Below, piece after piece: positions 1 through 64,000 of a stretch of 64,000 nt of DNA. How positions within the stretch are numbered: the first letter of the stretch is position 1; the number at the start of each line of letters is the position of its first letter. The position numbers and the translations under genes were made by a program. Source of the stretch: an uncultured Bacilli bacterium (GTDB taxonomy: Bacteria > Bacillota_I > Bacilli_A > RF39 > UBA660). The stretch spans positions 66,403 to 130,402 of the forward strand of contig CAKOZD010000002.1 in assembly GCA_934131175.1 (NCBI GenBank). Direction: 5' to 3'. Below the pieces are notes generated by a model that saw only the letters and a program-made list of their open reading frames with translations, did not search any database and had not been told where the DNA came from.

Positions 1-248
1 CAAATCAATTTGTTAGAAATGTGTCTGACTATGCTTCTATTGGTGATTCCCTTGAAGCTAAAGTAATAGGTTTTGATGATAATAATCACTATAAATTAAG
101 TTTTAAAAGTCTCCAACAAAAGAAAATTACTAAGAAAAGAGAAAAAATAGTAGAGACATCTAAAGGTTTTTCTACCTTAAATAGTATGCTAAATCAATGG
201 ATTGATGAGCAAAAAAAATTAAATTTTAAAAAAAATAAAAAAAATTAA
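1..248 (+). CDS. S1 RNA-binding domain protein, C-terminal fragment (5' end lies outside the window)
   Basis: Reading from nt 3 in-frame gives NQFVRNVSDYASIGDSLEAKVIGFDD..KLSFK, a typical S1/OB-fold C-terminal beta-strand pattern, followed by a Lys-rich tail. The ORF runs upstream past the window edge. Confidence 0.45.
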   Translation, partial: NQFVRNVSDYASIGDSLEAKVIGFDDNNHYKLSFKSLQQKKITKKREKIVETSKGFSTLNSMLNQWIDEQKKLNFKKNKKN

Positions 249-256
249 TAAATTGT

Positions 257-285
257 GTTGACAAATTGAATATAAGTTGGTAATA
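257..285 (+). promoter_or_regulatory. sigma-70-type promoter of the tRNA array: TTGACA, 17-nt spacer, TAATAT
   Basis: TTGACA at 257-262 and TAATAT at 280-285 with exact 17-nt spacing, about 24 nt upstream of the first tRNA. Confidence 0.6.
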
Positions 286-308
286 TTAATGATGTCAACT
301 GATTTGAC

Positions 309-385
309 GGGCGATTAGCTCAGTTGGTTAGAGCACCTGCCTTACAAGCAGGGGGTCACAGGTTCGAGTCCTGTATCGCCCACCA
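309..385 (+). tRNA. tRNA-Val (anticodon TAC)
   Basis: Cloverleaf with GGGCGAT/ATCGCCC acceptor, TAGCTCAGTTGGTTAGAGC D-arm, anticodon loop CTTACAA, GGTTCGAGTCC T-arm, encoded CCA. Confidence 0.85.
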
Positions 386-388
386 TTT

Positions 389-464
<76 letters not shown>

Positions 465-470
465 TTTTAT

Positions 471-555
471 GGAGAGGTAGCGAAGTGGCTAAACGCGACA
501 GACTGTAAATCTGTTCTCATCGAGTTCGATGGTTCGAATCCATCTCTCTCCACCA
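471..555 (+). tRNA. tRNA-Tyr (anticodon GTA), long variable arm
   Basis: Acceptor GGAGAGG/TCTCTCC, anticodon loop CTGTAAA, long variable arm (TTCTCATCGAGTTCGATGG) typical of bacterial tRNA-Tyr, encoded CCA. Confidence 0.85.
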
Positions 556-565
556 CTTTTGAGTT

Positions 566-640
566 TGCCTCGTAGCCAAGTGGTAAGGCATCAGACTTTG
601 ACTCTGACATGCGTTAGTTCGAATCTAACCGAGGCAGCCA
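566..640 (+). tRNA. tRNA-Gln (anticodon TTG)
   Basis: U1:A72 first base pair and G73 discriminator as in bacterial tRNA-Gln. Anticodon stem-loop TCAGA-CTTTGAC-TCTGA, T-arm GGTTCGAATC, encoded CCA. Confidence 0.8.
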
Positions 641-653
641 TTTTTATTGATAT

Positions 654-729
654 GATCTGTTAGCTCAGTTGGTAGAGCATTTGACTTTTAATCAAAGGGT
701 CATGAGTTCGAATCTCATACAGGTCACCA
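654..729 (+). tRNA. tRNA-Lys (anticodon TTT)
   Basis: Acceptor GATCTGT/ACAGGTC, anticodon loop CTTTTAA, T-arm GAGTTCGAATCTC, encoded CCA. Confidence 0.85.
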
Positions 730-734
730 TTGTT

Positions 735-823
735 GCCTGAGTGGCGGAATTGGTAGACGCACAGGACTTAAAATCCTGCGAGAATCAACCCTCGTGCCGG
801 TTCAAGTCCGGCCTTAGGCACCA
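735..823 (+). tRNA. tRNA-Leu (anticodon TAA), long variable arm
   Basis: Acceptor GCCTGAG/CTTAGGC, anticodon loop CTTAAAA, long variable arm, T-arm GGTTCAAGTCC, encoded CCA. Confidence 0.85.
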
Positions 824-861
824 TTTAAAAATTTAACTCAATATTTATTTATTGAGTTTAT

Positions 862-954
862 GGAGGAATACCCAAGCCTGGTTGAAGGGACCGGTCTTGA
901 AAACCGGAAGGTCGTGCAAGCGGCGCTAGGGTTCGAATCCCTATTCCTCCGCCA
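862..954 (+). tRNA. tRNA-Ser (anticodon TGA), long variable arm
   Basis: Acceptor GGAGGAA/TTCCTCC, anticodon stem-loop CCGGT-CTTGAAA-ACCGG, long variable arm, discriminator G, encoded CCA. Confidence 0.85.
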
Positions 955-961
955 TTTATAT

Positions 962-1038
962 CGCGGGATGGAGCAGTTAGGTAGCTCGTTGGGCTCATAA
1001 CCCGAAGGTCGGAGGTTCGAATCCTTCTCCCGCAACCA
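962..1038 (+). tRNA. initiator tRNA-fMet (anticodon CAT)
   Basis: CGCGGGA...TCCCGCA acceptor with C1xA72 mismatch and three consecutive G-C pairs in the anticodon stem (GGG-CTCATAA-CCC), both hallmarks of bacterial initiator tRNA. Encoded CCA. Confidence 0.85.
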
Positions 1039-1056
1039 ATTTATTTAATTTATTAT

Positions 1057-1133
1057 GGTTCCTTGGTGCAGCTGGTTAACACGTCTGCCTGTCACGCAGA
1101 AGATCGCGGGTTCGAGTCCCGTAGGAACCGCCA
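1057..1133 (+). tRNA. tRNA-Asp (anticodon GTC)
   Basis: Acceptor GGTTCCT/AGGAACC, anticodon loop CTGTCAC, T-arm GGTTCGAGTCC, discriminator G, encoded CCA. Confidence 0.85.
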
Positions 1134-1136
1134 TAT

Positions 1137-1212
1137 GGCTTCATAGCTCAGTCGGTAGAGCAAGGGACTGAAAATCCCTGTGTCGCTGGTTCGATTCCCG
1201 CTGGAGCCACCA
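1137..1212 (+). tRNA. tRNA-Phe (anticodon GAA)
   Basis: Acceptor GGCTTCA/TGGAGCC, anticodon loop CTGAAAA, T-arm GGTTCGATTCC, encoded CCA. Confidence 0.85.
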
Positions 1213-1265
1213 TTTTAATTAAGACAACTAAATGTTATATGTGCTGTAGCTGAACAACATGTCTT

Positions 1266-1342
1266 GCGCTCGTAGCTCAGTTGGATAGAGTGTTTGGCTA
1301 CGAACCAAAAGGTCAGGGGTTCGAATCCCTTCGGGCGCACCA
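1266..1342 (+). tRNA. tRNA-Arg (anticodon ACG)
   Basis: Acceptor GCGCTCG/CGGGCGC, anticodon loop CTACGAA, T-arm GGTTCGAATCC, encoded CCA. Confidence 0.85.
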
Positions 1343-1347
1343 GTTAT

Positions 1348-1424
1348 CGGGAAGTGGCTCAACTTGGTAGAGCACTTGGTTTGGGACCAAGGGGTTGCAG
1401 GTTCAAATCCTGTCTTCCCGACCA
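1348..1424 (+). tRNA. tRNA-Pro (anticodon TGG)
   Basis: Acceptor CGGGAAG/CTTCCCG, anticodon stem-loop CTTGG-TTTGGGA-CCAAG, T-arm GGTTCAAATCC, encoded CCA. Confidence 0.85.
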
Positions 1425-1433
1425 ATAAGAAAT

Positions 1434-1460
1434 AAACGTTGAATTATCAACGTTTTTTTG
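1434..1460 (+). terminator. rho-independent terminator closing the tRNA array
   Basis: AACGTTG-AATTAT-CAACGTT hairpin followed by TTTTTTTG. Confidence 0.6.
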
Positions 1461-1547
1461 TTTGGCCGGAGTAACAATCTTTTTCTGCATCCCCTTGCTC
1501 TCAAACGTAATTGTACCAATTAATTTAAATTACTTATCTGGTGCCCC

Positions 1548-2321
1548 TTAATTGATTCTCACATATTTTATATATAGCTTTTCTATATTTACTTCATCAA
1601 TTTCAAAACTTGTCCCATGGTCATGAATTTGACCTTTTTTTGGTCCGTCTCTATATATACCAATTTTTAGTTTAACTCTTATTGTTCCATCTTTTATTAA
1701 ATCAATAAATGTACGTTCATTCTTTAGTCTATAAAAGTCATAATTATAATACTTATAGAAGTCTATGTTGTTTCTTGCATATTTTATTGCATTTACTACT
1801 AATAAATAACTTAATTTCTTTTGTAATCTTTCATATAACTCATATATATTCCAGTACGCTATTTCTTCTTTTAAAATATTATTTTTATAATATACTGAAA
1901 TATATAATTTTTCTTTTTTTATTGTCAGTTTAAAATAATATCTATTTCCTATTAATGTTTTACTAGTATAATATATTTCATTTTGTAAAACTTTTTTGTT
2001 TCTTAATATTTTATCTGGGTATCCATATTTTTGCACAAGTCTTTTTATTTCATTTTCATTAGAATCATTATGAGGTGTTAAGTTAAAAAGAGTAGTATAT
2101 GATTTACTGCCATATTTTTTTGCTTTAATCTCAAAATGTTTATAATCTGGCAGTGATTTTCTGTCCTCTTCCTTATCTAATAATGTTTCTAGTGTTTTAC
2201 CTATTCCAGTAGGTCCTTTTCTTACACTTTTGTGCCATCCAGCACATTTGATTTTAAATAATTTTTTATTTAGTTCAATTATTTCACTTTCTATTTCTTT
2301 GTCTACATTTGTTGTGTACAT
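1548..2321 (-). CDS. solitary MutH/Sau3AI-fold (PD-(D/E)XK) endonuclease-like protein, MvaI/BcnI-like in size
   Basis: The segment AGWHKSVRKGPTGIGKTLETLLDKEEDRKSLPDYKHFEIKAKK aligns with the E. coli MutH catalytic core DKGWIGVLLEIWLG...EQDFAALGVELKT (GW, G..LE..LG, D-F/Y, E-h-K). ATG at 2321 is preceded by AAAGGAG with 7-nt spacing (the ORF track extends 3 nt to a TTG). No methyltransferase gene is adjacent. Confidence 0.5.
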   Translation of the reverse strand: MYTTNVDKEIESEIIELNKKLFKIKCAGWHKSVRKGPTGIGKTLETLLDKEEDRKSLPDYKHFEIKAKKYGSKSYTTLFNLTPHNDSNENEIKRLVQKYGYPDKILRNKKVLQNEIYYTSKTLIGNRYYFKLTIKKEKLYISVYYKNNILKEEIAYWNIYELYERLQKKLSYLLVVNAIKYARNNIDFYKYYNYDFYRLKNERTFIDLIKDGTIRVKLKIGIYRDGPKKGQIHDHGTSFEIDEVNIEKLYIKYVRIN

Positions 2322-2591
2322 CAAATTTCTCCTTTCAATATATTATTAAGAATTTTTTTAACTTTTATTGAAAAAAATAAAAATTTATAATCAACTTGTT
2401 ATGTAATTTTGTTTATACTTTGAAATTTATAGTTATATAAATTTTTTCTTCAATAACAGTTTTATTTATTCTATTGTATTTTCGATACTTCTATTTTAAA
2501 TAAATATAAAAAGAAATAATTCTGTCAGTTAGAATTATTCTTTTTTATTTAACAAATTTCTATTACTAATTTATTAGTTTTTTTATTAATT

Positions 2592-3779
2592 TTAGTTATC
2601 ATTACTTTGAACATTATAGTCATTCGTATCGTAAGAATCAGTTGAATTAATTTCATCACTTGAAACGCTATTACTATAATCATACATTTCATCGTTGTTA
2701 TTTGATGGTACATAATTATTTATAGAACTATAATTATTTTGCCTATTATTGTTATTATAATTACTTTTATTTTTTGTATTTTCTTCAATGTATTTTTCAT
2801 CATAATTATTTGTACTATAATTTATAAATTTCTTTTTATATTGATATTTTGTACCATAGCATTTAGGCAGATTTTCTGATATCGTTGATCTTTTATGAGA
2901 GTCATTAAACTGCTCATCAGTTTTATTAAAATATTTATATGAAATGCTAGTTTGATCATCCCAGGTTAAATCTATATTATAATAATCACTTTCTAATTTA
3001 ACAATATTCCAAGCATGATTTTGTCCTTCACTTTTTCCAGTTATATAGTAAGTAGTTATACCTAATTTATTCATAATATATTGAAATGCTCTTGTATAAC
3101 CAGCACATACTGTTTTTCCGGTTACTAAGGCACTATAAGCACTTTGATTTAATTTTTCATTTGAATCATAATCTGCAATATTAATTATTGTATCATGGAC
3201 ATATTTTTCTTTTTCGTAATCAGTACTATAATTATTTGCATTTTCTATTATTTTATTAGCTGAGTAATTGAATAAGTATTTTGCATTGTCTATATCATTT
3301 GCGGTTGAATTGTAATTTAAAGTTACTTGAGCAACTTTTCCGTTTAATAAATATTTATATGAATAACTTGTATCTATCCAAAATAATTCTGGACTATCAT
3401 TATAAATAGCAGTTATTGTTTCATCAAGTTCATCTTTAGTTATATCTTGTTTTGGTATAAATGTTTTTTTCATATTATCAGCATTTGCATATATTTGTCT
3501 ATATAAATCTTTTTCTTTATCAGATAGTAGGTTATAGTATGGAGAAGTTGTAGTATTTACATTATAATTTGAATAGTCGACATTAGAGTCTTTTAAAAAA
3601 GCAAGTTCACTATTTTTTATTAAATTACCTTTTGATATAAAACTTTTTAAATCACCGTACTTACTATTTATACTAGCAAGTCCTTCATTTATTAAATTTT
3701 CAATATCATAATTTTTATATTTTAAAACACCAAATATAGATATTATTATAATTAAAACTATAAGTAACTTTTTCTTCAT
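2592..3779 (-). CDS. transglutaminase-like (Cys-His-Asp) superfamily protein, membrane-anchored, with an Asn/Tyr/Ser-rich low-complexity C-terminal tail
   Basis: TGKTVCAGYTRAF...NHAWNIV...DLTWDD carries the transglutaminase-core Cys, His and Asp. Start is at MKKKLL (ATG 3779), which has a GGAAGTG SD. An N-terminal hydrophobic anchor is present. Confidence 0.6.
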   Translation of the reverse strand: MKKKLLIVLIIIISIFGVLKYKNYDIENLINEGLASINSKYGDLKSFISKGNLIKNSELAFLKDSNVDYSNYNVNTTTSPYYNLLSDKEKDLYRQIYANADNMKKTFIPKQDITKDELDETITAIYNDSPELFWIDTSYSYKYLLNGKVAQVTLNYNSTANDIDNAKYLFNYSANKIIENANNYSTDYEKEKYVHDTIINIADYDSNEKLNQSAYSALVTGKTVCAGYTRAFQYIMNKLGITTYYITGKSEGQNHAWNIVKLESDYYNIDLTWDDQTSISYKYFNKTDEQFNDSHKRSTISENLPKCYGTKYQYKKKFINYSTNNYDEKYIEENTKNKSNYNNNNRQNNYSSINNYVPSNNNDEMYDYSNSVSSDEINSTDSYDTNDYNVQSNDN

Positions 3780-3881
3780 ACTTTCACTTCCTGTATACAT
3801 ATTATATATTTTTTTTTTGAAATTTATATGTTATATTACTATTTTTTTAGAAATTTTCATATATTTCTTTAGGTGAATTTA

Positions 3882-4940
3882 ATGAAAAAACTTATTTTTA
3901 GTATCTTTATTTTTATTTTTTTATTTAATTATAATGTATTTGCTAGTACTCCAACTGTGGTTATGGAAAGTTCTAGTGGACGTATATTATATCAGAATGA
4001 TTCTAATTCTAGACATTTGATTGCTTCAATTACAAAAATTATGACTTGTATTGTTACACTTGAAAATATAGATATCAATAAAACTGTTGAAGTAGGTGAT
4101 GAAGTATTAAAAATGTATGGGACTAATATTTATATTGAAGTAGGTGAAAAGATTACTATTAAAGATTTATTATATGGATTAATGCTTAGAAGTGGAAATG
4201 ATGCAGCAATAACTCTTGCGATAAATGTTTCTGGCAATGAAGCTGATTTTGTTAGACTTATGAATGAAAAAGCAAAAGAAATAGGAATGGTAAATACAAC
4301 TTTTTCTAATCCACATGGACTTGATGAAGAAACTAAAAATTATTCTACAGCCTATGATATGTCATTGCTTGCTAAATATGCTTACAAGAATAGTACTTAT
4401 CGAAAGATTGTAAATACAAAAAAATATAGATGTAAGTCATCTCTTAAAAGTTATCTTTGGTATAATAGAGTTTCTCTTTTAAATAACTATAAATATTGTG
4501 TTGGTGGTAAAAATGGTTATACACCAAGTGCTGGTAAAACTTTAGTTTCATATGCGTCTAAAAATAATATGAGTTTAATTATAGTTTCATTAGATGATAG
4601 TGATATATATAATAGACATGAATCTTTATATGAAAAATATTTTTCTATTTATAAATTATATAAAATAGTTGATAAAAATACATTTAAATTTGATAAGAGT
4701 TTAATAACAGATGATATTTATATAAAGAATTCCTTTTATTATCCTCTAAAAGACACTGAATTAGAAAACATATCAACATTAGTAGAGCTAGATAAAGTTT
4801 ATACTAATAATGTTTGTGGAAAAGTTATTGTTAAATTGAATGATAAAGTTATAGGAAATTTAAAAATATATAAAAAAGTTACAAAAGAAAAGAAAGATAT
4901 TTCTATCTTTCAAAAGATTATTAATTATTTTAAAAGTTAG
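3882..4940 (+). CDS. D-alanyl-D-alanine carboxypeptidase (serine-type, PBP5/6 family)
   Basis: Signal peptide, SxxK (SITK), SGN (RSGND) and KTG-like (GKNGYT) motifs. ATG 3882 has an AGGTG SD 6 nt upstream. Confidence 0.75.
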   Translation: MKKLIFSIFIFIFLFNYNVFASTPTVVMESSSGRILYQNDSNSRHLIASITKIMTCIVTLENIDINKTVEVGDEVLKMYGTNIYIEVGEKITIKDLLYGLMLRSGNDAAITLAINVSGNEADFVRLMNEKAKEIGMVNTTFSNPHGLDEETKNYSTAYDMSLLAKYAYKNSTYRKIVNTKKYRCKSSLKSYLWYNRVSLLNNYKYCVGGKNGYTPSAGKTLVSYASKNNMSLIIVSLDDSDIYNRHESLYEKYFSIYKLYKIVDKNTFKFDKSLITDDIYIKNSFYYPLKDTELENISTLVELDKVYTNNVCGKVIVKLNDKVIGNLKIYKKVTKEKKDISIFQKIINYFKS

Positions 4941-4962
4941 TTATTAATGTAATTTTTTATTA

Positions 4963-5883
4963 TTATTGATTAGACAATCTAAAAAAGTTAATAGATGGTC
5001 TACAAAAAAGTCTTATATTACTTTGATTTGTTGTACCTAAACCACTTGATATATATAGCTTTGAATTATCTAAATTGTAATAGTCTTGGTCATATTTCTT
5101 AGCACCTTCTACTTTGAATATAGAATATTTTATAAATGGAAGTCTTATGTTTCCATTATTTGAGTGTCCTGCTAGGAATAAATCACTATTATATGTTCCT
5201 ATTATGTCATCTACTGTATCTGGTTCATGTAGAAGTGTAATTGTGTAAATATTAGAATTAAAAACATCTTGTTTGAAATAAGCGTATGCTTTTTCAATAT
5301 TTTGATTCTTTGAATTACTTGAGAGTCCTACTAAAAGAATAGGGTCATTGTTTTTTTGATAAATTAATTCAGACTCATTTTTTAGTATTGTAAAATCTGC
5401 TTGATTTAGAATAGTATTTGTTTTTTCATTATCTTCATCACCAATAATTGCATATTTTCCAAGACTTGCAGATAATTTTTTTAATTCTTTTATAATTTTT
5501 TCTTGTTCTTTATTTGTTAATTTATAATCTTTATCAATTAGGTCTCCAGTAAATACGATTAAGTCTGGATTTCTATCATTTGCCATTTTTACAACGTCTT
5601 TAACATTTTCATTAAACATTGTTGTTCCATAATGTAAGTCAGTTAGTTGAATTATTTTTAATCCATTAAATGAAGCAGGTATTTTTTTATCTGTAATACG
5701 GTATTCTCTAACTTTAATTTTGACTGATGAGATGTATGTTGTATATGAGAAAAAAATTGTTCCTATAACTAAGATTATTAATAATATTTTCATAACTTTT
5801 TTTACTATTTTCTTTATATTTTCTTTGTTTTGTTCTTTGAATATTTCCTGTTGTTTTTCTTCATTTAATTGTTCTCTTGTCAT
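4963..5883 (-). CDS. membrane-anchored calcineurin-like metallophosphoesterase
   Basis: Metallophosphoesterase metal-binding motifs (LTDLHYG, GDLID, GDEDNE, LLHEPD, AGHSNNG) after an N-terminal TM helix. A GGTGA SD is present. Confidence 0.7.
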   Translation of the reverse strand: MTREQLNEEKQQEIFKEQNKENIKKIVKKVMKILLIILVIGTIFFSYTTYISSVKIKVREYRITDKKIPASFNGLKIIQLTDLHYGTTMFNENVKDVVKMANDRNPDLIVFTGDLIDKDYKLTNKEQEKIIKELKKLSASLGKYAIIGDEDNEKTNTILNQADFTILKNESELIYQKNNDPILLVGLSSNSKNQNIEKAYAYFKQDVFNSNIYTITLLHEPDTVDDIIGTYNSDLFLAGHSNNGNIRLPFIKYSIFKVEGAKKYDQDYYNLDNSKLYISSGLGTTNQSNIRLFCRPSINFFRLSNQ

Positions 5884-6002
5884 ATTATCACCTTAATATA
5901 TTTTAACATATATTTATTTATATTTATGTTTTCTTTGTGAAATTTCTGTATTTTACTTTAAACTTTACTTTTTTATATGGTATTATATTAAGTGGTGATA
6001 AG

Positions 6003-7397
6003 ATGAAATATGATGTTATTATAATTGGTGCAGGACCTGCTGGGTTATTTAGTGCCTATGAGTTAATTACAAAGAATAAAAAGTTAAAGATAGCTTTGCT
6101 AGATAAGGGTAGTAGTGTTGAACATAGAGTTTGTCCTATGAATAAGAAAGGAGTTCCTTGTCAAAATTGTAATCCTTGTGCAATATTAGCTGGTTATGGT
6201 GGAGCAGGTACTTTCTCTGATGGAAAACTTAATTTTATTCCACGTCTTGGTAAAAGTGATTTAACTAAGTATATGAGTGAAAGCGATGCTTATAAATTAA
6301 TTGATGAGACGGAAGAAATATTTAATAAATTTAAGATGGATGCAGATGTTTATCCAAGTAATATGGATGAGGCAATTGAAATTAGAAAAAAGGTTGCAAT
6401 TGCTGGGTCAAAACTTTTACTTATTAAACAAAAGCATTTGGGAAGTGACCATTTACCTGAATATATTCAAGGAATATGTGATTACTTAGAAGATAAAGGA
6501 GTTACGTTAATTGAAAGAGCAAATGTTATTGATATTAAGACAGAGAGTGAATCAAAACATTTAGTAACTTATGAAAAAGGAAAAAAGAGTGAAGTAATTG
6601 AAGGTAAAAATATAATAGTTGCTCCTGGTAGAACTGGTGCTAAATGGATTCAAGAACTTGCTGATAAATATGAAATACCTTATCTTTCTCAAAGTATAGA
6701 AATTGGAGTTCGAGTTGAAGTTAGAAAAGATATAATGGAAGATATTACAAATATAATTTATGATCCTACTATATTTATAAAGACTGATACTTATGGTGAT
6801 GAAATTAGAACATTCTGTACAAATCCTGGTGGTTTTGTTGCTAAAGAAAATTATTATGGATATATTTGTGTTAATGGACATGCTCTTAAGGATATAAAGA
6901 GTAATAATACTAATTTTGCATTTATTTCTAAAGTAACATTAACTGAACCTGTTACTAATACACGTCTTTATGGAGAAAGTATTGCGCGTATTGCTAATGT
7001 ATTGGGAGATGGAAAACCTATTATTCAATCACTTAAAGATTTAAGAAATGGCAGAAGAAGTGAATGGCATAGAATTAATAAAGGTTTTATAGAACCAACT
7101 TTAAAAGATTGTGTTGCTGGTGATTTAGCACTTGTAATGCCACATAGAATTATTACTAATATTTTAGAAGGATTAGAAAAACTTGATAAAATAATTCCTG
7201 GGGTTAATAATGATGATACGCTTTTATATGGACCTGAAATTAAATTCTTTAGTAATGAAATTCAAACAGATAATAACTTTAAGTTAGAAAAAGCAAATGT
7301 TTATTTTATTGGTGATGGAGCAGGAAAGGCTGGTAATATTGTTACTGCTGCTGCTACTGGGTTAGTTGCTGCTCGTGATATTTTAGAGAGGATATAG
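6003..7397 (+). CDS. FAD-dependent oxidoreductase (uncharacterised COG2509-like family)
   Basis: N-terminal Rossmann dinucleotide motif VIIIGAGPAGLFSA. Cys cluster CPMNKKGVPCQNCNPC. C-terminal GDGAG. ATG 6003 has a GGTGATAAG SD. Confidence 0.6.
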   Translation: MKYDVIIIGAGPAGLFSAYELITKNKKLKIALLDKGSSVEHRVCPMNKKGVPCQNCNPCAILAGYGGAGTFSDGKLNFIPRLGKSDLTKYMSESDAYKLIDETEEIFNKFKMDADVYPSNMDEAIEIRKKVAIAGSKLLLIKQKHLGSDHLPEYIQGICDYLEDKGVTLIERANVIDIKTESESKHLVTYEKGKKSEVIEGKNIIVAPGRTGAKWIQELADKYEIPYLSQSIEIGVRVEVRKDIMEDITNIIYDPTIFIKTDTYGDEIRTFCTNPGGFVAKENYYGYICVNGHALKDIKSNNTNFAFISKVTLTEPVTNTRLYGESIARIANVLGDGKPIIQSLKDLRNGRRSEWHRINKGFIEPTLKDCVAGDLALVMPHRIITNILEGLEKLDKIIPGVNNDDTLLYGPEIKFFSNEIQTDNNFKLEKANVYFIGDGAGKAGNIVTAAATGLVAARDILERI

Positions 7398-7398
7398 T

Positions 7399-8100
7399 AT
7401 GAATAAAAATAAAATGTTTATGATTATTGGAATTATAATTTTACTTGTTGTGATTGTTATAGCAGCAGTTATGATTCCACAAAAAAATGAAGAAAGCAAA
7501 AAGAAGGAGGAAAAGTTAATGAATATTAATTATGACATAGAAGGTAATGAAGCAAAATTAGATGATTATGATACTGAGAATCCAGTAGTTGCTATGTATA
7601 TTGAAAATTATGGTTCTGTTGTTATGGAGTTATATCCAGATGTTGCTCCAAATACAGTTAATAATTTTATTTCTTTAGTAAAGAGTGGTTTCTATGATAA
7701 TAATACATTCCATAGATTAGTACCTGGTTTTGTATTACAAGGAGGAGATCCTGATGGTACTGGAACAGGAGGACCTGGTTATTCTATTAAAGGAGAGTTT
7801 ACTAATAATGGCTTTGAAAATAATTTAAAACATACTAAGGGAGTTATTTCAATGGCTAGAAGTAATGATAAGGATAGTGCCGGAAGTCAATTCTTTATTA
7901 TGTTAGGAACTAGTACTTATTTAGATGGAGATTATGCTGCATTTGGTAAAGTAATTGCTGGAATGGATAATGTAGAAAGAATTGAAAAAGAAGAAGTTGT
8001 TTCTAATGAAGCAACAGGACAATTAAAGAAGAATTTAACTATTAAAAAAGCAATAATTGATTTAAAAGGAAAAGAATATAAAGAAGTAGAGAAGGCTTAA
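7399..8100 (+). CDS. peptidyl-prolyl cis-trans isomerase, cyclophilin type, N-terminally membrane-anchored
   Basis: FHRLVPGFVLQGGDP...GVISMARSNDKDSAGSQFFI cyclophilin signature. N-terminal TM segment. Confidence 0.8.
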   Translation: MNKNKMFMIIGIIILLVVIVIAAVMIPQKNEESKKKEEKLMNINYDIEGNEAKLDDYDTENPVVAMYIENYGSVVMELYPDVAPNTVNNFISLVKSGFYDNNTFHRLVPGFVLQGGDPDGTGTGGPGYSIKGEFTNNGFENNLKHTKGVISMARSNDKDSAGSQFFIMLGTSTYLDGDYAAFGKVIAGMDNVERIEKEEVVSNEATGQLKKNLTIKKAIIDLKGKEYKEVEKA

Positions 8101-8185
8101 TTTTAATTAGTATTATTTCTTTTAAAACTTAATAAACAAAAAAACAAGAAAGTATATATTACTATATTACTTTCTTGTTTTATTT

Positions 8186-8728
8186 TTATAAATATTCTAA
8201 TTCTTTATCTGGTATGATTGATAGTTTAATAATTCTTTGACTTTCATCATCTAATTTTCTATATTTAACATTACATGTATCAAATATTTTTTTTGATACT
8301 ATATTTCCTGGAGTTCCATTATATTTATCAGATAAGTAAACAACTTCCTTTATTCCTGCTTGTACAATATCTTTTGCACATTCATTACATGGAAATAGGT
8401 CTACATATATTCTTGCTCCACGAAGATCTTTTCTACTTCCTAAATAATTATTTATTGCATTTGATTCAGCATGGCATACATACATGTATTTTGTGTTTAC
8501 ATCGTCTCCTTCACGACTCCACGGAAATATGTCATCACTAAAATTATTAGGTGCTCCATTATATCCGATAGATAGAATTCTATTATCTTCACTAACGATA
8601 CACGCTCCAACTTGAGTATTTGGGTCTTTACTTCTACCTGCAGCAAGTTTTGCTATTCCCATAAAGAATTCATCCCAGTTTAAATAGTCTTTTCTTTTAT
8701 TACCAAGAACTGTTTTATCATGTTCCAT
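8186..8728 (-). CDS. dCMP deaminase (ComEB-type cytidine/deoxycytidylate deaminase)
   Basis: Zinc-binding CHAESNAI and PCNECAK motifs. Strong AAAGGAGG SD. Confidence 0.75.
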   Translation of the reverse strand: MEHDKTVLGNKRKDYLNWDEFFMGIAKLAAGRSKDPNTQVGACIVSEDNRILSIGYNGAPNNFSDDIFPWSREGDDVNTKYMYVCHAESNAINNYLGSRKDLRGARIYVDLFPCNECAKDIVQAGIKEVVYLSDKYNGTPGNIVSKKIFDTCNVKYRKLDDESQRIIKLSIIPDKELEYL

Positions 8729-8899
8729 TTTTATCCTCCTTTTTTATTTATTCTAGCATTATTTATGGTGCAAATAAAGTTTATTTTTATAAAATGAGTT
8801 ACTATAATAAGTTACAAGTTTCTATAAAAATTACTTTTTAAAAAGATATTTTTACTTTTTATTACCTAATAAATAGTTAAATCAATAGTGTGTAGTCTA

Positions 8900-8928
8900 T
8901 TGACAACTTATAAAAAACGGGTTATATT
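8900..8928 (+). promoter_or_regulatory. promoter upstream of the Gly T-box leader (TTGACA, 17-nt spacer, TATATT)
   Basis: TTGACA at 8900-8905, 17-nt spacer, TATATT at 8923-8928. Confidence 0.5.
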
Positions 8929-8934
8929 AATTGC

Positions 8935-9060
8935 AATAAGTGTGATGACGGGTGTGGAAAGCCCAGAGCAGTATAGATAAGAGCTGATTCTTCTAGAATA
9001 AGTAAGGTGGAACCGCGGATATTAATTCGTCCTTACATTATTCTAGGAGTTTTTTTATTT
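8935..9060 (+). ncRNA. T-box riboswitch leader (short glycine-type) upstream of the LOG-family gene and glyQS
   Basis: Conserved T-box sequence AAGGTGGAACCGCGG at 9004-9018. Terminator helix (TTCTAGAATAAGTAAGG / CCTTACATTATTCTAG) overlaps the antiterminator and is followed by TTTTTTT. No Stem II, as in glyQS leaders. A possible GGA specifier lies within GTGGAAAG. Confidence 0.6.
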
Positions 9061-9074
9061 TAGAAGGTGATAGA

Positions 9075-9605
9075 ATGAAATTATTTATAGGATGTTCTTC
9101 ACATCCAGAGATAGATAAAAAGTACATTGAAGATGCTGATTTTATAAGTAAGGCATTGGCAGATTATGGCTATGATTTAATTATAGGCGGTATTTCAAAT
9201 GAAGGTATGTTTGGAAAAATACTAAATAACTTTAATGAGGCTCATAGAAATATAAAAATTTATACATTAAAATTATATGATGAAGATACTAGTCTATTTA
9301 ATGTAGATTGCACTTATGTAGAAAATACTTTTGAAAGAGAAGCAAGAATTTATAATGAAGCTTCTAAAGTACTTATTCTTCCTGGTGGTACCGGGAGTTT
9401 GGCTGAGTTATTCAGCATGTTAGAGGATAATCGTACAATTAAAAGTACAAAAGAGATAATTATCTATAATCAAGATGGATATTATTATGATTTGATTAAG
9501 TTTATTACAAAACTTATAAAAGAAAAGTTTAATGATCATTCTATTTTGAATTATATAAAAATATTTAATGAGAAAGAAGATTTAATAAAATATTTGGAGG
9601 TTTAA
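9075..9605 (+). CDS. LOG-family protein (TIGR00730, cytokinin riboside 5'-monophosphate phosphoribohydrolase-like)
   Basis: PGGTGSLAELF motif and Rossmann-like fold signature. SD GAAGGTGA. Its stop lies 3 nt before the glyQS start. Confidence 0.7.
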   Translation: MKLFIGCSSHPEIDKKYIEDADFISKALADYGYDLIIGGISNEGMFGKILNNFNEAHRNIKIYTLKLYDEDTSLFNVDCTYVENTFEREARIYNEASKVLILPGGTGSLAELFSMLEDNRTIKSTKEIIIYNQDGYYYDLIKFITKLIKEKFNDHSILNYIKIFNEKEDLIKYLEV

Positions 9606-9608
9606 TAT

Positions 9609-10982
9609 ATGGCAGAATTAACAATGGAAAAATTAGTAAATTATTGTAAACAATATGGATTTATATTCCAAGGAAGTGAAATATATGGAGGTCTTGCTAA
9701 TACATGGGATTATGGTCCATTAGGTTCAAGACTTAAAAATAGTATTAAGGATTCTTGGAGAAAAAGATTTATTCAAGAAAGACCTAATGCATATGAAGTA
9801 GATGCAGCAATTTTAATGCATCCAAGAGTTTGGGAAGCAAGTGGTCATGTTGGAAGTTTCTCTGATCCACTAATTGATTGTAAGAGTTGTAAAACAAGAC
9901 ATAGAGCAGATAATTTAATAGATGACTTTGATGAGAATGCTCATGCTGATGGAATGAGTCAAGAAGAAATGATGGACTATATTAGAGAACATAAAGTTCC
10001 ATGTCCAAAGTGTGGTAAGAGTGATTATACTGATATTAGACAATTTAATTTAATGTTTGAAACTCATAGAGGGGTTACTGAAGATGGTAAAAACAAAGTT
10101 TATTTAAGACCTGAAAATGCACAAGGAGAGTATGTTAACTTTTTAAATGTACAAAGAACTATGCGTGCTAAGTTACCATTTAGTATAGGACAAATTGGTA
10201 AAGCATTTAGAAATGAAATTACACCTGGAAACTTTACTTTTAGAACAATTGAATTTGAACAAATGGAATATCAAACTTTCTGTCGTGAGGGAACAGATAG
10301 TGAACTTTATGCATATTTTAAAGATTATGCTAAGAAGTATTTTATGGATTTAGGAATTAGTGAAGATAAATTAAGATTCCATGATCATGAAAAATTAGCT
10401 CATTACGCTAAAGAAGCATGTGATATTGAATATAAGTTCTCATTTGGATGGGGAGAAATTAATGGTACTCATAATAGAACTGATTATGATTTAGGAAGAC
10501 ATCAAGAGTATTCTGGTAATTCTCAAGAATATTTAGACCCAGAAACTAATGAAAAATTTATTCCATATATAATTGAATCTACTGTTGGATGTGATAGATT
10601 AACTCTTGCTATTTTAGATAATAGTTATACTGAGGAGACACTTGAGAACGGAGATACTCGTGAAGTTATGAAGTTTATTCCATATCTTGCTCCATATAAA
10701 GTATGTGTATTGCCTCTTGCTAAGAAATATCATAGTGAAAAGGCTGCAGAAATTTACAATATGTTAAGTAAAAACTTTATGACTAGTTATGATGAATCTG
10801 GTAGTATTGGTAAGAGATATAGAAGAGCAGATGCTTGTGGTACACCATGGTGTTTAACGGTTGATGATGAAACTATTAACAATGGTACAGTTACTTTAAG
10901 AGATAGAGATACTATGGAACAAATTACTTTAAAAGTTGATGAAGTAGTTGACTATGTAAATGAAAGAATTAAATTTCAATAA
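9609..10982 (+). CDS. glyQS: glycine--tRNA ligase, single-chain alpha2 type
   Basis: Class II aaRS motifs, 457 aa. N-terminal MAELTMEKLVNYCKQYGFIFQGSEIYGG..WDYGPLG is characteristic of bacterial/archaeal GlyQS. Confidence 0.85.
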   Translation: MAELTMEKLVNYCKQYGFIFQGSEIYGGLANTWDYGPLGSRLKNSIKDSWRKRFIQERPNAYEVDAAILMHPRVWEASGHVGSFSDPLIDCKSCKTRHRADNLIDDFDENAHADGMSQEEMMDYIREHKVPCPKCGKSDYTDIRQFNLMFETHRGVTEDGKNKVYLRPENAQGEYVNFLNVQRTMRAKLPFSIGQIGKAFRNEITPGNFTFRTIEFEQMEYQTFCREGTDSELYAYFKDYAKKYFMDLGISEDKLRFHDHEKLAHYAKEACDIEYKFSFGWGEINGTHNRTDYDLGRHQEYSGNSQEYLDPETNEKFIPYIIESTVGCDRLTLAILDNSYTEETLENGDTREVMKFIPYLAPYKVCVLPLAKKYHSEKAAEIYNMLSKNFMTSYDESGSIGKRYRRADACGTPWCLTVDDETINNGTVTLRDRDTMEQITLKVDEVVDYVNERIKFQ

Positions 10983-11041
10983 AAATTAGGAAAGTCGTTG
11001 ATTTTCCTTTTTTCTTTTTTTATACTATTTTTGGTGATTTT

Positions 11042-11728
11042 ATGGCAGTAATTGGAATTCCACTTAGATATAATAGGTTAGAAGACGGAAGATGTATTTT
11101 ATATTTAAGTGAAAGATTAAGAAGAACTATTCAAAAAGCAGGTGGTTTTGTTTTACCAATAGTTCAAGTACAAGATTATGATTATATGGATACTAGATAT
11201 AATGAGTTTTCTCCTTTAACTGATAAAGAAAAGGAAAATATTGAGAAGTATTTAGATATGGTAGATGGAGTAATATTTCCTGGTGGATTTAAAATAACTC
11301 CGTTTGATAAATATCTACTTGAAAGATGTATTGAAAAGGATAAAAAGGTTCTTGGAATATGTTTAGGTATGCAACTTATGAGTTGTTATAAGGAAGACTT
11401 TAAGGTTTATAAGAATGATACAGATATAAATCATTATCAAGAAGACGATAAAGGTTTTACTCATACAGTTAAAATTTTAAAGAATTCTAAACTGTATGAT
11501 ATCTTAGGTAAAGAGGAAGTACTTGTTAATAGTTTTCATAATTATCATGTAAGTGTTGATAATGATTATAGTGTTGTTGCTACTAGTAGTGATGGTTTTA
11601 TTGAAGGAATTGAACTTTCTTCTTCTACATTTAATGTAGGTATTCAGTGGCATCCTGAGATCAGTTATGATTTTGATGAAGATTCTCGTAAGATAATTGA
11701 TTATTTTATTAATATATGTAATGAATGA
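11042..11728 (+). CDS. class I glutamine amidotransferase-like peptidase C26 (gamma-glutamyl hydrolase family)
   Basis: GICLGMQLM nucleophile-Cys elbow and QWHPE His motif. Confidence 0.65.
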   Translation: MAVIGIPLRYNRLEDGRCILYLSERLRRTIQKAGGFVLPIVQVQDYDYMDTRYNEFSPLTDKEKENIEKYLDMVDGVIFPGGFKITPFDKYLLERCIEKDKKVLGICLGMQLMSCYKEDFKVYKNDTDINHYQEDDKGFTHTVKILKNSKLYDILGKEEVLVNSFHNYHVSVDNDYSVVATSSDGFIEGIELSSSTFNVGIQWHPEISYDFDEDSRKIIDYFINICNE

Positions 11729-11804
11729 TATAAAATATTATTATGACTAATGGCATTTTATAAACTATATATTTATGATATTATATATATTCGGAGGGAT
11801 ATAT

Positions 11805-12437
11805 ATGAAAAAATTACGTGTAACTTTGACTAGTTTAGGTGTTGCTGCTGGTATATTAGTTGGAGGATATACTATAGTTAATCGTTTACCTGTAAATGGT
11901 CTTTCTGTAGGAAATCCTATTACAAATGATGATATCAAAACATATTCAGTTACAGATACTACATATGATACATTAGGAGGAGAACCAACTGTTACTGAAA
12001 GATATGAAAGTATAAAAGGAATAAATAATAGAATTAAATATGATTCTTATACTCCAACTCATAAGACAACAAATAGCGATGGAAAAGATAAGTATTCTCG
12101 TCAACATACTACTTTCACTTTAGATGATTTAACAGATGATGAGATTAATGCTTATATTAGTGAATTTACTAATAATGGTGGAAATGTTTATGCTGTAAAT
12201 ACTGAAAATGAAAAAGTAGAAGAAACAGAAGAAAAAGGAAATTACTCATCTTTAGTTGTAAGTCGTGTTAACTATGATAAGTCTCAAACAATTAAACAAA
12301 GTGATGAAGATAATGCTAAAGACAGAAGATTTGCAGCCGTTTTAGGATTAGCAGCTTTTAATGGAGCTGCAGCTACTTATGTTGGTTTATCAAGACCTAA
12401 AGTTAAAGTTAAAAAGAATGATTCTGAAAATAAATAG
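11805..12437 (+). CDS. hypothetical membrane/secreted protein
   Basis: ATG at 11805 with a GGAGGGA SD. N-terminal TM helix and a C-terminal hydrophobic segment. No recognisable domain. Confidence 0.4.
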   Translation: MKKLRVTLTSLGVAAGILVGGYTIVNRLPVNGLSVGNPITNDDIKTYSVTDTTYDTLGGEPTVTERYESIKGINNRIKYDSYTPTHKTTNSDGKDKYSRQHTTFTLDDLTDDEINAYISEFTNNGGNVYAVNTENEKVEETEEKGNYSSLVVSRVNYDKSQTIKQSDEDNAKDRRFAAVLGLAAFNGAAATYVGLSRPKVKVKKNDSENK

Positions 12438-12540
12438 TATATATTAATTAAATAGGAAAATATTTTAATAAAAAACATTAAATAATGTTTATAATGCATA
12501 AATACAAATTATGAATTATAACTATAAATTTAAAAAAATG

Positions 12541-12569
12541 TTGACAAATAAGGACTAGATGCATATAAT
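12541..12569 (+). promoter_or_regulatory. consensus sigma-70 promoter of the infC-rpmI-rplT operon
   Basis: TTGACA, 17-nt spacer, TATAAT. Confidence 0.55.
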
Positions 12570-12711
12570 ATTACTAGTCGAGAAAAAAAGGAAAGAGATT
12601 TATATCCACCTGATCAGCGAATAGCGATAGGTTAAAAGCCAAATATATAATGAAGTTTACTTTATTATGTGTCTTAGCGGATATAAATTTTATATCTGCT
12701 TTTCTTATTTT
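12570..12711 (+). ncRNA. infC-rpmI-rplT leader, probably an L20-responsive attenuator (ribosomal protein leader)
   Basis: 142-nt 5' UTR ending in GCGGATATAAATTTTATATCTGC hairpin plus TTTTCTTATTTT, placed as in the Firmicutes L20-leader. Confidence 0.4.
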
Positions 12712-13257
12712 ATGGAGGTGTTAGGTATCGCAAAGAATAATGATAACATGTTGATTAATGATCAAATCAAAGCTCGTGAAGTTCTTGTTATTGGTCCAAA
12801 TGGAGAACAAGTTGGAGTTAAACCTATTCAAGATGCTCGTACTTTAGCAAGCTACGCATCACTTGATTTAGTTTTAATTAGTCCAAATGCAAATCCACCT
12901 GTTTGTAAAGTAATGGATTATAATAAGTTCCGTTATGAAAAACAAAAGAAAGCAAAGGAAGCTTTAAAGAAACAAAAGGCTAATATGTCTGAACTTAAAG
13001 AGTATCGTTTATCACCTGTTATTGATGTTGGGGATTTTGAAACTAAACTTAGAAATGCAACAAAGTATCTAGAAAAAGGGGATAGAATAAAGCTTACTAT
13101 AAGATTCAAAGGTCGCCAAATGGCACATACTGAACTTGGTAAGGAGGTTCTTGAACGTTTTGCCGACAGAGTAAAGGATTACGCAGATATAGAACAAAAA
13201 CCTAAGTTAGATGGTAGAACAATGACTATGTTATTAGTACCAAAAAAAGACAAATAA
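12712..13257 (+). CDS. infC: translation initiation factor IF-3 (exact start uncertain, possibly non-AUG)
   Basis: INDQIKAREVLVIGPNGEQVGV...LDLVLISPNANPPVCKVMDY IF-3 N- and C-domain signatures. A GGAGGTG SD at 12714-12720 sits 6 nt before an in-frame ATC (12727). The in-frame ATG at 12712 lacks an SD. ATG 12748 is another option. Confidence 0.8.
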   Translation: MEVLGIAKNNDNMLINDQIKAREVLVIGPNGEQVGVKPIQDARTLASYASLDLVLISPNANPPVCKVMDYNKFRYEKQKKAKEALKKQKANMSELKEYRLSPVIDVGDFETKLRNATKYLEKGDRIKLTIRFKGRQMAHTELGKEVLERFADRVKDYADIEQKPKLDGRTMTMLLVPKKDK

Positions 13258-13276
13258 TTAGTAGGAGGAAAAATTT

Positions 13277-13462
13277 ATGCCAAAGATTAAAACACATAAA
13301 GGAACAGCTAAAGTAGTTACAAAACGTAAAAATGATATTAAAATTGGAAAACCAGGAAGTAGACATAATACTGGAAGTAAAAATGCTAACTTTAATAGAG
13401 GATGCAGAAATGGATCTAACTTAAGCAAGGCAGATCAAAATAGATTAAAGAATATTATCTAA
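13277..13462 (+). CDS. rpmI: 50S ribosomal protein L35
   Basis: MPKIKTHKG..RHNTG, 61 aa, between infC and rplT. SD AGGAGGA. Confidence 0.75.
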   Translation: MPKIKTHKGTAKVVTKRKNDIKIGKPGSRHNTGSKNANFNRGCRNGSNLSKADQNRLKNII

Positions 13463-13489
13463 TCTATATATTAAGAAGGAGGAAGAAAC

Positions 13490-14065
13490 ATGGCAAGAGT
13501 TAAAAATGGAGCAGTTACAAAAGCTCGTCATAAAAAAGTATTAAAACAAGCTAAGGGTTACTTTGGAAGTAAACATAGATTATATAAAACAGCTAAAGAA
13601 CAATTAATGCATTCAGGACAATATGCATTTAGAGATAGAAAGCAAAAGAAAAGAGATTTCAGAAAGTTATGGATTACAAGAATCAATGCTGCTTGTAGAC
13701 AAAATGATATTTCTTACTCAAGATTTATTGAAGGATTAACAAAAGCAGGTGTTGAAATCAACCGTAAAATGTTATCTGAAATAGCAATCAATGATTCAAA
13801 AGCATTTACTGATTTAGTTAAAATTGCTAAAGATGGTAAAGCTGGTAAATTAACTCCAGCTACTGAAGTAGAAGGTGTTGAAGTTACTGTTGGAGGAGCT
13901 ACAAAGGCTGCTAAGAAAGAAACTAAAAAAGAAACTAAGAAGGAAGAAGCTGCAGTAGATTATTCTAAAATGACAGTTGCTGAATTAAAAGAAGTAGCTG
14001 CAGAAAAGAATATTAGTGTTGCAGGAATGAAGAAAGCTGAAATTATCGAAGCTTTATCTAAATAA
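13490..14065 (+). CDS. rplT: 50S ribosomal protein L20 with about 70-aa C-terminal extension (K/E/A linker plus Rho_N/SAP-like motif)
   Basis: Residues 1-118 ([19 protein letters not shown]...VKIAKDG) match canonical L20. [12 protein letters not shown] linker follows, then [31 protein letters not shown]. Confidence 0.85.
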
Positions 14066-14159
14066 AAATAAACATATTAGTGAATTTATTTATCTAGTGC
14101 CTAATTGGTGATAAGTTTTTGAAACTAATAGAAGAAAAATAACGAAGGAGAATTAAATT

Positions 14160-15071
14160 ATGACTGTTGTATCAATGAATTATTTATTAGAAGCAGGTGT
14201 TCAATTTGGACACCAAAAGAGAAGATGGAATCCAAAAATGAAGGAATATATCTTCACTACAAGAGATGATATTTATATTATCGATTTACAAAAAACTGTT
14301 AAGAAGTTAGAAGAAGCATATAATGCTATGAAAGAAATCGCTGCTAATGGTGGAAAAGTTTTATATGTTGGAACTAAGAAACAAGCTCAAGAAGCAGCTG
14401 AAGAATGTGCTACTAGAACTGGTATGTACTTTGTAAATGAAAGATGGTTAGGTGGAACATTAACTAACTTCAAGACAATCCGTTCAAGAATTAGAAGAAT
14501 GGAAGAAATTGAAAAAATGGAAACTGATGGTACTTTTGAAGCATTACCTAAAAAAGAAGTTATCCAAATCAAAAAAGAATATGAAAAATTAAATAAAAAC
14601 TTAAGAGGAATTCGTGAAATGAAGAGATTACCACAAGCTATGGTAATTGTTGATCCTCGTAAAGAAGATATTGCTATTAAGGAAGCAAGAATTTTAGGAA
14701 TCCCAGTATTTGGTATCGTAGATACTAACTGTGATCCAGATATGGTAGATTATGTTATTCCTGGTAATGATGATGCTGTTCGTTCAGTTAAGTTATTAAT
14801 CGGAGTACTTACTAATGCTATAGCTGAAGCTAATGGAAATGAAGTTATTGATTTTGTTTCAGAAGATGACAAAGCAAAAGCTGAAAAGAGAGCACAAAAA
14901 AAAGAAGCAGCTAAGACTTCAGAAGTAAAAGAAGAAAAAGCAGAAGAAAAAGTTACTGAAGATTTATCAGCATTAACTCTTTCAGAATTAAAAGATAGAG
15001 CAAAAGAAGCTGGAGTAAAAGGTTATTCTGCAATGAAAAAACAAGATTTAGTTGAAGCTTTAACTAAATAA
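14160..15071 (+). CDS. rpsB: 30S ribosomal protein S2 with about 60-aa C-terminal extension (K/E-rich linker plus Rho_N/SAP-like motif)
   Basis: [27 protein letters not shown] canonical S2 core. The tail ends [32 protein letters not shown]. Confidence 0.85.
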
Positions 15072-15085
15072 TAAAGTTTACTTTT

Positions 15086-15117
15086 AAAGGAGTGTTGCTT
15101 AATACTCCTTTTTTTGT
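15086..15117 (+). terminator. rho-independent terminator after rpsB
   Basis: AAAGGAGTG-TTGCTTAAT-ACTCCTTT hairpin followed by a T-run. Confidence 0.55.
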
Positions 15118-15188
15118 AGATTTTTCTTTGGAATTTTAAAAAAATATTATATAATATGATTAGTTGATTTAAATAAGGAGGAAAATAT

Positions 15189-16076
15189 ATGTACACTGTA
15201 AGTGATGTAAAAGAATTAAGAGAAAAAACAGGTGCTGGAATGATGGATTGTAAGAAAGCACTTGAAGCATGTGAAGGTAACATGGATAAGGCAGTTGACT
15301 GGTTAAGAGAAAAAGGAATTGCTAAGGCTGCTAAGAAAGAAAGTAGAATTGCTGCTGAAGGTTTATGTAAGATTAAAGTTGATGGTAATACAGCTGTTAT
15401 GGTTGAAGTTAACTCAGAAACTGATTTCGTTGCTAAGAATGCAGAATTTACTGGATTTGTAGATTACTTATTAGATGAAATCTTAAAGAATGATGTTAAG
15501 ACTAATGAAGATGTTTTAGCAATCAAAGATGGAGATGAAACTGTAAGTGATAAATTAGTTGCTTTAACTGCTAAAATTGGAGAAAAATTAAGTTTTAGAC
15601 GTTTTGAAAAGGTAACTAAAGCAGATGATGAAACATTTGGTACTTACATCCATTTAGGTGGTAAGATTGGTACTATTATTGTTGTAAAAGGTGCTAATGA
15701 AGAAGTTGCAAAAGATGTTGCTATGCAAGCTGCAGCAATGAGTCCAGTTGCATTAACTAGAGAAGGTGTTCCAGCTGAAATGGTTGAACATGAAAGAGAA
15801 GTAGTTACTGAACAAGTTAAGAATGAAGCTGCTGGTAAGCCAGAAAATATTATTGAAAAAATGGTTAATGGTAGAATTGATAAGTTCTATAAAGAAATCG
15901 TTTTAGAAGAACAAGCATTCATTAAGGAAAACAAGTTAACAGTTTCTAAATATGTAAGTGACAATGGTGGAGAAATCAAATCTATGGTTAGATTCGCTGT
16001 TGGAGAAGGAATTGAAAAGAGACAAGAAAACTTTGCAGATGAAGTTATGAGTCAAATTAATGATGCTGCTAAATAA
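15189..16076 (+). CDS. tsf: elongation factor Ts
   Basis: MYTVSDVKELREKTGAGMMDCKKAL... UBA-like N-terminal and dimerisation core, 295 aa. SD AAGGAGG. Confidence 0.85.
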   Translation: MYTVSDVKELREKTGAGMMDCKKALEACEGNMDKAVDWLREKGIAKAAKKESRIAAEGLCKIKVDGNTAVMVEVNSETDFVAKNAEFTGFVDYLLDEILKNDVKTNEDVLAIKDGDETVSDKLVALTAKIGEKLSFRRFEKVTKADDETFGTYIHLGGKIGTIIVVKGANEEVAKDVAMQAAAMSPVALTREGVPAEMVEHEREVVTEQVKNEAAGKPENIIEKMVNGRIDKFYKEIVLEEQAFIKENKLTVSKYVSDNGGEIKSMVRFAVGEGIEKRQENFADEVMSQINDAAK

Positions 16077-16097
16077 TATTTAGTAAGTAATTATAAT

Positions 16098-16127
16098 TAA
16101 CTAACGATTATCGTTAGTTTTTTCTTT
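16098..16127 (+). terminator. rho-independent terminator after tsf
   Basis: AACTAACGA-TTA-TCGTTAGTT hairpin plus TTTTCTTTC. Confidence 0.55.
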
Positions 16128-16144
16128 CTAATGAGGAGTAAGAG

Positions 16145-16285
16145 ATGAAAAGTGAAATTATAAAAGATGATAAAAATGATGATACTCGCATAATTTATAT
16201 AGATAGATTAGATTTAAAAAAGGTAGAAAAAGATACAATTAATATCGATAAAAAGATTGATGAAAATAAAGAAGATAAAAAGTAG
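16145..16285 (+). CDS. small ORF (46 aa, Lys/Asp-rich) with strong SD, absent from the ORF track
   Basis: GAGGAGTAAGAG precedes the ATG. Product is MKSEIIKDDKNDDTRIIYIDRLDLKKVEKDTINIDKKIDENKEDKK. Sits in the tsf-frr interval. Confidence 0.3.
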   Translation: MKSEIIKDDKNDDTRIIYIDRLDLKKVEKDTINIDKKIDENKEDKK

Positions 16286-16391
16286 TGTAAAAAAATTTGT
16301 AAAATAAAAAAATATTTTTATCTAATTTTATTTTTTCTTGAAATTTGACGTTTTTTTGGTATAATAAAGCGAGTAATAAGGGGATGATTTT

Positions 16392-17324
16392 ATGGCAAAA
16401 AAGAGTTCTAATAATGCAGTTAAAAAGCTTGATAAACAAATAAAAGATTTAGAAAGTTCAATAAAAGAAGAGAAGAGTGAAACTTTACCTGTTTTAGATA
16501 AGAAAAAAATAGAAGAAGAAATGAAGAAACCAGTTACTAAAAAAAGTAATAAAAAAGGTAAGTTTGAAAAGAAAGAAAATTCTAATAAACAAAAAAAGAA
16601 CAAAGAAAATAAAAAATCATCTAACATTAGAGAAGATATTATTGTAAACGATAAAAAGTATAAGAAGAAAATGAAGAATAATAGACCTATTAGGGATACT
16701 ATTGTAGCAGTTGATTCTAATAAGAAGAAAGTTGATAACACAAAGACCATTGATAAAGAAAAAATAAAAGAAAAATTAGAACTAGAAAAAGATGAAAAAG
16801 AAGATATTCAAGTAGAAGAAGGTCTTACAAGTGATGAGACAGTAAAATTAAAAAACATAGAAGAACAAATGAAGACTTTATATGATAGAGTAAATGATGT
16901 TGTAAATGATCTTGATTATGATGATTCTGGTGTTTTTGATATAGACCTTTTATCTGAAGAAATAGAAAAGAGTAATATAAATAATAATCAAAAGAAAAAG
17001 TATAAATTTAAAAATCTAAAGTTTAATAAAATAAATGAAAAGATTAGTGATATTGGTGGAGGAGCTATTAATAAAATAAGTGATATTAGTAGTGATGCTG
17101 TTAATAAGATAAGTTCTAAGTTAAATGTATCTAATGAAGTTTCTTTAAATAAAATAGGTGAGAAGATTACTGATGTTAGTAATGATACTTTTAATAAAAT
17201 AAATGAAAAAATAAATGAAGCAAACGATGATTCTTTAGGTAGAATTGCTTATTGGTTATTTTTGATTTTTATGGGATTATTTATATTATTTATAATATTT
17301 GTTATTTTCGTAAGCACTTTTTAG
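16392..17324 (+). CDS. Lys/Glu-rich coiled-coil protein with degenerate NKI(S/N) repeats and a C-terminal TM anchor (tail-anchored), occupying the position usually held by pyrH
   Basis: About 55% charged residues. Repeats ISDIGGGAINKISDISSDAVNKISSKLN..NKIGEKITDVSNDTFNKINEKINEA. C-terminal WLFLIFMGLFILFIIFVIFVSTF. Confidence 0.5.
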   Translation: MAKKSSNNAVKKLDKQIKDLESSIKEEKSETLPVLDKKKIEEEMKKPVTKKSNKKGKFEKKENSNKQKKNKENKKSSNIREDIIVNDKKYKKKMKNNRPIRDTIVAVDSNKKKVDNTKTIDKEKIKEKLELEKDEKEDIQVEEGLTSDETVKLKNIEEQMKTLYDRVNDVVNDLDYDDSGVFDIDLLSEEIEKSNINNNQKKKYKFKNLKFNKINEKISDIGGGAINKISDISSDAVNKISSKLNVSNEVSLNKIGEKITDVSNDTFNKINEKINEANDDSLGRIAYWLFLIFMGLFILFIIFVIFVSTF

Positions 17325-17385
17325 TGCTTTTTTCTTTATTTTATTTAGTTAATATAATATAATATTTGTAAGGAGAGATGAATTA

Positions 17386-17934
17386 ATGGATAGTGAAACT
17401 ATAATATTAGATATAACTGAAAAGATGGATAAGACTATTGAAAACTTAGAAAAAAGATTTACTACAGTTAGAGCTGGTAGAGCAAATCCTTCAAGTTTAG
17501 ATGGTGTTAGTGCAGAGTATTATGGAGTTTTAACACCACTTAAACAATTAGCAACTATTTCAGTACCTGAGGCTAGACAATTATTAATTAAGCCTTTTGA
17601 TAAACATTCTTTAGGAGCTATTGAAAAAGCAATTTTAGCATCAAATTTAGGATATAATCCAAGTAATGACGGAGAAACTATTAGAATAATTATTCCAGAA
17701 CTTACTGAAGAAAGAAGAAAAGAACTTGTAAAACAAGTAAAAGCAATTTCTGAAGATGCTAAAGTTTCAATTAGAAATATTAGACGTGATGGATTAGAAG
17801 ATGTTAAAAAAGCAGAAATGCCTGAAGATGAAGAAAAAGGTATGGAAAAAGATATCCAAGATTTAGTTAATGAATATAATAAAAAAGTAGAAGCAATTTT
17901 AAAGGAGAAAGAAGGAGAGTTACTTACTGTATAA
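17386..17934 (+). CDS. frr: ribosome recycling factor
   Basis: 182 aa. VRAGRANPSSLDGV...IRIIIPELTEERRKEL signature. Confidence 0.85.
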   Translation: MDSETIILDITEKMDKTIENLEKRFTTVRAGRANPSSLDGVSAEYYGVLTPLKQLATISVPEARQLLIKPFDKHSLGAIEKAILASNLGYNPSNDGETIRIIIPELTEERRKELVKQVKAISEDAKVSIRNIRRDGLEDVKKAEMPEDEEKGMEKDIQDLVNEYNKKVEAILKEKEGELLTV

Positions 17935-17955
17935 GTAATTCTTTTTTAGAGTATT

Positions 17956-18774
17956 ATGTTATTAGATGGTAAATTAGTTAGAAATAAATTATTAGAAAAC
18001 TTAGAAAACGAATTTAAAAATATTAAAACAACACTTGTAGTTATTCAAGTAGGGGATGACTTTGCAAGTAATAAGTATATTAAACAAAAAGAAAAGATGG
18101 CTAATCAATTAGGAGTTAATTTTAAATTAGAAAAGTTTGATAAGGCAACAACAGAAGAAGTTAATTCTGTAATTTCAAAATATAATGAAGATAAATCAGT
18201 TTCTGGAATAATTGTACAATTACCACTTCCAGATAATATTGATTATGAAAGTATAAGAAATAATATATCTCCAGTTAAAGATATAGATGGAGTTAATGAT
18301 ATTAATAGAATTAAGTTAGTTGATGGTAAGAGTGATGCTTTAATTCCATGTACTGCTTTAGGTATTATGAAGATATTTGATTTTTATAATATTTCTTTAG
18401 CAGGACGTGACGTTGTTATTATTGGTAGAAGTATACATATTGGAAAAGCACTATATAATTTACTTATTAATAGAGATGCAACTGTTACTATGTGTCACTC
18501 TAAGACTAGAGATTTAAAGAAGTATACAAAGCATGCAGATATTATTATTACTAGTGTTGGTAGGGCTAATTTTATTACTCAAGATATGGTTAGAAATAAT
18601 GTATGTTTAGTAGATGTTGGTTTTAATTATTATAATAATCAAATATGTGGAGATGTATCTCGTGAAGTAGTTAAATATAAATACTTAACACCAGTTCCTG
18701 GTGGGGTTGGTCAAATGACTGTTTATTCTATTTTTGAAAACCTATATAAGGCTTATAATTTACAGAATAAATAA
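17956..18774 (+). CDS. folD: bifunctional methylenetetrahydrofolate dehydrogenase/cyclohydrolase
   Basis: LDGK..., VVIIGRSIHIGKAL, PVPGGVGQMTV motifs. 272 aa. Confidence 0.85.
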   Translation: MLLDGKLVRNKLLENLENEFKNIKTTLVVIQVGDDFASNKYIKQKEKMANQLGVNFKLEKFDKATTEEVNSVISKYNEDKSVSGIIVQLPLPDNIDYESIRNNISPVKDIDGVNDINRIKLVDGKSDALIPCTALGIMKIFDFYNISLAGRDVVIIGRSIHIGKALYNLLINRDATVTMCHSKTRDLKKYTKHADIIITSVGRANFITQDMVRNNVCLVDVGFNYYNNQICGDVSREVVKYKYLTPVPGGVGQMTVYSIFENLYKAYNLQNK

Positions 18775-18814
18775 ATATTTACAAAAAAAATAGTATTGTG
18801 TTATAATACGTTTA

Positions 18815-19030
18815 TCGACTTTGATTAAGAAGTAGTAATATAATGATTATTTTTAGAGAGTCTGTGGTTGGTGGAAACAGATAATATAGTTATATGAATT
18901 CGTCTTAGGAGTTCTTATTAATAGTAAGCGTAATTCTTGCGTTAAGAGATTTGAGTGTGTAGTAAATAACTATGAATTAAGGTGGTACCGCGAATAGTCG
19001 TCCTTAAATTTATAGTTATTTTTTTTATTA
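18815..19030 (+). ncRNA. T-box riboswitch leader (Phe-specific candidate) upstream of pheST
   Basis: Extended -10 TGTTATAAT at 18799-18807. AGAGAG Stem I element. GAATTCG contains a TTC Phe specifier candidate. Conserved AAGGTGGTACCGCG at 18979-18992. Terminator helix plus TTTTTTTT. Confidence 0.6.
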
Positions 19031-19049
19031 GAAAAAGGAGATGTTTTAA

Positions 19050-20090
19050 ATGAAAATAGAAGAAGTTAAAGAGTTACTTTTAAATGATATGAAAAGTGTA
19101 ACAGACTTAAATAGTTTAAATGATTTAAAAGTAAAATATCTTGGTAAAAAGGGTTTAATTACTGAACTTAATCAAGAGATTAAAAATATTCCAAATGAGG
19201 ATAAGAAAGAATTTGGACAAAGGGTAAATGAAGTTAGAAGTAGTTTTACTGAGTTTTATGAAGAGAAAAAGAATGAGTTTGAAACAGCTATTTTAAATGA
19301 AAAATTAAAGAGTGAAGCAATTGACATTAGTTTACCTAGTTATAATATTGTAACAGGGGCTCCTAATATTCTTGAAAAACTTATTGAAGATGTTGAAGAA
19401 GTATTTATGTCTATGGGATATGATGTTGTAGATGGACCTGAGATAGAAGAAGATAAATATAACTTTGAGATGTTAAATATTCCTAAGGGACATCCTGCAA
19501 GAGATGCTCAAGATACATTCTATTTAAAAGGAGAAGAGATTCTTCTTCGTAGTCAAACTTCTCCTGTTCAAGTTAGAACAATGTTAAAAGGAAAAGGTGA
19601 AGTTCCTATTAGAATGATTTGTCCTGGTAAGACTTATAGAAGAGATGATGATGATGCAACTCATTCACATCAATTTATGCAAATAGAGGGATTACTTGTT
19701 GATAAAAATATTAGTTTAAGTGATTTAAAAGGTACTTTAGATATTATTTGTAAGAAGTTATTTGGTAATGATGTTGAGACTCGTTTCCATCCTAGTTATT
19801 ATCAATTTACTGAACCTTCAGTAGAGGTTGATATTAGTTGTTTCAATTGTAAGGGACACGGATGTAATATTTGTAAAAATAATGGTTGGATTACTGTTTG
19901 TGGAGCAGGTGTTGTTCATCCTAATGTTCTTAGAATGAGTGGATATGATCCTAAAGTATGGAGTGGATTTGCTTTTGGTTTTGGAGCTGAGAGACTTGCT
20001 ATGCTTAAATATAATATAAATGACTGTAGAGTTTTCTATAATACAGATTTAAGAGAGAGTAGAGTATTTGATAGAAAGGAGAGTGAATAG
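19050..20090 (+). CDS. pheS: phenylalanine--tRNA ligase alpha subunit
   Basis: Class II motifs (FRP.YYQFTEPS, GAGVVHPNVL, GFAFGFGAERLAM). 346 aa. Confidence 0.9.
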   Translation: MKIEEVKELLLNDMKSVTDLNSLNDLKVKYLGKKGLITELNQEIKNIPNEDKKEFGQRVNEVRSSFTEFYEEKKNEFETAILNEKLKSEAIDISLPSYNIVTGAPNILEKLIEDVEEVFMSMGYDVVDGPEIEEDKYNFEMLNIPKGHPARDAQDTFYLKGEEILLRSQTSPVQVRTMLKGKGEVPIRMICPGKTYRRDDDDATHSHQFMQIEGLLVDKNISLSDLKGTLDIICKKLFGNDVETRFHPSYYQFTEPSVEVDISCFNCKGHGCNICKNNGWITVCGAGVVHPNVLRMSGYDPKVWSGFAFGFGAERLAMLKYNINDCRVFYNTDLRESRVFDRKESE

Positions 20091-20091
20091 G

Positions 20092-22464
20092 ATGATTAGT
20101 TTAGAATGGGTAAAAGATTATATTGATATTAGTGATCAAGATTTAGAAGAGTTAGCTGTTAAAATTACACAATCTGGTATTAATGTTGAGAAAGTTATTA
20201 CTAATCATATTGATAATCTTGTTGTTGGAGAAGTAGTTGATTGTGTTAATCATCCTGATAGTGATCATTTACATGTATGTCAGGTTGCTGTTTCAGAAAG
20301 TGACGTATTACAAATTGTTTGTGGAGCACCTAATGTTCGCAAAGGATTAAAGGTTGTAGTTGCTCTTGTTGGCGCAGTACTTCCTGGGGATTTTGTAATA
20401 AAGAAGAGTAAGATTCGTGGAGTAGAGTCTAATGGTATGCTTTGTGCTTTATATGAGTTAGGACTTGAAGAGAAGACAGATGAGGCATATGCTCGTGGAA
20501 TTGAAGAACTTGATAGTAGTGCAAAAGTAGGAGATGATCCTATTAAGGTTTTAGGTTTAGATGACACTTTATATGAACTTGATATTCATAAACATAGAAA
20601 TAATGACTGCTACTACCATATTGGATTTGCTTATGAAATTGGGGCTATTTTAAATAGACCTGTAAAACTTCCAGAACTTAGTTTTAAAGAAGATAAGGAT
20701 AGTGTAGAAAAACATTTTAGTTTAGATGTAGAAACAGATAAATGTCCTTTCTATTTAGCAAAGATGGTTAAGAATGTTAAGATTGGTGAGAGTCCAGAAT
20801 TTATTAAGAAAAGACTTGCTGCAGCTGGAATGCGCTCAATTAATAATGTAGTAGATATTTCTAATTATGTTATGCTTGAGTTTGGTCAACCTCTTCATTT
20901 CTTTGATAAGAATAGTTTAGGTGATCATATTTTAGTAAGAGATGCAAAAGATAATGAAGAAGTGGTTACATTAGATGGAAAATTAAGAGTTCTTACTCAT
21001 AATGATATAGTTATTACAGATGGAGAAAAACCTGTTTGTATTGCTGGAGTTATGGGTGGAGAAAATACTGAAGTTGAAGATGATACAACTGATATTTTAA
21101 TTGAGGCTGCTATTTTTGATTCAGTATCTATTCGTTATACTGCTGCTAACTTAGATCTTAGAAGTGAAGCATCTATTAGATATGGAAAAGGTTTAAGTTA
21201 TGAGTATACTGAGATGGCTTTAAAACGTGCATGTCATTTACTTGAGAAGTATGCAGGTGCTACAATTCTATCTGGTTGTGTTAGACATGATGTTATTGAT
21301 AAGACTCCAAATGTTGTAGAGTTTGTTCCAGATGACGTTAATAGGCTTCTTGGTATGAATATTAGTGTAGATGATATGAAAGTTGAGCTTGGTCGTTTAG
21401 GTTTTGATTATGAGTTAGAAGGGGACAAGTTTATCGTTACTATTCCAAGTAGAAGACTTGATATTGATCCTAATGTAAATGATATTGCTGAAGAAATAGT
21501 TAGACTTTATGGTTATCAGAATTTAGTATCTACTGTTCCAACTGTTCCTGTAAGACGTGGTGAATATGTTGGAGATGTTAAATATAGAAAATTGGTTTCT
21601 AAAAGACTTAGAGCACTTGGACTTAATGAGACTAAGACTTATACTTTAGTTTCTCCTGATATGGCTAAGTTATTTAAATATCGCGGTCTAAGTAATGCGA
21701 CTCTTCCAAATCCTATGAGTTTAGATAAGAGTGTTGTAAGAACTACATTAATTCCTTCACTTTTAAATGTTTATCAATATAATAAAAAACGTAAAGTTAA
21801 AGATATAAGTTTATATGAGATTGCGAAGACATATGATAGTGAATATAATGAGACTAGTTTAATTTGTGGACTTTGCTCAGGAAATTATTTAAATAATGGT
21901 TGGACTAAACCTGTTAAGTATGATTTCTATATTGTAAAGGGAATTGTTGAGAATGTTTTAGATTATATGGGATTTAAAAATAGATATAGTTTTGAAGTTT
22001 CTGATTGTTCTGATTTACATCCTGGAATTAGTGCTAATATTTTACTTGATAGAAAAGTAATTGGTGTTATTGGTAGAGTTCATCCAAGTGTTTTAAAAGA
22101 TGAAGTTTATGTATTTGAAATATCACTTAATGCTTTAATGAGTAATGTTAAACCAATTAAATATAAGGAAGCTCCTAAGTATCCTGGTATTTCAAAAGAT
22201 ATGGCATTCATTGTTTCAAAAGATGTAACTGCAGGAGAAGTAATGGATACTATTAAAAAAGCAGGTAGTAGAATGCTTGATAGTGTAAGTGTATTTGATG
22301 TTTATACTGGTGAAAATGTAGATAGTGATAAAAAGTCAATTGCGTTTACTCTTAACTTCTTAAATCTTGAGAGAACACTTACTGAAGAAGAAGTAATGGA
22401 AGTATTTAATAATATTATTTCTAAGGTTATTGAAAAACACAATGCAGTTTTAAGAGATAAGTAA
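20092..22464 (+). CDS. pheT: phenylalanine--tRNA ligase beta subunit
   Basis: ATG at 20092 directly after the pheS stop. tRNA-binding, B3/4, B5 and FDX-ACB domain signatures. About 790 aa. Confidence 0.9.
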   Translation: MISLEWVKDYIDISDQDLEELAVKITQSGINVEKVITNHIDNLVVGEVVDCVNHPDSDHLHVCQVAVSESDVLQIVCGAPNVRKGLKVVVALVGAVLPGDFVIKKSKIRGVESNGMLCALYELGLEEKTDEAYARGIEELDSSAKVGDDPIKVLGLDDTLYELDIHKHRNNDCYYHIGFAYEIGAILNRPVKLPELSFKEDKDSVEKHFSLDVETDKCPFYLAKMVKNVKIGESPEFIKKRLAAAGMRSINNVVDISNYVMLEFGQPLHFFDKNSLGDHILVRDAKDNEEVVTLDGKLRVLTHNDIVITDGEKPVCIAGVMGGENTEVEDDTTDILIEAAIFDSVSIRYTAANLDLRSEASIRYGKGLSYEYTEMALKRACHLLEKYAGATILSGCVRHDVIDKTPNVVEFVPDDVNRLLGMNISVDDMKVELGRLGFDYELEGDKFIVTIPSRRLDIDPNVNDIAEEIVRLYGYQNLVSTVPTVPVRRGEYVGDVKYRKLVSKRLRALGLNETKTYTLVSPDMAKLFKYRGLSNATLPNPMSLDKSVVRTTLIPSLLNVYQYNKKRKVKDISLYEIAKTYDSEYNETSLICGLCSGNYLNNGWTKPVKYDFYIVKGIVENVLDYMGFKNRYSFEVSDCSDLHPGISANILLDRKVIGVIGRVHPSVLKDEVYVFEISLNALMSNVKPIKYKEAPKYPGISKDMAFIVSKDVTAGEVMDTIKKAGSRMLDSVSVFDVYTGENVDSDKKSIAFTLNFLNLERTLTEEEVMEVFNNIISKVIEKHNAVLRDK

Positions 22465-22467
22465 AAT

Positions 22468-22496
22468 TGGACAGTTTGATGCTGTCTTTTTTTTGT
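22468..22496 (+). terminator. rho-independent terminator after pheT
   Basis: GGACAG-TTTGAT-GCTGTC hairpin followed by TTTTTTTT. Confidence 0.6.
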
Positions 22497-22550
22497 TTTT
22501 AATTACTTTTTTTCTTTTTTTTGTTAATATTATAATAGAGGTGAAAAAGT

Positions 22551-23393
22551 GTGAGTAAGGAAATAAAAAAAAGAGTAAAAGACAGTGAGATTGAAGTTGC
22601 TAGGTCATCTAATAAAAAGATATTTATTATCACAATTATTGTTTTATTATTAATAATAGTTGGATTAGTTTTATTTTTATTATATGATTATAAAGTTATA
22701 TTTCCACCAAAGAATACAACTCCAGTAGTTGATAATAATAAGAAGAAAACTACAACTACTAGACATGAAGATAAGTATGTTGATGTAGATGTTGATAGTC
22801 CAAGAATTATTAATTTATATAATAGTGTCTATAGTGGAAAAATCGATTCTTATTTATTTGATTCTAAAAAAGTAGATGTTTCTTTAATGAGTGATGAATA
22901 TAAATTCCAAGTTGCATTTAATACTTATGGTAAAGATATTACTTATCTTCCAACTGCATATGTTTCTGAGGTCGATGTGAAAAATGCATATGAAAATGTA
23001 TTTGGAAAGGATACTTATAAAAGACCAGAAAAATTAAGTGATGGATGTAATGATATGGTATTTGATAATCTTAGTAAGGCATTTATTAGTGAACAAACTG
23101 GATGTGGTGAAACAACTTCATTTGGTTCTCATAGTAAAATAATTAGTGCTAAGAAAAACTCTAGTGAATTATTAATTACAGCTGCTTATGTATTTAATTA
23201 TATGGATAAGCTTTATAAAGATCCAAATGGTAATGAAGAACTTGCTGAAAATGATGGCGAATATACAACAGTTAGACATTATAATTCTTATATAGAAGAA
23301 AATAAAGATAAACTTATGCAATATACATTTAAGTTTAATTTAGCTGATGATGGTTTCTACTACTATTCAGGATTTGAAAGAACTAATGGATAA
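22551..23393 (+). CDS. signal-anchored hypothetical protein, member A of a three-gene paralog family (conserved Cys-containing C-terminal domain)
   Basis: GTG start with a GGTGA SD. N-terminal TM. C-terminal VFGKD...C...CGETTSFGSH...YTFKFN shared with the proteins at 36656 and 39987. Confidence 0.45.
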   Translation: MSKEIKKRVKDSEIEVARSSNKKIFIITIIVLLLIIVGLVLFLLYDYKVIFPPKNTTPVVDNNKKKTTTTRHEDKYVDVDVDSPRIINLYNSVYSGKIDSYLFDSKKVDVSLMSDEYKFQVAFNTYGKDITYLPTAYVSEVDVKNAYENVFGKDTYKRPEKLSDGCNDMVFDNLSKAFISEQTGCGETTSFGSHSKIISAKKNSSELLITAAYVFNYMDKLYKDPNGNEELAENDGEYTTVRHYNSYIEENKDKLMQYTFKFNLADDGFYYYSGFERTNG

Positions 23394-23474
23394 TTTAGTT
23401 CTTTTTTTCTTGTTTTATTTATTTTAATGATTTATTATTATGGTAAGGTGAGTGTGCCTAGGAAGGAGATATTA

Positions 23475-25196
23475 ATGGAAAAAGAAGAAGTTGCAATAAA
23501 TGATGAAGAAAAAAATGTTGCAGAAGAAACACAAGATGTAGATGTAAAAGATGAGAATGGTTTAGATGAAGAAGAGAAAAAAGTAGTTGAGAAAGCTAAA
23601 GAACTTGATGGTGAAGTTTCTAGAAAACAAAAGAAAAATAATAAGAAAAAAATAATTATTATAGTCATTATTATTTTGATTTTAATTATTGGAGGAGTAT
23701 TTGGTTATTTTTATTTCTTTAACGGAAAAGATAATAAAAAAGAACAAGTATCTAATGAAAAGAAAGAGTATAAGTCTGCTTATAGAATGGAAGGTAATGA
23801 TTTATCAGACTTTGACCTTTATTTCTTACAACTTGAGAATGCTAAAAAGAATGCAATTTATAGTCCTTTATCTATAAAGTATGCACTTGCAATGTTACAA
23901 GAAGGAACTAAGGGTGACAGTAAGGCTCAAATTAATGCTTTAATTGGAGATTATAAATCTAAGAAATATACTAATAGTGAACATTTATCACTTGCTAATG
24001 CTATGTTTATAAAAAGTAGTATGAAGGATGCAGTGGTTTCTGATTATACAAATAATTTATCTACTAAGTATGGAGCAGAAGTTATTTATGATAATTTTAC
24101 AACTGCTACTAATGTTAATAATTGGATTAGTAATAAGACTCTAAATTTATTAAATAATGTTTTAAAAGATACAGATGTTAATAATCTTGATTTCTTACTT
24201 GTTAATTCACTTGCTATTGATATGGATTGGAACTATAAGTTACAATGGGAACAAAGTGATAGTAAAGTAGATGAAAAACGTTATTCAGTAGACTATGCTC
24301 ATGAAAAATATGAAGACTCTGTTCCTCTAATTCAAGATAAGAGTGAGTTCAGTACAATATCATTTAATAATGGAGCAGTACAGGCAAAAGCTGCACAGAT
24401 TGGAGCATCTATTAATAATTATGATATTATTAAGGAGCTTGGTGAAGATAACATTAGAAAGTTTATTGAAGAAAAATATAGAGAGTATTTAAAAGACCCT
24501 CAATGTGGTGAAGAAAATACAGAAGAGCAAATAAAGAGTTTTGTTAATGAGTATATTAAAACTATTGGTGAAAATTATAAACAAATAGATTCATCAACTG
24601 ATTTCTTATTCTATACAAATGATGATGTTAAAGTATTTGCTAAAGATTTAAAAACTTATGATAATACTACATTACAATATGTTGGAATTATGCCTAATAA
24701 AGTTTCTTTAGAAAAATTTATTAATAAGGCTAATGCTAAGAGTATTTCTAAACTTATAAGTAGTTTGAAACCTCTTGAATTAAGTAGTTTTGAATATGGT
24801 AAAGTTTATAAGATTAAAGGATATATTCCATTCTTTAAATATGATTATGAACTAAAATTAGATAAAGATTTAAAATCTCTTGGTGTAAAAGATATATTTG
24901 ATGCATCAAAAGCAGATTTATCTGGTATGATGAAAAATAGTAGTGGAGAGTTTATTAGTAAAACTATTCATAAAGCAAATATTGATTTTTCTAATGATGG
25001 TATTAAAGCAGCTGCTGTAACTGTTGTAGGTGGAATGGGTGCTGCATCATGTCCTTCATTTGATTATGAATATGATGTACCTGTTGAAGAGATTGATTTA
25101 ACTTTTGATAAACCATTTATGTATGTAATTAGAGATAAATCAACTGGAGAAGTTTGGTTTACTGGTTCTGTTTATGAACCTCGTGATAATTATTAG
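23475..25196 (+). CDS. serpin (serine protease inhibitor) with acidic N-terminal region and a TM anchor
   Basis: YSPLSIKYALAMLQEGTKGDS..INALIG serpin N-terminal signature. Hinge/RCL GIKAAAVTVVGGMGAAS. C-terminal FDKPFMYVIRD...VWFTGSVYEP. ATG 23475 has a GGAAGGAG SD. K-rich stop-transfer and hydrophobic stretch IIIIVIIILILIIGGVFGYF. Confidence 0.7.
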   Translation: MEKEEVAINDEEKNVAEETQDVDVKDENGLDEEEKKVVEKAKELDGEVSRKQKKNNKKKIIIIVIIILILIIGGVFGYFYFFNGKDNKKEQVSNEKKEYKSAYRMEGNDLSDFDLYFLQLENAKKNAIYSPLSIKYALAMLQEGTKGDSKAQINALIGDYKSKKYTNSEHLSLANAMFIKSSMKDAVVSDYTNNLSTKYGAEVIYDNFTTATNVNNWISNKTLNLLNNVLKDTDVNNLDFLLVNSLAIDMDWNYKLQWEQSDSKVDEKRYSVDYAHEKYEDSVPLIQDKSEFSTISFNNGAVQAKAAQIGASINNYDIIKELGEDNIRKFIEEKYREYLKDPQCGEENTEEQIKSFVNEYIKTIGENYKQIDSSTDFLFYTNDDVKVFAKDLKTYDNTTLQYVGIMPNKVSLEKFINKANAKSISKLISSLKPLELSSFEYGKVYKIKGYIPFFKYDYELKLDKDLKSLGVKDIFDASKADLSGMMKNSSGEFISKTIHKANIDFSNDGIKAAAVTVVGGMGAASCPSFDYEYDVPVEEIDLTFDKPFMYVIRDKSTGEVWFTGSVYEPRDNY

Positions 25197-25198
25197 GA

Positions 25199-25228
25199 AA
25201 AGGGTAATGATATTACCTTTTTTCTTTT
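25199..25228 (+). terminator. rho-independent terminator after the serpin gene
   Basis: AAGGGTAAT-GAT-ATTACCTTT hairpin plus TTTTCTTTT. Confidence 0.55.
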
Positions 25229-25281
25229 GATGTTTCCTTTATTTTTCTTTTATTTTATAGTAAAATGATAGTGGTGGTTAT

Positions 25282-25920
25282 ATGCAACTTAGTTATAATG
25301 ATAAAGAATATGATATAGTTATTGAAAAGAAAAAGGGTAATAAAAATACTTATATTAGAGTAAAGAAAGATTTAAAAATACATGTTACTACTAATTATTT
25401 TGTTTCAATGTTTTCTATTAAAAAACTTATTCGTGAAAACTATGATAGAATTTGTAGAATGATTGATTTTCAAGAAACTAAAGCTAAAAATAATAATGGT
25501 TTTTATTATCTTGGTAAACAATATGTAGTTATTTATATTGATGGAGATGATATTTCTTTTTCAGGTGATAAAGTATATATTGGTAATTCTTTTGATATTG
25601 ATAAGTGGTATAAGATGCAGGCTAAGACTTTGTTTTTAGAAAGACTTGATTATAATTATAATAATTTTACTAGAAAGATTCCTTATCCGAAGTTAAGAAT
25701 TAGAAAGATGACTAGTAGGTGGGGAGTATGTAATGTACTTACTCATATTATTACTTTAAATTTAGAACTTATAAAAAGAGATACAAAGTATTTAGATTAT
25801 GTTATTATTCATGAACTTAGTCATTTAATACATGGAGATCATTCAGATGGATTTTGGAAATTAGTAGAAGATAATATGCCTGATTATAGAAAATATAGAG
25901 AAGAAATGAAGGAGTTTTAA
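25282..25920 (+). CDS. YgjP-like (DUF45) zinc metallohydrolase
   Basis: C-terminal HELSHLIHGDHSDGFWKLVE (HExxH..H.S..FW) typical of the YgjP/DUF45 family. Confidence 0.6.
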   Translation: MQLSYNDKEYDIVIEKKKGNKNTYIRVKKDLKIHVTTNYFVSMFSIKKLIRENYDRICRMIDFQETKAKNNNGFYYLGKQYVVIYIDGDDISFSGDKVYIGNSFDIDKWYKMQAKTLFLERLDYNYNNFTRKIPYPKLRIRKMTSRWGVCNVLTHIITLNLELIKRDTKYLDYVIIHELSHLIHGDHSDGFWKLVEDNMPDYRKYREEMKEF

Positions 25921-26654
25921 TGGTTATTACGAGTTTAGATAATGAAAAAGTTAAAGGATTGGTTAAGTTACAAAAAAGAAAGTATCGTGATCTTACTAAT
26001 ACTTTTATAGTAGAAGGAATGCATTTAGTACTTGAGGCATATAAGGCAAATATTGCGACTGAATTAATTGTTTTAGAAGATGAAGTTATTCCAATTAAAC
26101 TTCCATATACATATGTAAGTCTTGAAGTTATGAAGAAGATTAGTACAATGGATACACCTCCTACGATAATGGCTGTATGTAAGAAGAATACTAATAATGA
26201 AATTATGGGTAGTAGAATACTTTTACTTGATGAGGTACAGGACCCAGGAAATTTAGGAACTATAATACGTAGTGCGGTTGCTTTTAATATAGATACTATA
26301 ATACTTTCTGAGAATACAGTTGATTTATATAATCCTAAAGTTTTACGAGCAACTCAGGGTATGTTTGCTCATATAAATATAATTAGTATGAATGCGGATG
26401 TAGCAATAAATTATTTAAAGAGTAAAAATATAGTTGTATATGGTACAAATGTTGAATATGGAATTGATGTTAGAAATCTTGATTCTTCTTCTAAGAAGGC
26501 ATTCTGTCTTATAATGGGAAATGAAGGAAATGGTGTTAGACAAAGTATTCAAAAAATGTGTGATAAGAATCTATATATAAATATGAATAGTCAAGTTGAG
26601 AGTTTAAATGTTGCGATTGCTTGTAGTATTTTATTATATGAATTGGGGAGATAA
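25920..26654 (+). CDS. TrmH/SpoU-family RNA 2'-O-methyltransferase
   Basis: SPOUT motifs LLLDEVQDPGNLGTIIRSA, LIMGNEGNGV and ESLNVAIA. Start overlaps the upstream stop. Confidence 0.7.
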   Translation: MVITSLDNEKVKGLVKLQKRKYRDLTNTFIVEGMHLVLEAYKANIATELIVLEDEVIPIKLPYTYVSLEVMKKISTMDTPPTIMAVCKKNTNNEIMGSRILLLDEVQDPGNLGTIIRSAVAFNIDTIILSENTVDLYNPKVLRATQGMFAHINIISMNADVAINYLKSKNIVVYGTNVEYGIDVRNLDSSSKKAFCLIMGNEGNGVRQSIQKMCDKNLYINMNSQVESLNVAIACSILLYELGR

Positions 26655-26656
26655 GT

Positions 26657-27139
26657 ATGAATAAAGTATATATTGGTAAGATTGTAAATACCCATGGAAT
26701 AAAGGGAGAGATTAGATTACTTAGTGATTTTCCTTTTAAAGATAAAGTTTTTGTAGTTGGAAATAGTATTTTAATTGATGATATTGAATATAAAATTAAT
26801 AGTTATAGAAGACATAAGATGTTTGATATGATTACTTTAGAAGGCTATAATAATATTAATGATGTTTTATTTCTTATGAAAAAGAAAGTATATTTTGATA
26901 AAGATAAATTAATTTTATCAGATGATGAAATACTTGATGAAGATTTAGTCAAATTTAAGGTAATAGATGATGATGGAAATATTGGTAAAATAAATGAGAT
27001 TTTTATGGCTAGTAGTACCAATAAAATACTTAGAGTAGAATTTTCTCATGAAGTTTTAATTCCATATAATTCTCCTATTATAAAAAGTATTGATAAAAAT
27101 AAAAAAGAAATACATGTAAGTCTAATTGGAGGTATGTAG
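26657..27139 (+). CDS. rimM: 16S rRNA processing protein RimM
   Basis: YIGKIVNTHGIKGEIRL N-terminal signature plus PRC barrel. 160 aa. Confidence 0.8.
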   Translation: MNKVYIGKIVNTHGIKGEIRLLSDFPFKDKVFVVGNSILIDDIEYKINSYRRHKMFDMITLEGYNNINDVLFLMKKKVYFDKDKLILSDDEILDEDLVKFKVIDDDGNIGKINEIFMASSTNKILRVEFSHEVLIPYNSPIIKSIDKNKKEIHVSLIGGM

Positions 27140-27811
27140 ATGTTAAAGATTGATATATTAACTCTTTTTCCTAATATGTTTGATGGTGTATTTCAGGAAT
27201 CAATTTTAAAAAGAGCGATTGATGAAGGCAAAATAGAGATTAATTTAATTAATTTTAGAGATTTTACTAATGATTCTCATAATAAAGTAGATGATACTCC
27301 ATATGGTGGAGGAGCTGGGATGGTACTTATGGCTCAACCTATATTTGACTGTGTCAAAAGTATTAGAAGAGAAAACTCTAAAATTATATTACTTACTCCA
27401 GATGGTATTCCTTATAAACAAAAGATGGCATATGATTTATGTAGTGAAGAACATTTAATTTTAATATGTGGTCATTATGAGGGATTTGATGAGAGAATTC
27501 GTAGTATTTGTGATATGGAAATTAGTATAGGAGATTATGTTCTTACTGGTGGAGAAGTTCCTGCTATGGTTTTGGTAGATTCGGTAGCAAGACTTATTCC
27601 AGGGGTAATTAATGAAAGAAGTCACTTGGACGATTCTTTTAGTGAGTCATATTTACTTGATTATCCAACTTATACAAAACCACGTGTTTTTGAAGGAATG
27701 AAAGTACCTGAAGTTTTAGTTTCAGGAGATCACAAAAGAATTGCTGAATATAGATTAGAAGAGAGTATTAAAAAAACAAAGTTAAGAAGACCAGATTTAT
27801 TAGAAAAGTAG
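27140..27811 (+). CDS. trmD: tRNA (guanine37-N1)-methyltransferase
   Basis: MLKIDILTLFPNMF..., DDTPYGGGAGMV, LLICGHYEG.DERI SPOUT motifs. Confidence 0.85.
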   Translation: MLKIDILTLFPNMFDGVFQESILKRAIDEGKIEINLINFRDFTNDSHNKVDDTPYGGGAGMVLMAQPIFDCVKSIRRENSKIILLTPDGIPYKQKMAYDLCSEEHLILICGHYEGFDERIRSICDMEISIGDYVLTGGEVPAMVLVDSVARLIPGVINERSHLDDSFSESYLLDYPTYTKPRVFEGMKVPEVLVSGDHKRIAEYRLEESIKKTKLRRPDLLEK

Positions 27812-27821
27812 TGGTGATATT

Positions 27822-28280
27822 ATGTATAAAGTATATGATGATTATGATAATAAGGGTAAGGTTCTTGATAAAACTGAATTTATGGATATTAATGGTTTTT
27901 TGATGGGCGGAAAGAAAAAGATTTTTTCTGTTGCTGGAAGTGAAATAAGAGAGATTAAAGTAGTTAGTAAAAATCTTGCTAATCCGATAGTCTCATCTAA
28001 AGTAATGCATAAATATAGTCAATTAGTTAATTATTTAACAGAAGTTTTGATTGAAGATGATGGAGATGATTCTGATGGAAGTTATCGTGAGGCACTAAAT
28101 CAAATAGAAAAATTCAGATTAATGGTAAAAAATGAATATCGTAATTTTTTAACTAGAAAAGAGTTAGAACACATGTCTAAACAATTAGTTATTTTGCAAA
28201 AAGAATTAAACAATCGTATACTAGAGATACATAATAGTTATATGGAAATGCTTAATAAGGAAAATGGTAGAGGTAGATAG
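27822..28280 (+). CDS. hypothetical protein
   Basis: 152 aa, no recognisable motif. Follows trmD, as the ylqD-like genes do in some Firmicutes. Confidence 0.35.
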   Translation: MYKVYDDYDNKGKVLDKTEFMDINGFLMGGKKKIFSVAGSEIREIKVVSKNLANPIVSSKVMHKYSQLVNYLTEVLIEDDGDDSDGSYREALNQIEKFRLMVKNEYRNFLTRKELEHMSKQLVILQKELNNRILEIHNSYMEMLNKENGRGR

Positions 28281-28364
28281 CCTCTTTTTTTCTATAAATT
28301 TAAATATTATTTTAATAAAGTATAAATTAATGATATAATTTGATTAGAATATGGAGGTGTTCTT

Positions 28365-28928
28365 GTGAAATATAGTTCTAAAAGTAAATTTAGAAAAATT
28401 ATTAGTGTTTCATTTTTATTTGTACTTGTCCTTGCTCTTTCGATATCATTTATATCTTTCGATAACCCAACAGTTTTAGAGACTTCTATTAATAGAACGA
28501 ATATTTTTGATGTACATATTGATAATGTAAGTGCTAAAAGTAAGGGGAGTGCTACTTATACTTTACCTGTAGTTGATAATATGTCACTTGAAAAATTTAA
28601 TGTAGTTATTAATAAACCAGGTGATGCAGTTACTTTTTATTTTACTGTAACTAATAAAGGAGATATTGCTGCAATATTAAAGAATATTAATAAAAGTAAA
28701 TTTATCTGTTCTGGTAATAATAGTATTGATAATAAGAATGTTTGTGAAAAGTTAACTTATAAATTAAGATATGCTAATTCTAACAATATTAAAGAAAAAG
28801 ATGTATTACAAGTAGGAGAAGTTGCTAATGTAGAATTAGAAATTAAGTATCCTACCAAATCATCTAATATTACATCATCTGTAATGGTTTCTAATTTAGA
28901 TTTTTCTTTAGAATATTATCGAAAATAA
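28365..28928 (+). CDS. signal-anchored hypothetical secreted protein
   Basis: GTG start with a GGAGGTG SD. N-terminal TM. Beta-rich extracytoplasmic domain. Followed by a terminator. Confidence 0.4.
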   Translation: MKYSSKSKFRKIISVSFLFVLVLALSISFISFDNPTVLETSINRTNIFDVHIDNVSAKSKGSATYTLPVVDNMSLEKFNVVINKPGDAVTFYFTVTNKGDIAAILKNINKSKFICSGNNSIDNKNVCEKLTYKLRYANSNNIKEKDVLQVGEVANVELEIKYPTKSSNITSSVMVSNLDFSLEYYRK

Positions 28929-28952
28929 AAGTTTAATTGAACTTTTTTTTTT
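28926..28952 (+). terminator. rho-independent terminator
   Basis: AAAGTT-TAATTG-AACTTT hairpin plus TTTTTTTTT. Confidence 0.5.
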
Positions 28953-29024
28953 AATAAAGATATGCTATACTTGTTTATATAATATGATAGGGTGTTTGGA
29001 ATAGTGTAGGTGGTGAATTACTTT

Positions 29025-30260
29025 ATGAGTAATAATAAATTTAATTTTGTAGATGATGTAGATAGTATTAAAGATAATTCTCATGTTAGTGATGAGAAAG
29101 AAAAAGATGAAAAATCAAATATAGAAAAAATTGATAATAAAGAAATAAAGAATGATTGTAAAACATTAAAAGTAAAAGAGAAAAGTGTTGTAGAAGAACC
29201 TAAAAAAGAAAATAGTAATGATAATAATTCAATAAAGGTAGAAAAAAGGGTTTATTTTAGTTTTGAGATGCGTGTTGCTCTTATGCTTCTATTTATTATT
29301 ATTTTATTTGGTTCAACTTGTTTTTTGATGGTAAAAGCATTTAATTTAGATAAAAAAGATAAAATTACATATAGTGAAGTTGGTAATATAAAGTATGATG
29401 TATGCTTGAATGACAATGATTATTATTCAAAAACTTGTTTACCAGAAGGACGTCAATATCTTTCTTCTATTGTAAAGAATATTCCTACTAATTTTTCTTA
29501 TAATGTTAATTTTTCAGAAGATATAAAATATAATATTAAGTATTATATAGTTGCGAAAATAAAAATATTTGATATTAATGATAATAGTAAAGTTTTATAT
29601 GAAGATGAGGAATTACTAGTACCTAGTAAAAGTTTAAATGGAAATAGTAGTAAAATATCAATAAATGAAAATACTTCTATTGATTATTCTTCATATGAAA
29701 ATTATGTAAATAGTTATAAAGAAAATTATTCTGTAGAGGCTAATGCTTCTCTTAATGTTTCATTATATGTAGATGATTCTAGTGAAAGTAGAGTCGTTTC
29801 TTCTATGAATATTCCAATTGGTGAGAAAACATTTAGTATTAATTCAGATAATGTTAATGTAAAGAATAATGAAGTTATAATTAACGATGATACATGGAAT
29901 AATATTAATAGTATATATGCATTCTTAGGAGCGTTTTTAAGTTTAATTTGTTTAATATTTATTGTTAAATTGACTAGATTTGTAAGTAAGTCTATTACTA
30001 AGAAGAATAAGTATCAAACTGAACTTTTAAATATTTTAAGAGATTATGATAGAGAAATAGTAATTGCTAGAAATGGATATGAGAGTAATCTTGTTAAAAA
30101 TATTGTAAAAGTTGAGAGTTTTAAAGAACTTCTTGATGCGAAAGAAAATTTAGGAAAACCAATAATCTATTCTAAAGTTAATTCTGTTAAGAGTGAATTT
30201 ATTGTAGAAGATGAATGTACGTTATATAAATTTATTATGAAAGAAGCTGACTATTCTTAA
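29025..30260 (+). CDS. hypothetical bitopic membrane protein (large N-terminal domain, central TM, C-terminal cytoplasmic domain)
   Basis: ATG 29025 with a GGTGGTGA SD. TM helices around residues 95-115 and 300-320. No recognisable catalytic motif. Confidence 0.4.
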   Translation: MSNNKFNFVDDVDSIKDNSHVSDEKEKDEKSNIEKIDNKEIKNDCKTLKVKEKSVVEEPKKENSNDNNSIKVEKRVYFSFEMRVALMLLFIIILFGSTCFLMVKAFNLDKKDKITYSEVGNIKYDVCLNDNDYYSKTCLPEGRQYLSSIVKNIPTNFSYNVNFSEDIKYNIKYYIVAKIKIFDINDNSKVLYEDEELLVPSKSLNGNSSKISINENTSIDYSSYENYVNSYKENYSVEANASLNVSLYVDDSSESRVVSSMNIPIGEKTFSINSDNVNVKNNEVIINDDTWNNINSIYAFLGAFLSLICLIFIVKLTRFVSKSITKKNKYQTELLNILRDYDREIVIARNGYESNLVKNIVKVESFKELLDAKENLGKPIIYSKVNSVKSEFIVEDECTLYKFIMKEADYS

Positions 30261-30406
30261 TATTAAGATAATAGAAAATGAAAAGTAGTAATTCAAATAA
30301 TATTTATATTATGATTATTCTTTTGTTATTGCTAGTGATTACTGTTTGTACTCACTGATGTTATAAAGTAAAAGATTTATTTCTTTTACTTTTTTTATGT
30401 TTTTTG

Positions 30407-30435
30407 TTTACAAATTTCACTATGTTTGCTACAAT
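30407..30435 (+). promoter_or_regulatory. promoter of rplS-lepB (TTTACA, 17-nt spacer, TACAAT)
   Basis: Good hexamers with exact 17-nt spacing, about 75 nt upstream of rplS. The upstream gene's terminator (AAGTAAAAG..CTTTTACTT plus a T-run) lies about 10 nt before it. Confidence 0.5.
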
Positions 30436-30511
30436 ATAAGTCGTTAGTGGAATGATCCGCTTATCTATTGATTATGATCATTTGGAAATATTTATAGAGA
30501 GGAGACTTAGT

Positions 30512-30856
30512 ATGAACGTTATTGACAAAATTAATGAAAAACAAATTAGAAATGATGTTCCTGAATTCCGTGTAGGAGATACAGTAAGAGTTGACGTTAA
30601 GATTATCGAAGGTAAGAGAGAACGTATCCAAGCTTTCGAAGGTGTTGTAGTTGCTCGTCGTGGTGGAAGTGTATCTGAAACTTTTACAGTTCGTAAGATG
30701 TCAAGTGGAGTTGGTGTTGAAAGAACATTCCCAATCCATTCACCAAAAGTTGCAGCTATTACAGTTATTCGTAAAGGTAAAGTTAGACGTGCTAAACTTA
30801 ACTTCCTTAAAGGAATGGTTGGTTCTTATCGTATTAAAGAAAGAGGACAAAAATAA
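30512..30856 (+). CDS. rplS: 50S ribosomal protein L19
   Basis: [11 protein letters not shown]...FRVGDTVRV...[13 protein letters not shown] 30512 follows a GAGAGGAGA SD. The ORF-track start at 30452 over-extends. Confidence 0.85.
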
Positions 30857-30860
30857 ATTA

Positions 30861-30892
30861 ATAGGGCTTAGGCCTTATTTTTTTTGTGGTAT
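30861..30892 (+). terminator. weak attenuator-like hairpin after rplS
   Basis: AATAGGGC-TTA-GGCCTTATT hairpin followed by TTTTTTTG. lepB follows, so readthrough is probable. Confidence 0.4.
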
Positions 30893-30933
30893 ATTTTTGG
30901 TTGTTATAATATAATATATTTGTGGTGATTTAA

Positions 30934-31443
30934 ATGGATAAAAAGGAAGTTAATAATAAATTAGATATAAAAGAAGTTATTATGTATATATTAATTATTA
31001 TTGTCATTTTACTAATAAAGAAATTTGTTATATCTCCAATTAGAGTAAATGGAGCAAGTATGAATGATACATTAAATAATGGAGATATAATGATTATGAA
31101 TATTATTGGATACAAGTTTCAAGATATTAAAAGATTTGATATTGTAATTGTAGATGAGGGTAGTGAATTAATAATAAAAAGAGTTATTGGACTACCTGGT
31201 GAAACAGTAGAATATCGTGATAATAAATTATATATTAATGGTAAAAAAATGAATGATAAGTATGGAAGTAATAAAACGGATGATTTTAGTTATAAAGTTC
31301 CTAAGGGCGAGTACTTTGTTTTAGGAGATAATCGTGGTAATTCAATGGATAGTAGAGTATTTGGAAGTTTTTCTAAGAGTAAGATTTTAGGTAAGACAAA
31401 ATTAACTGTTTTTCCATTTAGTAGATTTGGTAATAAGGAGTAG
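30934..31443 (+). CDS. lepB: signal peptidase I
   Basis: RVNGASM (Ser nucleophile), KRVIGLPGE (Lys), GDNRGNSMDSR boxes. N-terminal TM. Confidence 0.8.
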   Translation: MDKKEVNNKLDIKEVIMYILIIIVILLIKKFVISPIRVNGASMNDTLNNGDIMIMNIIGYKFQDIKRFDIVIVDEGSELIIKRVIGLPGETVEYRDNKLYINGKKMNDKYGSNKTDDFSYKVPKGEYFVLGDNRGNSMDSRVFGSFSKSKILGKTKLTVFPFSRFGNKE

Positions 31444-31449
31444 TAGTTT

Positions 31450-32097
31450 ATGCTTGATGAGTTAAAGCCTTTGTATGATAAGTTACAATTAAAGTATGGA
31501 GATAAAAATTTAGATTCAATATATAATGGAGGATATACTAATAATCCGGATATTTGTTTTGTGTTTATGAATCCGACTGGTAGAAATATTGCATCTTCAA
31601 AAGAATGGCATGGTTTAAAATCACCTTGGATTGGTACTAAAAACATATGGAATTTATTTTATAAAATCGGACTTTTAGATGAAGATATTTATAATGAAAT
31701 AAGACAAAGAACTGGTCCATCATGGACAGAAGAGTTTGCCTCTTATGTATACGATAATGTTATTAAACATAAATATTTTATAACAAATCTTGGTAAATGT
31801 ACGCAAAAAGATGCAAGAGCTTTACCAGATAGTATTTATAAAGAGTATTTAGATTTATTTTATAAAGAGTTGGAAATAGTAAATCCTAAGGTTGTTATTC
31901 TTTTTGGAAATCAGGTTTCTTCTATTGTTTTAAATGAAAAAATCAGTGTATCAAATTGCAGAAAGACTAGTTTTTCTAAAATGATTAATAATAAAATGTA
32001 TAAGTTTTATCCAGTGTATTATCCTATTGGAAATGGAATATTTAATATTGATAAAGCGATAGAAGATATTAAATGGATAATTGATACTGAATTGTAG
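31450..32097 (+). CDS. uracil-DNA glycosylase superfamily protein with atypical motif A
   Basis: Aligns to family-4 UDG: YFITNLGKCTQKDARALPD resembles (V)YITNIVKCRPP..R.P, VVILFGNQVSS resembles the (I)I(V)PLG motif, and C-terminal YPVYYPIGNG resembles FPMFHP. The GEGPG box is replaced by FMNPTGRN (MUG-like Asn). Confidence 0.55.
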   Translation: MLDELKPLYDKLQLKYGDKNLDSIYNGGYTNNPDICFVFMNPTGRNIASSKEWHGLKSPWIGTKNIWNLFYKIGLLDEDIYNEIRQRTGPSWTEEFASYVYDNVIKHKYFITNLGKCTQKDARALPDSIYKEYLDLFYKELEIVNPKVVILFGNQVSSIVLNEKISVSNCRKTSFSKMINNKMYKFYPVYYPIGNGIFNIDKAIEDIKWIIDTEL

Positions 32098-32106
32098 TGG
32101 TGAATT

Positions 32107-33033
32107 ATGTTAGAAAAGATTATTGAAAGTTGTTACTATGTTACAAATAATTCAAAAGATGTATTTATTAATTATGATGTTTTAGATAATTTTATTTTAA
32201 ATATTGATTGTAATAATTTAAAAAATTGGTTAAGTTATAACCCGTTTAATATTTTAGATTTGGGAATAGAAAAAATAGTTAATTTTTTATTGCTTTTTGA
32301 GTCAATTGATTATTCTTTTTGGGGAAGTCCAAAATGGAGTGTTAAGACTCAAGATATGGTAATTGATGGAAGTGAGGCTCTACTTTATAAATTATTAGAA
32401 TATGTACGAAATACTAATAATTATGATTTTAGTAAAGTAACGTTTAAAGAATTTAGAGATATTTTGAGTGGCAGTATAGAGATACCTCTTTTAGAAGAAA
32501 GATACAAAACTTTAGTTAATATTTCTAATATTGTTAATGATAAAATGAATGGTAATTTTTATGAGTATATTAAAGAGTATACTCGTGATATAGATTTATT
32601 TAATCTGATTATAGATAATTTTTCTTCTTTTACTGATGAGAGAGAATATAACGGAAAAAAGATATATTTTTATAAACTAGCTCAGTTATTAACATCTGAT
32701 ATTTTACATATGAGGATGTTACTTGAAAATGTTTGGATAGATGTTTCTAATCTTGTTGGATGTGCTGACTATAAAATACCACAAACTATGAGAGCGATAG
32801 GTATTTTAGAGTATAGTAAGAATTTAGATAAAATAATAGATTCTAAATTAGAAATTGAACAATCTTCTAGTTATGAAGTAGAAATAAGAGCGAGTATGCT
32901 TGTTGTTATTGACTACATCTCTAAAAAGATTAATGCGGATAGAATAGATATAAATGATTTTTTCTTTATTTATAAAAAAATAGTTAAGGATATTGCAAAA
33001 CCATATCATTTATGTAGAAATGTTAATTATTAA
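32107..33033 (+). CDS. hypothetical protein co-transcribed with the UDG-like gene
   Basis: 308 aa, 10-nt gap from the upstream gene. No motif I can verify. Confidence 0.3.
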   Translation: MLEKIIESCYYVTNNSKDVFINYDVLDNFILNIDCNNLKNWLSYNPFNILDLGIEKIVNFLLLFESIDYSFWGSPKWSVKTQDMVIDGSEALLYKLLEYVRNTNNYDFSKVTFKEFRDILSGSIEIPLLEERYKTLVNISNIVNDKMNGNFYEYIKEYTRDIDLFNLIIDNFSSFTDEREYNGKKIYFYKLAQLLTSDILHMRMLLENVWIDVSNLVGCADYKIPQTMRAIGILEYSKNLDKIIDSKLEIEQSSSYEVEIRASMLVVIDYISKKINADRIDINDFFFIYKKIVKDIAKPYHLCRNVNY

Positions 33034-33078
33034 TTAGTAGAATAATGTGTTATAATAACTCGATAAGTTGGTGATTTT

Positions 33079-33789
33079 ATGTATAGATGTAGAAATGGAG
33101 AAGTAGTAGATACTCCTATGATTGATGAAGTTTTAAGTGAAGGATTTAATTATAGTGATTTTATTATAGAAAGTAAAAAAATAGATAGTCTTGATGAGTA
33201 TGACATTGAATCTCTTGCTAAATACGTTTTAGATATGTCAAAGAGAGAATTAACAGAAGAAGAAAAACTTTATCAAAAATATGAGAGAGAAATTAGAAAA
33301 GTTCAGATGGAGTATGATGAGACTAAAGATTCAAATTGCAATTCTAAAATGATAAAAATTGCTGAAAAATATAATACTTTACTTAGTGATATAAAAAATA
33401 GAGATAGATTATTAGAAAGATTATTAAGCGTATTAAATGTTGTTATTGATAAAAAAACTACAGAATTATTAAGAAAAGAAGAACTCTTGAAGAAAAAGGA
33501 AGAAGAAAAAATAATAGAAGAACAGATGAAGGCATTTTTAGATGCAAAAAGAAAAGAAGAGGGAGAACAAAGATTAAATGATTTTATATCTGGAAAAATA
33601 GGTTTAGGTCAACTTCACTTGTATGATTTTTTGTATTTAAGAGATACTAATGTTTATAAAGTTAATAGAAATAAGTTTATAAAATTACAAAGATATGTTT
33701 GCAGTAAGTTAGAGATGACGGATGATGAAGATGATATCTATAAATCAATTTCTGAATTACCTAAGCAGAAGAAAGGAAAGAGACACTAA
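33079..33789 (+). CDS. hypothetical coiled-coil protein
   Basis: Charged/coiled-coil central region (EELLKKKEEEKIIEEQMKAFLDAKRKEEGE). Confidence 0.35.
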   Translation: MYRCRNGEVVDTPMIDEVLSEGFNYSDFIIESKKIDSLDEYDIESLAKYVLDMSKRELTEEEKLYQKYEREIRKVQMEYDETKDSNCNSKMIKIAEKYNTLLSDIKNRDRLLERLLSVLNVVIDKKTTELLRKEELLKKKEEEKIIEEQMKAFLDAKRKEEGEQRLNDFISGKIGLGQLHLYDFLYLRDTNVYKVNRNKFIKLQRYVCSKLEMTDDEDDIYKSISELPKQKKGKRH

Positions 33790-34316
33790 TGATAATTGAA
33801 ACAGAAAGATTTACTTTAAAATTACTTGAGAAAGAAAATGCGTTTAAAGTATTTAATATTCTTAATAATCCTAAAGTAATAGAAAACTTGAATATGAATA
33901 TACATACAAGTGTTGATGATAGTATAAAGTTAATAGATGAATATTATGAGGGATTTAGTAAATTAGAAAAATATCCCTTTGAAATACTAGATAAAAAGAC
34001 TAATGATTTTTTAGGTGTATTTTTAATTAAATTAGACTTATTTGATGAAGATTGTTTTGAATTTACTGTGTATATAGACGAAAAATATTGGGGTATGGGA
34101 ATATATAGTGAAGTACTACCATATATGATTAAATTTAGTTTTGAAAATATAAAGACAGGTAATTTTAGAGGCTTTGTAATGGATAAGAATAATATTAGTA
34201 AACATGTTTTAGAAAAATGTGGATTTAGTTTAGAAAAGATATTTGATGTCGATGGACTTGATGGAAAAATTTATAGTTATTTAATAAAAAAAGATGATTA
34301 TTTCAAAGAAAAATAA
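33789..34316 (+). CDS. GNAT-family N-acetyltransferase (RimJ/RimL-like)
   Basis: ERFTLKLLEKENAFKVFNILNNPKVIE N-terminus typical of RimL-type GNATs. Acetyl-CoA P-loop-like WGMGIYSE. Confidence 0.55.
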   Translation: MIIETERFTLKLLEKENAFKVFNILNNPKVIENLNMNIHTSVDDSIKLIDEYYEGFSKLEKYPFEILDKKTNDFLGVFLIKLDLFDEDCFEFTVYIDEKYWGMGIYSEVLPYMIKFSFENIKTGNFRGFVMDKNNISKHVLEKCGFSLEKIFDVDGLDGKIYSYLIKKDDYFKEK

Positions 34317-34379
34317 TCTAGTGATTAGTAATTTACTAAGGGTAAAGTAAGATAATTTAATTCATAAAGGGGTGATAAT

Positions 34380-34718
34380 ATGCATTATATGAAGTTACAT
34401 AATGATCCATTTAATTTAATTAAGAGTGGTACAAAGACTATTGAATTGAGACTAAATGATTTAAAAAGACAAAAGATTAAAGTAGGAGACTTAATAGAAT
34501 TTACAAATAGAGTTACTGATGAAAAGATGGTAGTTAGAGTAGTTGACTTGATTAAATTTAATAGCTTTTCAGACTTATATAAGAATTTTTCAAAGATTTC
34601 TATGGGATATAGAGAAGATGAAGATGCTAATCCGAGTGATATGGAACTATATTATTCTCTTGAAGAACAAGAAAAGTATGGTGTACTTGCGATTAAGATA
34701 GAGAAAATTGATAAATAA
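34380..34718 (+). CDS. ASCH-domain (PUA-like) protein
   Basis: FNLIKSGTKTIELRLND..KVGDLIEF matches the ASCH beta-barrel signature. 112 aa. Confidence 0.55.
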   Translation: MHYMKLHNDPFNLIKSGTKTIELRLNDLKRQKIKVGDLIEFTNRVTDEKMVVRVVDLIKFNSFSDLYKNFSKISMGYREDEDANPSDMELYYSLEEQEKYGVLAIKIEKIDK

Positions 34719-34764
34719 AATTATTCGTTTTTTAACGAATTTTTATGTGTAAGGAGGAGTTTTT

Positions 34765-36633
34765 ATGAAATATCAAATAATAAATGGTGCGATTACATTT
34801 GGAAATAATACAATACTTGAAGAAATTAATTTCACAATTAATAAGAATGATAGAATCGCAATTGTTGGACGTAATGGTAGTGGAAAAACTTCTCTTTTAA
34901 AGTCACTTGTAGATAATGATATGCTTGAATCTGGTCTTGGACTTGATGACTTAAAAATTGTAAAAATTGGAAAACCTTCTATTGGTTACCAGGAACAGCA
35001 TGCTTTTTCTAACTTAGATGTCACTTTACTTGATGAGATATTAAAAGTGTATAAAGATATTACTAATCTTGAAAGTAAAATAAAAAAATTAGAAGAAAAG
35101 ATGATTAGTAATGCAACAAGTGAAATTATTTTGGAATATACTGATTGTATAGAAAGATATAAATTAATAGGTGGTTATTCCTATAAAAAAGAATATGAAG
35201 TTGCTTTAAATAAATTTGGATTTAGTAGTGAAGATAAGATGAAAAAGTTATCTGAATTTTCTGGTGGACAAAGAACAAAAATATCTTTTTTAAAATTACT
35301 TCTTAGTAAACCAGATATATTATTACTTGATGAGCCAACAAATCATTTAGATATTGTAACTGTTGAATGGCTTGAGGAGTATTTGAGTAATTATCCAAAG
35401 GCTTTAGTAGTAATTTCACATGATAGAATGTTTTTAGATAAAATTGTAAATAAAGTCTATGAGATTGAATATGCAACTCTTACTTTATATAAAGGTAATT
35501 ATTCATCATATGAATTACAGAAAAAATTGAATTATGAGAAGCAACTTGCAGATTATGAGTTTCAACAAAAAGAAATAAAAAGATTACAAGATATAGCTGA
35601 TAGATTTAGATATAAACCTAGTAAAGCATCTATGGCAATGTCAAAGTTAAAGAAAATTGAACAAATGACAATTATTGATAAACCAGAACATGCAGATACT
35701 AGAAATTGGAAATTTTTATTAAAAGTTGATGACTATAGTAGTAATAATGTTTTGAGTGTAAAAGATTTAGTAATTGGTTACCAAAATATACCATTATCAA
35801 AAGTATCATTTAATTTATATAAAGGACAGAAACTTGCAATTATAGGAGAAAATGGTAAAGGAAAATCTACACTTATAAAAACATTAATGGGACTTATTCC
35901 TAAAATAAGTGGTAAATTTACTTATGGATATAATGTTAATAAAGAATATTTTGATCAACAAATGGAATTTTTAAATGATGAGAATACTGTGTTTGATGAA
36001 TATTTACAAGCTTTCCCAACAGAAGATCCACAACAGGTTAGAAATATACTAGGTACATTTATGTTTAGTGGAGAAGATGTTTTTAAAAAGATAAAAGTTT
36101 TATCTGGAGGAGAAAAGGTCCGATTACAACTTTGTAAGATACTTAGAAAAAGTCCAAACTTATTAATATTAGATGAGCCAACAAATCATTTAGATATTTT
36201 TAGTAAAGAAAAGTTAGAGTCATTATTAACTGAATATAATGGTACTGTTTTGTTTGTTTCTCATGATAGATATTTTATAAATAAGGTTGCAGATTCATTA
36301 CTTATTTTTGAAAATGATGAAGTTATCTATTTTGATGGAAAATATGATGAGTATGTAAATCAAAAGAAGAATGTTGTTATTAATAATGAAAAAGTAAAAG
36401 ATAAAAAGACAAGTAAAAAAGAGTCAAAGCCTAAAAGCAATTTTGCAATCATGAAAAAGATAGAAAGAGATATTGAAAAACGCGAAAGTAAGAGAAAAGA
36501 GTTAGAAAAAAAACTTTTTGATAAAGAAATTTATACTAATATTACAAAGGTAAATGAAATCAACGATATGATAGAAAATCTTACTAAAGAAATTGACAAT
36601 TTATATGAAGAATGGGAAAATATAAGTGAGTAA
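34765..36633 (+). CDS. ABC-F family ATPase (tandem ABC domains, no TMD)
   Basis: Two Walker A (GRNGSGKTS, GENGKGKST), two signature motifs (LSEFSGGQ, LSGGEKVR), inter-domain linker and C-terminal coiled coil. 622 aa. Confidence 0.8.
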   Translation: MKYQIINGAITFGNNTILEEINFTINKNDRIAIVGRNGSGKTSLLKSLVDNDMLESGLGLDDLKIVKIGKPSIGYQEQHAFSNLDVTLLDEILKVYKDITNLESKIKKLEEKMISNATSEIILEYTDCIERYKLIGGYSYKKEYEVALNKFGFSSEDKMKKLSEFSGGQRTKISFLKLLLSKPDILLLDEPTNHLDIVTVEWLEEYLSNYPKALVVISHDRMFLDKIVNKVYEIEYATLTLYKGNYSSYELQKKLNYEKQLADYEFQQKEIKRLQDIADRFRYKPSKASMAMSKLKKIEQMTIIDKPEHADTRNWKFLLKVDDYSSNNVLSVKDLVIGYQNIPLSKVSFNLYKGQKLAIIGENGKGKSTLIKTLMGLIPKISGKFTYGYNVNKEYFDQQMEFLNDENTVFDEYLQAFPTEDPQQVRNILGTFMFSGEDVFKKIKVLSGGEKVRLQLCKILRKSPNLLILDEPTNHLDIFSKEKLESLLTEYNGTVLFVSHDRYFINKVADSLLIFENDEVIYFDGKYDEYVNQKKNVVINNEKVKDKKTSKKESKPKSNFAIMKKIERDIEKRESKRKELEKKLFDKEIYTNITKVNEINDMIENLTKEIDNLYEEWENISE

Positions 36634-36655
36634 GATAGTTATAGGTGATTAGTTT

Positions 36656-37546
36656 ATGAATAAAAAGAGAGTTGGAATTTGTGTTTGTTTAGTATTAATT
36701 ATTTGTGTATTAGGATTTTTATTTTATAATAATTTGTTAAGTAATAAAAGTAGTGTTTCTAGTAATGATATTTTGAGTAAAAATAAGAATAATAAAAAGA
36801 CTAGTAAAGATAATGTTTCTAATAAAAAAGATGATTTAGAAAAAATAGATAGTAATTCTAAAACTAATGAATCTAATAAAGAATCTACTAGTAAAGATTC
36901 GTTTAATATAAATTATGAAATGAGTAAATTAGATGATGAAGAAGTTTTAAGACTTTATAAATTATTTTCTGTTTCAAATTGTTTTACTAGTGTTGATTCT
37001 TTAAATAACAGTAATGTTGTGAAATTAAGAATTGCTTTTAATAGTTTAGATGATGATTCTTTTAATGATATTAGTTGTAGTAAGCTTTCTTTAAATAGTC
37101 TTGATTCTAATGATATTTCTTATTGTGGTAATATGAATAGTGATATGAGTAGTACATATAGTGTAGATATGGAATCGTTTAAGAAATATGAAAAAGAAAA
37201 TACTACTAAGTCTGTTTCAGAAAACATTATTACTAAGAGAATGCATGAATTATTTGGAAGTGACTTTAATGTTATTCATGAGTCATTTGGAACAGGCTAT
37301 ACTGCAAATCCTGAATGTTCTTATATGAAATATGACTCTTCAAACAAGTTATATGCTCAATTTAGATGTCAAGGTGGAGGAACTTGTGGAGGAGGAGAGA
37401 TTATTAATGGTTATAGTAAGACAGATGATGCGATAACAATTAATACTCAAATTGAAAAAAATAATTTACCTGTAAACATTACATATAAGTTTAAAAAAGA
37501 TAAAGTAAATGGAAAATATGTATTTGATAGGGTATATGAGAATTAA
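36656..37546 (+). CDS. signal-anchored hypothetical protein, paralog-family member B
   Basis: N-terminal TM. C-terminal LFGSDF...C...CQGGGTCGGGEIINGY...YKFKKDK aligns with members A and C. Confidence 0.45.
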   Translation: MNKKRVGICVCLVLIICVLGFLFYNNLLSNKSSVSSNDILSKNKNNKKTSKDNVSNKKDDLEKIDSNSKTNESNKESTSKDSFNINYEMSKLDDEEVLRLYKLFSVSNCFTSVDSLNNSNVVKLRIAFNSLDDDSFNDISCSKLSLNSLDSNDISYCGNMNSDMSSTYSVDMESFKKYEKENTTKSVSENIITKRMHELFGSDFNVIHESFGTGYTANPECSYMKYDSSNKLYAQFRCQGGGTCGGGEIINGYSKTDDAITINTQIEKNNLPVNITYKFKKDKVNGKYVFDRVYEN

Positions 37547-37571
37547 AAAAGAACAATAATAAATTGTTCTT

Positions 37572-38342
37572 TTAAGATCTTCTATTAAATTTTTTATTAA
37601 TATATTTTTGTTTAACGTGTTTTTTATTTGTTGTAGTTTTTTCTACTAGAGACTCTTGTGTATTTGTACTAAATCTTATTTCTTGATCATCTAAATAATT
37701 ATTTACATATATTATAAGATCTTCTAATATACTAAATTTATTATCAGTACTTAAATTTTCATAACGTTCATAACTATCTTTTAATACTTCTTTCATAGTA
37801 TTTTCTATATCTTCTTCACTTCCAAAAAAATATACTTCTCTTGGTAGAAAAAATTCATTTAATAAATCATAAGAATATGTAAAATCTTCAATAGTATTCA
37901 TTTTTTCTTCTATTGGTAATTGATCATATTCTTCTATAAATAAATCAGTATCAGAATCAGTTAGTTTTTCTGGAAAAAATAACATTTTATTTAAATTTGT
38001 ACGAGTACCAAATGGAAAATATGAACCTAAATGATAATTAAAGCATCTAATTTTTTCTCTAAAAGAATCTTTTTTCTCATAATCGTAACTTTCATATTCA
38101 CGGATTTGTTCTAATAAATCATTTTTTAATTCATCCAATTCATTCTTATTTAAATAAGTAACATTATTAATTGCTTCGTGTAAGTTTATTTTAAAGTTAA
38201 AGTAGTTTTCAAATGTATCATTTAAATTTCTTAATACTTTTTTATTTTTTTTAATTTGTAGTGTTTCTAAAAATTTATCATATATTTTTAATTGATTAAA
38301 AAATGATAGACCTAGATAATTTTCTTTAATATTATTTCTCAT
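37572..38342 (-). CDS. hypothetical acidic protein
   Basis: 256 aa. No recognisable motif. Terminator-less convergent arrangement with the gene at 36656. Confidence 0.35.
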   Translation of the reverse strand: MRNNIKENYLGLSFFNQLKIYDKFLETLQIKKNKKVLRNLNDTFENYFNFKINLHEAINNVTYLNKNELDELKNDLLEQIREYESYDYEKKDSFREKIRCFNYHLGSYFPFGTRTNLNKMLFFPEKLTDSDTDLFIEEYDQLPIEEKMNTIEDFTYSYDLLNEFFLPREVYFFGSEEDIENTMKEVLKDSYERYENLSTDNKFSILEDLIIYVNNYLDDQEIRFSTNTQESLVEKTTTNKKHVKQKYINKKFNRRS

Positions 38343-38495
38343 AGTAATACCTCCAAAGTTTTTCTTACTATTCTAATTGTTTTTTATGTTTGTGTCAAAC
38401 TAGTTAAATTTTATTTTTTATATAAGTTAGTGATTATTTACTTTGATAATTTATAAATGTATAATATAGTTATTAATTTATTTAGGAGTTTTATT

Positions 38496-39137
38496 ATGAT
38501 TAAGAATTATATATTTGATGTAGATAGGACGCTTGTTAATAGTTATTTACCTGAACTTGAAACTTTAAAGGAAGCATTACTTATTTCAACAGGTAAGAAT
38601 TATAGTGATGAAGTTATGAAAAAACTTACAATATTAACAACAGATGAATTTTTTAAGAGTTTAGGAATTGATGTTAATTCCTCACTTATGAGTGAAATAA
38701 ATCATAATTGGGGAGTTTTATTAGATAAGAGAAAAATAGAATTTTTTGATGGTGTTAAAGAATTATTATATTATTTAAAAAATGAAGGATATTTTCTAGG
38801 TATTGCGACATCTAGAGATATGGAGGAATTACATGAGTTAAGTGATGTTATTGAGTGTTTAGATTTATTTGATTATGTTGTAACGTCAGATATGGTTAAG
38901 TATCCTAAACCTAATCCAGAATCAATTAATATGATTATTGATAAATATAATCTTAATAGAGATGAGACTATTTATATTGGAGATAGTAAAAGCGATTTAG
39001 AATCTGCAAGGAGTGCGAACGTTTCTTTTGGATTTGCTAATTGGGAAAATAAAAATGAGATAGAAGATTATGACTATTTATTTTTAGAACCTAATGATAT
39101 TTATGATTTAGAGAAAAAACATATAATAAAAAAGTAA
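38496..39137 (+). CDS. HAD-superfamily hydrolase
   Basis: Motif I FDVDRTLV (DxD.T), motif II ATSR, motif IV GDSKSD. ATG 38496 with an AGGAG SD. Confidence 0.65.
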   Translation: MIKNYIFDVDRTLVNSYLPELETLKEALLISTGKNYSDEVMKKLTILTTDEFFKSLGIDVNSSLMSEINHNWGVLLDKRKIEFFDGVKELLYYLKNEGYFLGIATSRDMEELHELSDVIECLDLFDYVVTSDMVKYPKPNPESINMIIDKYNLNRDETIYIGDSKSDLESARSANVSFGFANWENKNEIEDYDYLFLEPNDIYDLEKKHIIKK

Positions 39138-39156
39138 TATGATTAGAGGAGTTTAG

Positions 39157-39510
39157 ATGTTATTTAAAGTAGGAATGTTATGTAAACATTTTAAGGGAAA
39201 AGATTTACTTGAGAAAAATATTTATAGAATAGAAAAAATTGGTGTTGATGGGAAAGATATTGATTCTAGTAAAATAATTTATACTGGTGATAAAGATTTA
39301 TTACTTTCAAAAAACTTAGTAATTTATAGTAATATATTTCAAGAAGATACATTGTTTGCTAGAGAATATGATGATTTAGTAAGTGAACTTTCAGATGATA
39401 AAAAAGAATTATATAATCAAATTTTTAGAGTAGAACCACTTAATGATGATGAAATAAAAACTATTAAATGTCATGAATTTATAGAGGAAAAATTAAGGAG
39501 TAGGAGTTAA
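39157..39510 (+). CDS. small hypothetical protein, possibly DUF1653-like
   Basis: GMLCKHFKGK...IYRI pattern resembles the DUF1653 core (G.YRHYKG..Y). Low certainty. Confidence 0.3.
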   Translation: MLFKVGMLCKHFKGKDLLEKNIYRIEKIGVDGKDIDSSKIIYTGDKDLLLSKNLVIYSNIFQEDTLFAREYDDLVSELSDDKKELYNQIFRVEPLNDDEIKTIKCHEFIEEKLRSRS

Positions 39511-39514
39511 ATAT

Positions 39515-39928
39515 ATGAAAAGATTAATGGATAGTAATATTTATGATACTTTATCTACAATAATAATTGTAGGAAGTTGTTTAAAGAATATGCAACCTGA
39601 AGGATTTGAGAAGTTAAAGAAAATTTCTAATAATATATATGAATTATGTTTAGAAGAGACTCATGTTAATATGGCAATTACCAAAGTAGGTGGAATGTTA
39701 AGAACAGGTAAGGTTTCTGAATTAATTTTTGCAAGTGTTGATAAGTCTCCTCATTGTATACAACTTCATTATATTCAAGATGAGTTGAGAAAGTTAATGG
39801 ATTTATCTAATGTTTCAATTAAAAATTATGTTGTTTCTAATAATGAATTAGTTGAAGTATCAGAAGATGTTATTTCTTTATCTAAAAATTTAACAAAGTT
39901 AAATACACTTATTAGTAAAAGTGAATAA
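39515..39928 (+). CDS. hypothetical protein
   Basis: 137 aa, 4-nt gap to the upstream gene. Confidence 0.3.
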   Translation: MKRLMDSNIYDTLSTIIIVGSCLKNMQPEGFEKLKKISNNIYELCLEETHVNMAITKVGGMLRTGKVSELIFASVDKSPHCIQLHYIQDELRKLMDLSNVSIKNYVVSNNELVEVSEDVISLSKNLTKLNTLISKSE

Positions 39929-39986
39929 GATTTATTTTTTAATTTTAATATTTATGATATATTATTAATAGTAGAGGAGTGTATTT

Positions 39987-40844
39987 ATGGAAAAAAAGAA
40001 TAAGATTGGGTTAGTAACTAATATTATTTTACTATTAATTATTGTAGGTTTAGTTGGATTTATTATATATGATAAGGCTATTCTTTCTAAAGAAGTGGAT
40101 AATGATAAAGTTAATAATAATAAGCAAGAAGAATTAATTAGTGCTGATTTAAAGAAAAGTATAAGTAAAAAAATAGATTACTTAACTTATAAAGTGTCAA
40201 CTAATGGAGATGATTATTATTCACAAAATGCATATAATTTCAATTATGATTTATTAAATAGTTCTACTATGTCAAATGATAAAAAACTTTTGTTTATAAT
40301 TTCTAATCGATATGAAAGACATACTGGTCTTACTATTGGAGTAGATGAGATGGAATTACCTGATGATAATTGGAAAGATTGGGCAAAAAATAGTCAGTAT
40401 TATGAACAAAATCAAATAACACTAAGTGATGTTGAGAAAGAATATCGTAGTCTATTTGGATATGATGATATTGATTTTACTAGTGTTAAATCAAGTGCTT
40501 GTCCATCTATTACTTTTGATAAAAAGAATCAAGTATATTACTTAGATAATGCATGCGGTGGTACGACAGGTGGAGAAATTGCATCATATAAAACAAATTA
40601 TGTTACTGATGGAGATAAGTTATATGTTGATGTTTATTATGGTATAACTTTAAATAAAGATAATAATAAATTTGATTTGTGTTATAGTTTAAATAATGAT
40701 AGTTCTTGTAAAGAAGTTGATGCAATTAGTAGTCAAGTTATTACTAAATCTAATTATAAAGAATTTGAAGGATATAAATTTACTTTTAAATTAAATAAAG
40801 ACAATGAATATAATTTTATTAAAGTAGATAGTATTAAAAAGTGA
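39987..40844 (+). CDS. signal-anchored hypothetical protein, paralog-family member C
   Basis: N-terminal TM. C-terminal LFGYDD...C...NACGGTTGGEIASY...FTFKLNKD aligns with members A and B. Confidence 0.45.
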   Translation: MEKKNKIGLVTNIILLLIIVGLVGFIIYDKAILSKEVDNDKVNNNKQEELISADLKKSISKKIDYLTYKVSTNGDDYYSQNAYNFNYDLLNSSTMSNDKKLLFIISNRYERHTGLTIGVDEMELPDDNWKDWAKNSQYYEQNQITLSDVEKEYRSLFGYDDIDFTSVKSSACPSITFDKKNQVYYLDNACGGTTGGEIASYKTNYVTDGDKLYVDVYYGITLNKDNNKFDLCYSLNNDSSCKEVDAISSQVITKSNYKEFEGYKFTFKLNKDNEYNFIKVDSIKK

Positions 40845-40917
40845 AAAGCTGATTTTCACTTTTTATTTATTTTTTAGATATTTTAGTGTATAATATGACT
40901 TGTTTAGGAGGTTGTTT

Positions 40918-41481
40918 ATGGAATTAAGAGAATTAATTGAAAATTATAAGCCATATAATGAGCAAGAAAAGTGTGATAAAGAATTAATATTAGAATATAT
41001 GGATACATTTGATGATGTCCTTACAAGAGATAATAAAATGTGCCATTTTACAGCATCTAATTGGATAGTAAATAAAGAAAGAACAAAAGTATTAATGATA
41101 TATCATAATATATATGATTCATGGGCTTGGACTGGTGGACATGCTGATGGAGATAGTGATTTACTTCATGTTGCACTTAAAGAAGCAAATGAAGAGACAA
41201 GTTTAAAAAATTTGAAAGTACTAAATGATGGAATATTTGGAATGCAGATAGTTACTGTAGATAGTCATATTAAAAGAGGAAAATTTGTATCATCTCATGT
41301 ACATTTAGATTGTTGTTTCTTATTAGAAGCAGATGAAAATGAAGAATTAAAAATAAAGGAAGATGAAAATAGTGGTGTTTGTTGGGTTGATATTAATGAA
41401 GTAGAAAACTTAACAAAAGAAGAAAAAATGAAACCAATTTATAGAAAATTAAATAAAAAATTAAGAGAATTAAATATTTAA
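40918..41481 (+). CDS. NUDIX hydrolase
   Basis: Nudix box GGHADGDSDLLHVALKEANEETSL (G.5E.7REuxEExGu). ATG 40918 with a TAGGAGG SD. Confidence 0.7.
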   Translation: MELRELIENYKPYNEQEKCDKELILEYMDTFDDVLTRDNKMCHFTASNWIVNKERTKVLMIYHNIYDSWAWTGGHADGDSDLLHVALKEANEETSLKNLKVLNDGIFGMQIVTVDSHIKRGKFVSSHVHLDCCFLLEADENEELKIKEDENSGVCWVDINEVENLTKEEKMKPIYRKLNKKLRELNI

Positions 41482-41563
41482 TTTATGAAGTACTTTTGTA
41501 CTTCTTTTTTTGACAATTGTTTAAAAATAAAATATAATATTTTAACTAAAAAGGGTGAATATT

Positions 41564-42286
41564 ATGATAGCTATTAAAGGTGTTAATGATGATGAGATAA
41601 TGAGAAGGTTTATAGAGTTTAAGAAAAGATACTTAGATGCTTACAGAGAGTTTGATAGAAATTTAGCAGATTATATTGAAGATAATTTTTTTACGTTTGT
41701 TTATTCTCCAGCAGCACCTGATGTTTTAATGCAGGTATATGAATTATGTGGAATAGAATCACAGGATGGAACTTTTTATAATGCTCATTTAGATAGATTA
41801 AAAGATATTTATGGACTTGATAAGAATATTGTAGAAGTAGCATCAGGTGTAATACCTAGTTTTGCAAAAAAGATTTATAAAGAACAAATGAGGCTAGGTA
41901 AAGGAACAATTACTATATATGAACCAGATTTATTATTTGAAAAAGAAGAGTCTTGTCCTAAGATGGTAATCAATAGAAAGAATTTTAATTCCACTTGTAA
42001 TATTAAAGATAGTGATTTGATTGCAGGATTATTTCCATGTGAGGCTACAGAACCTATTATTGAAGAAGCATGTAAATATGATAAAGATTTCTATGTTGCG
42101 ATGTGTGGTTGTGTACATTTTAGAAATGCTAATATTCCTTATAGTGAAAGTAATAGTAGATTATACCAAAGTTATGTAATAGATTTAGCAGATAGACTTG
42201 TTAGTAGCAATAAAGAATTAGTAGTAGATATGCTTGATGACAAATATATGGTTCCATATCCAATAATTTATACAAAGAAAAAATAA
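41564..42286 (+). CDS. hypothetical Cys-containing protein
   Basis: ATG 41564 with an AAGGGTGA SD. CEATEP...CKYD...CGCVHF cysteine cluster. No known family assigned. Confidence 0.35.
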   Translation: MIAIKGVNDDEIMRRFIEFKKRYLDAYREFDRNLADYIEDNFFTFVYSPAAPDVLMQVYELCGIESQDGTFYNAHLDRLKDIYGLDKNIVEVASGVIPSFAKKIYKEQMRLGKGTITIYEPDLLFEKEESCPKMVINRKNFNSTCNIKDSDLIAGLFPCEATEPIIEEACKYDKDFYVAMCGCVHFRNANIPYSESNSRLYQSYVIDLADRLVSSNKELVVDMLDDKYMVPYPIIYTKKK

Positions 42287-42295
42287 TATACTTTG

Positions 42296-42322
42296 ACATG
42301 TTTTAATAGAAAAACATGTTTT
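42296..42322. terminator. perfect 9-bp inverted repeat (ACATGTTTT-N5/N9-AAAACATGT), terminator-like
   Basis: GACATGTTTTAATAGAAAAACATGTTTTTAATTG. The hairpin plus T-run sits between the gene at 41564 and the response regulator. Confidence 0.4.
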
Positions 42323-42503
42323 TAATTGTTTAAAAAGTTATACTTTAGTATTTAGTGTATTTTTAGAAAGGGATAATTTATAAGAGAGGATAGATTATAC
42401 TCTTTTTCTTACAAAATTGTAATATACTTAGGAACATAAATTTATTTAAATAGTGTTATAATATAAGCAATTAAAAGTAATTAGAAATATTATGGTGAGT
42501 AAG

Positions 42504-43166
42504 ATGAAGAAAATATTAATTGTAGAAGATGAAGAAGTAATTAGAAATGAACTTAAAACATTACTAGAAAACTCAGGGTATCAAGTTTTTGTACTTGATA
42601 AGTTTAATGATACTAAGAATGATATTATGAATATTAAGTGTGATTTAATTTTACTTGATATTAATCTACCTAATATAAATGGAGAAGTAATATTAAAAGA
42701 AGTTAGAAAAGAGTCTAATATTCCTATTATTATGGTTACTAGTAGAGCACTTGAAGTAGATGAGGTTTTATCTATGTCATATGGAGCAGATGATTATATT
42801 ATTAAGCCATATAATCCAACTATATTATTACTTAGAATACAAAATGTATTTAAGAGAATGGAAAATAATAGAGATGATTTATTTTATGATGATATTGTTG
42901 TGAATGCAAAGAAAGGTTATTTAGAAAGAGATGGTAAAGTATTAGAACTTACAAAGAATGAGATGATTATATTTACTTATCTTTTAAGTAATAGAGGAAG
43001 AATTGTTACTCGTGATGATTTAATGACTGATTTATGGAATAATAATGAATATATAAATGATAATGCTTTAACAGTAAATATAAGTAGATTAAGAAATAAA
43101 TTACAAGACTTTGGACTTTCAAGTAGAATCGAAACGAAAAAAGGATTAGGGTATAAATTATTATGA
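42504..43166 (+). CDS. OmpR-family response regulator (BceR-like)
   Basis: Receiver motifs (MKKILIVEDEE, LILLDINLP phospho-Asp, IIMVTSR) and winged-helix C-terminus. ATG 42504 follows GGTGAG. ATG 42492 is an alternative. Confidence 0.8.
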   Translation: MKKILIVEDEEVIRNELKTLLENSGYQVFVLDKFNDTKNDIMNIKCDLILLDINLPNINGEVILKEVRKESNIPIIMVTSRALEVDEVLSMSYGADDYIIKPYNPTILLLRIQNVFKRMENNRDDLFYDDIVVNAKKGYLERDGKVLELTKNEMIIFTYLLSNRGRIVTRDDLMTDLWNNNEYINDNALTVNISRLRNKLQDFGLSSRIETKKGLGYKLL

Positions 43167-44182
43167 GTTTTAAAAAATATTTATTAGATAAAAGTTTACA
43201 AATATTAATTACTTTTTCTGGATTTATAATTATTATATTATTATTAAATGCTTTTAAAGTAGAAATAGATTTAAAGATTGCGATTATTGTTATATTTTTT
43301 ATAGTGATAGTTTTAAATACAATTTTTGATTATTATAAGAGAAATAGTTTTTATAAAAAGATATTAAATATACTTAGTAATTTAGATAAGAAGTATTTGG
43401 TACTTGAGATGATTAATAAACCTAATTTTTATGAAGGAGAATTATTTTATCAAATACTTTATGATATTAATAAGTCTATGTGTGAGAATGTTAAAGAGTA
43501 TAGTTTAAGTATTGATGACTTTAAAGAGTTTGTAGAGATGTGGATACATGAAGTAAAAATTCCTATTTCTAGTTTAATACTTCTTAATCATAATCATTCT
43601 AATGAGATTGATAAAAAGTATGTAGAACAAATTAGAAGACTTGATAATTATGTTGATCAAATATTATATTATGTACGTAGTGAGAATGCTGAGAAAGATT
43701 ATATTATAAAAGAGAAGAGTCTAAGTGAGATTGTTAAAAATGTAGCATTAAAGAATAAAGATGATTTATTAGAAAATGATGTAAGACTTGATGTTTCTAT
43801 TCATGATGAGTTAGTTTTAACGGATGCGAAATGGTTAGAGTTTATTTTGAATCAGATTATTAATAATAGTATTAAATATAAAAGAGATGGTGTTGATTCA
43901 TTTATAAAGATTGAAGCAGAAAAAAAAGATGACAAGGTATTTTTAAGTATTACTGATAATGGTATTGGTATTCCTGATAGCGATATTTCTAGAGTATTTG
44001 AGAAGTCTTTTACTGGTATTAATGGAAGAGTTAGAGCAAAATCTACTGGTATGGGACTTTATATTGTTGATAATTTATGTAAAAAGTTGGGCCATAAAAT
44101 AATGATTGAGTCATGTGTTTCTTCTTATACTAAAATTACCATTGTATTTTCTTTAGGTGGTTTTTATAAGATTAATGATTAG
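43163..44182 (+). CDS. intramembrane-sensing histidine kinase (BceS-like)
   Basis: Two N-terminal TM helices with a minimal loop. H-box region. HATPase_c (ITDNGIGIP, GTGMGLYIV). Overlaps the RR stop by 4 nt. Confidence 0.75.
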   Translation: MSFKKYLLDKSLQILITFSGFIIIILLLNAFKVEIDLKIAIIVIFFIVIVLNTIFDYYKRNSFYKKILNILSNLDKKYLVLEMINKPNFYEGELFYQILYDINKSMCENVKEYSLSIDDFKEFVEMWIHEVKIPISSLILLNHNHSNEIDKKYVEQIRRLDNYVDQILYYVRSENAEKDYIIKEKSLSEIVKNVALKNKDDLLENDVRLDVSIHDELVLTDAKWLEFILNQIINNSIKYKRDGVDSFIKIEAEKKDDKVFLSITDNGIGIPDSDISRVFEKSFTGINGRVRAKSTGMGLYIVDNLCKKLGHKIMIESCVSSYTKITIVFSLGGFYKIND

Positions 44183-44295
44183 TTTTCAATTATCAATTAT
44201 TTTAAAGTTACGAAATTGTAATGATTTGTAATATTAGAAGTGGGATTAATATTTTTTCTTATACTACAATGTATAAAGAAAGGAGATATTATATT

Positions 44296-45063
44296 ATGAG
44301 TGAAATTTTAAAAATTGATAAGATTGAGAAATATTATGGTAATAAGTCTAGTCTTACAAAAGCAATTGATAATTTATCATTTAATGTGGAAGAGGGAGAG
44401 TTTGTTGCGATAATGGGAGCAAGTGGCTCTGGAAAGACTACTCTTTTAAATTGTATTTCAACAATTGATAAAGTTACGTCTGGGCATATTTATGTTGCGG
44501 GTAATGACATTACAAAATTAAGAGGAAATAGTCTAAATAAGTTTAGAAGGGAAGAGTTAGGTTTTATATTTCAAGATTTTAATTTACTTGATACTTTGAC
44601 AGCTTATGAAAATATTGCTCTTGCTTTGTCTATTCAAAATGTTAAAGAAGAAGAGATATCTGATAGGATTAAAAGAGTTGCGAAGGAGTTAGATATTAAT
44701 AGTGTTTTAGAAAAATATCCATATCAAATGAGCGGAGGTCAAAAGCAAAGAGTTGCGAGTGCTAGAGCAATTATTACTAATCCAAAATTAATACTTGCAG
44801 ATGAGCCAACTGGAGCACTTGACTCTAAGTCTTCTAAAATGTTACTTGAAAAATTTAATTATTTAAATAAAGAGAATAAAGCAACTATTCTTATGGTTAC
44901 ACATGATGCTTTTACAGCAAGTTATTCATCTAGAGTTATCTTTATAAAAGATGGAAAGATTTTTAATGAGATTAGAAGAGGCAATGATTCAAGACGAGAA
45001 TTCTTTGATAAGATAATTGATGTTGTGACAATGCTTGGTGGTGATTTAAGTGATGCTCTTTAA
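44296..45063 (+). CDS. ABC transporter ATP-binding protein (BceA/MacB-type)
   Basis: Walker A GASGSGKTT, signature MSGGQKQR, Walker B LILADEPTGALD. ATG 44296 with an AGGAG SD. Confidence 0.8.
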   Translation: MSEILKIDKIEKYYGNKSSLTKAIDNLSFNVEEGEFVAIMGASGSGKTTLLNCISTIDKVTSGHIYVAGNDITKLRGNSLNKFRREELGFIFQDFNLLDTLTAYENIALALSIQNVKEEEISDRIKRVAKELDINSVLEKYPYQMSGGQKQRVASARAIITNPKLILADEPTGALDSKSSKMLLEKFNYLNKENKATILMVTHDAFTASYSSRVIFIKDGKIFNEIRRGNDSRREFFDKIIDVVTMLGGDLSDAL

Positions 45064-47089
45064 GTTATCATTAAAGAACATAAGAAAAAGTATAAAAGAT
45101 TATGCAATTTACTTTTTTACTTTAATTCTTGGTGTTGCGATATTTTATGTATTTAATGCGATTGATGATCAAACTGTCATGTTGAATGTTTCAAAGTCAA
45201 CAGCTGACATAATAAAACTTTTAACAAATATACTTTCTGGAGTTAGTGTATTTGTATCATTTATATTAGCTTTTTTAATTATTTATGCGAGTAGATTTTT
45301 AATAAAAAGAAGAAATAAAGAATTTGGAATATACTTAACACTTGGAATGAGTAAGAGAAAAATATCTTTAATATTATTTTTTGAAACATTAATTATTGGT
45401 ATTTTTTCACTTGTTGTTGGTATTGGAGTTGGAACTTTATTATCACAATTCATGAGTGTAATAGTTGCGAATATGTTTGAAGCAAAATTAACTAAATTTA
45501 CTTTTATATTTTCTAGTGGAGCTTGTGTAAAAACTCTTTTATATTTTGGTATTATGTATTTTGTTGTAATGATTTTTAATACAATAAATATTAGTAAATG
45601 CAAATTAATTGATTTGATACATTCAAGTAAAAAGTCAGAAAAAATAAAACTTAAGAATCCAGTTATTTGTACAATTATTTTTATTTTATCTTGTATTATG
45701 TTAGGTTATGCATATTATTTAGTTGTTGGAGATACTTCAACTTTAAGTGATAAGAAGTTATATACTTCTATTGCCTTTGGAGGAGTATCTACATTCTTTA
45801 TATTCTGGTCATTATCTGGACTACTTTTAAAGATTTTTATGAGTATGAAAAAAGTATATTATAAGAAATTGAATAGTTTTACGTTAAGACAATTTTCTAG
45901 TAAAATAAATACAACTGTTTTTTCAACAACAATTATTTGTTTGATGCTTTTTATAACTATTTGTGTTTTATCAAGTGCATTATCAATGAAAAATTCTTTG
46001 AATAAGAATCTAACTACTTTTTCCCCAAGAGACGTTGAGTTTACTCAAATTGTTCATGATTCTAATGATTTAGAGTTAAGTGATATTCAAAGAGAGAATG
46101 CTAAGTTAAGTTTAGATGAAATACTTAATAAAAAAGGATTTGATTTAAGAAAAGAATTAAAAAATATAACTTATTTTTCACTTTATTATGATGAGGGTAT
46201 TACTCTAAAAACATCTTTAGGTTCATATTATGATAAAGTAAAAAAGTCATATCCTTATTTAAAGTATGATACGCCTATTATTTTAATGAAAAATAGTGAT
46301 TATAATAAGGTTGCGGAGAGCCTAAATTTAGAGAAAGTTAATTTATTAGATAATCAATATGTTGTAGTGGGCAACTATAAAGAAATGATTAATATAAAGA
46401 ATGAAGCTTTGAAGAAAAATGTTAAGGTTACTATTAATAATAAAGATTATTTTCCTAAATATAAAAAAGCAATATATGGTTTTTATGAGATGGGTGTTCA
46501 AGAAAGTGAAGTAGGATTTATGGTTTTACCAGATGATGCTTTAAAGGATAATGTTGCAAGTTTTAATAGAGTGATTGCTGATTATAATGGTGAGGCTAGT
46601 AAGGTAGAAGAATGTCTTGACTCTATAATGAAAAGTGATAAATTTTATTCAGATTATTTTGTAGCATATAATACTAAAGATGATTTACGTGAAGCAAGTG
46701 TTGGCTTAGGTGCTTTAGTTACATTTTTAGGATTATATCTTGGAATTATCTTTTTAATATCATGTGCTGCAATACTCGCTTTAAAAGAGTTATCTGAATC
46801 CAGTGATAATGCTTTAAAGTTTAATATGTTAAGAAGGCTTGGTGTTGATGAGAAGATGATTAATAAAACTTTATTTACTCAAATTGGTATATTTTTTATG
46901 TTTCCATTGATGCTTGCTATTATACATTCTATATTTGGTATTATGTTTTGTAATATTCTTTTAAAGAGTATGGGTATTAGTTTTAATTTAATGGCTGTTA
47001 TTTTAACTGCAATTTTAATAGTTATTATTTATGGAGGATATTTCTTAGTAACTTATTTTTGTAGTAAAAATATTATTAAAGAGAAGTAA
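45053..47089 (+). CDS. ABC transporter permease, FtsX-like with large extracellular domain (BceB-type)
   Basis: About 10 TM segments with a roughly 230-aa extracellular loop. Overlaps the ATPase gene. The RR-HK-ABC arrangement is diagnostic of Bce-like peptide-antibiotic sensing/detox modules. Confidence 0.75.
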   Translation: MLFKLSLKNIRKSIKDYAIYFFTLILGVAIFYVFNAIDDQTVMLNVSKSTADIIKLLTNILSGVSVFVSFILAFLIIYASRFLIKRRNKEFGIYLTLGMSKRKISLILFFETLIIGIFSLVVGIGVGTLLSQFMSVIVANMFEAKLTKFTFIFSSGACVKTLLYFGIMYFVVMIFNTINISKCKLIDLIHSSKKSEKIKLKNPVICTIIFILSCIMLGYAYYLVVGDTSTLSDKKLYTSIAFGGVSTFFIFWSLSGLLLKIFMSMKKVYYKKLNSFTLRQFSSKINTTVFSTTIICLMLFITICVLSSALSMKNSLNKNLTTFSPRDVEFTQIVHDSNDLELSDIQRENAKLSLDEILNKKGFDLRKELKNITYFSLYYDEGITLKTSLGSYYDKVKKSYPYLKYDTPIILMKNSDYNKVAESLNLEKVNLLDNQYVVVGNYKEMINIKNEALKKNVKVTINNKDYFPKYKKAIYGFYEMGVQESEVGFMVLPDDALKDNVASFNRVIADYNGEASKVEECLDSIMKSDKFYSDYFVAYNTKDDLREASVGLGALVTFLGLYLGIIFLISCAAILALKELSESSDNALKFNMLRRLGVDEKMINKTLFTQIGIFFMFPLMLAIIHSIFGIMFCNILLKSMGISFNLMAVILTAILIVIIYGGYFLVTYFCSKNIIKEK

Positions 47090-47101
47090 GACTTTATGTT
47101 T

Positions 47102-47133
47102 AAGGATTAGTTTAAGACTAGTCCTTTAATTTT
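47102..47133 (+). terminator. terminator-like hairpin after the permease gene
   Basis: AAGGATTAG-TTTAAGA-CTAGTCCTT (one mismatch) followed by TAATTTT. Confidence 0.4.
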
Positions 47134-47156
47134 ATAATTTATGAGGAAGTGATTTT

Positions 47157-47612
47157 ATGAAAAGAATAGTAATTATTATTAGTATAGTTTTTATTTCATT
47201 AATTGTTTGTGGTTGTTCTAAAAAGGAAGTAATTAATGAGTTTGATAATACTATTAAAATGATTAGTGATAATATATTAACTAAGGATGAAAGATTAGTT
47301 GGAGATAGAGTTTTTGGAGTAGACCACTATGTTGGAACTTATAAGGCGAATTATAAAGATTTTAGTAGTGAAGAAATATTATTTGGAGGAACTACTATTG
47401 AGAGAAAAAAAGGTGGTGTTATTCACGTTAAACTAACTATTAAAGGAGATAGTGGAAGTATTAAAGTTATTGCTAGATTAAAAGGAGAAGATAAAGTTTT
47501 AGGAGATAAGAATGGTATATATGAAGTTGATTTAAATGTATTAGATGGAAGTAATTTTATTATAGTTAAAGGAGATAAATTTAGTGGTATTTTACAATTA
47601 GAAATAGAGTAG
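47157..47612 (+). CDS. lipoprotein (hypothetical)
   Basis: Lipobox LIVCGC at residues 15-20. 151 aa. Confidence 0.45.
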   Translation: MKRIVIIISIVFISLIVCGCSKKEVINEFDNTIKMISDNILTKDERLVGDRVFGVDHYVGTYKANYKDFSSEEILFGGTTIERKKGGVIHVKLTIKGDSGSIKVIARLKGEDKVLGDKNGIYEVDLNVLDGSNFIIVKGDKFSGILQLEIE

Positions 47613-47692
47613 GTAATTGTTTAATAAATTTATAAATTATTGATTATTTATGTATGATATAATATTTATATGTTTATTGGATGGTGTTTATT

Positions 47693-48259
47693 ATGAGGGA
47701 TTGGACTTCTTATCAAGAAAAAAGTCTAAATGGTGAAGTTTGTCGTTTATTAAAATATTTTGTGAATCATTATACTGGTTATAAAACAATTGTTGATTTA
47801 GGCTGTGGTGCAGGTAATGAAGTTGTCTATATGTTGAAGAAGGGTTTTTTCGTTACCGCGATAGATAGACAATTAAATAGAAATTATATTTTAGATAGAA
47901 TTGATAATTCTTTAGTTAATAAAGTTTCTTTTATAGAACACGATTTTGTAGGACTTAATATTCCTAAGTGTGATGTTTTAATGTCTTTTTTTAGTATTCC
48001 TTTTTGTAAGATAGAATATTTTGATACTTTATGGAATAATATATATAATTCTATAAATGATAATGGATATTTTGTTGGTCAATTATTTGGCGAGAGAGAT
48101 GATTTAAGATTAGTTGGTGATATTAATGTTTTTTCTAAAGATGAAGCGCTTAAATATTTAAATAGATATGAATTTTTATATTTTAAGGAGTTTGATTTTG
48201 TTAGAGAGACTGATAATAAAAAATGGCATTTTTTTAATTTTATTGTGAGAAAAAAGTAA
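47693..48259 (+). CDS. small class I SAM-dependent methyltransferase (TehB-like)
   Basis: VDLGCGAGNE motif I and acidic VTAID motif II. No DNA-MTase DPPY/NPPY motif. Confidence 0.6.
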   Translation: MRDWTSYQEKSLNGEVCRLLKYFVNHYTGYKTIVDLGCGAGNEVVYMLKKGFFVTAIDRQLNRNYILDRIDNSLVNKVSFIEHDFVGLNIPKCDVLMSFFSIPFCKIEYFDTLWNNIYNSINDNGYFVGQLFGERDDLRLVGDINVFSKDEALKYLNRYEFLYFKEFDFVRETDNKKWHFFNFIVRKK

Positions 48260-48291
48260 CGTATAAATAATTATTGATTTGAGGTGTATTT

Positions 48292-49071
48292 ATGGATAAT
48301 AGAAAATTGTTAGAAAGTATTAAGAAAATAGTTTATGAATGTGGGAAGATTATTGTTAGTGCAGATAGTGATTCTTTAGATATAGAATTAAAAGAGGGTA
48401 ATAATAATGTTGTAACTAATTATGATAAGTTAGTTCAAAATACTTTGAAGGAAAAGTTAACTGCATTAATTCCTGGTTCAGTATTTTTTGGAGAAGAAAA
48501 TAATGAGTATGTAGATGATGTTTCTACTTTAGAAAATGTCTTTATTGTAGATCCAATTGATGGTACAACTAATTTTTCTAGAGGATTTAAGACAAGTTCA
48601 ATTTCTGTTGCATTAGTTAAAAATAATCAACCTGTTATTGGAGTTTGTTATAATCCTTATACTGATGAGATGTATAGTGCGATTAAGGGTGCTGGAGCAT
48701 ATTTAAATGATAAAAAAATATATGTATCTAATGAATGTTTAAAGAATGGTATTTTGTTATCTGGATGTTCTCCATATTATGATGATTTAAGAAGAAAATC
48801 AATTGAGATTCATTCTAAGTTTTGTTCAGTTGCGAGTGATTATAGAAGATTTGGTAGTGCAGTATTAGAAATATGCAGTATCGCAAGTGGTAAGGCAGAA
48901 GTTTATTTTGAACTTAAATTAATGCCTTGGGATTATGCAGCTGCTTCATTAATATTAGAAGAAGCAGGTGGTAAGATAAGTACAATTAATGGAGATGCAC
49001 TACAATATAATAATCCAACTTCAGTACTTGCGAGTAATGGTGTAGAAGATTATTTAGAATATATAAATTAA
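48292..49071 (+). CDS. inositol monophosphatase family protein
   Basis: FGEE, IVDPIDGTTNF and WDYAAASLILEEAGG motifs. Confidence 0.75.
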   Translation: MDNRKLLESIKKIVYECGKIIVSADSDSLDIELKEGNNNVVTNYDKLVQNTLKEKLTALIPGSVFFGEENNEYVDDVSTLENVFIVDPIDGTTNFSRGFKTSSISVALVKNNQPVIGVCYNPYTDEMYSAIKGAGAYLNDKKIYVSNECLKNGILLSGCSPYYDDLRRKSIEIHSKFCSVASDYRRFGSAVLEICSIASGKAEVYFELKLMPWDYAAASLILEEAGGKISTINGDALQYNNPTSVLASNGVEDYLEYIN

Positions 49072-49092
49072 TATTTTAGTAATGGTGGTATT

Positions 49093-49581
49093 ATGAAAGA
49101 AAAATATATTATAATAATAATTGTTGTATTACTTACTTTATTAAGTTTTATTGGTAAAAACATATTTATAAATTATGTTAATTATGACTGGGATGCAGTG
49201 AAGGATAATAAATATGTAAAAATTAATAAAAGTAATTTAGAAGTTTTTAAAAAGTATGATGACTATATGCAATATTATTCTGATTTTAAAGATAATAATT
49301 CAAAAAGAAAATATTATTTTAAGAATACTTTTTCTAAAAATAATATATATGTTTTGAAATATAATACAAAGTTATGTGGCGAAAAAATACTAAAAACAAA
49401 ATTAAAAACAAAAGGAAATACTGCTAATATTTATTTAGATATAGATGGAGGTTGTGGTTTTTGTTCTCCTGATGATATTTATAAAACATTTAAAATTAAT
49501 AAAAAAATTAAAAAAGTTAACGTCTATTCTAAGATTGTAAGAAAGCCTTTTTGCCTAGAGTATGACCAAGTACAAAAATAG
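49093..49581 (+). CDS. signal-anchored hypothetical protein with four Cys (CGEK..DGGCGFC..PFC)
   Basis: N-terminal TM. 162 aa. Lys/Tyr-rich. Convergent with the radical SAM gene. Confidence 0.35.
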   Translation: MKEKYIIIIIVVLLTLLSFIGKNIFINYVNYDWDAVKDNKYVKINKSNLEVFKKYDDYMQYYSDFKDNNSKRKYYFKNTFSKNNIYVLKYNTKLCGEKILKTKLKTKGNTANIYLDIDGGCGFCSPDDIYKTFKINKKIKKVNVYSKIVRKPFCLEYDQVQK

Positions 49582-49601
49582 AAATCTAAATTACAAATAT
49601 A

Positions 49602-49630
49602 AAAACTCATATCAAATTGATATGAGTTTT
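49602..49630. terminator. bidirectional terminator between convergent genes
   Basis: AAAACTCATATC-AAATT-GATATGAGTTTT perfect 12-bp stem flanked by A/T runs on both strands. Confidence 0.55.
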
Positions 49631-50477
49631 ATCTTCTTAATAACCTTTTTATAAACATTTTTTTAGTTTTGGGTTTATCTGTATTTTCACGACTTTCATT
49701 AATTTTATTTTCTACTTCTGTATTTATTAGGTCTATTAAATCAGTTTGTTTTATATGACCTAGGTTATTTATATCCATATCTATATATTCGCCATCTCCG
49801 TTTGTTGTTAGAAAACCTGTTGCTGTTAAATAGAAAGCGTTATATACATTTATAGTGTTATTACTTATAAGAAATTTTATTGGATCTACTTCATATGTGT
49901 ATGGCTTACCAGTTTTGGCAAGTCCTGTCTTTAAAATGTCTTCATCGTTAGAGTCTTTCCAATCTAGAAATATATCTTTACATGCATTTTGGTATGCTGA
50001 TATTTGTTCCTCTGTTAGAGGTTTATGATATTTATTTCTTGATATGGCAATTAATGAAAAGTTAGTCATATAAGGAATTTCTGATTCCATAGAATATTCT
50101 TTAGCAAATTGTATCATTTGTTCAATTTCATCTTTTAACTCTTCTTTTTTGTATAAATTAAACTTTGTAAAAGCATCTATAATTTTAGGTGATAAAATAT
50201 GACCATTAGTTACCATTTCAATTGAGTTAACAGGAATTTTATCATTAATGATTTTATCAATTATATAAACAATCATATCTTCATTTAAAGTAGGTTCTCC
50301 TCCACTAAATACAATAGCATTTACTGTGACATTTTCCTTATTAATCATATTTAATATAAGGTCAACATCTTCTTTTGAAATATTTACTTTTTGACTTGGA
50401 CCACGCATACAGAAATCTTTACATATTAAATTGCAATTACGTGTTACTTCAATAGCAATTCTTTTAATATTTATATT
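49629..50477 (-). CDS. radical SAM protein with non-canonical CX3CX3C cluster motif
   Basis: Reverse-complement translation of 50390-50477 gives MNINIKRIAIEVTRNCNLICKDFCMRGPS. The Cys spacing is C-x3-C-x3-C. The AIVFSGGEPTLN glycine-rich SAM motif follows. 282 aa from ATG 50477 (the track extends to 50486). No SPASM-like C-terminal Cys cluster. Confidence 0.6.
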   Translation of the reverse strand, partial: NINIKRIAIEVTRNCNLICKDFCMRGPSQKVNISKEDVDLILNMINKENVTVNAIVFSGGEPTLNEDMIVYIIDKIINDKIPVNSIEMVTNGHILSPKIIDAFTKFNLYKKEELKDEIEQMIQFAKEYSMESEIPYMTNFSLIAISRNKYHKPLTEEQISAYQNACKDIFLDWKDSNDEDILKTGLAKTGKPYTYEVDPIKFLISNNTINVYNAFYLTATGFLTTNGDGEYIDMDINNLGHIKQTDLIDLINTEVENKINESRENTDKPKTKKMFIKRLLRR

Positions 50478-50637
50478 CATAAGCACTCCTTTTTTTGATT
50501 ATTATAATAAAATATTTTTTTGTGTCAATAAAAATACTACTTTTAGTTATTTTATTTTCTTTCTAAATCAGACTAATTATCTTTTTTAATATATCTTTTT
50601 TTTGATATTTTTTGTATAATTTATAGTAGGTGATAAT

Positions 50638-52692
50638 ATGAAAATAAATAATAAAGGTTTTTCATTAGTTGAATTACTGGCTGTTGTTGCAATTCTTGCT
50701 GTTTTAGCAACTGTTGGTATTTCTGCATATTCAAAGTATGTGGAAGATTCTAAGAGAACAATGTATGCAAAAATGGCAAAAGATTATATAAATGAGGCTA
50801 GAGTTCAAATTTCTAGTAAGGAAATCAAAAAGATTTCTAATCCAACGTATTCATATTATATTTCTATTGAGAAACTTTCAGATAATGATCCATTAGAACC
50901 ATCTCCGTTTGGTAAGTGGAATGAAGCTTATGTTATTTTTGTTCCTGGAAAAAACGGACAAGACAGATATTATTTTGCTAGTATCGATGAAGTTGGTTGG
51001 ATGATTGATGGAGTAGAAGAGTCTAAAATTACTAAAAATAGTGTTAAGCATGTTACTGATAAAGATTCATTAGATAAGAAATTTAAAGGTGATGGTACTG
51101 AAAAGATAATTACTATTAATGGAGATGGTACTAGAGGTGAGTCTAAAGAAACTATTGCTTGGACAATTTCTGAAACTAAGAAATGTTTTAGTTTTACTAA
51201 TTTAAGTAATGGTACTATAAGACTTAATTATTATAATCTTGCATGCGGTAAAGATGTTACTATACCAACACAAGTTGGTGGTAAAAAAGTAACTGAAATT
51301 TATACATCTACATTTGATAGTATGGGTATTACTAGTGTTAATTTACCTAGTACTTTAACTAGTATTGGGTCTCGTGCATTTATTAGTAATAATCTTACTT
51401 CTGTTAATATACCGAGTGGTTGTAAAAATATTGGGTCTGAGGCATTTTATAGTAATAAAATAAGTAGTGTTAAAATACCTAGTACTGTTTCAACAATTGG
51501 ACAAAGAGCTTTCTATAATAATAAAATAAGTGGTTATATATATAAGATTGTTCCAAATAAAGATGCAACTATTGGTTCATGTGCGTTCTGTAAAAATAAT
51601 GTATATGGTGCTGGATTTACATTTAGTGGTCAAGCAGTAAAGGGTTATATTGGAGATTTTTCTGAATTTGCTGATAAGAGGTTTATAATTCCTACAGAAA
51701 CTCCAGATGGAAAACCAGTAACTGAAATTAGTGGTTCAGCATTTTATGGATTACCTTTAGGTGGTTATACAGTTGTTATTCCAAGTACTGTTACAAAAAT
51801 TGGGGGTTCGGCGTTTAGTTTTTCAGGAATTAGTGCAGTAAACTTACCAAAAGGTTTAAAAACGATAGAGGGTTCAGCATTTTATTCATGTAGTTTAACA
51901 TCACTTGATATTCCTGATACTGTAACATCAATTGGTGGACTTGCTTTTAATAGAAATAGTGTTAGTGCATCAAGTAAAGATTTATGGATATATAGAAGAA
52001 CGGCTAGTGGAATAGATTATTCAACAATTATTGGATATTCAGGAGCAAATAGAACTAATTTAGTTATTCCAACAACTGCGGGTCCTAAAAAGACAACTCT
52101 TACAACTATTGGAGATAATGCTTTTAGATATTTGGACTTAAGAGGAAGTTTGGTAATACCAAGTACTGTTTCATCATATGGTTCACTTGCATTTAATCTT
52201 AATTATTTATCAAGTATTGATCAAGGATATGATACAAAAGGAAATAAAGTTGTATCTACTGATGGTATTATATATAAACGTACAGGAAGTGGAAAAGTAG
52301 ATACCTCATATGTATACTCTTTTGCAAATAATAATAATGCTCATCCTGTTATACCAAGCGGTGTTAAAACTATAGGACCATATGCATTTTATTATTCTAG
52401 AATTCAAAGCATAAGTTTACCAGAGGGACTTACTACTATTGGAAATAATGCTTTTGAACTTGCAGATTTACGTGGTACTGTTACAATTCCAAGTACAGTA
52501 ACATCTATTGGAAGTAATGCATTTTATAAAGCAAAGACATGGACATCATTTAATTATTATATGACGAAGATAGTAAACAAAACTAATCGTTCATTTGATT
52601 GGAAAAGTATAACTGGAGGTCCAAGTACTGCAAATTTTGTAACTGGTACTGTAGAAAATTGGTATGGAGATATTGAAGTAGTTAGGGGATAG
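50638..52692 (+). CDS. type IV prepilin-like protein fused to a BspA-type leucine-rich-repeat (LRR_5) domain (modular pilin/adhesin candidate)
   Basis: Class III signal MKINNKG|FSLVELLAVVAILAVLATVGI (Gly-1, Phe+1, Glu+5). Pilin-like head shared with the gene at 53046. Then at least 12 repeats of about 23-25 aa of the type (V)T.IG..AF....LTSV.IPSTVT.IG..AF. Confidence 0.6.
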   Translation: MKINNKGFSLVELLAVVAILAVLATVGISAYSKYVEDSKRTMYAKMAKDYINEARVQISSKEIKKISNPTYSYYISIEKLSDNDPLEPSPFGKWNEAYVIFVPGKNGQDRYYFASIDEVGWMIDGVEESKITKNSVKHVTDKDSLDKKFKGDGTEKIITINGDGTRGESKETIAWTISETKKCFSFTNLSNGTIRLNYYNLACGKDVTIPTQVGGKKVTEIYTSTFDSMGITSVNLPSTLTSIGSRAFISNNLTSVNIPSGCKNIGSEAFYSNKISSVKIPSTVSTIGQRAFYNNKISGYIYKIVPNKDATIGSCAFCKNNVYGAGFTFSGQAVKGYIGDFSEFADKRFIIPTETPDGKPVTEISGSAFYGLPLGGYTVVIPSTVTKIGGSAFSFSGISAVNLPKGLKTIEGSAFYSCSLTSLDIPDTVTSIGGLAFNRNSVSASSKDLWIYRRTASGIDYSTIIGYSGANRTNLVIPTTAGPKKTTLTTIGDNAFRYLDLRGSLVIPSTVSSYGSLAFNLNYLSSIDQGYDTKGNKVVSTDGIIYKRTGSGKVDTSYVYSFANNNNAHPVIPSGVKTIGPYAFYYSRIQSISLPEGLTTIGNNAFELADLRGTVTIPSTVTSIGSNAFYKAKTWTSFNYYMTKIVNKTNRSFDWKSITGGPSTANFVTGTVENWYGDIEVVRG

Positions 52693-52695
52693 AAT

Positions 52696-53022
52696 ATGAA
52701 AAATAAAAAAATTATTGTTATTGTAGTTTTTATAATTTCACTTATATTAATAGGAACAGGAATATTTCTTAGTTTAAAAGGAGACTATAATACTAAGAAT
52801 GAAAATAATGAAATAGATAATGGTGAAGTAATAGGAGATTATAATATTAATTATTATAATAGTGTAGATGAGGCAATTAACTATATTAAAGCTATAAGAA
52901 ATACAGAAAATGTTAATATTGTTAATGAAGACGAAAATAACTATTATATAGAAGTTAGTGTTGATAATAGTACTTTTAATTATGTTTATTCTAAAGTAGA
53001 TAATACTTTAACAGATGAATAA
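52696..53022 (+). CDS. small signal-anchored protein (possible non-canonical minor pseudopilin)
   Basis: 108 aa. N-terminal TM IIVIVVFIISLILIGTGIFL. Sits 3 nt after the upstream stop, between two prepilin genes. Confidence 0.35.
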   Translation: MKNKKIIVIVVFIISLILIGTGIFLSLKGDYNTKNENNEIDNGEVIGDYNINYYNSVDEAINYIKAIRNTENVNIVNEDENNYYIEVSVDNSTFNYVYSKVDNTLTDE

Positions 53023-53045
53023 TAGTATATTTAGGATGTGATAAT

Positions 53046-53648
53046 ATGTTTAGATTAAATAATAAAGGTTTTTCATTGATTGAACTTTTGGCAGCAATGG
53101 TTATTCTAATTATTTTGTTTTCATCAATTATGGTTAGTACAGGAGCAATAATTAGAAATTCTAATAAAAATGCATTTATTATTAATGCTAAGGCTTATGC
53201 TAATGCATTAAGAGAAAATAGTTATCAAGATGATTTAAGCATTGATGAAGAAGATAGCGTTTTCTTTATTGACCCTAAATATTTAGATATGGATAGTACT
53301 AATTATGAAAGTCCTTTTGGAGAGTATGTAGTTAATTATTTAGTTGTAACATACGATGGTGATAAATTTCACTACTTTTATGTAGCATATGATGATGAAG
53401 GTTGGGGGATTAGGTTAGGAAAAGAACTTACTAATTTAAAAAAGTCTGATGTTGAATTCTTAGATGATGATTTTAATGAAGAAATTTTTGAATATAAAAA
53501 ATTTAATAATTCAAATAAAAATTGTTCTAAACTTAAAAGTTATTTAATAAACGTAAATAATTCATCTGATCCGTTTAGTGATAAAACAAAAGCTGTATTT
53601 GTTGATAAAGAAGGAGAATTTACTACTGTTGATTTAAGTGGTTGCTAA
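53046..53648 (+). CDS. type IV prepilin-like protein (minor pilin/pseudopilin candidate)
   Basis: MFRLNNKG|FSLIELLAAMVILIILF class III signal peptide. The head domain is paralogous to the N-terminal 150 aa of the LRR fusion (ESPFGEYVVNYLVV..YFYVAYDDEGWGI vs PSPFGKWNEAYVIF..YYFASIDEVGWMI). Confidence 0.6.
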   Translation: MFRLNNKGFSLIELLAAMVILIILFSSIMVSTGAIIRNSNKNAFIINAKAYANALRENSYQDDLSIDEEDSVFFIDPKYLDMDSTNYESPFGEYVVNYLVVTYDGDKFHYFYVAYDDEGWGIRLGKELTNLKKSDVEFLDDDFNEEIFEYKKFNNSNKNCSKLKSYLINVNNSSDPFSDKTKAVFVDKEGEFTTVDLSGC

Positions 53649-53649
53649 G

Positions 53650-53680
53650 TAGATAGACTTTTCTATCTATTTTGTTTTCT
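53650..53680 (+). terminator. terminator-like hairpin after the pilin gene
   Basis: AGATAG-ACTTTT-CTATCT hairpin plus ATTTTGTTTTC. Confidence 0.45.
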
Positions 53681-53751
53681 TTAATAAAAAAATGTTAAAA
53701 AACTTATAATAAAAGTGATATAATTTTATTATGATAGAGGAGGATTTTTAT

Positions 53752-54900
53752 ATGGATTTAAATTATGACTCTAACCAATATGAAATAGGTGAAGGTGTTA
53801 TGTCTTCTATTAAAAGTTCAATAGATACTAGTAATTCATCAATAAAAAGTGATTTTGATAAAGTTATTAGTGTTGCGAATGATTATAAAATTAATTTGTC
53901 AAATACTATAAAACTTGATGATTTACAAAGTGATTTTTCTTCACTAAGTACTTATTTAGATGATGTTTCTAAAAGTGCACTTTTAGCTAAATCTGCAATT
54001 GATACTTATTCTAAAAGTGACGGTACAGAAGAAGACAGGCAAATATTGTTATCTGTTCTTGGAGCAAGTATAAGTACTTCTCAACCTAATGCTTTTGTTA
54101 GAACTGTTTATACTGGTTTAATGGGTGGAGCAATGTTTGGAGAAGGTTTTCTTAGTTTTTTTGAAGATGTTGGAGATTGTGCCATTGTTTTAGGTAGTGG
54201 AGTGGTTGGATTATTTGATAAAAAGAAAGCTCAAGAAATGAGAGATTTTGCATCTAAAAATTTATCTAAGGATTTATTTGAAAATAATTCTACATTTGAA
54301 AAAATCAATAAATATAGTTATTTTGATAAAAATAGTGTTTATGCTGATGTATTTAAATTAGGTGGAAAGGCTGCTGCTGCAGTAACTGTTGGTAGTGTTG
54401 CATCTAAGACTGTTAGTAGTTTTACAAAAGCAAAATCTACTGCTGTTGCATCTAATATTAGTACATTTGGAAGTGATACAAGAGAAAATTTGAGTAGAGG
54501 AATGGGATTAAAGAGTTCTTTAATGTTTGCTGGAGCAAGTCTTGCTACGACACATGCAGTTAATAAGTATCTGTCACCTGCCCTTGCATCTAAAGTAGGA
54601 GAAACAGTTGCTGGTACAAAGGTTGGAAATGTTATTAGAGGTGCTGATACAGTAGCATCTAGTGTTTTTGGAAGTAATGTTGATAATGTAAAAAGTGTTG
54701 CTCAAACTGCGGTTGATTACTCTATTAAAGAGACAAAATCAAAAACAGATAATTTAGTATCTGGTGATGGAAATGAAAAAACTACAAATGACGCGGTTGC
54801 TCAAGATGCTGCAAATCTAGGAATAGATACTGCTAAAACAACAGGTGAGCAAGTAATTGAAAAATCTATAGAAAAGGCTGTAGTTGATGCAGTGTTATAA
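53752..54900 (+). CDS. Gly/Ala/Ser/Val-rich hypothetical protein resembling the post-LXG linker region of T7SS polymorphic toxins (no toxin domain recognised)
   Basis: ATG 53752 with a GGAGG SD. SIKSDFDKV and TGLMGGAMFGEGFLSFFEDVGDCAIVLGSGVVGLFD, then GGKAAAAVTVGSVASKTVSSFTKAKSTAVAS. The composition mirrors the B. subtilis YeeF segments FIKSDFQKL...GFKGVAVGLYDSGKDAVVGLWD...VGTVVTSIVGTKGVGAVSKTGAAAKVTTKVKTAASK, as I recall that sequence. Confidence 0.35.
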   Translation: MDLNYDSNQYEIGEGVMSSIKSSIDTSNSSIKSDFDKVISVANDYKINLSNTIKLDDLQSDFSSLSTYLDDVSKSALLAKSAIDTYSKSDGTEEDRQILLSVLGASISTSQPNAFVRTVYTGLMGGAMFGEGFLSFFEDVGDCAIVLGSGVVGLFDKKKAQEMRDFASKNLSKDLFENNSTFEKINKYSYFDKNSVYADVFKLGGKAAAAVTVGSVASKTVSSFTKAKSTAVASNISTFGSDTRENLSRGMGLKSSLMFAGASLATTHAVNKYLSPALASKVGETVAGTKVGNVIRGADTVASSVFGSNVDNVKSVAQTAVDYSIKETKSKTDNLVSGDGNEKTTNDAVAQDAANLGIDTAKTTGEQVIEKSIEKAVVDAVL

Positions 54901-54915
54901 GAGGAGGTTAATATT

Positions 54916-55203
54916 ATGAATAATTTTTTACCAGTAGGAAGTGTAGTTTTATTAAAAAATGGTAAGAAACCAATATCGATTATTGGTTATAAGATGTCTT
55001 CTTTAGATAATAAATATTTAATGAAAGGTCATGAAACTACATCTAATAAAGTTTATGATTATTGTGCAGTACTATATCCAGAAGGGTTAATTAGTAGTGA
55101 CAACTTTATTTTGTTTGATAAAGAAAATATTGAAACTGTTATTTTCAAAGGGTATGAAAGTGATGATTGCAAGGAATTATTTGATTTTTTAAGTAAAGAA
55201 TAG
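54916..55203 (+). CDS. DUF4176-like small protein
   Basis: 95 aa. MNNFLPVGSVVLLKNGKKPISIIGYK fits the N-terminal L/PLGSVV.LK.G...LMIIGR pattern I associate with DUF4176, a family I recall being linked to Firmicutes T7SS/LXG loci. From memory, not verified. Confidence 0.4.
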   Translation: MNNFLPVGSVVLLKNGKKPISIIGYKMSSLDNKYLMKGHETTSNKVYDYCAVLYPEGLISSDNFILFDKENIETVIFKGYESDDCKELFDFLSKE

Positions 55204-55211
55204 GTGATAAT

Positions 55212-55847
55212 ATGGGATTTGTTAATATGAAAGAGTATTCTGAAAATAATTTACCTAAAGCAGGTAGTGCATCAGAATATGTTGTTTGTGAAAGTATTAG
55301 TAATTATCATCCTTTTGATATAAGTGGAGCATTTGATGCAATAGAGAGTGCTTGTAGTGAAGTTATTAGTAGTTCTAATGATTACTGTAATGATTTGAAA
55401 GATAAGATAACTTCTTTAGGAGACGAGTGGGGGCAAAAGTTTATCTCAATAAATGAAAAAGATATTGGTATAGTAGTTCCAGAGCAGTTTCAAGATGATT
55501 ATGATAATATTACAAGTCATATACAAGAACAAGTTGATAGATGTAAAACACTAGCATCAGATGTTAGTAATAGATTAGATGAAGTAAAATTATATGTGCA
55601 AAAGTTAGAAGAAAATTTGAAAACTTTTAATGATTTACGTAATAAAAAAAGTTCACTTGAAAGTAGTATTTCAAATTGTGAACGAAGTATAAGTGCTGAG
55701 TATTCTAAAGAACAAGTAAATAGTTCAGTTATTTCTAATTTGCAAGTTAAAAAGAATGGTTATGAAACAGAACTTGCAGGTGTTAATTCGAAAATATCTC
55801 AGTATAATATGATTAATGAACCAGATGGACAATGGATAGTTGCATAA
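55212..55847 (+). CDS. hypothetical coiled-coil protein with a W-x-G segment (SLGDEWGQKF)
   Basis: 211 aa. Predicted helical/coiled-coil C-terminal half. SD AGGTGA. Confidence 0.35.
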   Translation: MGFVNMKEYSENNLPKAGSASEYVVCESISNYHPFDISGAFDAIESACSEVISSSNDYCNDLKDKITSLGDEWGQKFISINEKDIGIVVPEQFQDDYDNITSHIQEQVDRCKTLASDVSNRLDEVKLYVQKLEENLKTFNDLRNKKSSLESSISNCERSISAEYSKEQVNSSVISNLQVKKNGYETELAGVNSKISQYNMINEPDGQWIVA

Positions 55848-55857
55848 ACTATCTTTT

Positions 55858-56565
55858 TTAATTACAAGAAATTCCATCAATACAAATATTTATTGTATAA
55901 ATACTGTTACCTCTATATTCATTATTTTTAAAATCATCATTGTCATCATATGTAAATACGCTAAATTGTATTTTAGAATCTATGTCAAAACAAGAATAAC
56001 TCATTTGCATTTTAAAAGCAGTAAATAAAGTGTTATCATTCATTTGATTGCTTTCTATATGAGAATAAAAACTTTTTCCTTGATTGGCATAGTCGTCATA
56101 TAAGTAATTCATTAGATATTCCCACTTATCAAAAGTGTTATCTGGACCATAAATATTATATGAAATATTTTCTCCATTTTTTAATTTAAATTTAATATTA
56201 AATCCTATTTTTAAATTATTATTGATATTTTTAAAATTAGTCCATTCATTATAAAAAGAAGTTGCAAAAGTATTATTTAGAGTAATTTCTTCTTTGTTAC
56301 TTGGAAATATTTGAAAAGTATCAATAAGTCCTTCTACTTCTAATTTTGTATTAATTGTATGTAGTTTTATTAATTTATTTCCAGATAGTTTATAAATACC
56401 AATTGGTGTGGTATTTAAATCTTTATAAGAGTCTTTTTCTGCTTTTACATTTTCTTCTTTAATTATTTCTTTTTGTGTTTTTGGTTCTTGTTCGTTTTTA
56501 TTTTCTTTTACACATCCTGTACAAATAGTTAATATAATTAATAGTATATATAGTGTTTTTTTCAT
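55858..56565 (-). CDS. lipoprotein (hypothetical)
   Basis: Lipobox ICTGC at residues 13-17. 235 aa. Beta-rich. Confidence 0.45.
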   Translation of the reverse strand: MKKTLYILLIILTICTGCVKENKNEQEPKTQKEIIKEENVKAEKDSYKDLNTTPIGIYKLSGNKLIKLHTINTKLEVEGLIDTFQIFPSNKEEITLNNTFATSFYNEWTNFKNINNNLKIGFNIKFKLKNGENISYNIYGPDNTFDKWEYLMNYLYDDYANQGKSFYSHIESNQMNDNTLFTAFKMQMSYSCFDIDSKIQFSVFTYDDNDDFKNNEYRGNSIYTINICIDGISCN

Positions 56566-56701
56566 AATATCAATCCTTTATTTAATTATATCAAATGATT
56601 AGTGCTTTATATTTTAAATTTTTATTAAAAAGTTATTGCTTTAATATTTTTGTTGTTTTAGAATATGGATTAATATTTAATTTGATTAGGGGAGATATAA
56701 A

Positions 56702-57241
56702 ATGAAAGAAAAAGTACAAGACGAAGTACAAGAAGAACAAGAAAATAAGTATGAGGAAATGCTTAGAAAAATTGATGAGTTAAGATATTTATATTATGCA
56801 AATGAGCATGATAAAGATGTTTGTGCTGCTATTGAGAAATGTATAAAAGATATGAAATTAGGTGAATTAGAATATCCTATTATTGATAAGAAAGAAGGAG
56901 AAGAAACATATAAATATGTTATGCTTGATGATGATTATGAATTTCCTACAATTGTTGAGACAACTTTAGAAGATTATCATGATGTTTCAGAAATGTTATA
57001 TATTGCTTATACTGCTCATGGTGATGATCAAATGTTTTTTATTGAGTTTGCAATAGAGCCGGAAGATTTATTTAAATTACTTTTATTACAAGCAAATATG
57101 GGGATTATCTCAATAAGTAAAACACCTTATACTGGTATGAATAATGTTCGTTACTGGGTTAGAAAACCTTATAGAAATTCATTTGGTGCATTTATTGATG
57201 GAAAGAAAAGTAAAAATTCAATGCAATATCAGAAAAAGTAA
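56702..57241 (+). CDS. hypothetical acidic cytoplasmic protein (immunity-protein-like)
   Basis: 179 aa. Acidic N-terminus. No motif recognised. Confidence 0.3.
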   Translation: MKEKVQDEVQEEQENKYEEMLRKIDELRYLYYANEHDKDVCAAIEKCIKDMKLGELEYPIIDKKEGEETYKYVMLDDDYEFPTIVETTLEDYHDVSEMLYIAYTAHGDDQMFFIEFAIEPEDLFKLLLLQANMGIISISKTPYTGMNNVRYWVRKPYRNSFGAFIDGKKSKNSMQYQKK

Positions 57242-57293
57242 TTGTTTTCTAGTTTGTTGAAGTTTATTTTATAATATTTCTATGGTGAAAGAT

Positions 57294-57719
57294 ATGGAAA
57301 AAAGGATTTATACACAAAAGTTTGAAGTAAATAAATTTAGTATTTCTATTTTTATGCTTATTTGTTTAATTATTTGTATATTTTTATTGATGTTAGGATT
57401 TTATAGTGTTTTTTCTTTATATTTAATATTGGCAATAGCTGTTATCTGTTTTATTGCTTTGTATTTGTTATTATATGTTTTATTATTTATAAAAAATAAT
57501 AAATTAATAATATATGACAATCATATAGAAGTAGTTGTTTTTGAATTTTTTCATGTAAAAAAATATAATTTAAAAATAGAAGATGTGCAAGAAGTAAATA
57601 TAGAGCATAATGTTGGTTGGGAAATATATATTGAATTGAAAAATAATGAAATTATAAGATTTAGTAGTTTATGTTTACCTTTAGGTAAGGGTCATATTAT
57701 GAGGCAAAAAAGTTATTGA
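57294..57719 (+). CDS. small membrane protein (two TM helices plus a beta-rich cytoplasmic domain)
   Basis: ATG 57294 with a GGTGAAAG SD. Two adjacent TM helices. Confidence 0.35.
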   Translation: MEKRIYTQKFEVNKFSISIFMLICLIICIFLLMLGFYSVFSLYLILAIAVICFIALYLLLYVLLFIKNNKLIIYDNHIEVVVFEFFHVKKYNLKIEDVQEVNIEHNVGWEIYIELKNNEIIRFSSLCLPLGKGHIMRQKSY

Positions 57720-57891
57720 ATGCTTTAAAAAAAGTTAACTTATAAGAATATTTAAGTTTTCTTTAATATTTTAATTATTAATTCATATTGATTGAGTAGG
57801 TTTATTTAAAACCTATTTTTTGTTATAATTTATTATAAAAATATGTATTATTTTAATTTTAAATTTTTGTTGCAATGGAGGTTTTGTAAAA

Positions 57892-58404
57892 ATGAATATT
57901 GAAATAAGAAAAGCTACAGCAAATGATGCTAGCAAAGTCATTGATTTTTGTAAGAAAGTTGGATCAGAAACAGATAATTTATCATATGGGTCTGAGGGAA
58001 TTGGTAGTAATATAGATAGAATTGCTAAATATTTAGATAATGTTTATAATTCTAATACTTCAGTTTTTCTCATTGCAATCATAGATAATGAAGTTGTTGG
58101 TTATGCCGAGTTTATGGGAATGTTTAGAAAAAGATTATCACATCTTGGAGAAATTGGAATAGCAGTTATAAAAGAATATCAAAATAAAAAAATTGGTTCA
58201 AATCTTATGAAACAATTAATTTATTATGTAAAAAATGATATTAATGCTGAAATAATTGAATTAAAGGTAAGAGTTGATAACGAAAAGGCAATTAATATGT
58301 ATAAAAAATTTGGTTTTAAAAAGATTGGATATTATGAGAAATATTTAAAAGTTGATGATAAGTATTTTGATTGTGATATTATGACATTATGTTTAAAAAG
58401 ATAG
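57892..58404 (+). CDS. GNAT-family N-acetyltransferase
   Basis: GNAT motif A region (IAVIKEYQNKKIGSNLMKQL) and motif B. 170 aa. Confidence 0.6.
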   Translation: MNIEIRKATANDASKVIDFCKKVGSETDNLSYGSEGIGSNIDRIAKYLDNVYNSNTSVFLIAIIDNEVVGYAEFMGMFRKRLSHLGEIGIAVIKEYQNKKIGSNLMKQLIYYVKNDINAEIIELKVRVDNEKAINMYKKFGFKKIGYYEKYLKVDDKYFDCDIMTLCLKR

Positions 58405-58443
58405 TTAAATTTTTAATAGTATTTATATTCTAAGGAGACGAAA

Positions 58444-58941
58444 ATGAAATATTTAATAAGGAAAAGTAGTAGAGAAGATTGTAAAGATATTGCTCATTTA
58501 ATTACTATTATTTGGAATGAAACTTATAGAGGTATAGTTAGTGATAATTTTTTAAATAAATTATACGAAAATGAAGATGAAAGAAGTAATAATTTATATG
58601 AAGAATTTAATGATAGTCATATGTTAGTTCTAGTTATTAATGGTAGAATAGTTGGATTTGTAAATGTTGGAGAGTCTTCTGATGAAAATTATGATAAATG
58701 TGGTGAGCTATATGCTTTATATGTACTTAGTAAATATCATGGCCAAGGTTATGGGAAGAAACTATTTTTAGCAGGTGTAGATGAATTAAAAAATATGGGA
58801 TATAGCAAAATGTTAATAGGATGTCTTGATGGTAATTTGAGTAATAGTTTTTATAAACATATGGGTGGAATATATGTTAAGACTCGTCTTTTTGAAAAAT
58901 TGCAGTTACCTGAAAATGTATATTATTTTGAAAATATCTAA
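58444..58941 (+). CDS. GNAT-family N-acetyltransferase
   Basis: LYVLSKYHGQGYGKKLFLAG motif A (Q/R-x-x-G-x-G/A). 165 aa. Confidence 0.6.
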   Translation: MKYLIRKSSREDCKDIAHLITIIWNETYRGIVSDNFLNKLYENEDERSNNLYEEFNDSHMLVLVINGRIVGFVNVGESSDENYDKCGELYALYVLSKYHGQGYGKKLFLAGVDELKNMGYSKMLIGCLDGNLSNSFYKHMGGIYVKTRLFEKLQLPENVYYFENI

Positions 58942-59084
58942 ACTTATAATTGCATTGCTAAAAAGTTTAATAATAGATAGAATTTTTTAGTGTTATGTAG
59001 ATAGATTAAATATTTTTAACTCTATCTTTTTATTTTTGATAAAATATGATAATATATTAAAGCAAGAAAAAGGGGGAATATGCT

Positions 59085-60281
59085 ATGCCATTAGATAGAA
59101 ATTGGAAACGCAAGAGACAAGTTGAACTTCAAAAGAAATTTATATGTACCGCTTTAGCACTTATTGTAACAAGTGAATCATATCTTCCTTTTATTGAGAA
59201 AAAAATTATAAGTAAAGATAGTTATGCTACTTATATGACTAATAAATTAAAAAATCAGATAAAACATTCTTCTAAATTAAATGATGATGAGAAAGATATT
59301 TTATTAAATGATGAACTATTACATGACGTATGTTTATCTTATTATGATACTTATATGGAAATAGAAATTCCAAAACGTTTTAAGAATTTGGATATAAAAA
59401 CTTTTTCAGATAGTGATTTAGAAAATGAATACTTAGAAAATAGTACAGGTTATTATACACTTGGAAGTCCTGGTACTTTACATGTTAGAGACTATGAAGA
59501 AGATAAGTCTAATCCGTATGAGTTTTTAAAAGTTATTTCTCATGAATATGCTCATTTATTACAAAGCCCTTCAAAATATGTTTATATAAAAGAAAGTGCT
59601 GCAGAGATAATGAGTAGTGAGTATTACAATATTGATATTAGTGGTTATAATAATGAATGCATAGTTTTAAAAATTCTTATGGAAATAATAGGTTCAGAAC
59701 CAATTTGGGAAGCAACTATTATTGGTAATGATTCTAAATTAGAAAAAAACATTAAAGAATTATTAACAGAGGAAGATGCTAATAAATTATTAGATTTATT
59801 TAAGAAGACTCCATCTGAATTTAAGGATGGTGAGGAAGAGGCTGCTAATAGTGAGATATATAAATATTTAAGACAAATGTATTACAATAAGAATAATAGT
59901 GAGATGTTTGCAGATCAATTGATATGTAGTATTTATCTAGGACAAGATAAGAATCGTCTATATTTTGATACTGATAGAAGAACTGATCCCGATAAATATG
60001 AAATATATACAATTTCATTGGAAGATGCGCTTAGTGAAGGAATAATTGAAGAACACTATTATGAAGTATATTCAGATGAGGATACTAATGAGAAATATAA
60101 GATAAGTATTAGTGAAGATGAAGTGTATGATAAAATACTTGATGGTAAGATAGTTGTATATGATGCGGATTCTTTAGTTGATGGTATTAATGTTGTTTTC
60201 GCATCAAAGCAAAGTGTAATTCTTGAGGAAGATACTAGTAAAACTTCAAAAGAACAAGAAAAAAGATTAATTAAAAATTAG
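59085..60281 (+). CDS. membrane-anchored hypothetical protein with an HExxH zinc-metallopeptidase motif
   Basis: VISHEYAHLLQ at about residue 160. N-terminal TM (FICTALALIVT). Confidence 0.4.
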   Translation: MPLDRNWKRKRQVELQKKFICTALALIVTSESYLPFIEKKIISKDSYATYMTNKLKNQIKHSSKLNDDEKDILLNDELLHDVCLSYYDTYMEIEIPKRFKNLDIKTFSDSDLENEYLENSTGYYTLGSPGTLHVRDYEEDKSNPYEFLKVISHEYAHLLQSPSKYVYIKESAAEIMSSEYYNIDISGYNNECIVLKILMEIIGSEPIWEATIIGNDSKLEKNIKELLTEEDANKLLDLFKKTPSEFKDGEEEAANSEIYKYLRQMYYNKNNSEMFADQLICSIYLGQDKNRLYFDTDRRTDPDKYEIYTISLEDALSEGIIEEHYYEVYSDEDTNEKYKISISEDEVYDKILDGKIVVYDADSLVDGINVVFASKQSVILEEDTSKTSKEQEKRLIKN

Positions 60282-60398
60282 AAAATATTTCATTAAACTT
60301 TATTGTATATGTATTGTAAGTTTTGGACTATCTAAAGTTATTTAATTTATGATATAATAAATGCGATTATTTTCTTATAAATTTAGAGGAGTGATAAT

Positions 60399-61280
60399 AT
60401 GGCTAAAACTGATAATGTAAAAGGTTATAATGATAATAAAAAGATTAACTGGTATCCAGGTCATATGGCAAAAACTAAGAGAGAGATAAGTGAAAAATTA
60501 AATTTAATAGATATAGTATATGAAGTTATTGATGCTAGAATGCCTTTATCTTCTAAGATAGTTGATATTGAAGAATTAATTAAAGATAAGCCTCGTGTTT
60601 TAGTTGTTACTAAGTATGATTTATGTGATAAAGAAGAAACAGATAAAATATTAGATTCTTATAAAAATAATGGTTATAATGTTTTACCTGTTGATTTAAT
60701 GAATGGAAATGTTAACTCTTTAATTAGTCTTACTAACAGTTTAATGAAACCAATTAATGATGCTAGAATTAGTAAAGGAATGAAGCCAAGAGCTGCACGA
60801 GCATTAATTGTAGGTGTTCCTAATGTTGGCAAAAGTACTTTAATAAATAGATTAGTTGGTAAAAAGTCAGCTGGTGTTGGTAATACTCCAGGATTTACTA
60901 AAAGTCTTAGTTGGATTAGAGTTAATAAAGATATAGAGTTACTTGATTCTCCAGGTATTTTATGGCCTAAAATGGCAGATCAAGAAGGGGCTCATATATT
61001 AGCAGCTTTATCTTCAATAAAAGAAGACATCCTAAATAATGATGACATTGCATGCTTTATATTGAAAAAATTATATGAACTATATCCAGAAAAGTTGAAT
61101 GAAAGATATGGAATAACTGAACTTGATGAAGATTTTATTGAAGCCTATGATATGATTGCGGCAAAAAGAGGTGCACTATCAAGAGGTGGGGTAGCTGACT
61201 ATGAAAAAGTTTCTAATATTATAATTAGAGATTTAAAAAATGGCTATTTTGGACCTATAACTTTTGATAGATTAAAATGA
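60399..61280 (+). CDS. rbgA: ribosome biogenesis GTPase A (YlqF/RbgA)
   Basis: Circularly permuted GTPase: G4 VTKYDL precedes G1 GVPNVGKSTLINRL. WYPGHMAK N-terminus. Confidence 0.8.
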   Translation: MAKTDNVKGYNDNKKINWYPGHMAKTKREISEKLNLIDIVYEVIDARMPLSSKIVDIEELIKDKPRVLVVTKYDLCDKEETDKILDSYKNNGYNVLPVDLMNGNVNSLISLTNSLMKPINDARISKGMKPRAARALIVGVPNVGKSTLINRLVGKKSAGVGNTPGFTKSLSWIRVNKDIELLDSPGILWPKMADQEGAHILAALSSIKEDILNNDDIACFILKKLYELYPEKLNERYGITELDEDFIEAYDMIAAKRGALSRGGVADYEKVSNIIIRDLKNGYFGPITFDRLK

Positions 61281-62065
61281 TTAGTGTTTATGAGTGTCTT
61301 ACGGATGATACAAAAATTTATCTTACAAAAGATTACAATTATCGTAGAAGTTTTTTTAAAAGAAAAGATAATGAATTATATATAAAAGAATTTAATCATG
61401 CTGAGTTTATTGGGGAACAATTATGTTTAATAAAAAATATTAAATGTGCTCATTACTTTTTAGTAGGACTTGGTTTATTTAATCTTAATTATTCTGAAAA
61501 GTATGGTAATATATCTGATAAGAATTATCAAATTAAGTTGGCATCATATAACTTTAAAGAAGATGATAAAAAATATTTTATTTTAAATGGATGTAATATA
61601 ACTTCTGAAAATAGTAAATTAGATGAAGTACTTAATCTTGCTGTTGATGATTCAAATAGAGAAGAATTAATAAATGAAATAATCAATATGTTTTCTTTAG
61701 ATATTTTTATGGGGCAACAAGATAGGTTTTATAATAATATAATGTTTGAAATAAGAAAAGATGGAAGTGTTCATTTAGCACCTTTGTATGATTTTGAGGT
61801 ATCTTTGAAAAATTCTTATTTAGACCCTAAATATGTTTATAAGAATGATTTAATTTCATTTAAGTCTGTTAGTGACTTAAAAAAGTTTATTTCTATGTAT
61901 CCAAATTTTAAAGATGAGTTAGAAAGTTACTTGGATATTAATTTAGTAAGAAATGCTAAATATGCATACGAATTAAGAGATTTAAATTTACCTAGAGATA
62001 TTTTAAATTATTTAGATGAGTTTCAAACTGATAGAAAAAAACTTATTAAAAAAATTATTAATTAA
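61277..62065 (+). CDS. hypothetical protein with PI3/4-kinase-like or HipA-like catalytic-loop remnant
   Basis: FMGQQDRFYNNIMF aligns with the PI3K catalytic loop GIGDRHxDNIM, with His replaced by Phe. It is followed by HLAPLYDFEVS, an HIDFG-like segment. Inserted between rbgA and rnhB. Confidence 0.35.
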   Translation: MISVYECLTDDTKIYLTKDYNYRRSFFKRKDNELYIKEFNHAEFIGEQLCLIKNIKCAHYFLVGLGLFNLNYSEKYGNISDKNYQIKLASYNFKEDDKKYFILNGCNITSENSKLDEVLNLAVDDSNREELINEIINMFSLDIFMGQQDRFYNNIMFEIRKDGSVHLAPLYDFEVSLKNSYLDPKYVYKNDLISFKSVSDLKKFISMYPNFKDELESYLDINLVRNAKYAYELRDLNLPRDILNYLDEFQTDRKKLIKKIIN

Positions 62066-62124
62066 GAGAGTAAAATAAATTATTTTATTCTTTTTTTGTG
62101 TTATACTCTTAGGTGGTGAAGGAT

Positions 62125-63129
62125 ATGAAAAAAAAAGATATTTTAGAAAGATTAGAGAATTTTTCTTTAGATAAAGATAAATATATTATTGTTGGAGGTG
62201 CTTCTCTTGTTTTAAATGGAGTAAAAAGAGATTGTTCTAATATTGATATATGTTGTAGTGTTGATACTTTTAATTCTATTAAAGATAATTTTTTATTAGA
62301 AAAGAGTATTTTTAATACTGATATAAAAATAGATAATGATATTATTGTTGGATGTGATTTTTTTGATTTAGATAAGGTTGTTTTAGTTGATGGATATAAG
62401 GTTGCTAATTTAGAGGCTACTCTTTTATTAAGAATTAAAGAAAATAGAGAAGAAGATAAGAAACTTATTAAGAAAATTCAATTAATAATAGATTCATCTG
62501 ATAATTATAAATATGAAAGAGAACTTATAGAAAAAGGGGTTAACTTTATTGCAGGAGTTGATGAAGTTGGTCGTGGTCCTTTGATTGGACCTGTTGTTAC
62601 TGCCTGTGTTGTTCTTCCTCATGAATTTAGTTTAGATGGACTTACTGATAGTAAAAAACTTAATGAAAAGAAAAGAGATTACTTTTATGAAGAGATAAAA
62701 AAACAAGCTCTTGGTATTGGAATTGGGATGTGTTCTGCTGAAGAGATTGATAAATATAATATATATGAGGCTACTAAGATAGCAATGAAAAGAGCAATTG
62801 AAGATTGTTCTAAGAAGTGTAAGATAGAACATATTTTGATAGATGCGATGAAGCTTGATTTGGATATTCCTACAACTTCAATAATAAAAGGTGATTTAAA
62901 AAGTATTACAATAAGTGCTGCTAGTGTTATTGCTAAAGTTACAAGAGATGAGATGTTATATGAATTAGATAAAAAGTATCCAATGTATGGTTTTAGAGAA
63001 AATGTTGGGTATCCTACAAAGAAGCATATGGAAGCAATAGAGGAGTATGGAATACTTAAAGAACATAGAAAGTCATTTGGACCAGTAAAAGATTATATTT
63101 TACGTCATGGTGATAAAACAATTGATTAA
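62125..63129 (+). CDS. rnhB: ribonuclease HII with an about 135-aa N-terminal extension (nucleotidyltransferase-fold-like)
   Basis: C-terminal 200 aa carry [15 protein letters not shown]...LTDSKKL...AASVIAK RNase HII motifs. The N-terminal [24 protein letters not shown] resembles the hG[GS]...D.D minimal NTase motif. Confidence 0.7.
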
Positions 63130-63239
63130 TTTTTAATATTTTTGTAAATAAATGAAATATTTTAATATAATATAAGTGTAAGAGTTGACAAAAAAATAAT
63201 TTATATTGTATAAGTTAATAAGTAACTGGAGGGATAATA

Positions 63240-64000
63240 TGGCAAAGAATTTAGTTATAGTGGAAAGTCCTAGTAAAAGTAAGACAATTGAAAAATATTT
63301 AGGTAGTGACTATAAAGTTGTATCTTCTAAAGGACATATTCGTGATTTAGCAACTTCAGGACAATATGGTCTTGGTGTTGATATTGAAAATGGATTTAAG
63401 CCTAGTTATGTTGCTATTAAAGGAAAAGGTAATGTAATTAAAGAGTTAAAAAAAGATGTAAAATCATCAGATATGGTTTATTTAGCAAGCGACCCTGATC
63501 GTGAGGGAGAAGCTATTGCTTGGCATTTGAAAGATGCTTTAGGAATAAAAGATGATAATTATAAGAGAGTTTTATTTAATGAGATTACTCATGATAAAGT
63601 ACTTGATGCGATAAATCATCCTACTGTAATTGATGAGAATTTAGTTAAGAGTCAAGAAACTCGTAGAATACTAGATAGAATTATAGGATTTAGACTTTCA
63701 AAATTATTACAAAGTAAGATTGGGGCTAAAAGTGCTGGTCGTGTACAAAGTGTTGCGTTAAAATTAATTGTTGATAGAGAACGTGAAATAGAGGCATTTA
63801 AACCGGAAGAGTATTGGACAATTACAGCAATTTTTAAAGATTATGAGGCAGAACTTTTTAAATATAAAAAAGATGATATAGAGCTTCATAGTGAGAGTGA
63901 GGCTAATGCTGTTTTAGATAAATTGTCTGATAAATATGTTGTTGAGTCAATTGAAAAGAAAGCAAAGGCTCGTAAGAGTAAGGCTCCATTTATTACATCG
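63240..64000 (+). CDS. topA: DNA topoisomerase I, N-terminal part (3' end lies outside the window)
   Basis: MAKNLVIVESPSKSKTIEKYLG (TOPRIM), DPDREGEAIAWHL, and the topo IA core onward. Confidence 0.8.

Follow-up and report, generated by a model that had tools for sequence, protein, structure and literature searches.

How is a large leucine-rich repeat (LRR) module presented by an uncultured gut bacterium of the class Bacilli with AT-rich (low-GC) DNA, and could a type IV pilus be its carrier? This question is raised by three adjacent genes in a 64-kb window (the whole stretch of DNA that was analyzed, 64,000 nucleotides), two of which begin like prepilins and one of which continues into a long series of BspA-type LRRs. 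Modular pilins, in which an additional module is appended to a pilin, currently explain how type IV filaments, simple as they are, have gained so many functions. To our knowledge, detailed work on the modular pilins of a monoderm bacterium covers only two, both of them from Streptococcus sanguinis, and we know of no adhesins from the uncultured gut Bacilli, which are abundant in metagenomes.

A three-gene operon with two pilin genes

The open reading frames were confirmed at 50638-52692 (684 aa), 52696-53022 (108 aa) and 53046-53648 (200 aa), all on the + strand and separated by gaps of 3 nt and then 23 nt. The features of the locus, with the evidence for each, are as follows.

50638..52692, + strand: gene of the 684-aa modular type IV pilin (prepilin plus BspA-type LRR module); ORF, Pfam N_methyl and LRR_5, TIGR02532, more than 113 full-length homologues at 41-52% identity, AF2 pLDDT 90.8
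50638..50658, + strand: leader peptide MKINNKG, aa 1-7, predicted prepilin-peptidase cleavage after Gly7; alignment A1
50659..50814, + strand: alpha1 helix, aa 8-59, with Phe+1 and Glu+5 (E12); AF2 helix aa 10-59, E12 invariant (115/115)
50815..51057, + strand: globular pilin head, aa 60-140, four-stranded antiparallel sheet
51058..51183, + strand: linker, aa 141-182, beta-hairpin and short helix, lower-confidence model (pLDDT 58-71 for aa 141-180)
51184..52689, + strand: BspA-type LRR_5 solenoid, aa 183-684, 13-14 repeats, invariant Cys183/Cys203 at the N-cap and a conserved C-cap (…TGTVENWYGDIEV); Pfam, regex, PDB and Foldseek
52696..53022, + strand: gene of a 108-aa signal-anchored small protein, putative accessory; ORF, matches no Pfam family
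53046..53648, + strand: gene of a 200-aa small pilin with a head of the same family as the 684-aa pilin; leader MFRLNNKG then FSLIE…; N_methyl, TIGR02532, head homology
53647..53682, + strand: terminator-like hairpin with an 11-bp stem, a 4-nt loop and a U-rich tail; RNA folding

The hairpin 3' of the third gene has a folding energy of -10.2 kcal/mol (z=-3.95 against shuffles) and emerged by direct folding, as a consensus terminator scan requiring at least three G-C pairs found no terminator, having missed this hairpin because its stem is AT-rich. A promoter scan was uninformative (28 sites against 24.7 expected) and no promoter is claimed. The stretch from 50638 to 53648 is a three-gene operon closed by a terminator-like hairpin.

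The product of the middle gene, described in the first-pass annotation as a 108-aa signal-anchored protein between two pilins, does carry an N-terminal hydrophobic anchor, MKNKKIIVIVVFIISLILIGTGIFLSL, and matched no family in Pfam. Its homologues flank the LRR pilin in contigs of the same species (L001-L003) and lie on either side of it in the next-closest lineage (L095/L096); the protein is conserved in the two closest lineages only.

Prepilin signal peptides on both pilins

The N-terminus of the 684-aa protein reads MKINNKG, then FSLVELLAVVAILAVLATVGISAY, which is a short hydrophilic leader ending in Gly, followed by Phe+1 and a hydrophobic tract containing Glu+5, the makeup of a class III signal peptide, in which the leader's last residue is Gly or Ala, +1 is Phe or Met and Glu+5 lies in about 21 hydrophobic residues. 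This protein scores 27.8 bits against Pfam N_methyl (PF07963, aa 4-26, cut-off 21.2) and 27.8 against NCBIfam TIGR02532 (IV_pilin_GFxxxE, cut-off 16.3), and the 200-aa protein scores 27.7 bits and 21.5, respectively, so that the class III (prepilin) signal peptides first read from the letters of both genes are recovered above cut-off by both models. In an alignment of 115 full-length relatives at 41-52% identity (alignment A1), Glu+5 is invariant (115/115) and nearly all sequences have Gly-1 (113/115) and Phe+1 (112/115), behind leaders of 5-13 aa that are rich in K, R and N. This conservation contradicts an ordinary Sec anchor, which had been named at the outset as an outcome that would overturn the prepilin assignment. 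In addition, a relaxed G-F-x-x-x-E regular expression applied to all six frames of the 64-kb window returned only the two pilin N-termini and one internal false positive, and the confinement of the motif to these two N-termini indicates that it is not a composition artefact.

Two further positions bear on assembly, as Gly+14 and Pro+22 bracket the segment of alpha1N that is melted in assembled pili, a feature established by pilus cryo-EM work. Gly+14 is found in 84/115 of the LRR-pilin relatives and Pro+22 in 86/115, and in the wider family that shares the head the corresponding counts are 100/105 and 95/105. Both pilins of the window have Ala/Ser at +14 and Ile/Val at +22 instead of Gly and Pro, which counts against the pilus-subunit reading.

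A pilin module followed by an LRR solenoid

The AF2 model of the 684-aa protein (pLDDT 90.8) consists of a complete head (aa 1-140), a linker (aa 141-182) and then the LRR solenoid. Within the head, an alpha1 helix of about 50 residues backs a pilin-type antiparallel sheet, giving the "lollipop" fold of pilins. The first-pass annotation had left it to structure prediction to say whether the helix is followed by a pilin fold with the solenoid appended, and this is the order of modules in the model. The linker is the least conserved region of the family, with a mean pairwise identity of 33%.

Pfam LRR_5 (PF13306) scores 199 bits on this protein (E=2.8e-59, cut-off 27.7) over four stretches, and 13 regular LRR units were counted by regular expression along with one irregular unit at aa 306-320, in agreement with the minimum of 12 BspA-type repeats given earlier. 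The C-cap is 67% identical within the family. Sequence matches of the module in the PDB are 4fd0, 4gt6, TpLRR and PcpA, with a best E of 2e-20, and the top Foldseek matches (4gt6, 4fs7, 4cp6, 6mlx) are all BspA-type LRR structures, which together with the PF13306 score above gathering places the module among BspA-type LRR proteins. Its resemblance is to the surface or adhesin LRR proteins PcpA and TpLRR and, more weakly, to HupY/LrrG. The repeat family and solenoid fold are held in common with Tannerella forsythia BspA, pneumococcal PcpA (4cp6), Treponema pallidum TpLRR (6mlx), group B Streptococcus HupY/LrrG and the gut-bacterial structural-genomics proteins 4gt6, 4fs7 and 4fd0. These are surface-exposed proteins of host-associated bacteria, several of them documented adhesins, and they are anchored by Sec signal peptides, lipoprotein anchors, choline-binding domains or wall anchors. 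The 684-aa protein differs from them in its anchor, which is a type IV pilin module.

With an IPR012902 motif and LRR_5 grafted after a complete pilin module, the protein is a modular pilin in the sense of Raynaud et al. (2021), and the modular architecture proposed from the sequence is borne out by N_methyl and LRR_5 scores above cut-off and by the AF2 model. The accompanying remark that no LRR-module pilin has been characterized stands in part. Literature on BspA with prepilins and on PF13306 with PF07963 yielded no characterization, but the novelty was overstated, as the architecture was catalogued in 2021 (PMC8179133). In Dataset S1 of that study, IPR012902-IPR026906 (N_methyl plus BspA-type LRR) is the seventh most frequent modular-pilin architecture, represented by 18 proteins plus 6 carrying two LRR copies, and is described as having "no clear function" (PMC8179133). 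The domain architecture of this entry is identical to that of the 684-aa pilin, and its 18 proteins may belong to the same family of about 680 aa; the entry is a database count, without structure, family delineation, genomic context, taxonomic placement or a link to machinery. The TANB77 "conserved pilin" (PMC11680825) was considered as a characterized relative and rejected, since it belongs to an unrelated Tad-type (TadA/CpaF) pilus of Clostridia.

A shared head with many modules

The heads of the 684-aa and 200-aa proteins are homologous (28% identity over 142 aa, E=6e-13), which upholds the earlier suggestion of a paralogous pilin head common to both genes. The 200-aa protein matches positions 2-167 of the head HMM (E=2e-46) and is the head alone; it ends at a cysteine whose counterpart in the LRR pilins is Cys183 (alignment A2). 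When the head profile was compared with PDB sequences, PilA, PilE1 and geopilin matched across the alpha1 helix (alpha1N) only, and the globular head therefore falls, by sequence, in no solved or Pfam-defined pilin family.

An exhaustive search with the head HMM returned 501 clusters at 50% identity with E<1e-30, spanning lengths of 139-1229 aa. N_methyl was present in all 105 top matches scanned, and the C-terminal modules among these included LRR_5 in 23, DUF285 in 14 and DUF6273 in 7; further modules on the same head were CBM_2, GDSL lipase, lectin, M26 peptidase, RCC1 and metallophosphatase. Judged by these matches, the head serves the whole lineage as a carrier module, and many different domains have been joined to it. 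A word-indexed search with aa 1-213, which gave 5 matches, had hinted at an orphan head, and this was overturned by the full-length and exhaustive HMM searches; the few matches reflect a limit of word indexing for a head that diverges more quickly than the LRR module.

The LRR-pilin design is thus genuine and occurs commonly among these bacteria, and public records name the family members "leucine-rich repeat protein" only. Their genes often stand in tandem arrays of up to five copies. In a five-copy array (L014), identity is 78-93% among the heads and 50-65% among the LRR modules, a pattern that fits a head held to the filament of one species and binding modules that have diversified. MAG CAKPHH01 contains the five-copy array, and head-family pilins are also present on the complete MAG chromosomes OZ006981.1 and JBAMOY010000001.1. 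Between species, the LRR module is 53-67% identical and the head 36-40%, and this greater conservation of the LRR module is unlike a simple "variable adhesin on constant anchor" model.

Assembly machinery in relatives

Pfam scans of 48 ORFs of the window detected no PilB, PilC or PilD, as the first-pass annotation had stated of the window, and tblastn with PilB, PilT, PilC and PilD queries gave no match. For every LRR pilin examined, the surrounding 10 kb were likewise free of machinery genes. In a close relative (L093/L094, with PheS 81% and PheT 75% identical to those of the window), a T2SSF platform gene (pilC) adjoins a gene for a bifunctional A24 prepilin peptidase (pilD; A24_N_bact plus Peptidase_A24). 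The same T2SSF-A24 peptidase pair is found in L046/L092, 7 kb from an RCC1 pilin of the head family. In an Erysipelotrichia MAG (L069), a PilB/GspE-type (T2SSE) ATPase stands next to small pilins with N_methyl, and the head HMM matches four of these pilins; this ATPase was found by tblastn, having been missed by a regular-expression screen for secretion ATPases. NCBIfam models score the relatives' platform at 300.8 bits as PilC/GspF versus 146.6 as ComGB, and their ATPase at 520.9 bits as PilB/GspE versus 265 as ComGA. By these gene assignments, the machinery exists in the lineage, on contigs of relatives, and may share a genome with an LRR pilin.

Proposed function and alternative explanations

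We judge it reasonably probable that the locus encodes accessory type IV pilus subunits, in which the LRR pilin is a tip-displayed adhesin with the small pilin as its partner. The motif, the fold, the conservation of the family, its modularity, the operon structure and the machinery in relatives are each directly supported, and from them we infer the processing, filament incorporation, tip location, pairing and adhesin role that follow. Prepilin peptidase would remove the leader of 7 residues, cutting behind Gly7, and would N-methylate Phe8. At first, the hydrophobic alpha1 helix, which includes Glu+5, would hold the 684-aa protein in the membrane; it would then dock the protein into the helical core of a filament built by a machine of the PilB/PilC type, whose genes would lie in another part of the genome. 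As a modular minor pilin with a solenoid of about 500 residues hanging off a small head, the protein would most plausibly sit at the filament tip, where the LRR surface may serve as an adhesin whose ligand is of host or microbial origin. Its partner is probably the co-transcribed small pilin of 200 aa, by analogy with S. sanguinis, in which PilA stabilizes PilC within a tip complex. Such a partner is not universal, as in L095 the LRR pilin is flanked by two small anchored proteins and there is no small pilin.

The pilins of S. sanguinis are located within its pil locus, whereas the LRR-pilin genes lie away from any pil machinery cluster and form tandem paralogue arrays of up to five copies. 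The S. sanguinis modular pilins PilB, with a vWA module, and PilC, with a lectin module, are tip adhesins, and PilC is stabilized by the small minor pilin PilA (PMC8179133; Shahin et al. 2023, PMC9934059). Compared with PilB and PilC, the module described here is a BspA-type LRR solenoid of 13-14 turns and about 500 aa. Sequence similarity to the S. sanguinis pilins does not extend beyond alpha1N. Minor pseudopilins of the GspI/EpsI/XcpV type, which form tip complexes of type 2 secretion systems and type IV pili, are also among the closest known systems.

The strongest alternative, which we regard as unlikely, is that these are prepilin-peptidase-dependent surface proteins that never polymerize, using the class III signal for targeting, processing and membrane anchoring only and being held by alpha1 or loosely assembled at the membrane, as in substrate-binding proteins of the archaeal "bindosome". 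In favour of this alternative, the genes are dispersed, with housekeeping genes as neighbours and assembly genes never adjoining them, and a head found on so many modules, including enzymes (GDSL lipase, metallophosphatase, M26 peptidase), looks like a general signal for surface display; several copies per genome, up to five in tandem, would also be too many bulky subunits for one tip at once. However, a complete and conserved pilin head is kept beyond the signal peptide, Gly+14 and Pro+22 are largely conserved in the family, the small pilins of L069 with heads of the same family lie beside a PilB-type ATPase, and the homogenization of heads within a genome suggests a fit to a common polymer.

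A role for both pilins as minor pilins of a Com pseudopilus, divergent proteins of the ComGD/GE/GF/GG type serving DNA uptake and not adhesion, is considerably less probable. Com pili are the commonest type 4 filament among Bacilli, to which the organism belongs, and the N-terminus of the 200-aa protein has weak NCBIfam matches to ComGE, ComGF and ComGD (E=4.5e-6 to 7e-3). These matches cover the alpha1N motif only, and their scores are far under the cut-offs (ComGE 19.8 and 26.7 versus 49, ComGF 17.7 versus 80, ComGD 16.7 versus 70), which together with the genomic location places the proteins outside the ComGD, ComGE, ComGF and ComGG families. In addition, the platform and ATPase of relatives score much higher as PilC/GspF and PilB/GspE than as ComGB and ComGA, no comG-like operon was seen and comGA/comGB were not found nearby, and we know of no role in DNA binding for a 500-aa BspA-type LRR. 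Finally, an ordinary Sec-dependent, signal-anchored LRR surface protein bearing a prepilin motif by chance would accord with the modest N_methyl score (27.8 bits), precomputed annotations that call the motif "weak" in several homologues and the plain LRR names in public records, but is scarcely credible given a charged Glu+5 inside the hydrophobic segment of all 115 LRR pilins and all 105 head-family proteins, 98-100% conservation of Gly-1 and Phe+1, a 50-residue helix that backs a pilin-type sheet, and a motif carried by only two pilin N-termini in the 64-kb window.

Implications for uncultured gut Bacilli

The LRR pilins form a large and well conserved family among the uncultured Bacilli that live in human and animal guts, and records now named "leucine-rich repeat protein" could receive the fuller annotation of modular type IV pilin. 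Near-identical heads with diverging LRR modules in one genome are a natural experiment on the co-evolution of carrier and effector. A broader and more tentative reading, which we hold possible but doubtful, is that the head is a display platform, with these small-genome bacteria hanging dozens of effector modules on one type IV pilus scaffold whose machinery genes are dispersed, and with the tandem LRR arrays as an exchangeable repertoire of tip adhesins. The modules counted in that reading are BspA-type LRR, DUF285, DUF6273, RCC1 propellers, CBMs, lipases and peptidases. If it is true, the tip-adhesin repertoire could control how the bacteria attach to the mucosa of their host or to partner microbes, on which latter, speculatively and by analogy with RF39 auxotrophy, the bacteria carrying these genes may depend nutritionally. 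If the tip-adhesin model proposed for this locus is true, the LRR pilins would be prime candidates for the attachment of these bacteria to host or partner cells.

Genomic setting of the pilin genes

The window is AT-rich chromosomal DNA (about 22-31% GC outside the tRNA array) in which almost every gene lies on the + strand; it includes rimM-trmD-rplS, lepB, ylqF and an RNase HII-family gene (PF01351). Ordinary features include a 12-tRNA array at 309-1424, which accounts for a GC content of 37% in the first 2 kb, and a T-box leader upstream of pheS-pheT at 18812-19008. A 589-aa protein (23427-25196) has a serpin domain in its C-terminal part (PF00079, E=5e-43), preceded by a long N-terminal extension whose start is hydrophobic; serpins are uncommon in bacteria. 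A 416-aa DUF5305 protein, preceded by two small family-less ORFs, is encoded near a signal peptidase I gene (27822-30260 and 30934-31443); DUF5305 is often found with SipW/TasA-like fibre loci. The genes under study are three consecutive ORFs:

50638-52692, + strand, LRR pilin gene (684 aa), ORF call
52696-53022, + strand, gene for a 108-aa protein, ORF starting 3 nt past the preceding stop
53046-53648, + strand, small pilin gene (200 aa), ORF after a 23-nt gap

Every one of the three is preceded by a Shine-Dalgarno-like sequence, and a terminator-like hairpin lies 3' of the third (-10.2 kcal/mol, z=-3.95). A promoter scan gave no candidate for the unit above background. We infer that the three ORFs form a single transcription unit.

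Prepilin motif and family conservation

The first-pass annotation had described class III signal peptides on two genes sharing a paralogous pilin head, separated by a gene for a signal-anchored 108-aa protein, and this arrangement was confirmed. The 684-aa and 200-aa proteins score 27.8 and 27.7 bits against Pfam N_methyl (cut-off 21.2) and both pass NCBIfam TIGR02532, while a relaxed prepilin pattern run over six frames of the whole window matched only these two N-termini and one internal false positive. Alignment of their heads (142 aa, 28% identity, E=6e-13) shows homology, and the 200-aa protein consists of the head alone, ending at a cysteine aligned with Cys183 of the LRR pilins. At its N-terminus the 108-aa protein carries a hydrophobic anchor; the small family of which it is part has no counterpart in Pfam or NCBIfam.

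A full-length search recovered more than 113 LRR-pilin homologues of about 665-692 aa (41-52% identity over 98-100% of the query), nearly all with both PF13306 and PF07963 precomputed, in addition to one same-species protein at 97% identity. These originate from gut metagenomes (ENA, Logan), with a few from NCBI MAGs named 'Bacilli bacterium', where the only annotation they have is 'leucine-rich repeat protein'. As judged from these sequences, the LRR pilin is a member of a conserved family and not a one-off fusion. In the 115-sequence family alignment, leaders are 5-13 residues long and, relative to the predicted cleavage site, Glu+5 is present in 115/115 sequences, Gly-1 in 113/115 and Phe+1 in 112/115. 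An ordinary Sec anchor, the refuting alternative named in the first-pass annotation, would be very hard to reconcile with a charged residue always kept within the membrane helix. Gly+14 and Pro+22 occur in 84/115 and 86/115 sequences; the window's own two pilins instead carry Ala/Ser and Ile/Val at +14/+22. In assembled pili, Gly+14 and Pro+22 flank the alpha1N segment that melts, as established by pilus cryo-EM.

Predicted structure

An AlphaFold2 model of the LRR pilin built on the family alignment was confident (pLDDT 90.8) and places an alpha1 helix before a small sheet, with the LRR solenoid appended:

aa 10-59, helix
aa 71-127, small four-stranded sheet
aa 141-182, linker of lower confidence
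after the linker to the C-terminus, LRR solenoid, with Cys183 and Cys203 of its N-cap invariant in the family

Pfam LRR_5 scores 199 bits (E=2.8e-59), and 13 regular units plus one irregular unit bear out the earlier count of at least 12 BspA-type repeats. By sequence and Foldseek, this part resembles the BspA-type LRR structures 4gt6, 4fs7, 4fd0, 4h09, PcpA (4cp6) and TpLRR (6mlx), with a weak match to the HupY/LrrG adhesin model. The head profile matches solved pilins in sequence along alpha1 only, and the globular head falls outside all Pfam families.

The head as a carrier of many modules

An exhaustive HMM search with a head profile of 21 sequences, including the 200-aa paralogue, returned 501 clusters (50% identity) at E<1e-30 and 3060 at E<1e-10, in proteins of 139 to 1229 aa. 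N_methyl was present in all 105 top matches scanned, in which the C-terminal modules were LRR_5 (23), DUF285 (14), DUF6273 (7), FNIP (6), LRR_EndoS (5), CBM_2 (3) and single occurrences of a GDSL lipase, a Laminin_G_3 lectin, an M26 peptidase N-domain, a metallophosphatase and others. Many head-borne modules have no Pfam family. RCC1 propellers are also found on head-family pilins, with examples in L046 (10001-10927, 308 aa) and L092 (19081-20514, 477 aa); L046 is labelled 'uncultured Muribaculaceae' despite Bacilli-like content, so this MAG was probably mis-binned or mislabelled. By these profile matches, the head is a lineage-wide carrier for many different modules.

Genomic context in relatives

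The LRR pilin genes of relatives are surrounded by housekeeping genes and are present singly or in tandem sets of up to five (L004-L007 have three, L008 and L015 two, L014 five), often with other N_methyl proteins downstream, and no assembly genes were found within 10 kb of them in the loci examined. The three-gene arrangement is kept in same-species contigs L001-L003. L095/L096, the next-closest lineage at about 50% identity, have 108-aa homologues on either side of the LRR pilin (9636-9962 and 12053-12421 in L095) and no small pilin. The family of the 108-aa protein adjoins LRR pilins in both of the nearest lineages; the protein itself could be chaperone-like or an assembly accessory.

Within the five-copy array of L014 (4507-15292; Hadza gut MAG CAKPHH01), heads are 78-93% identical and LRR modules 50-65%, whereas between species the pattern is reversed (head sheet 40%, LRR module 53-56%, C-cap 67%). 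The pattern within the array suggests gene conversion or homogenisation limited to the pilin head. Within one genome, the need to fit the filament of that species would homogenise the heads, and the LRR paralogues would be older types, separately conserved.

Immediately downstream of the pilin operon, at 53731-55847, three genes encode a 389-aa protein with a Gly-rich hydrophobic middle and no Pfam family, a member of the DUF4176 family, which has links to type VII secretion, and a coiled-coil protein of 211 aa; these genes are fragmented in same-species contigs L002/L003. In L044 (6442-9238), homologues of the first two are found a few kilobases 3' of head-family pilins, and L012 (10780-11466) has a DUF4176 homologue in the same relative position. 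The genes may represent a variable islet carrying a cassette of the polymorphic toxin/immunity type, and their association with pilins may be coincidence.

Assembly machinery

Consistent with the first-pass annotation, Pfam scans and tblastn found no PilB, PilC or PilD in the window. In L093/L094, from a close relative as shown by PheS and PheT identities of 81% and 75%, a T2SSF platform protein (479 aa) adjoins a bifunctional A24_N_bact/Peptidase_A24 protein (254 aa) no more than 3 kb past pheS-pheT, and an N_methyl protein of 837-841 aa lies about 7 kb beyond. The same pair is 7 kb from the RCC1 pilin in L046/L092. This pilC-pilD unit (L093/L094 10001-13580, L046 920-5596, L092 10001-14677) occupies a constant site between divergent yqfQ and dnaB/dnaI-like replication genes, with no attached ATPase or pilin. 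In an Erysipelotrichia MAG (L069), a 397-aa T2SSE ATPase gene is divergent beside five small N_methyl pilins, four of which match the head HMM. Filament genes therefore appear dispersed, not clustered, and these separate contigs of relatives argue that the lineage has type 4 filament machinery scattered round the chromosome. By NCBIfam score, the relatives' platform and ATPase are nearer PilC/GspF and PilB/GspE than ComGB/ComGA.

Proposed mode of action

The steps proposed here follow established type 4 filament biology (PMC9934059, PMC8179133). The alpha1N segment would insert the prepilin into the membrane, an A24 peptidase would cut off MKINNKG with methylation of Phe8, and a PilB/PilC machine would take up the subunit via its alpha1 helix. 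With a solenoid of roughly 500 aa, too large to fit into the body of the filament, the LRR pilin would most likely cap the tip, possibly complexed with the co-transcribed small pilin by analogy with S. sanguinis PilA-PilC, in which PilA stabilises PilC (PMC9934059, PMC8179133). Binding to a ligand, whether host or microbial, would fall to the LRR surface.

The leading alternative is surface display that needs the peptidase but no polymerisation, as with the archaeal bindosome. The scattered pilin genes, the enzyme modules on the same head in relatives and the several copies in one genome would all suit it; we nevertheless consider it unlikely. A role in a Com pilus is poorly supported and distinctly improbable. 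A plain Sec anchor, likewise poorly supported, can be set aside almost entirely given the invariant Glu+5 inside the membrane helix.

The modular-pilin interpretation is supported in all testable aspects of sequence and predicted structure, and the locus product is in architecture, and would be in function, a modular type IV pilin sensu Raynaud et al. 2021. The earlier view that no LRR-module pilin has been characterised stands, none being found in the searchable literature, but the architecture itself was already catalogued (Raynaud et al. 2021). IPR012902-IPR026906, the latter entry being the BspA-type LRR region, is the 7th most frequent modular-pilin architecture (18 proteins, plus 6 with two copies; PMC8179133, Dataset S1), placed among modules with 'no clear function' (PMC8179133). 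What is new here is the delineation of a large family of roughly 680 aa in uncultured gut Bacilli, a high-confidence structural model of the LRR pilin, the finding of dispersed pilC-pilD and pilB loci among relatives, the contrast between head and LRR module in tandem arrays, and the view of the head as a lineage-specific carrier for many modules.
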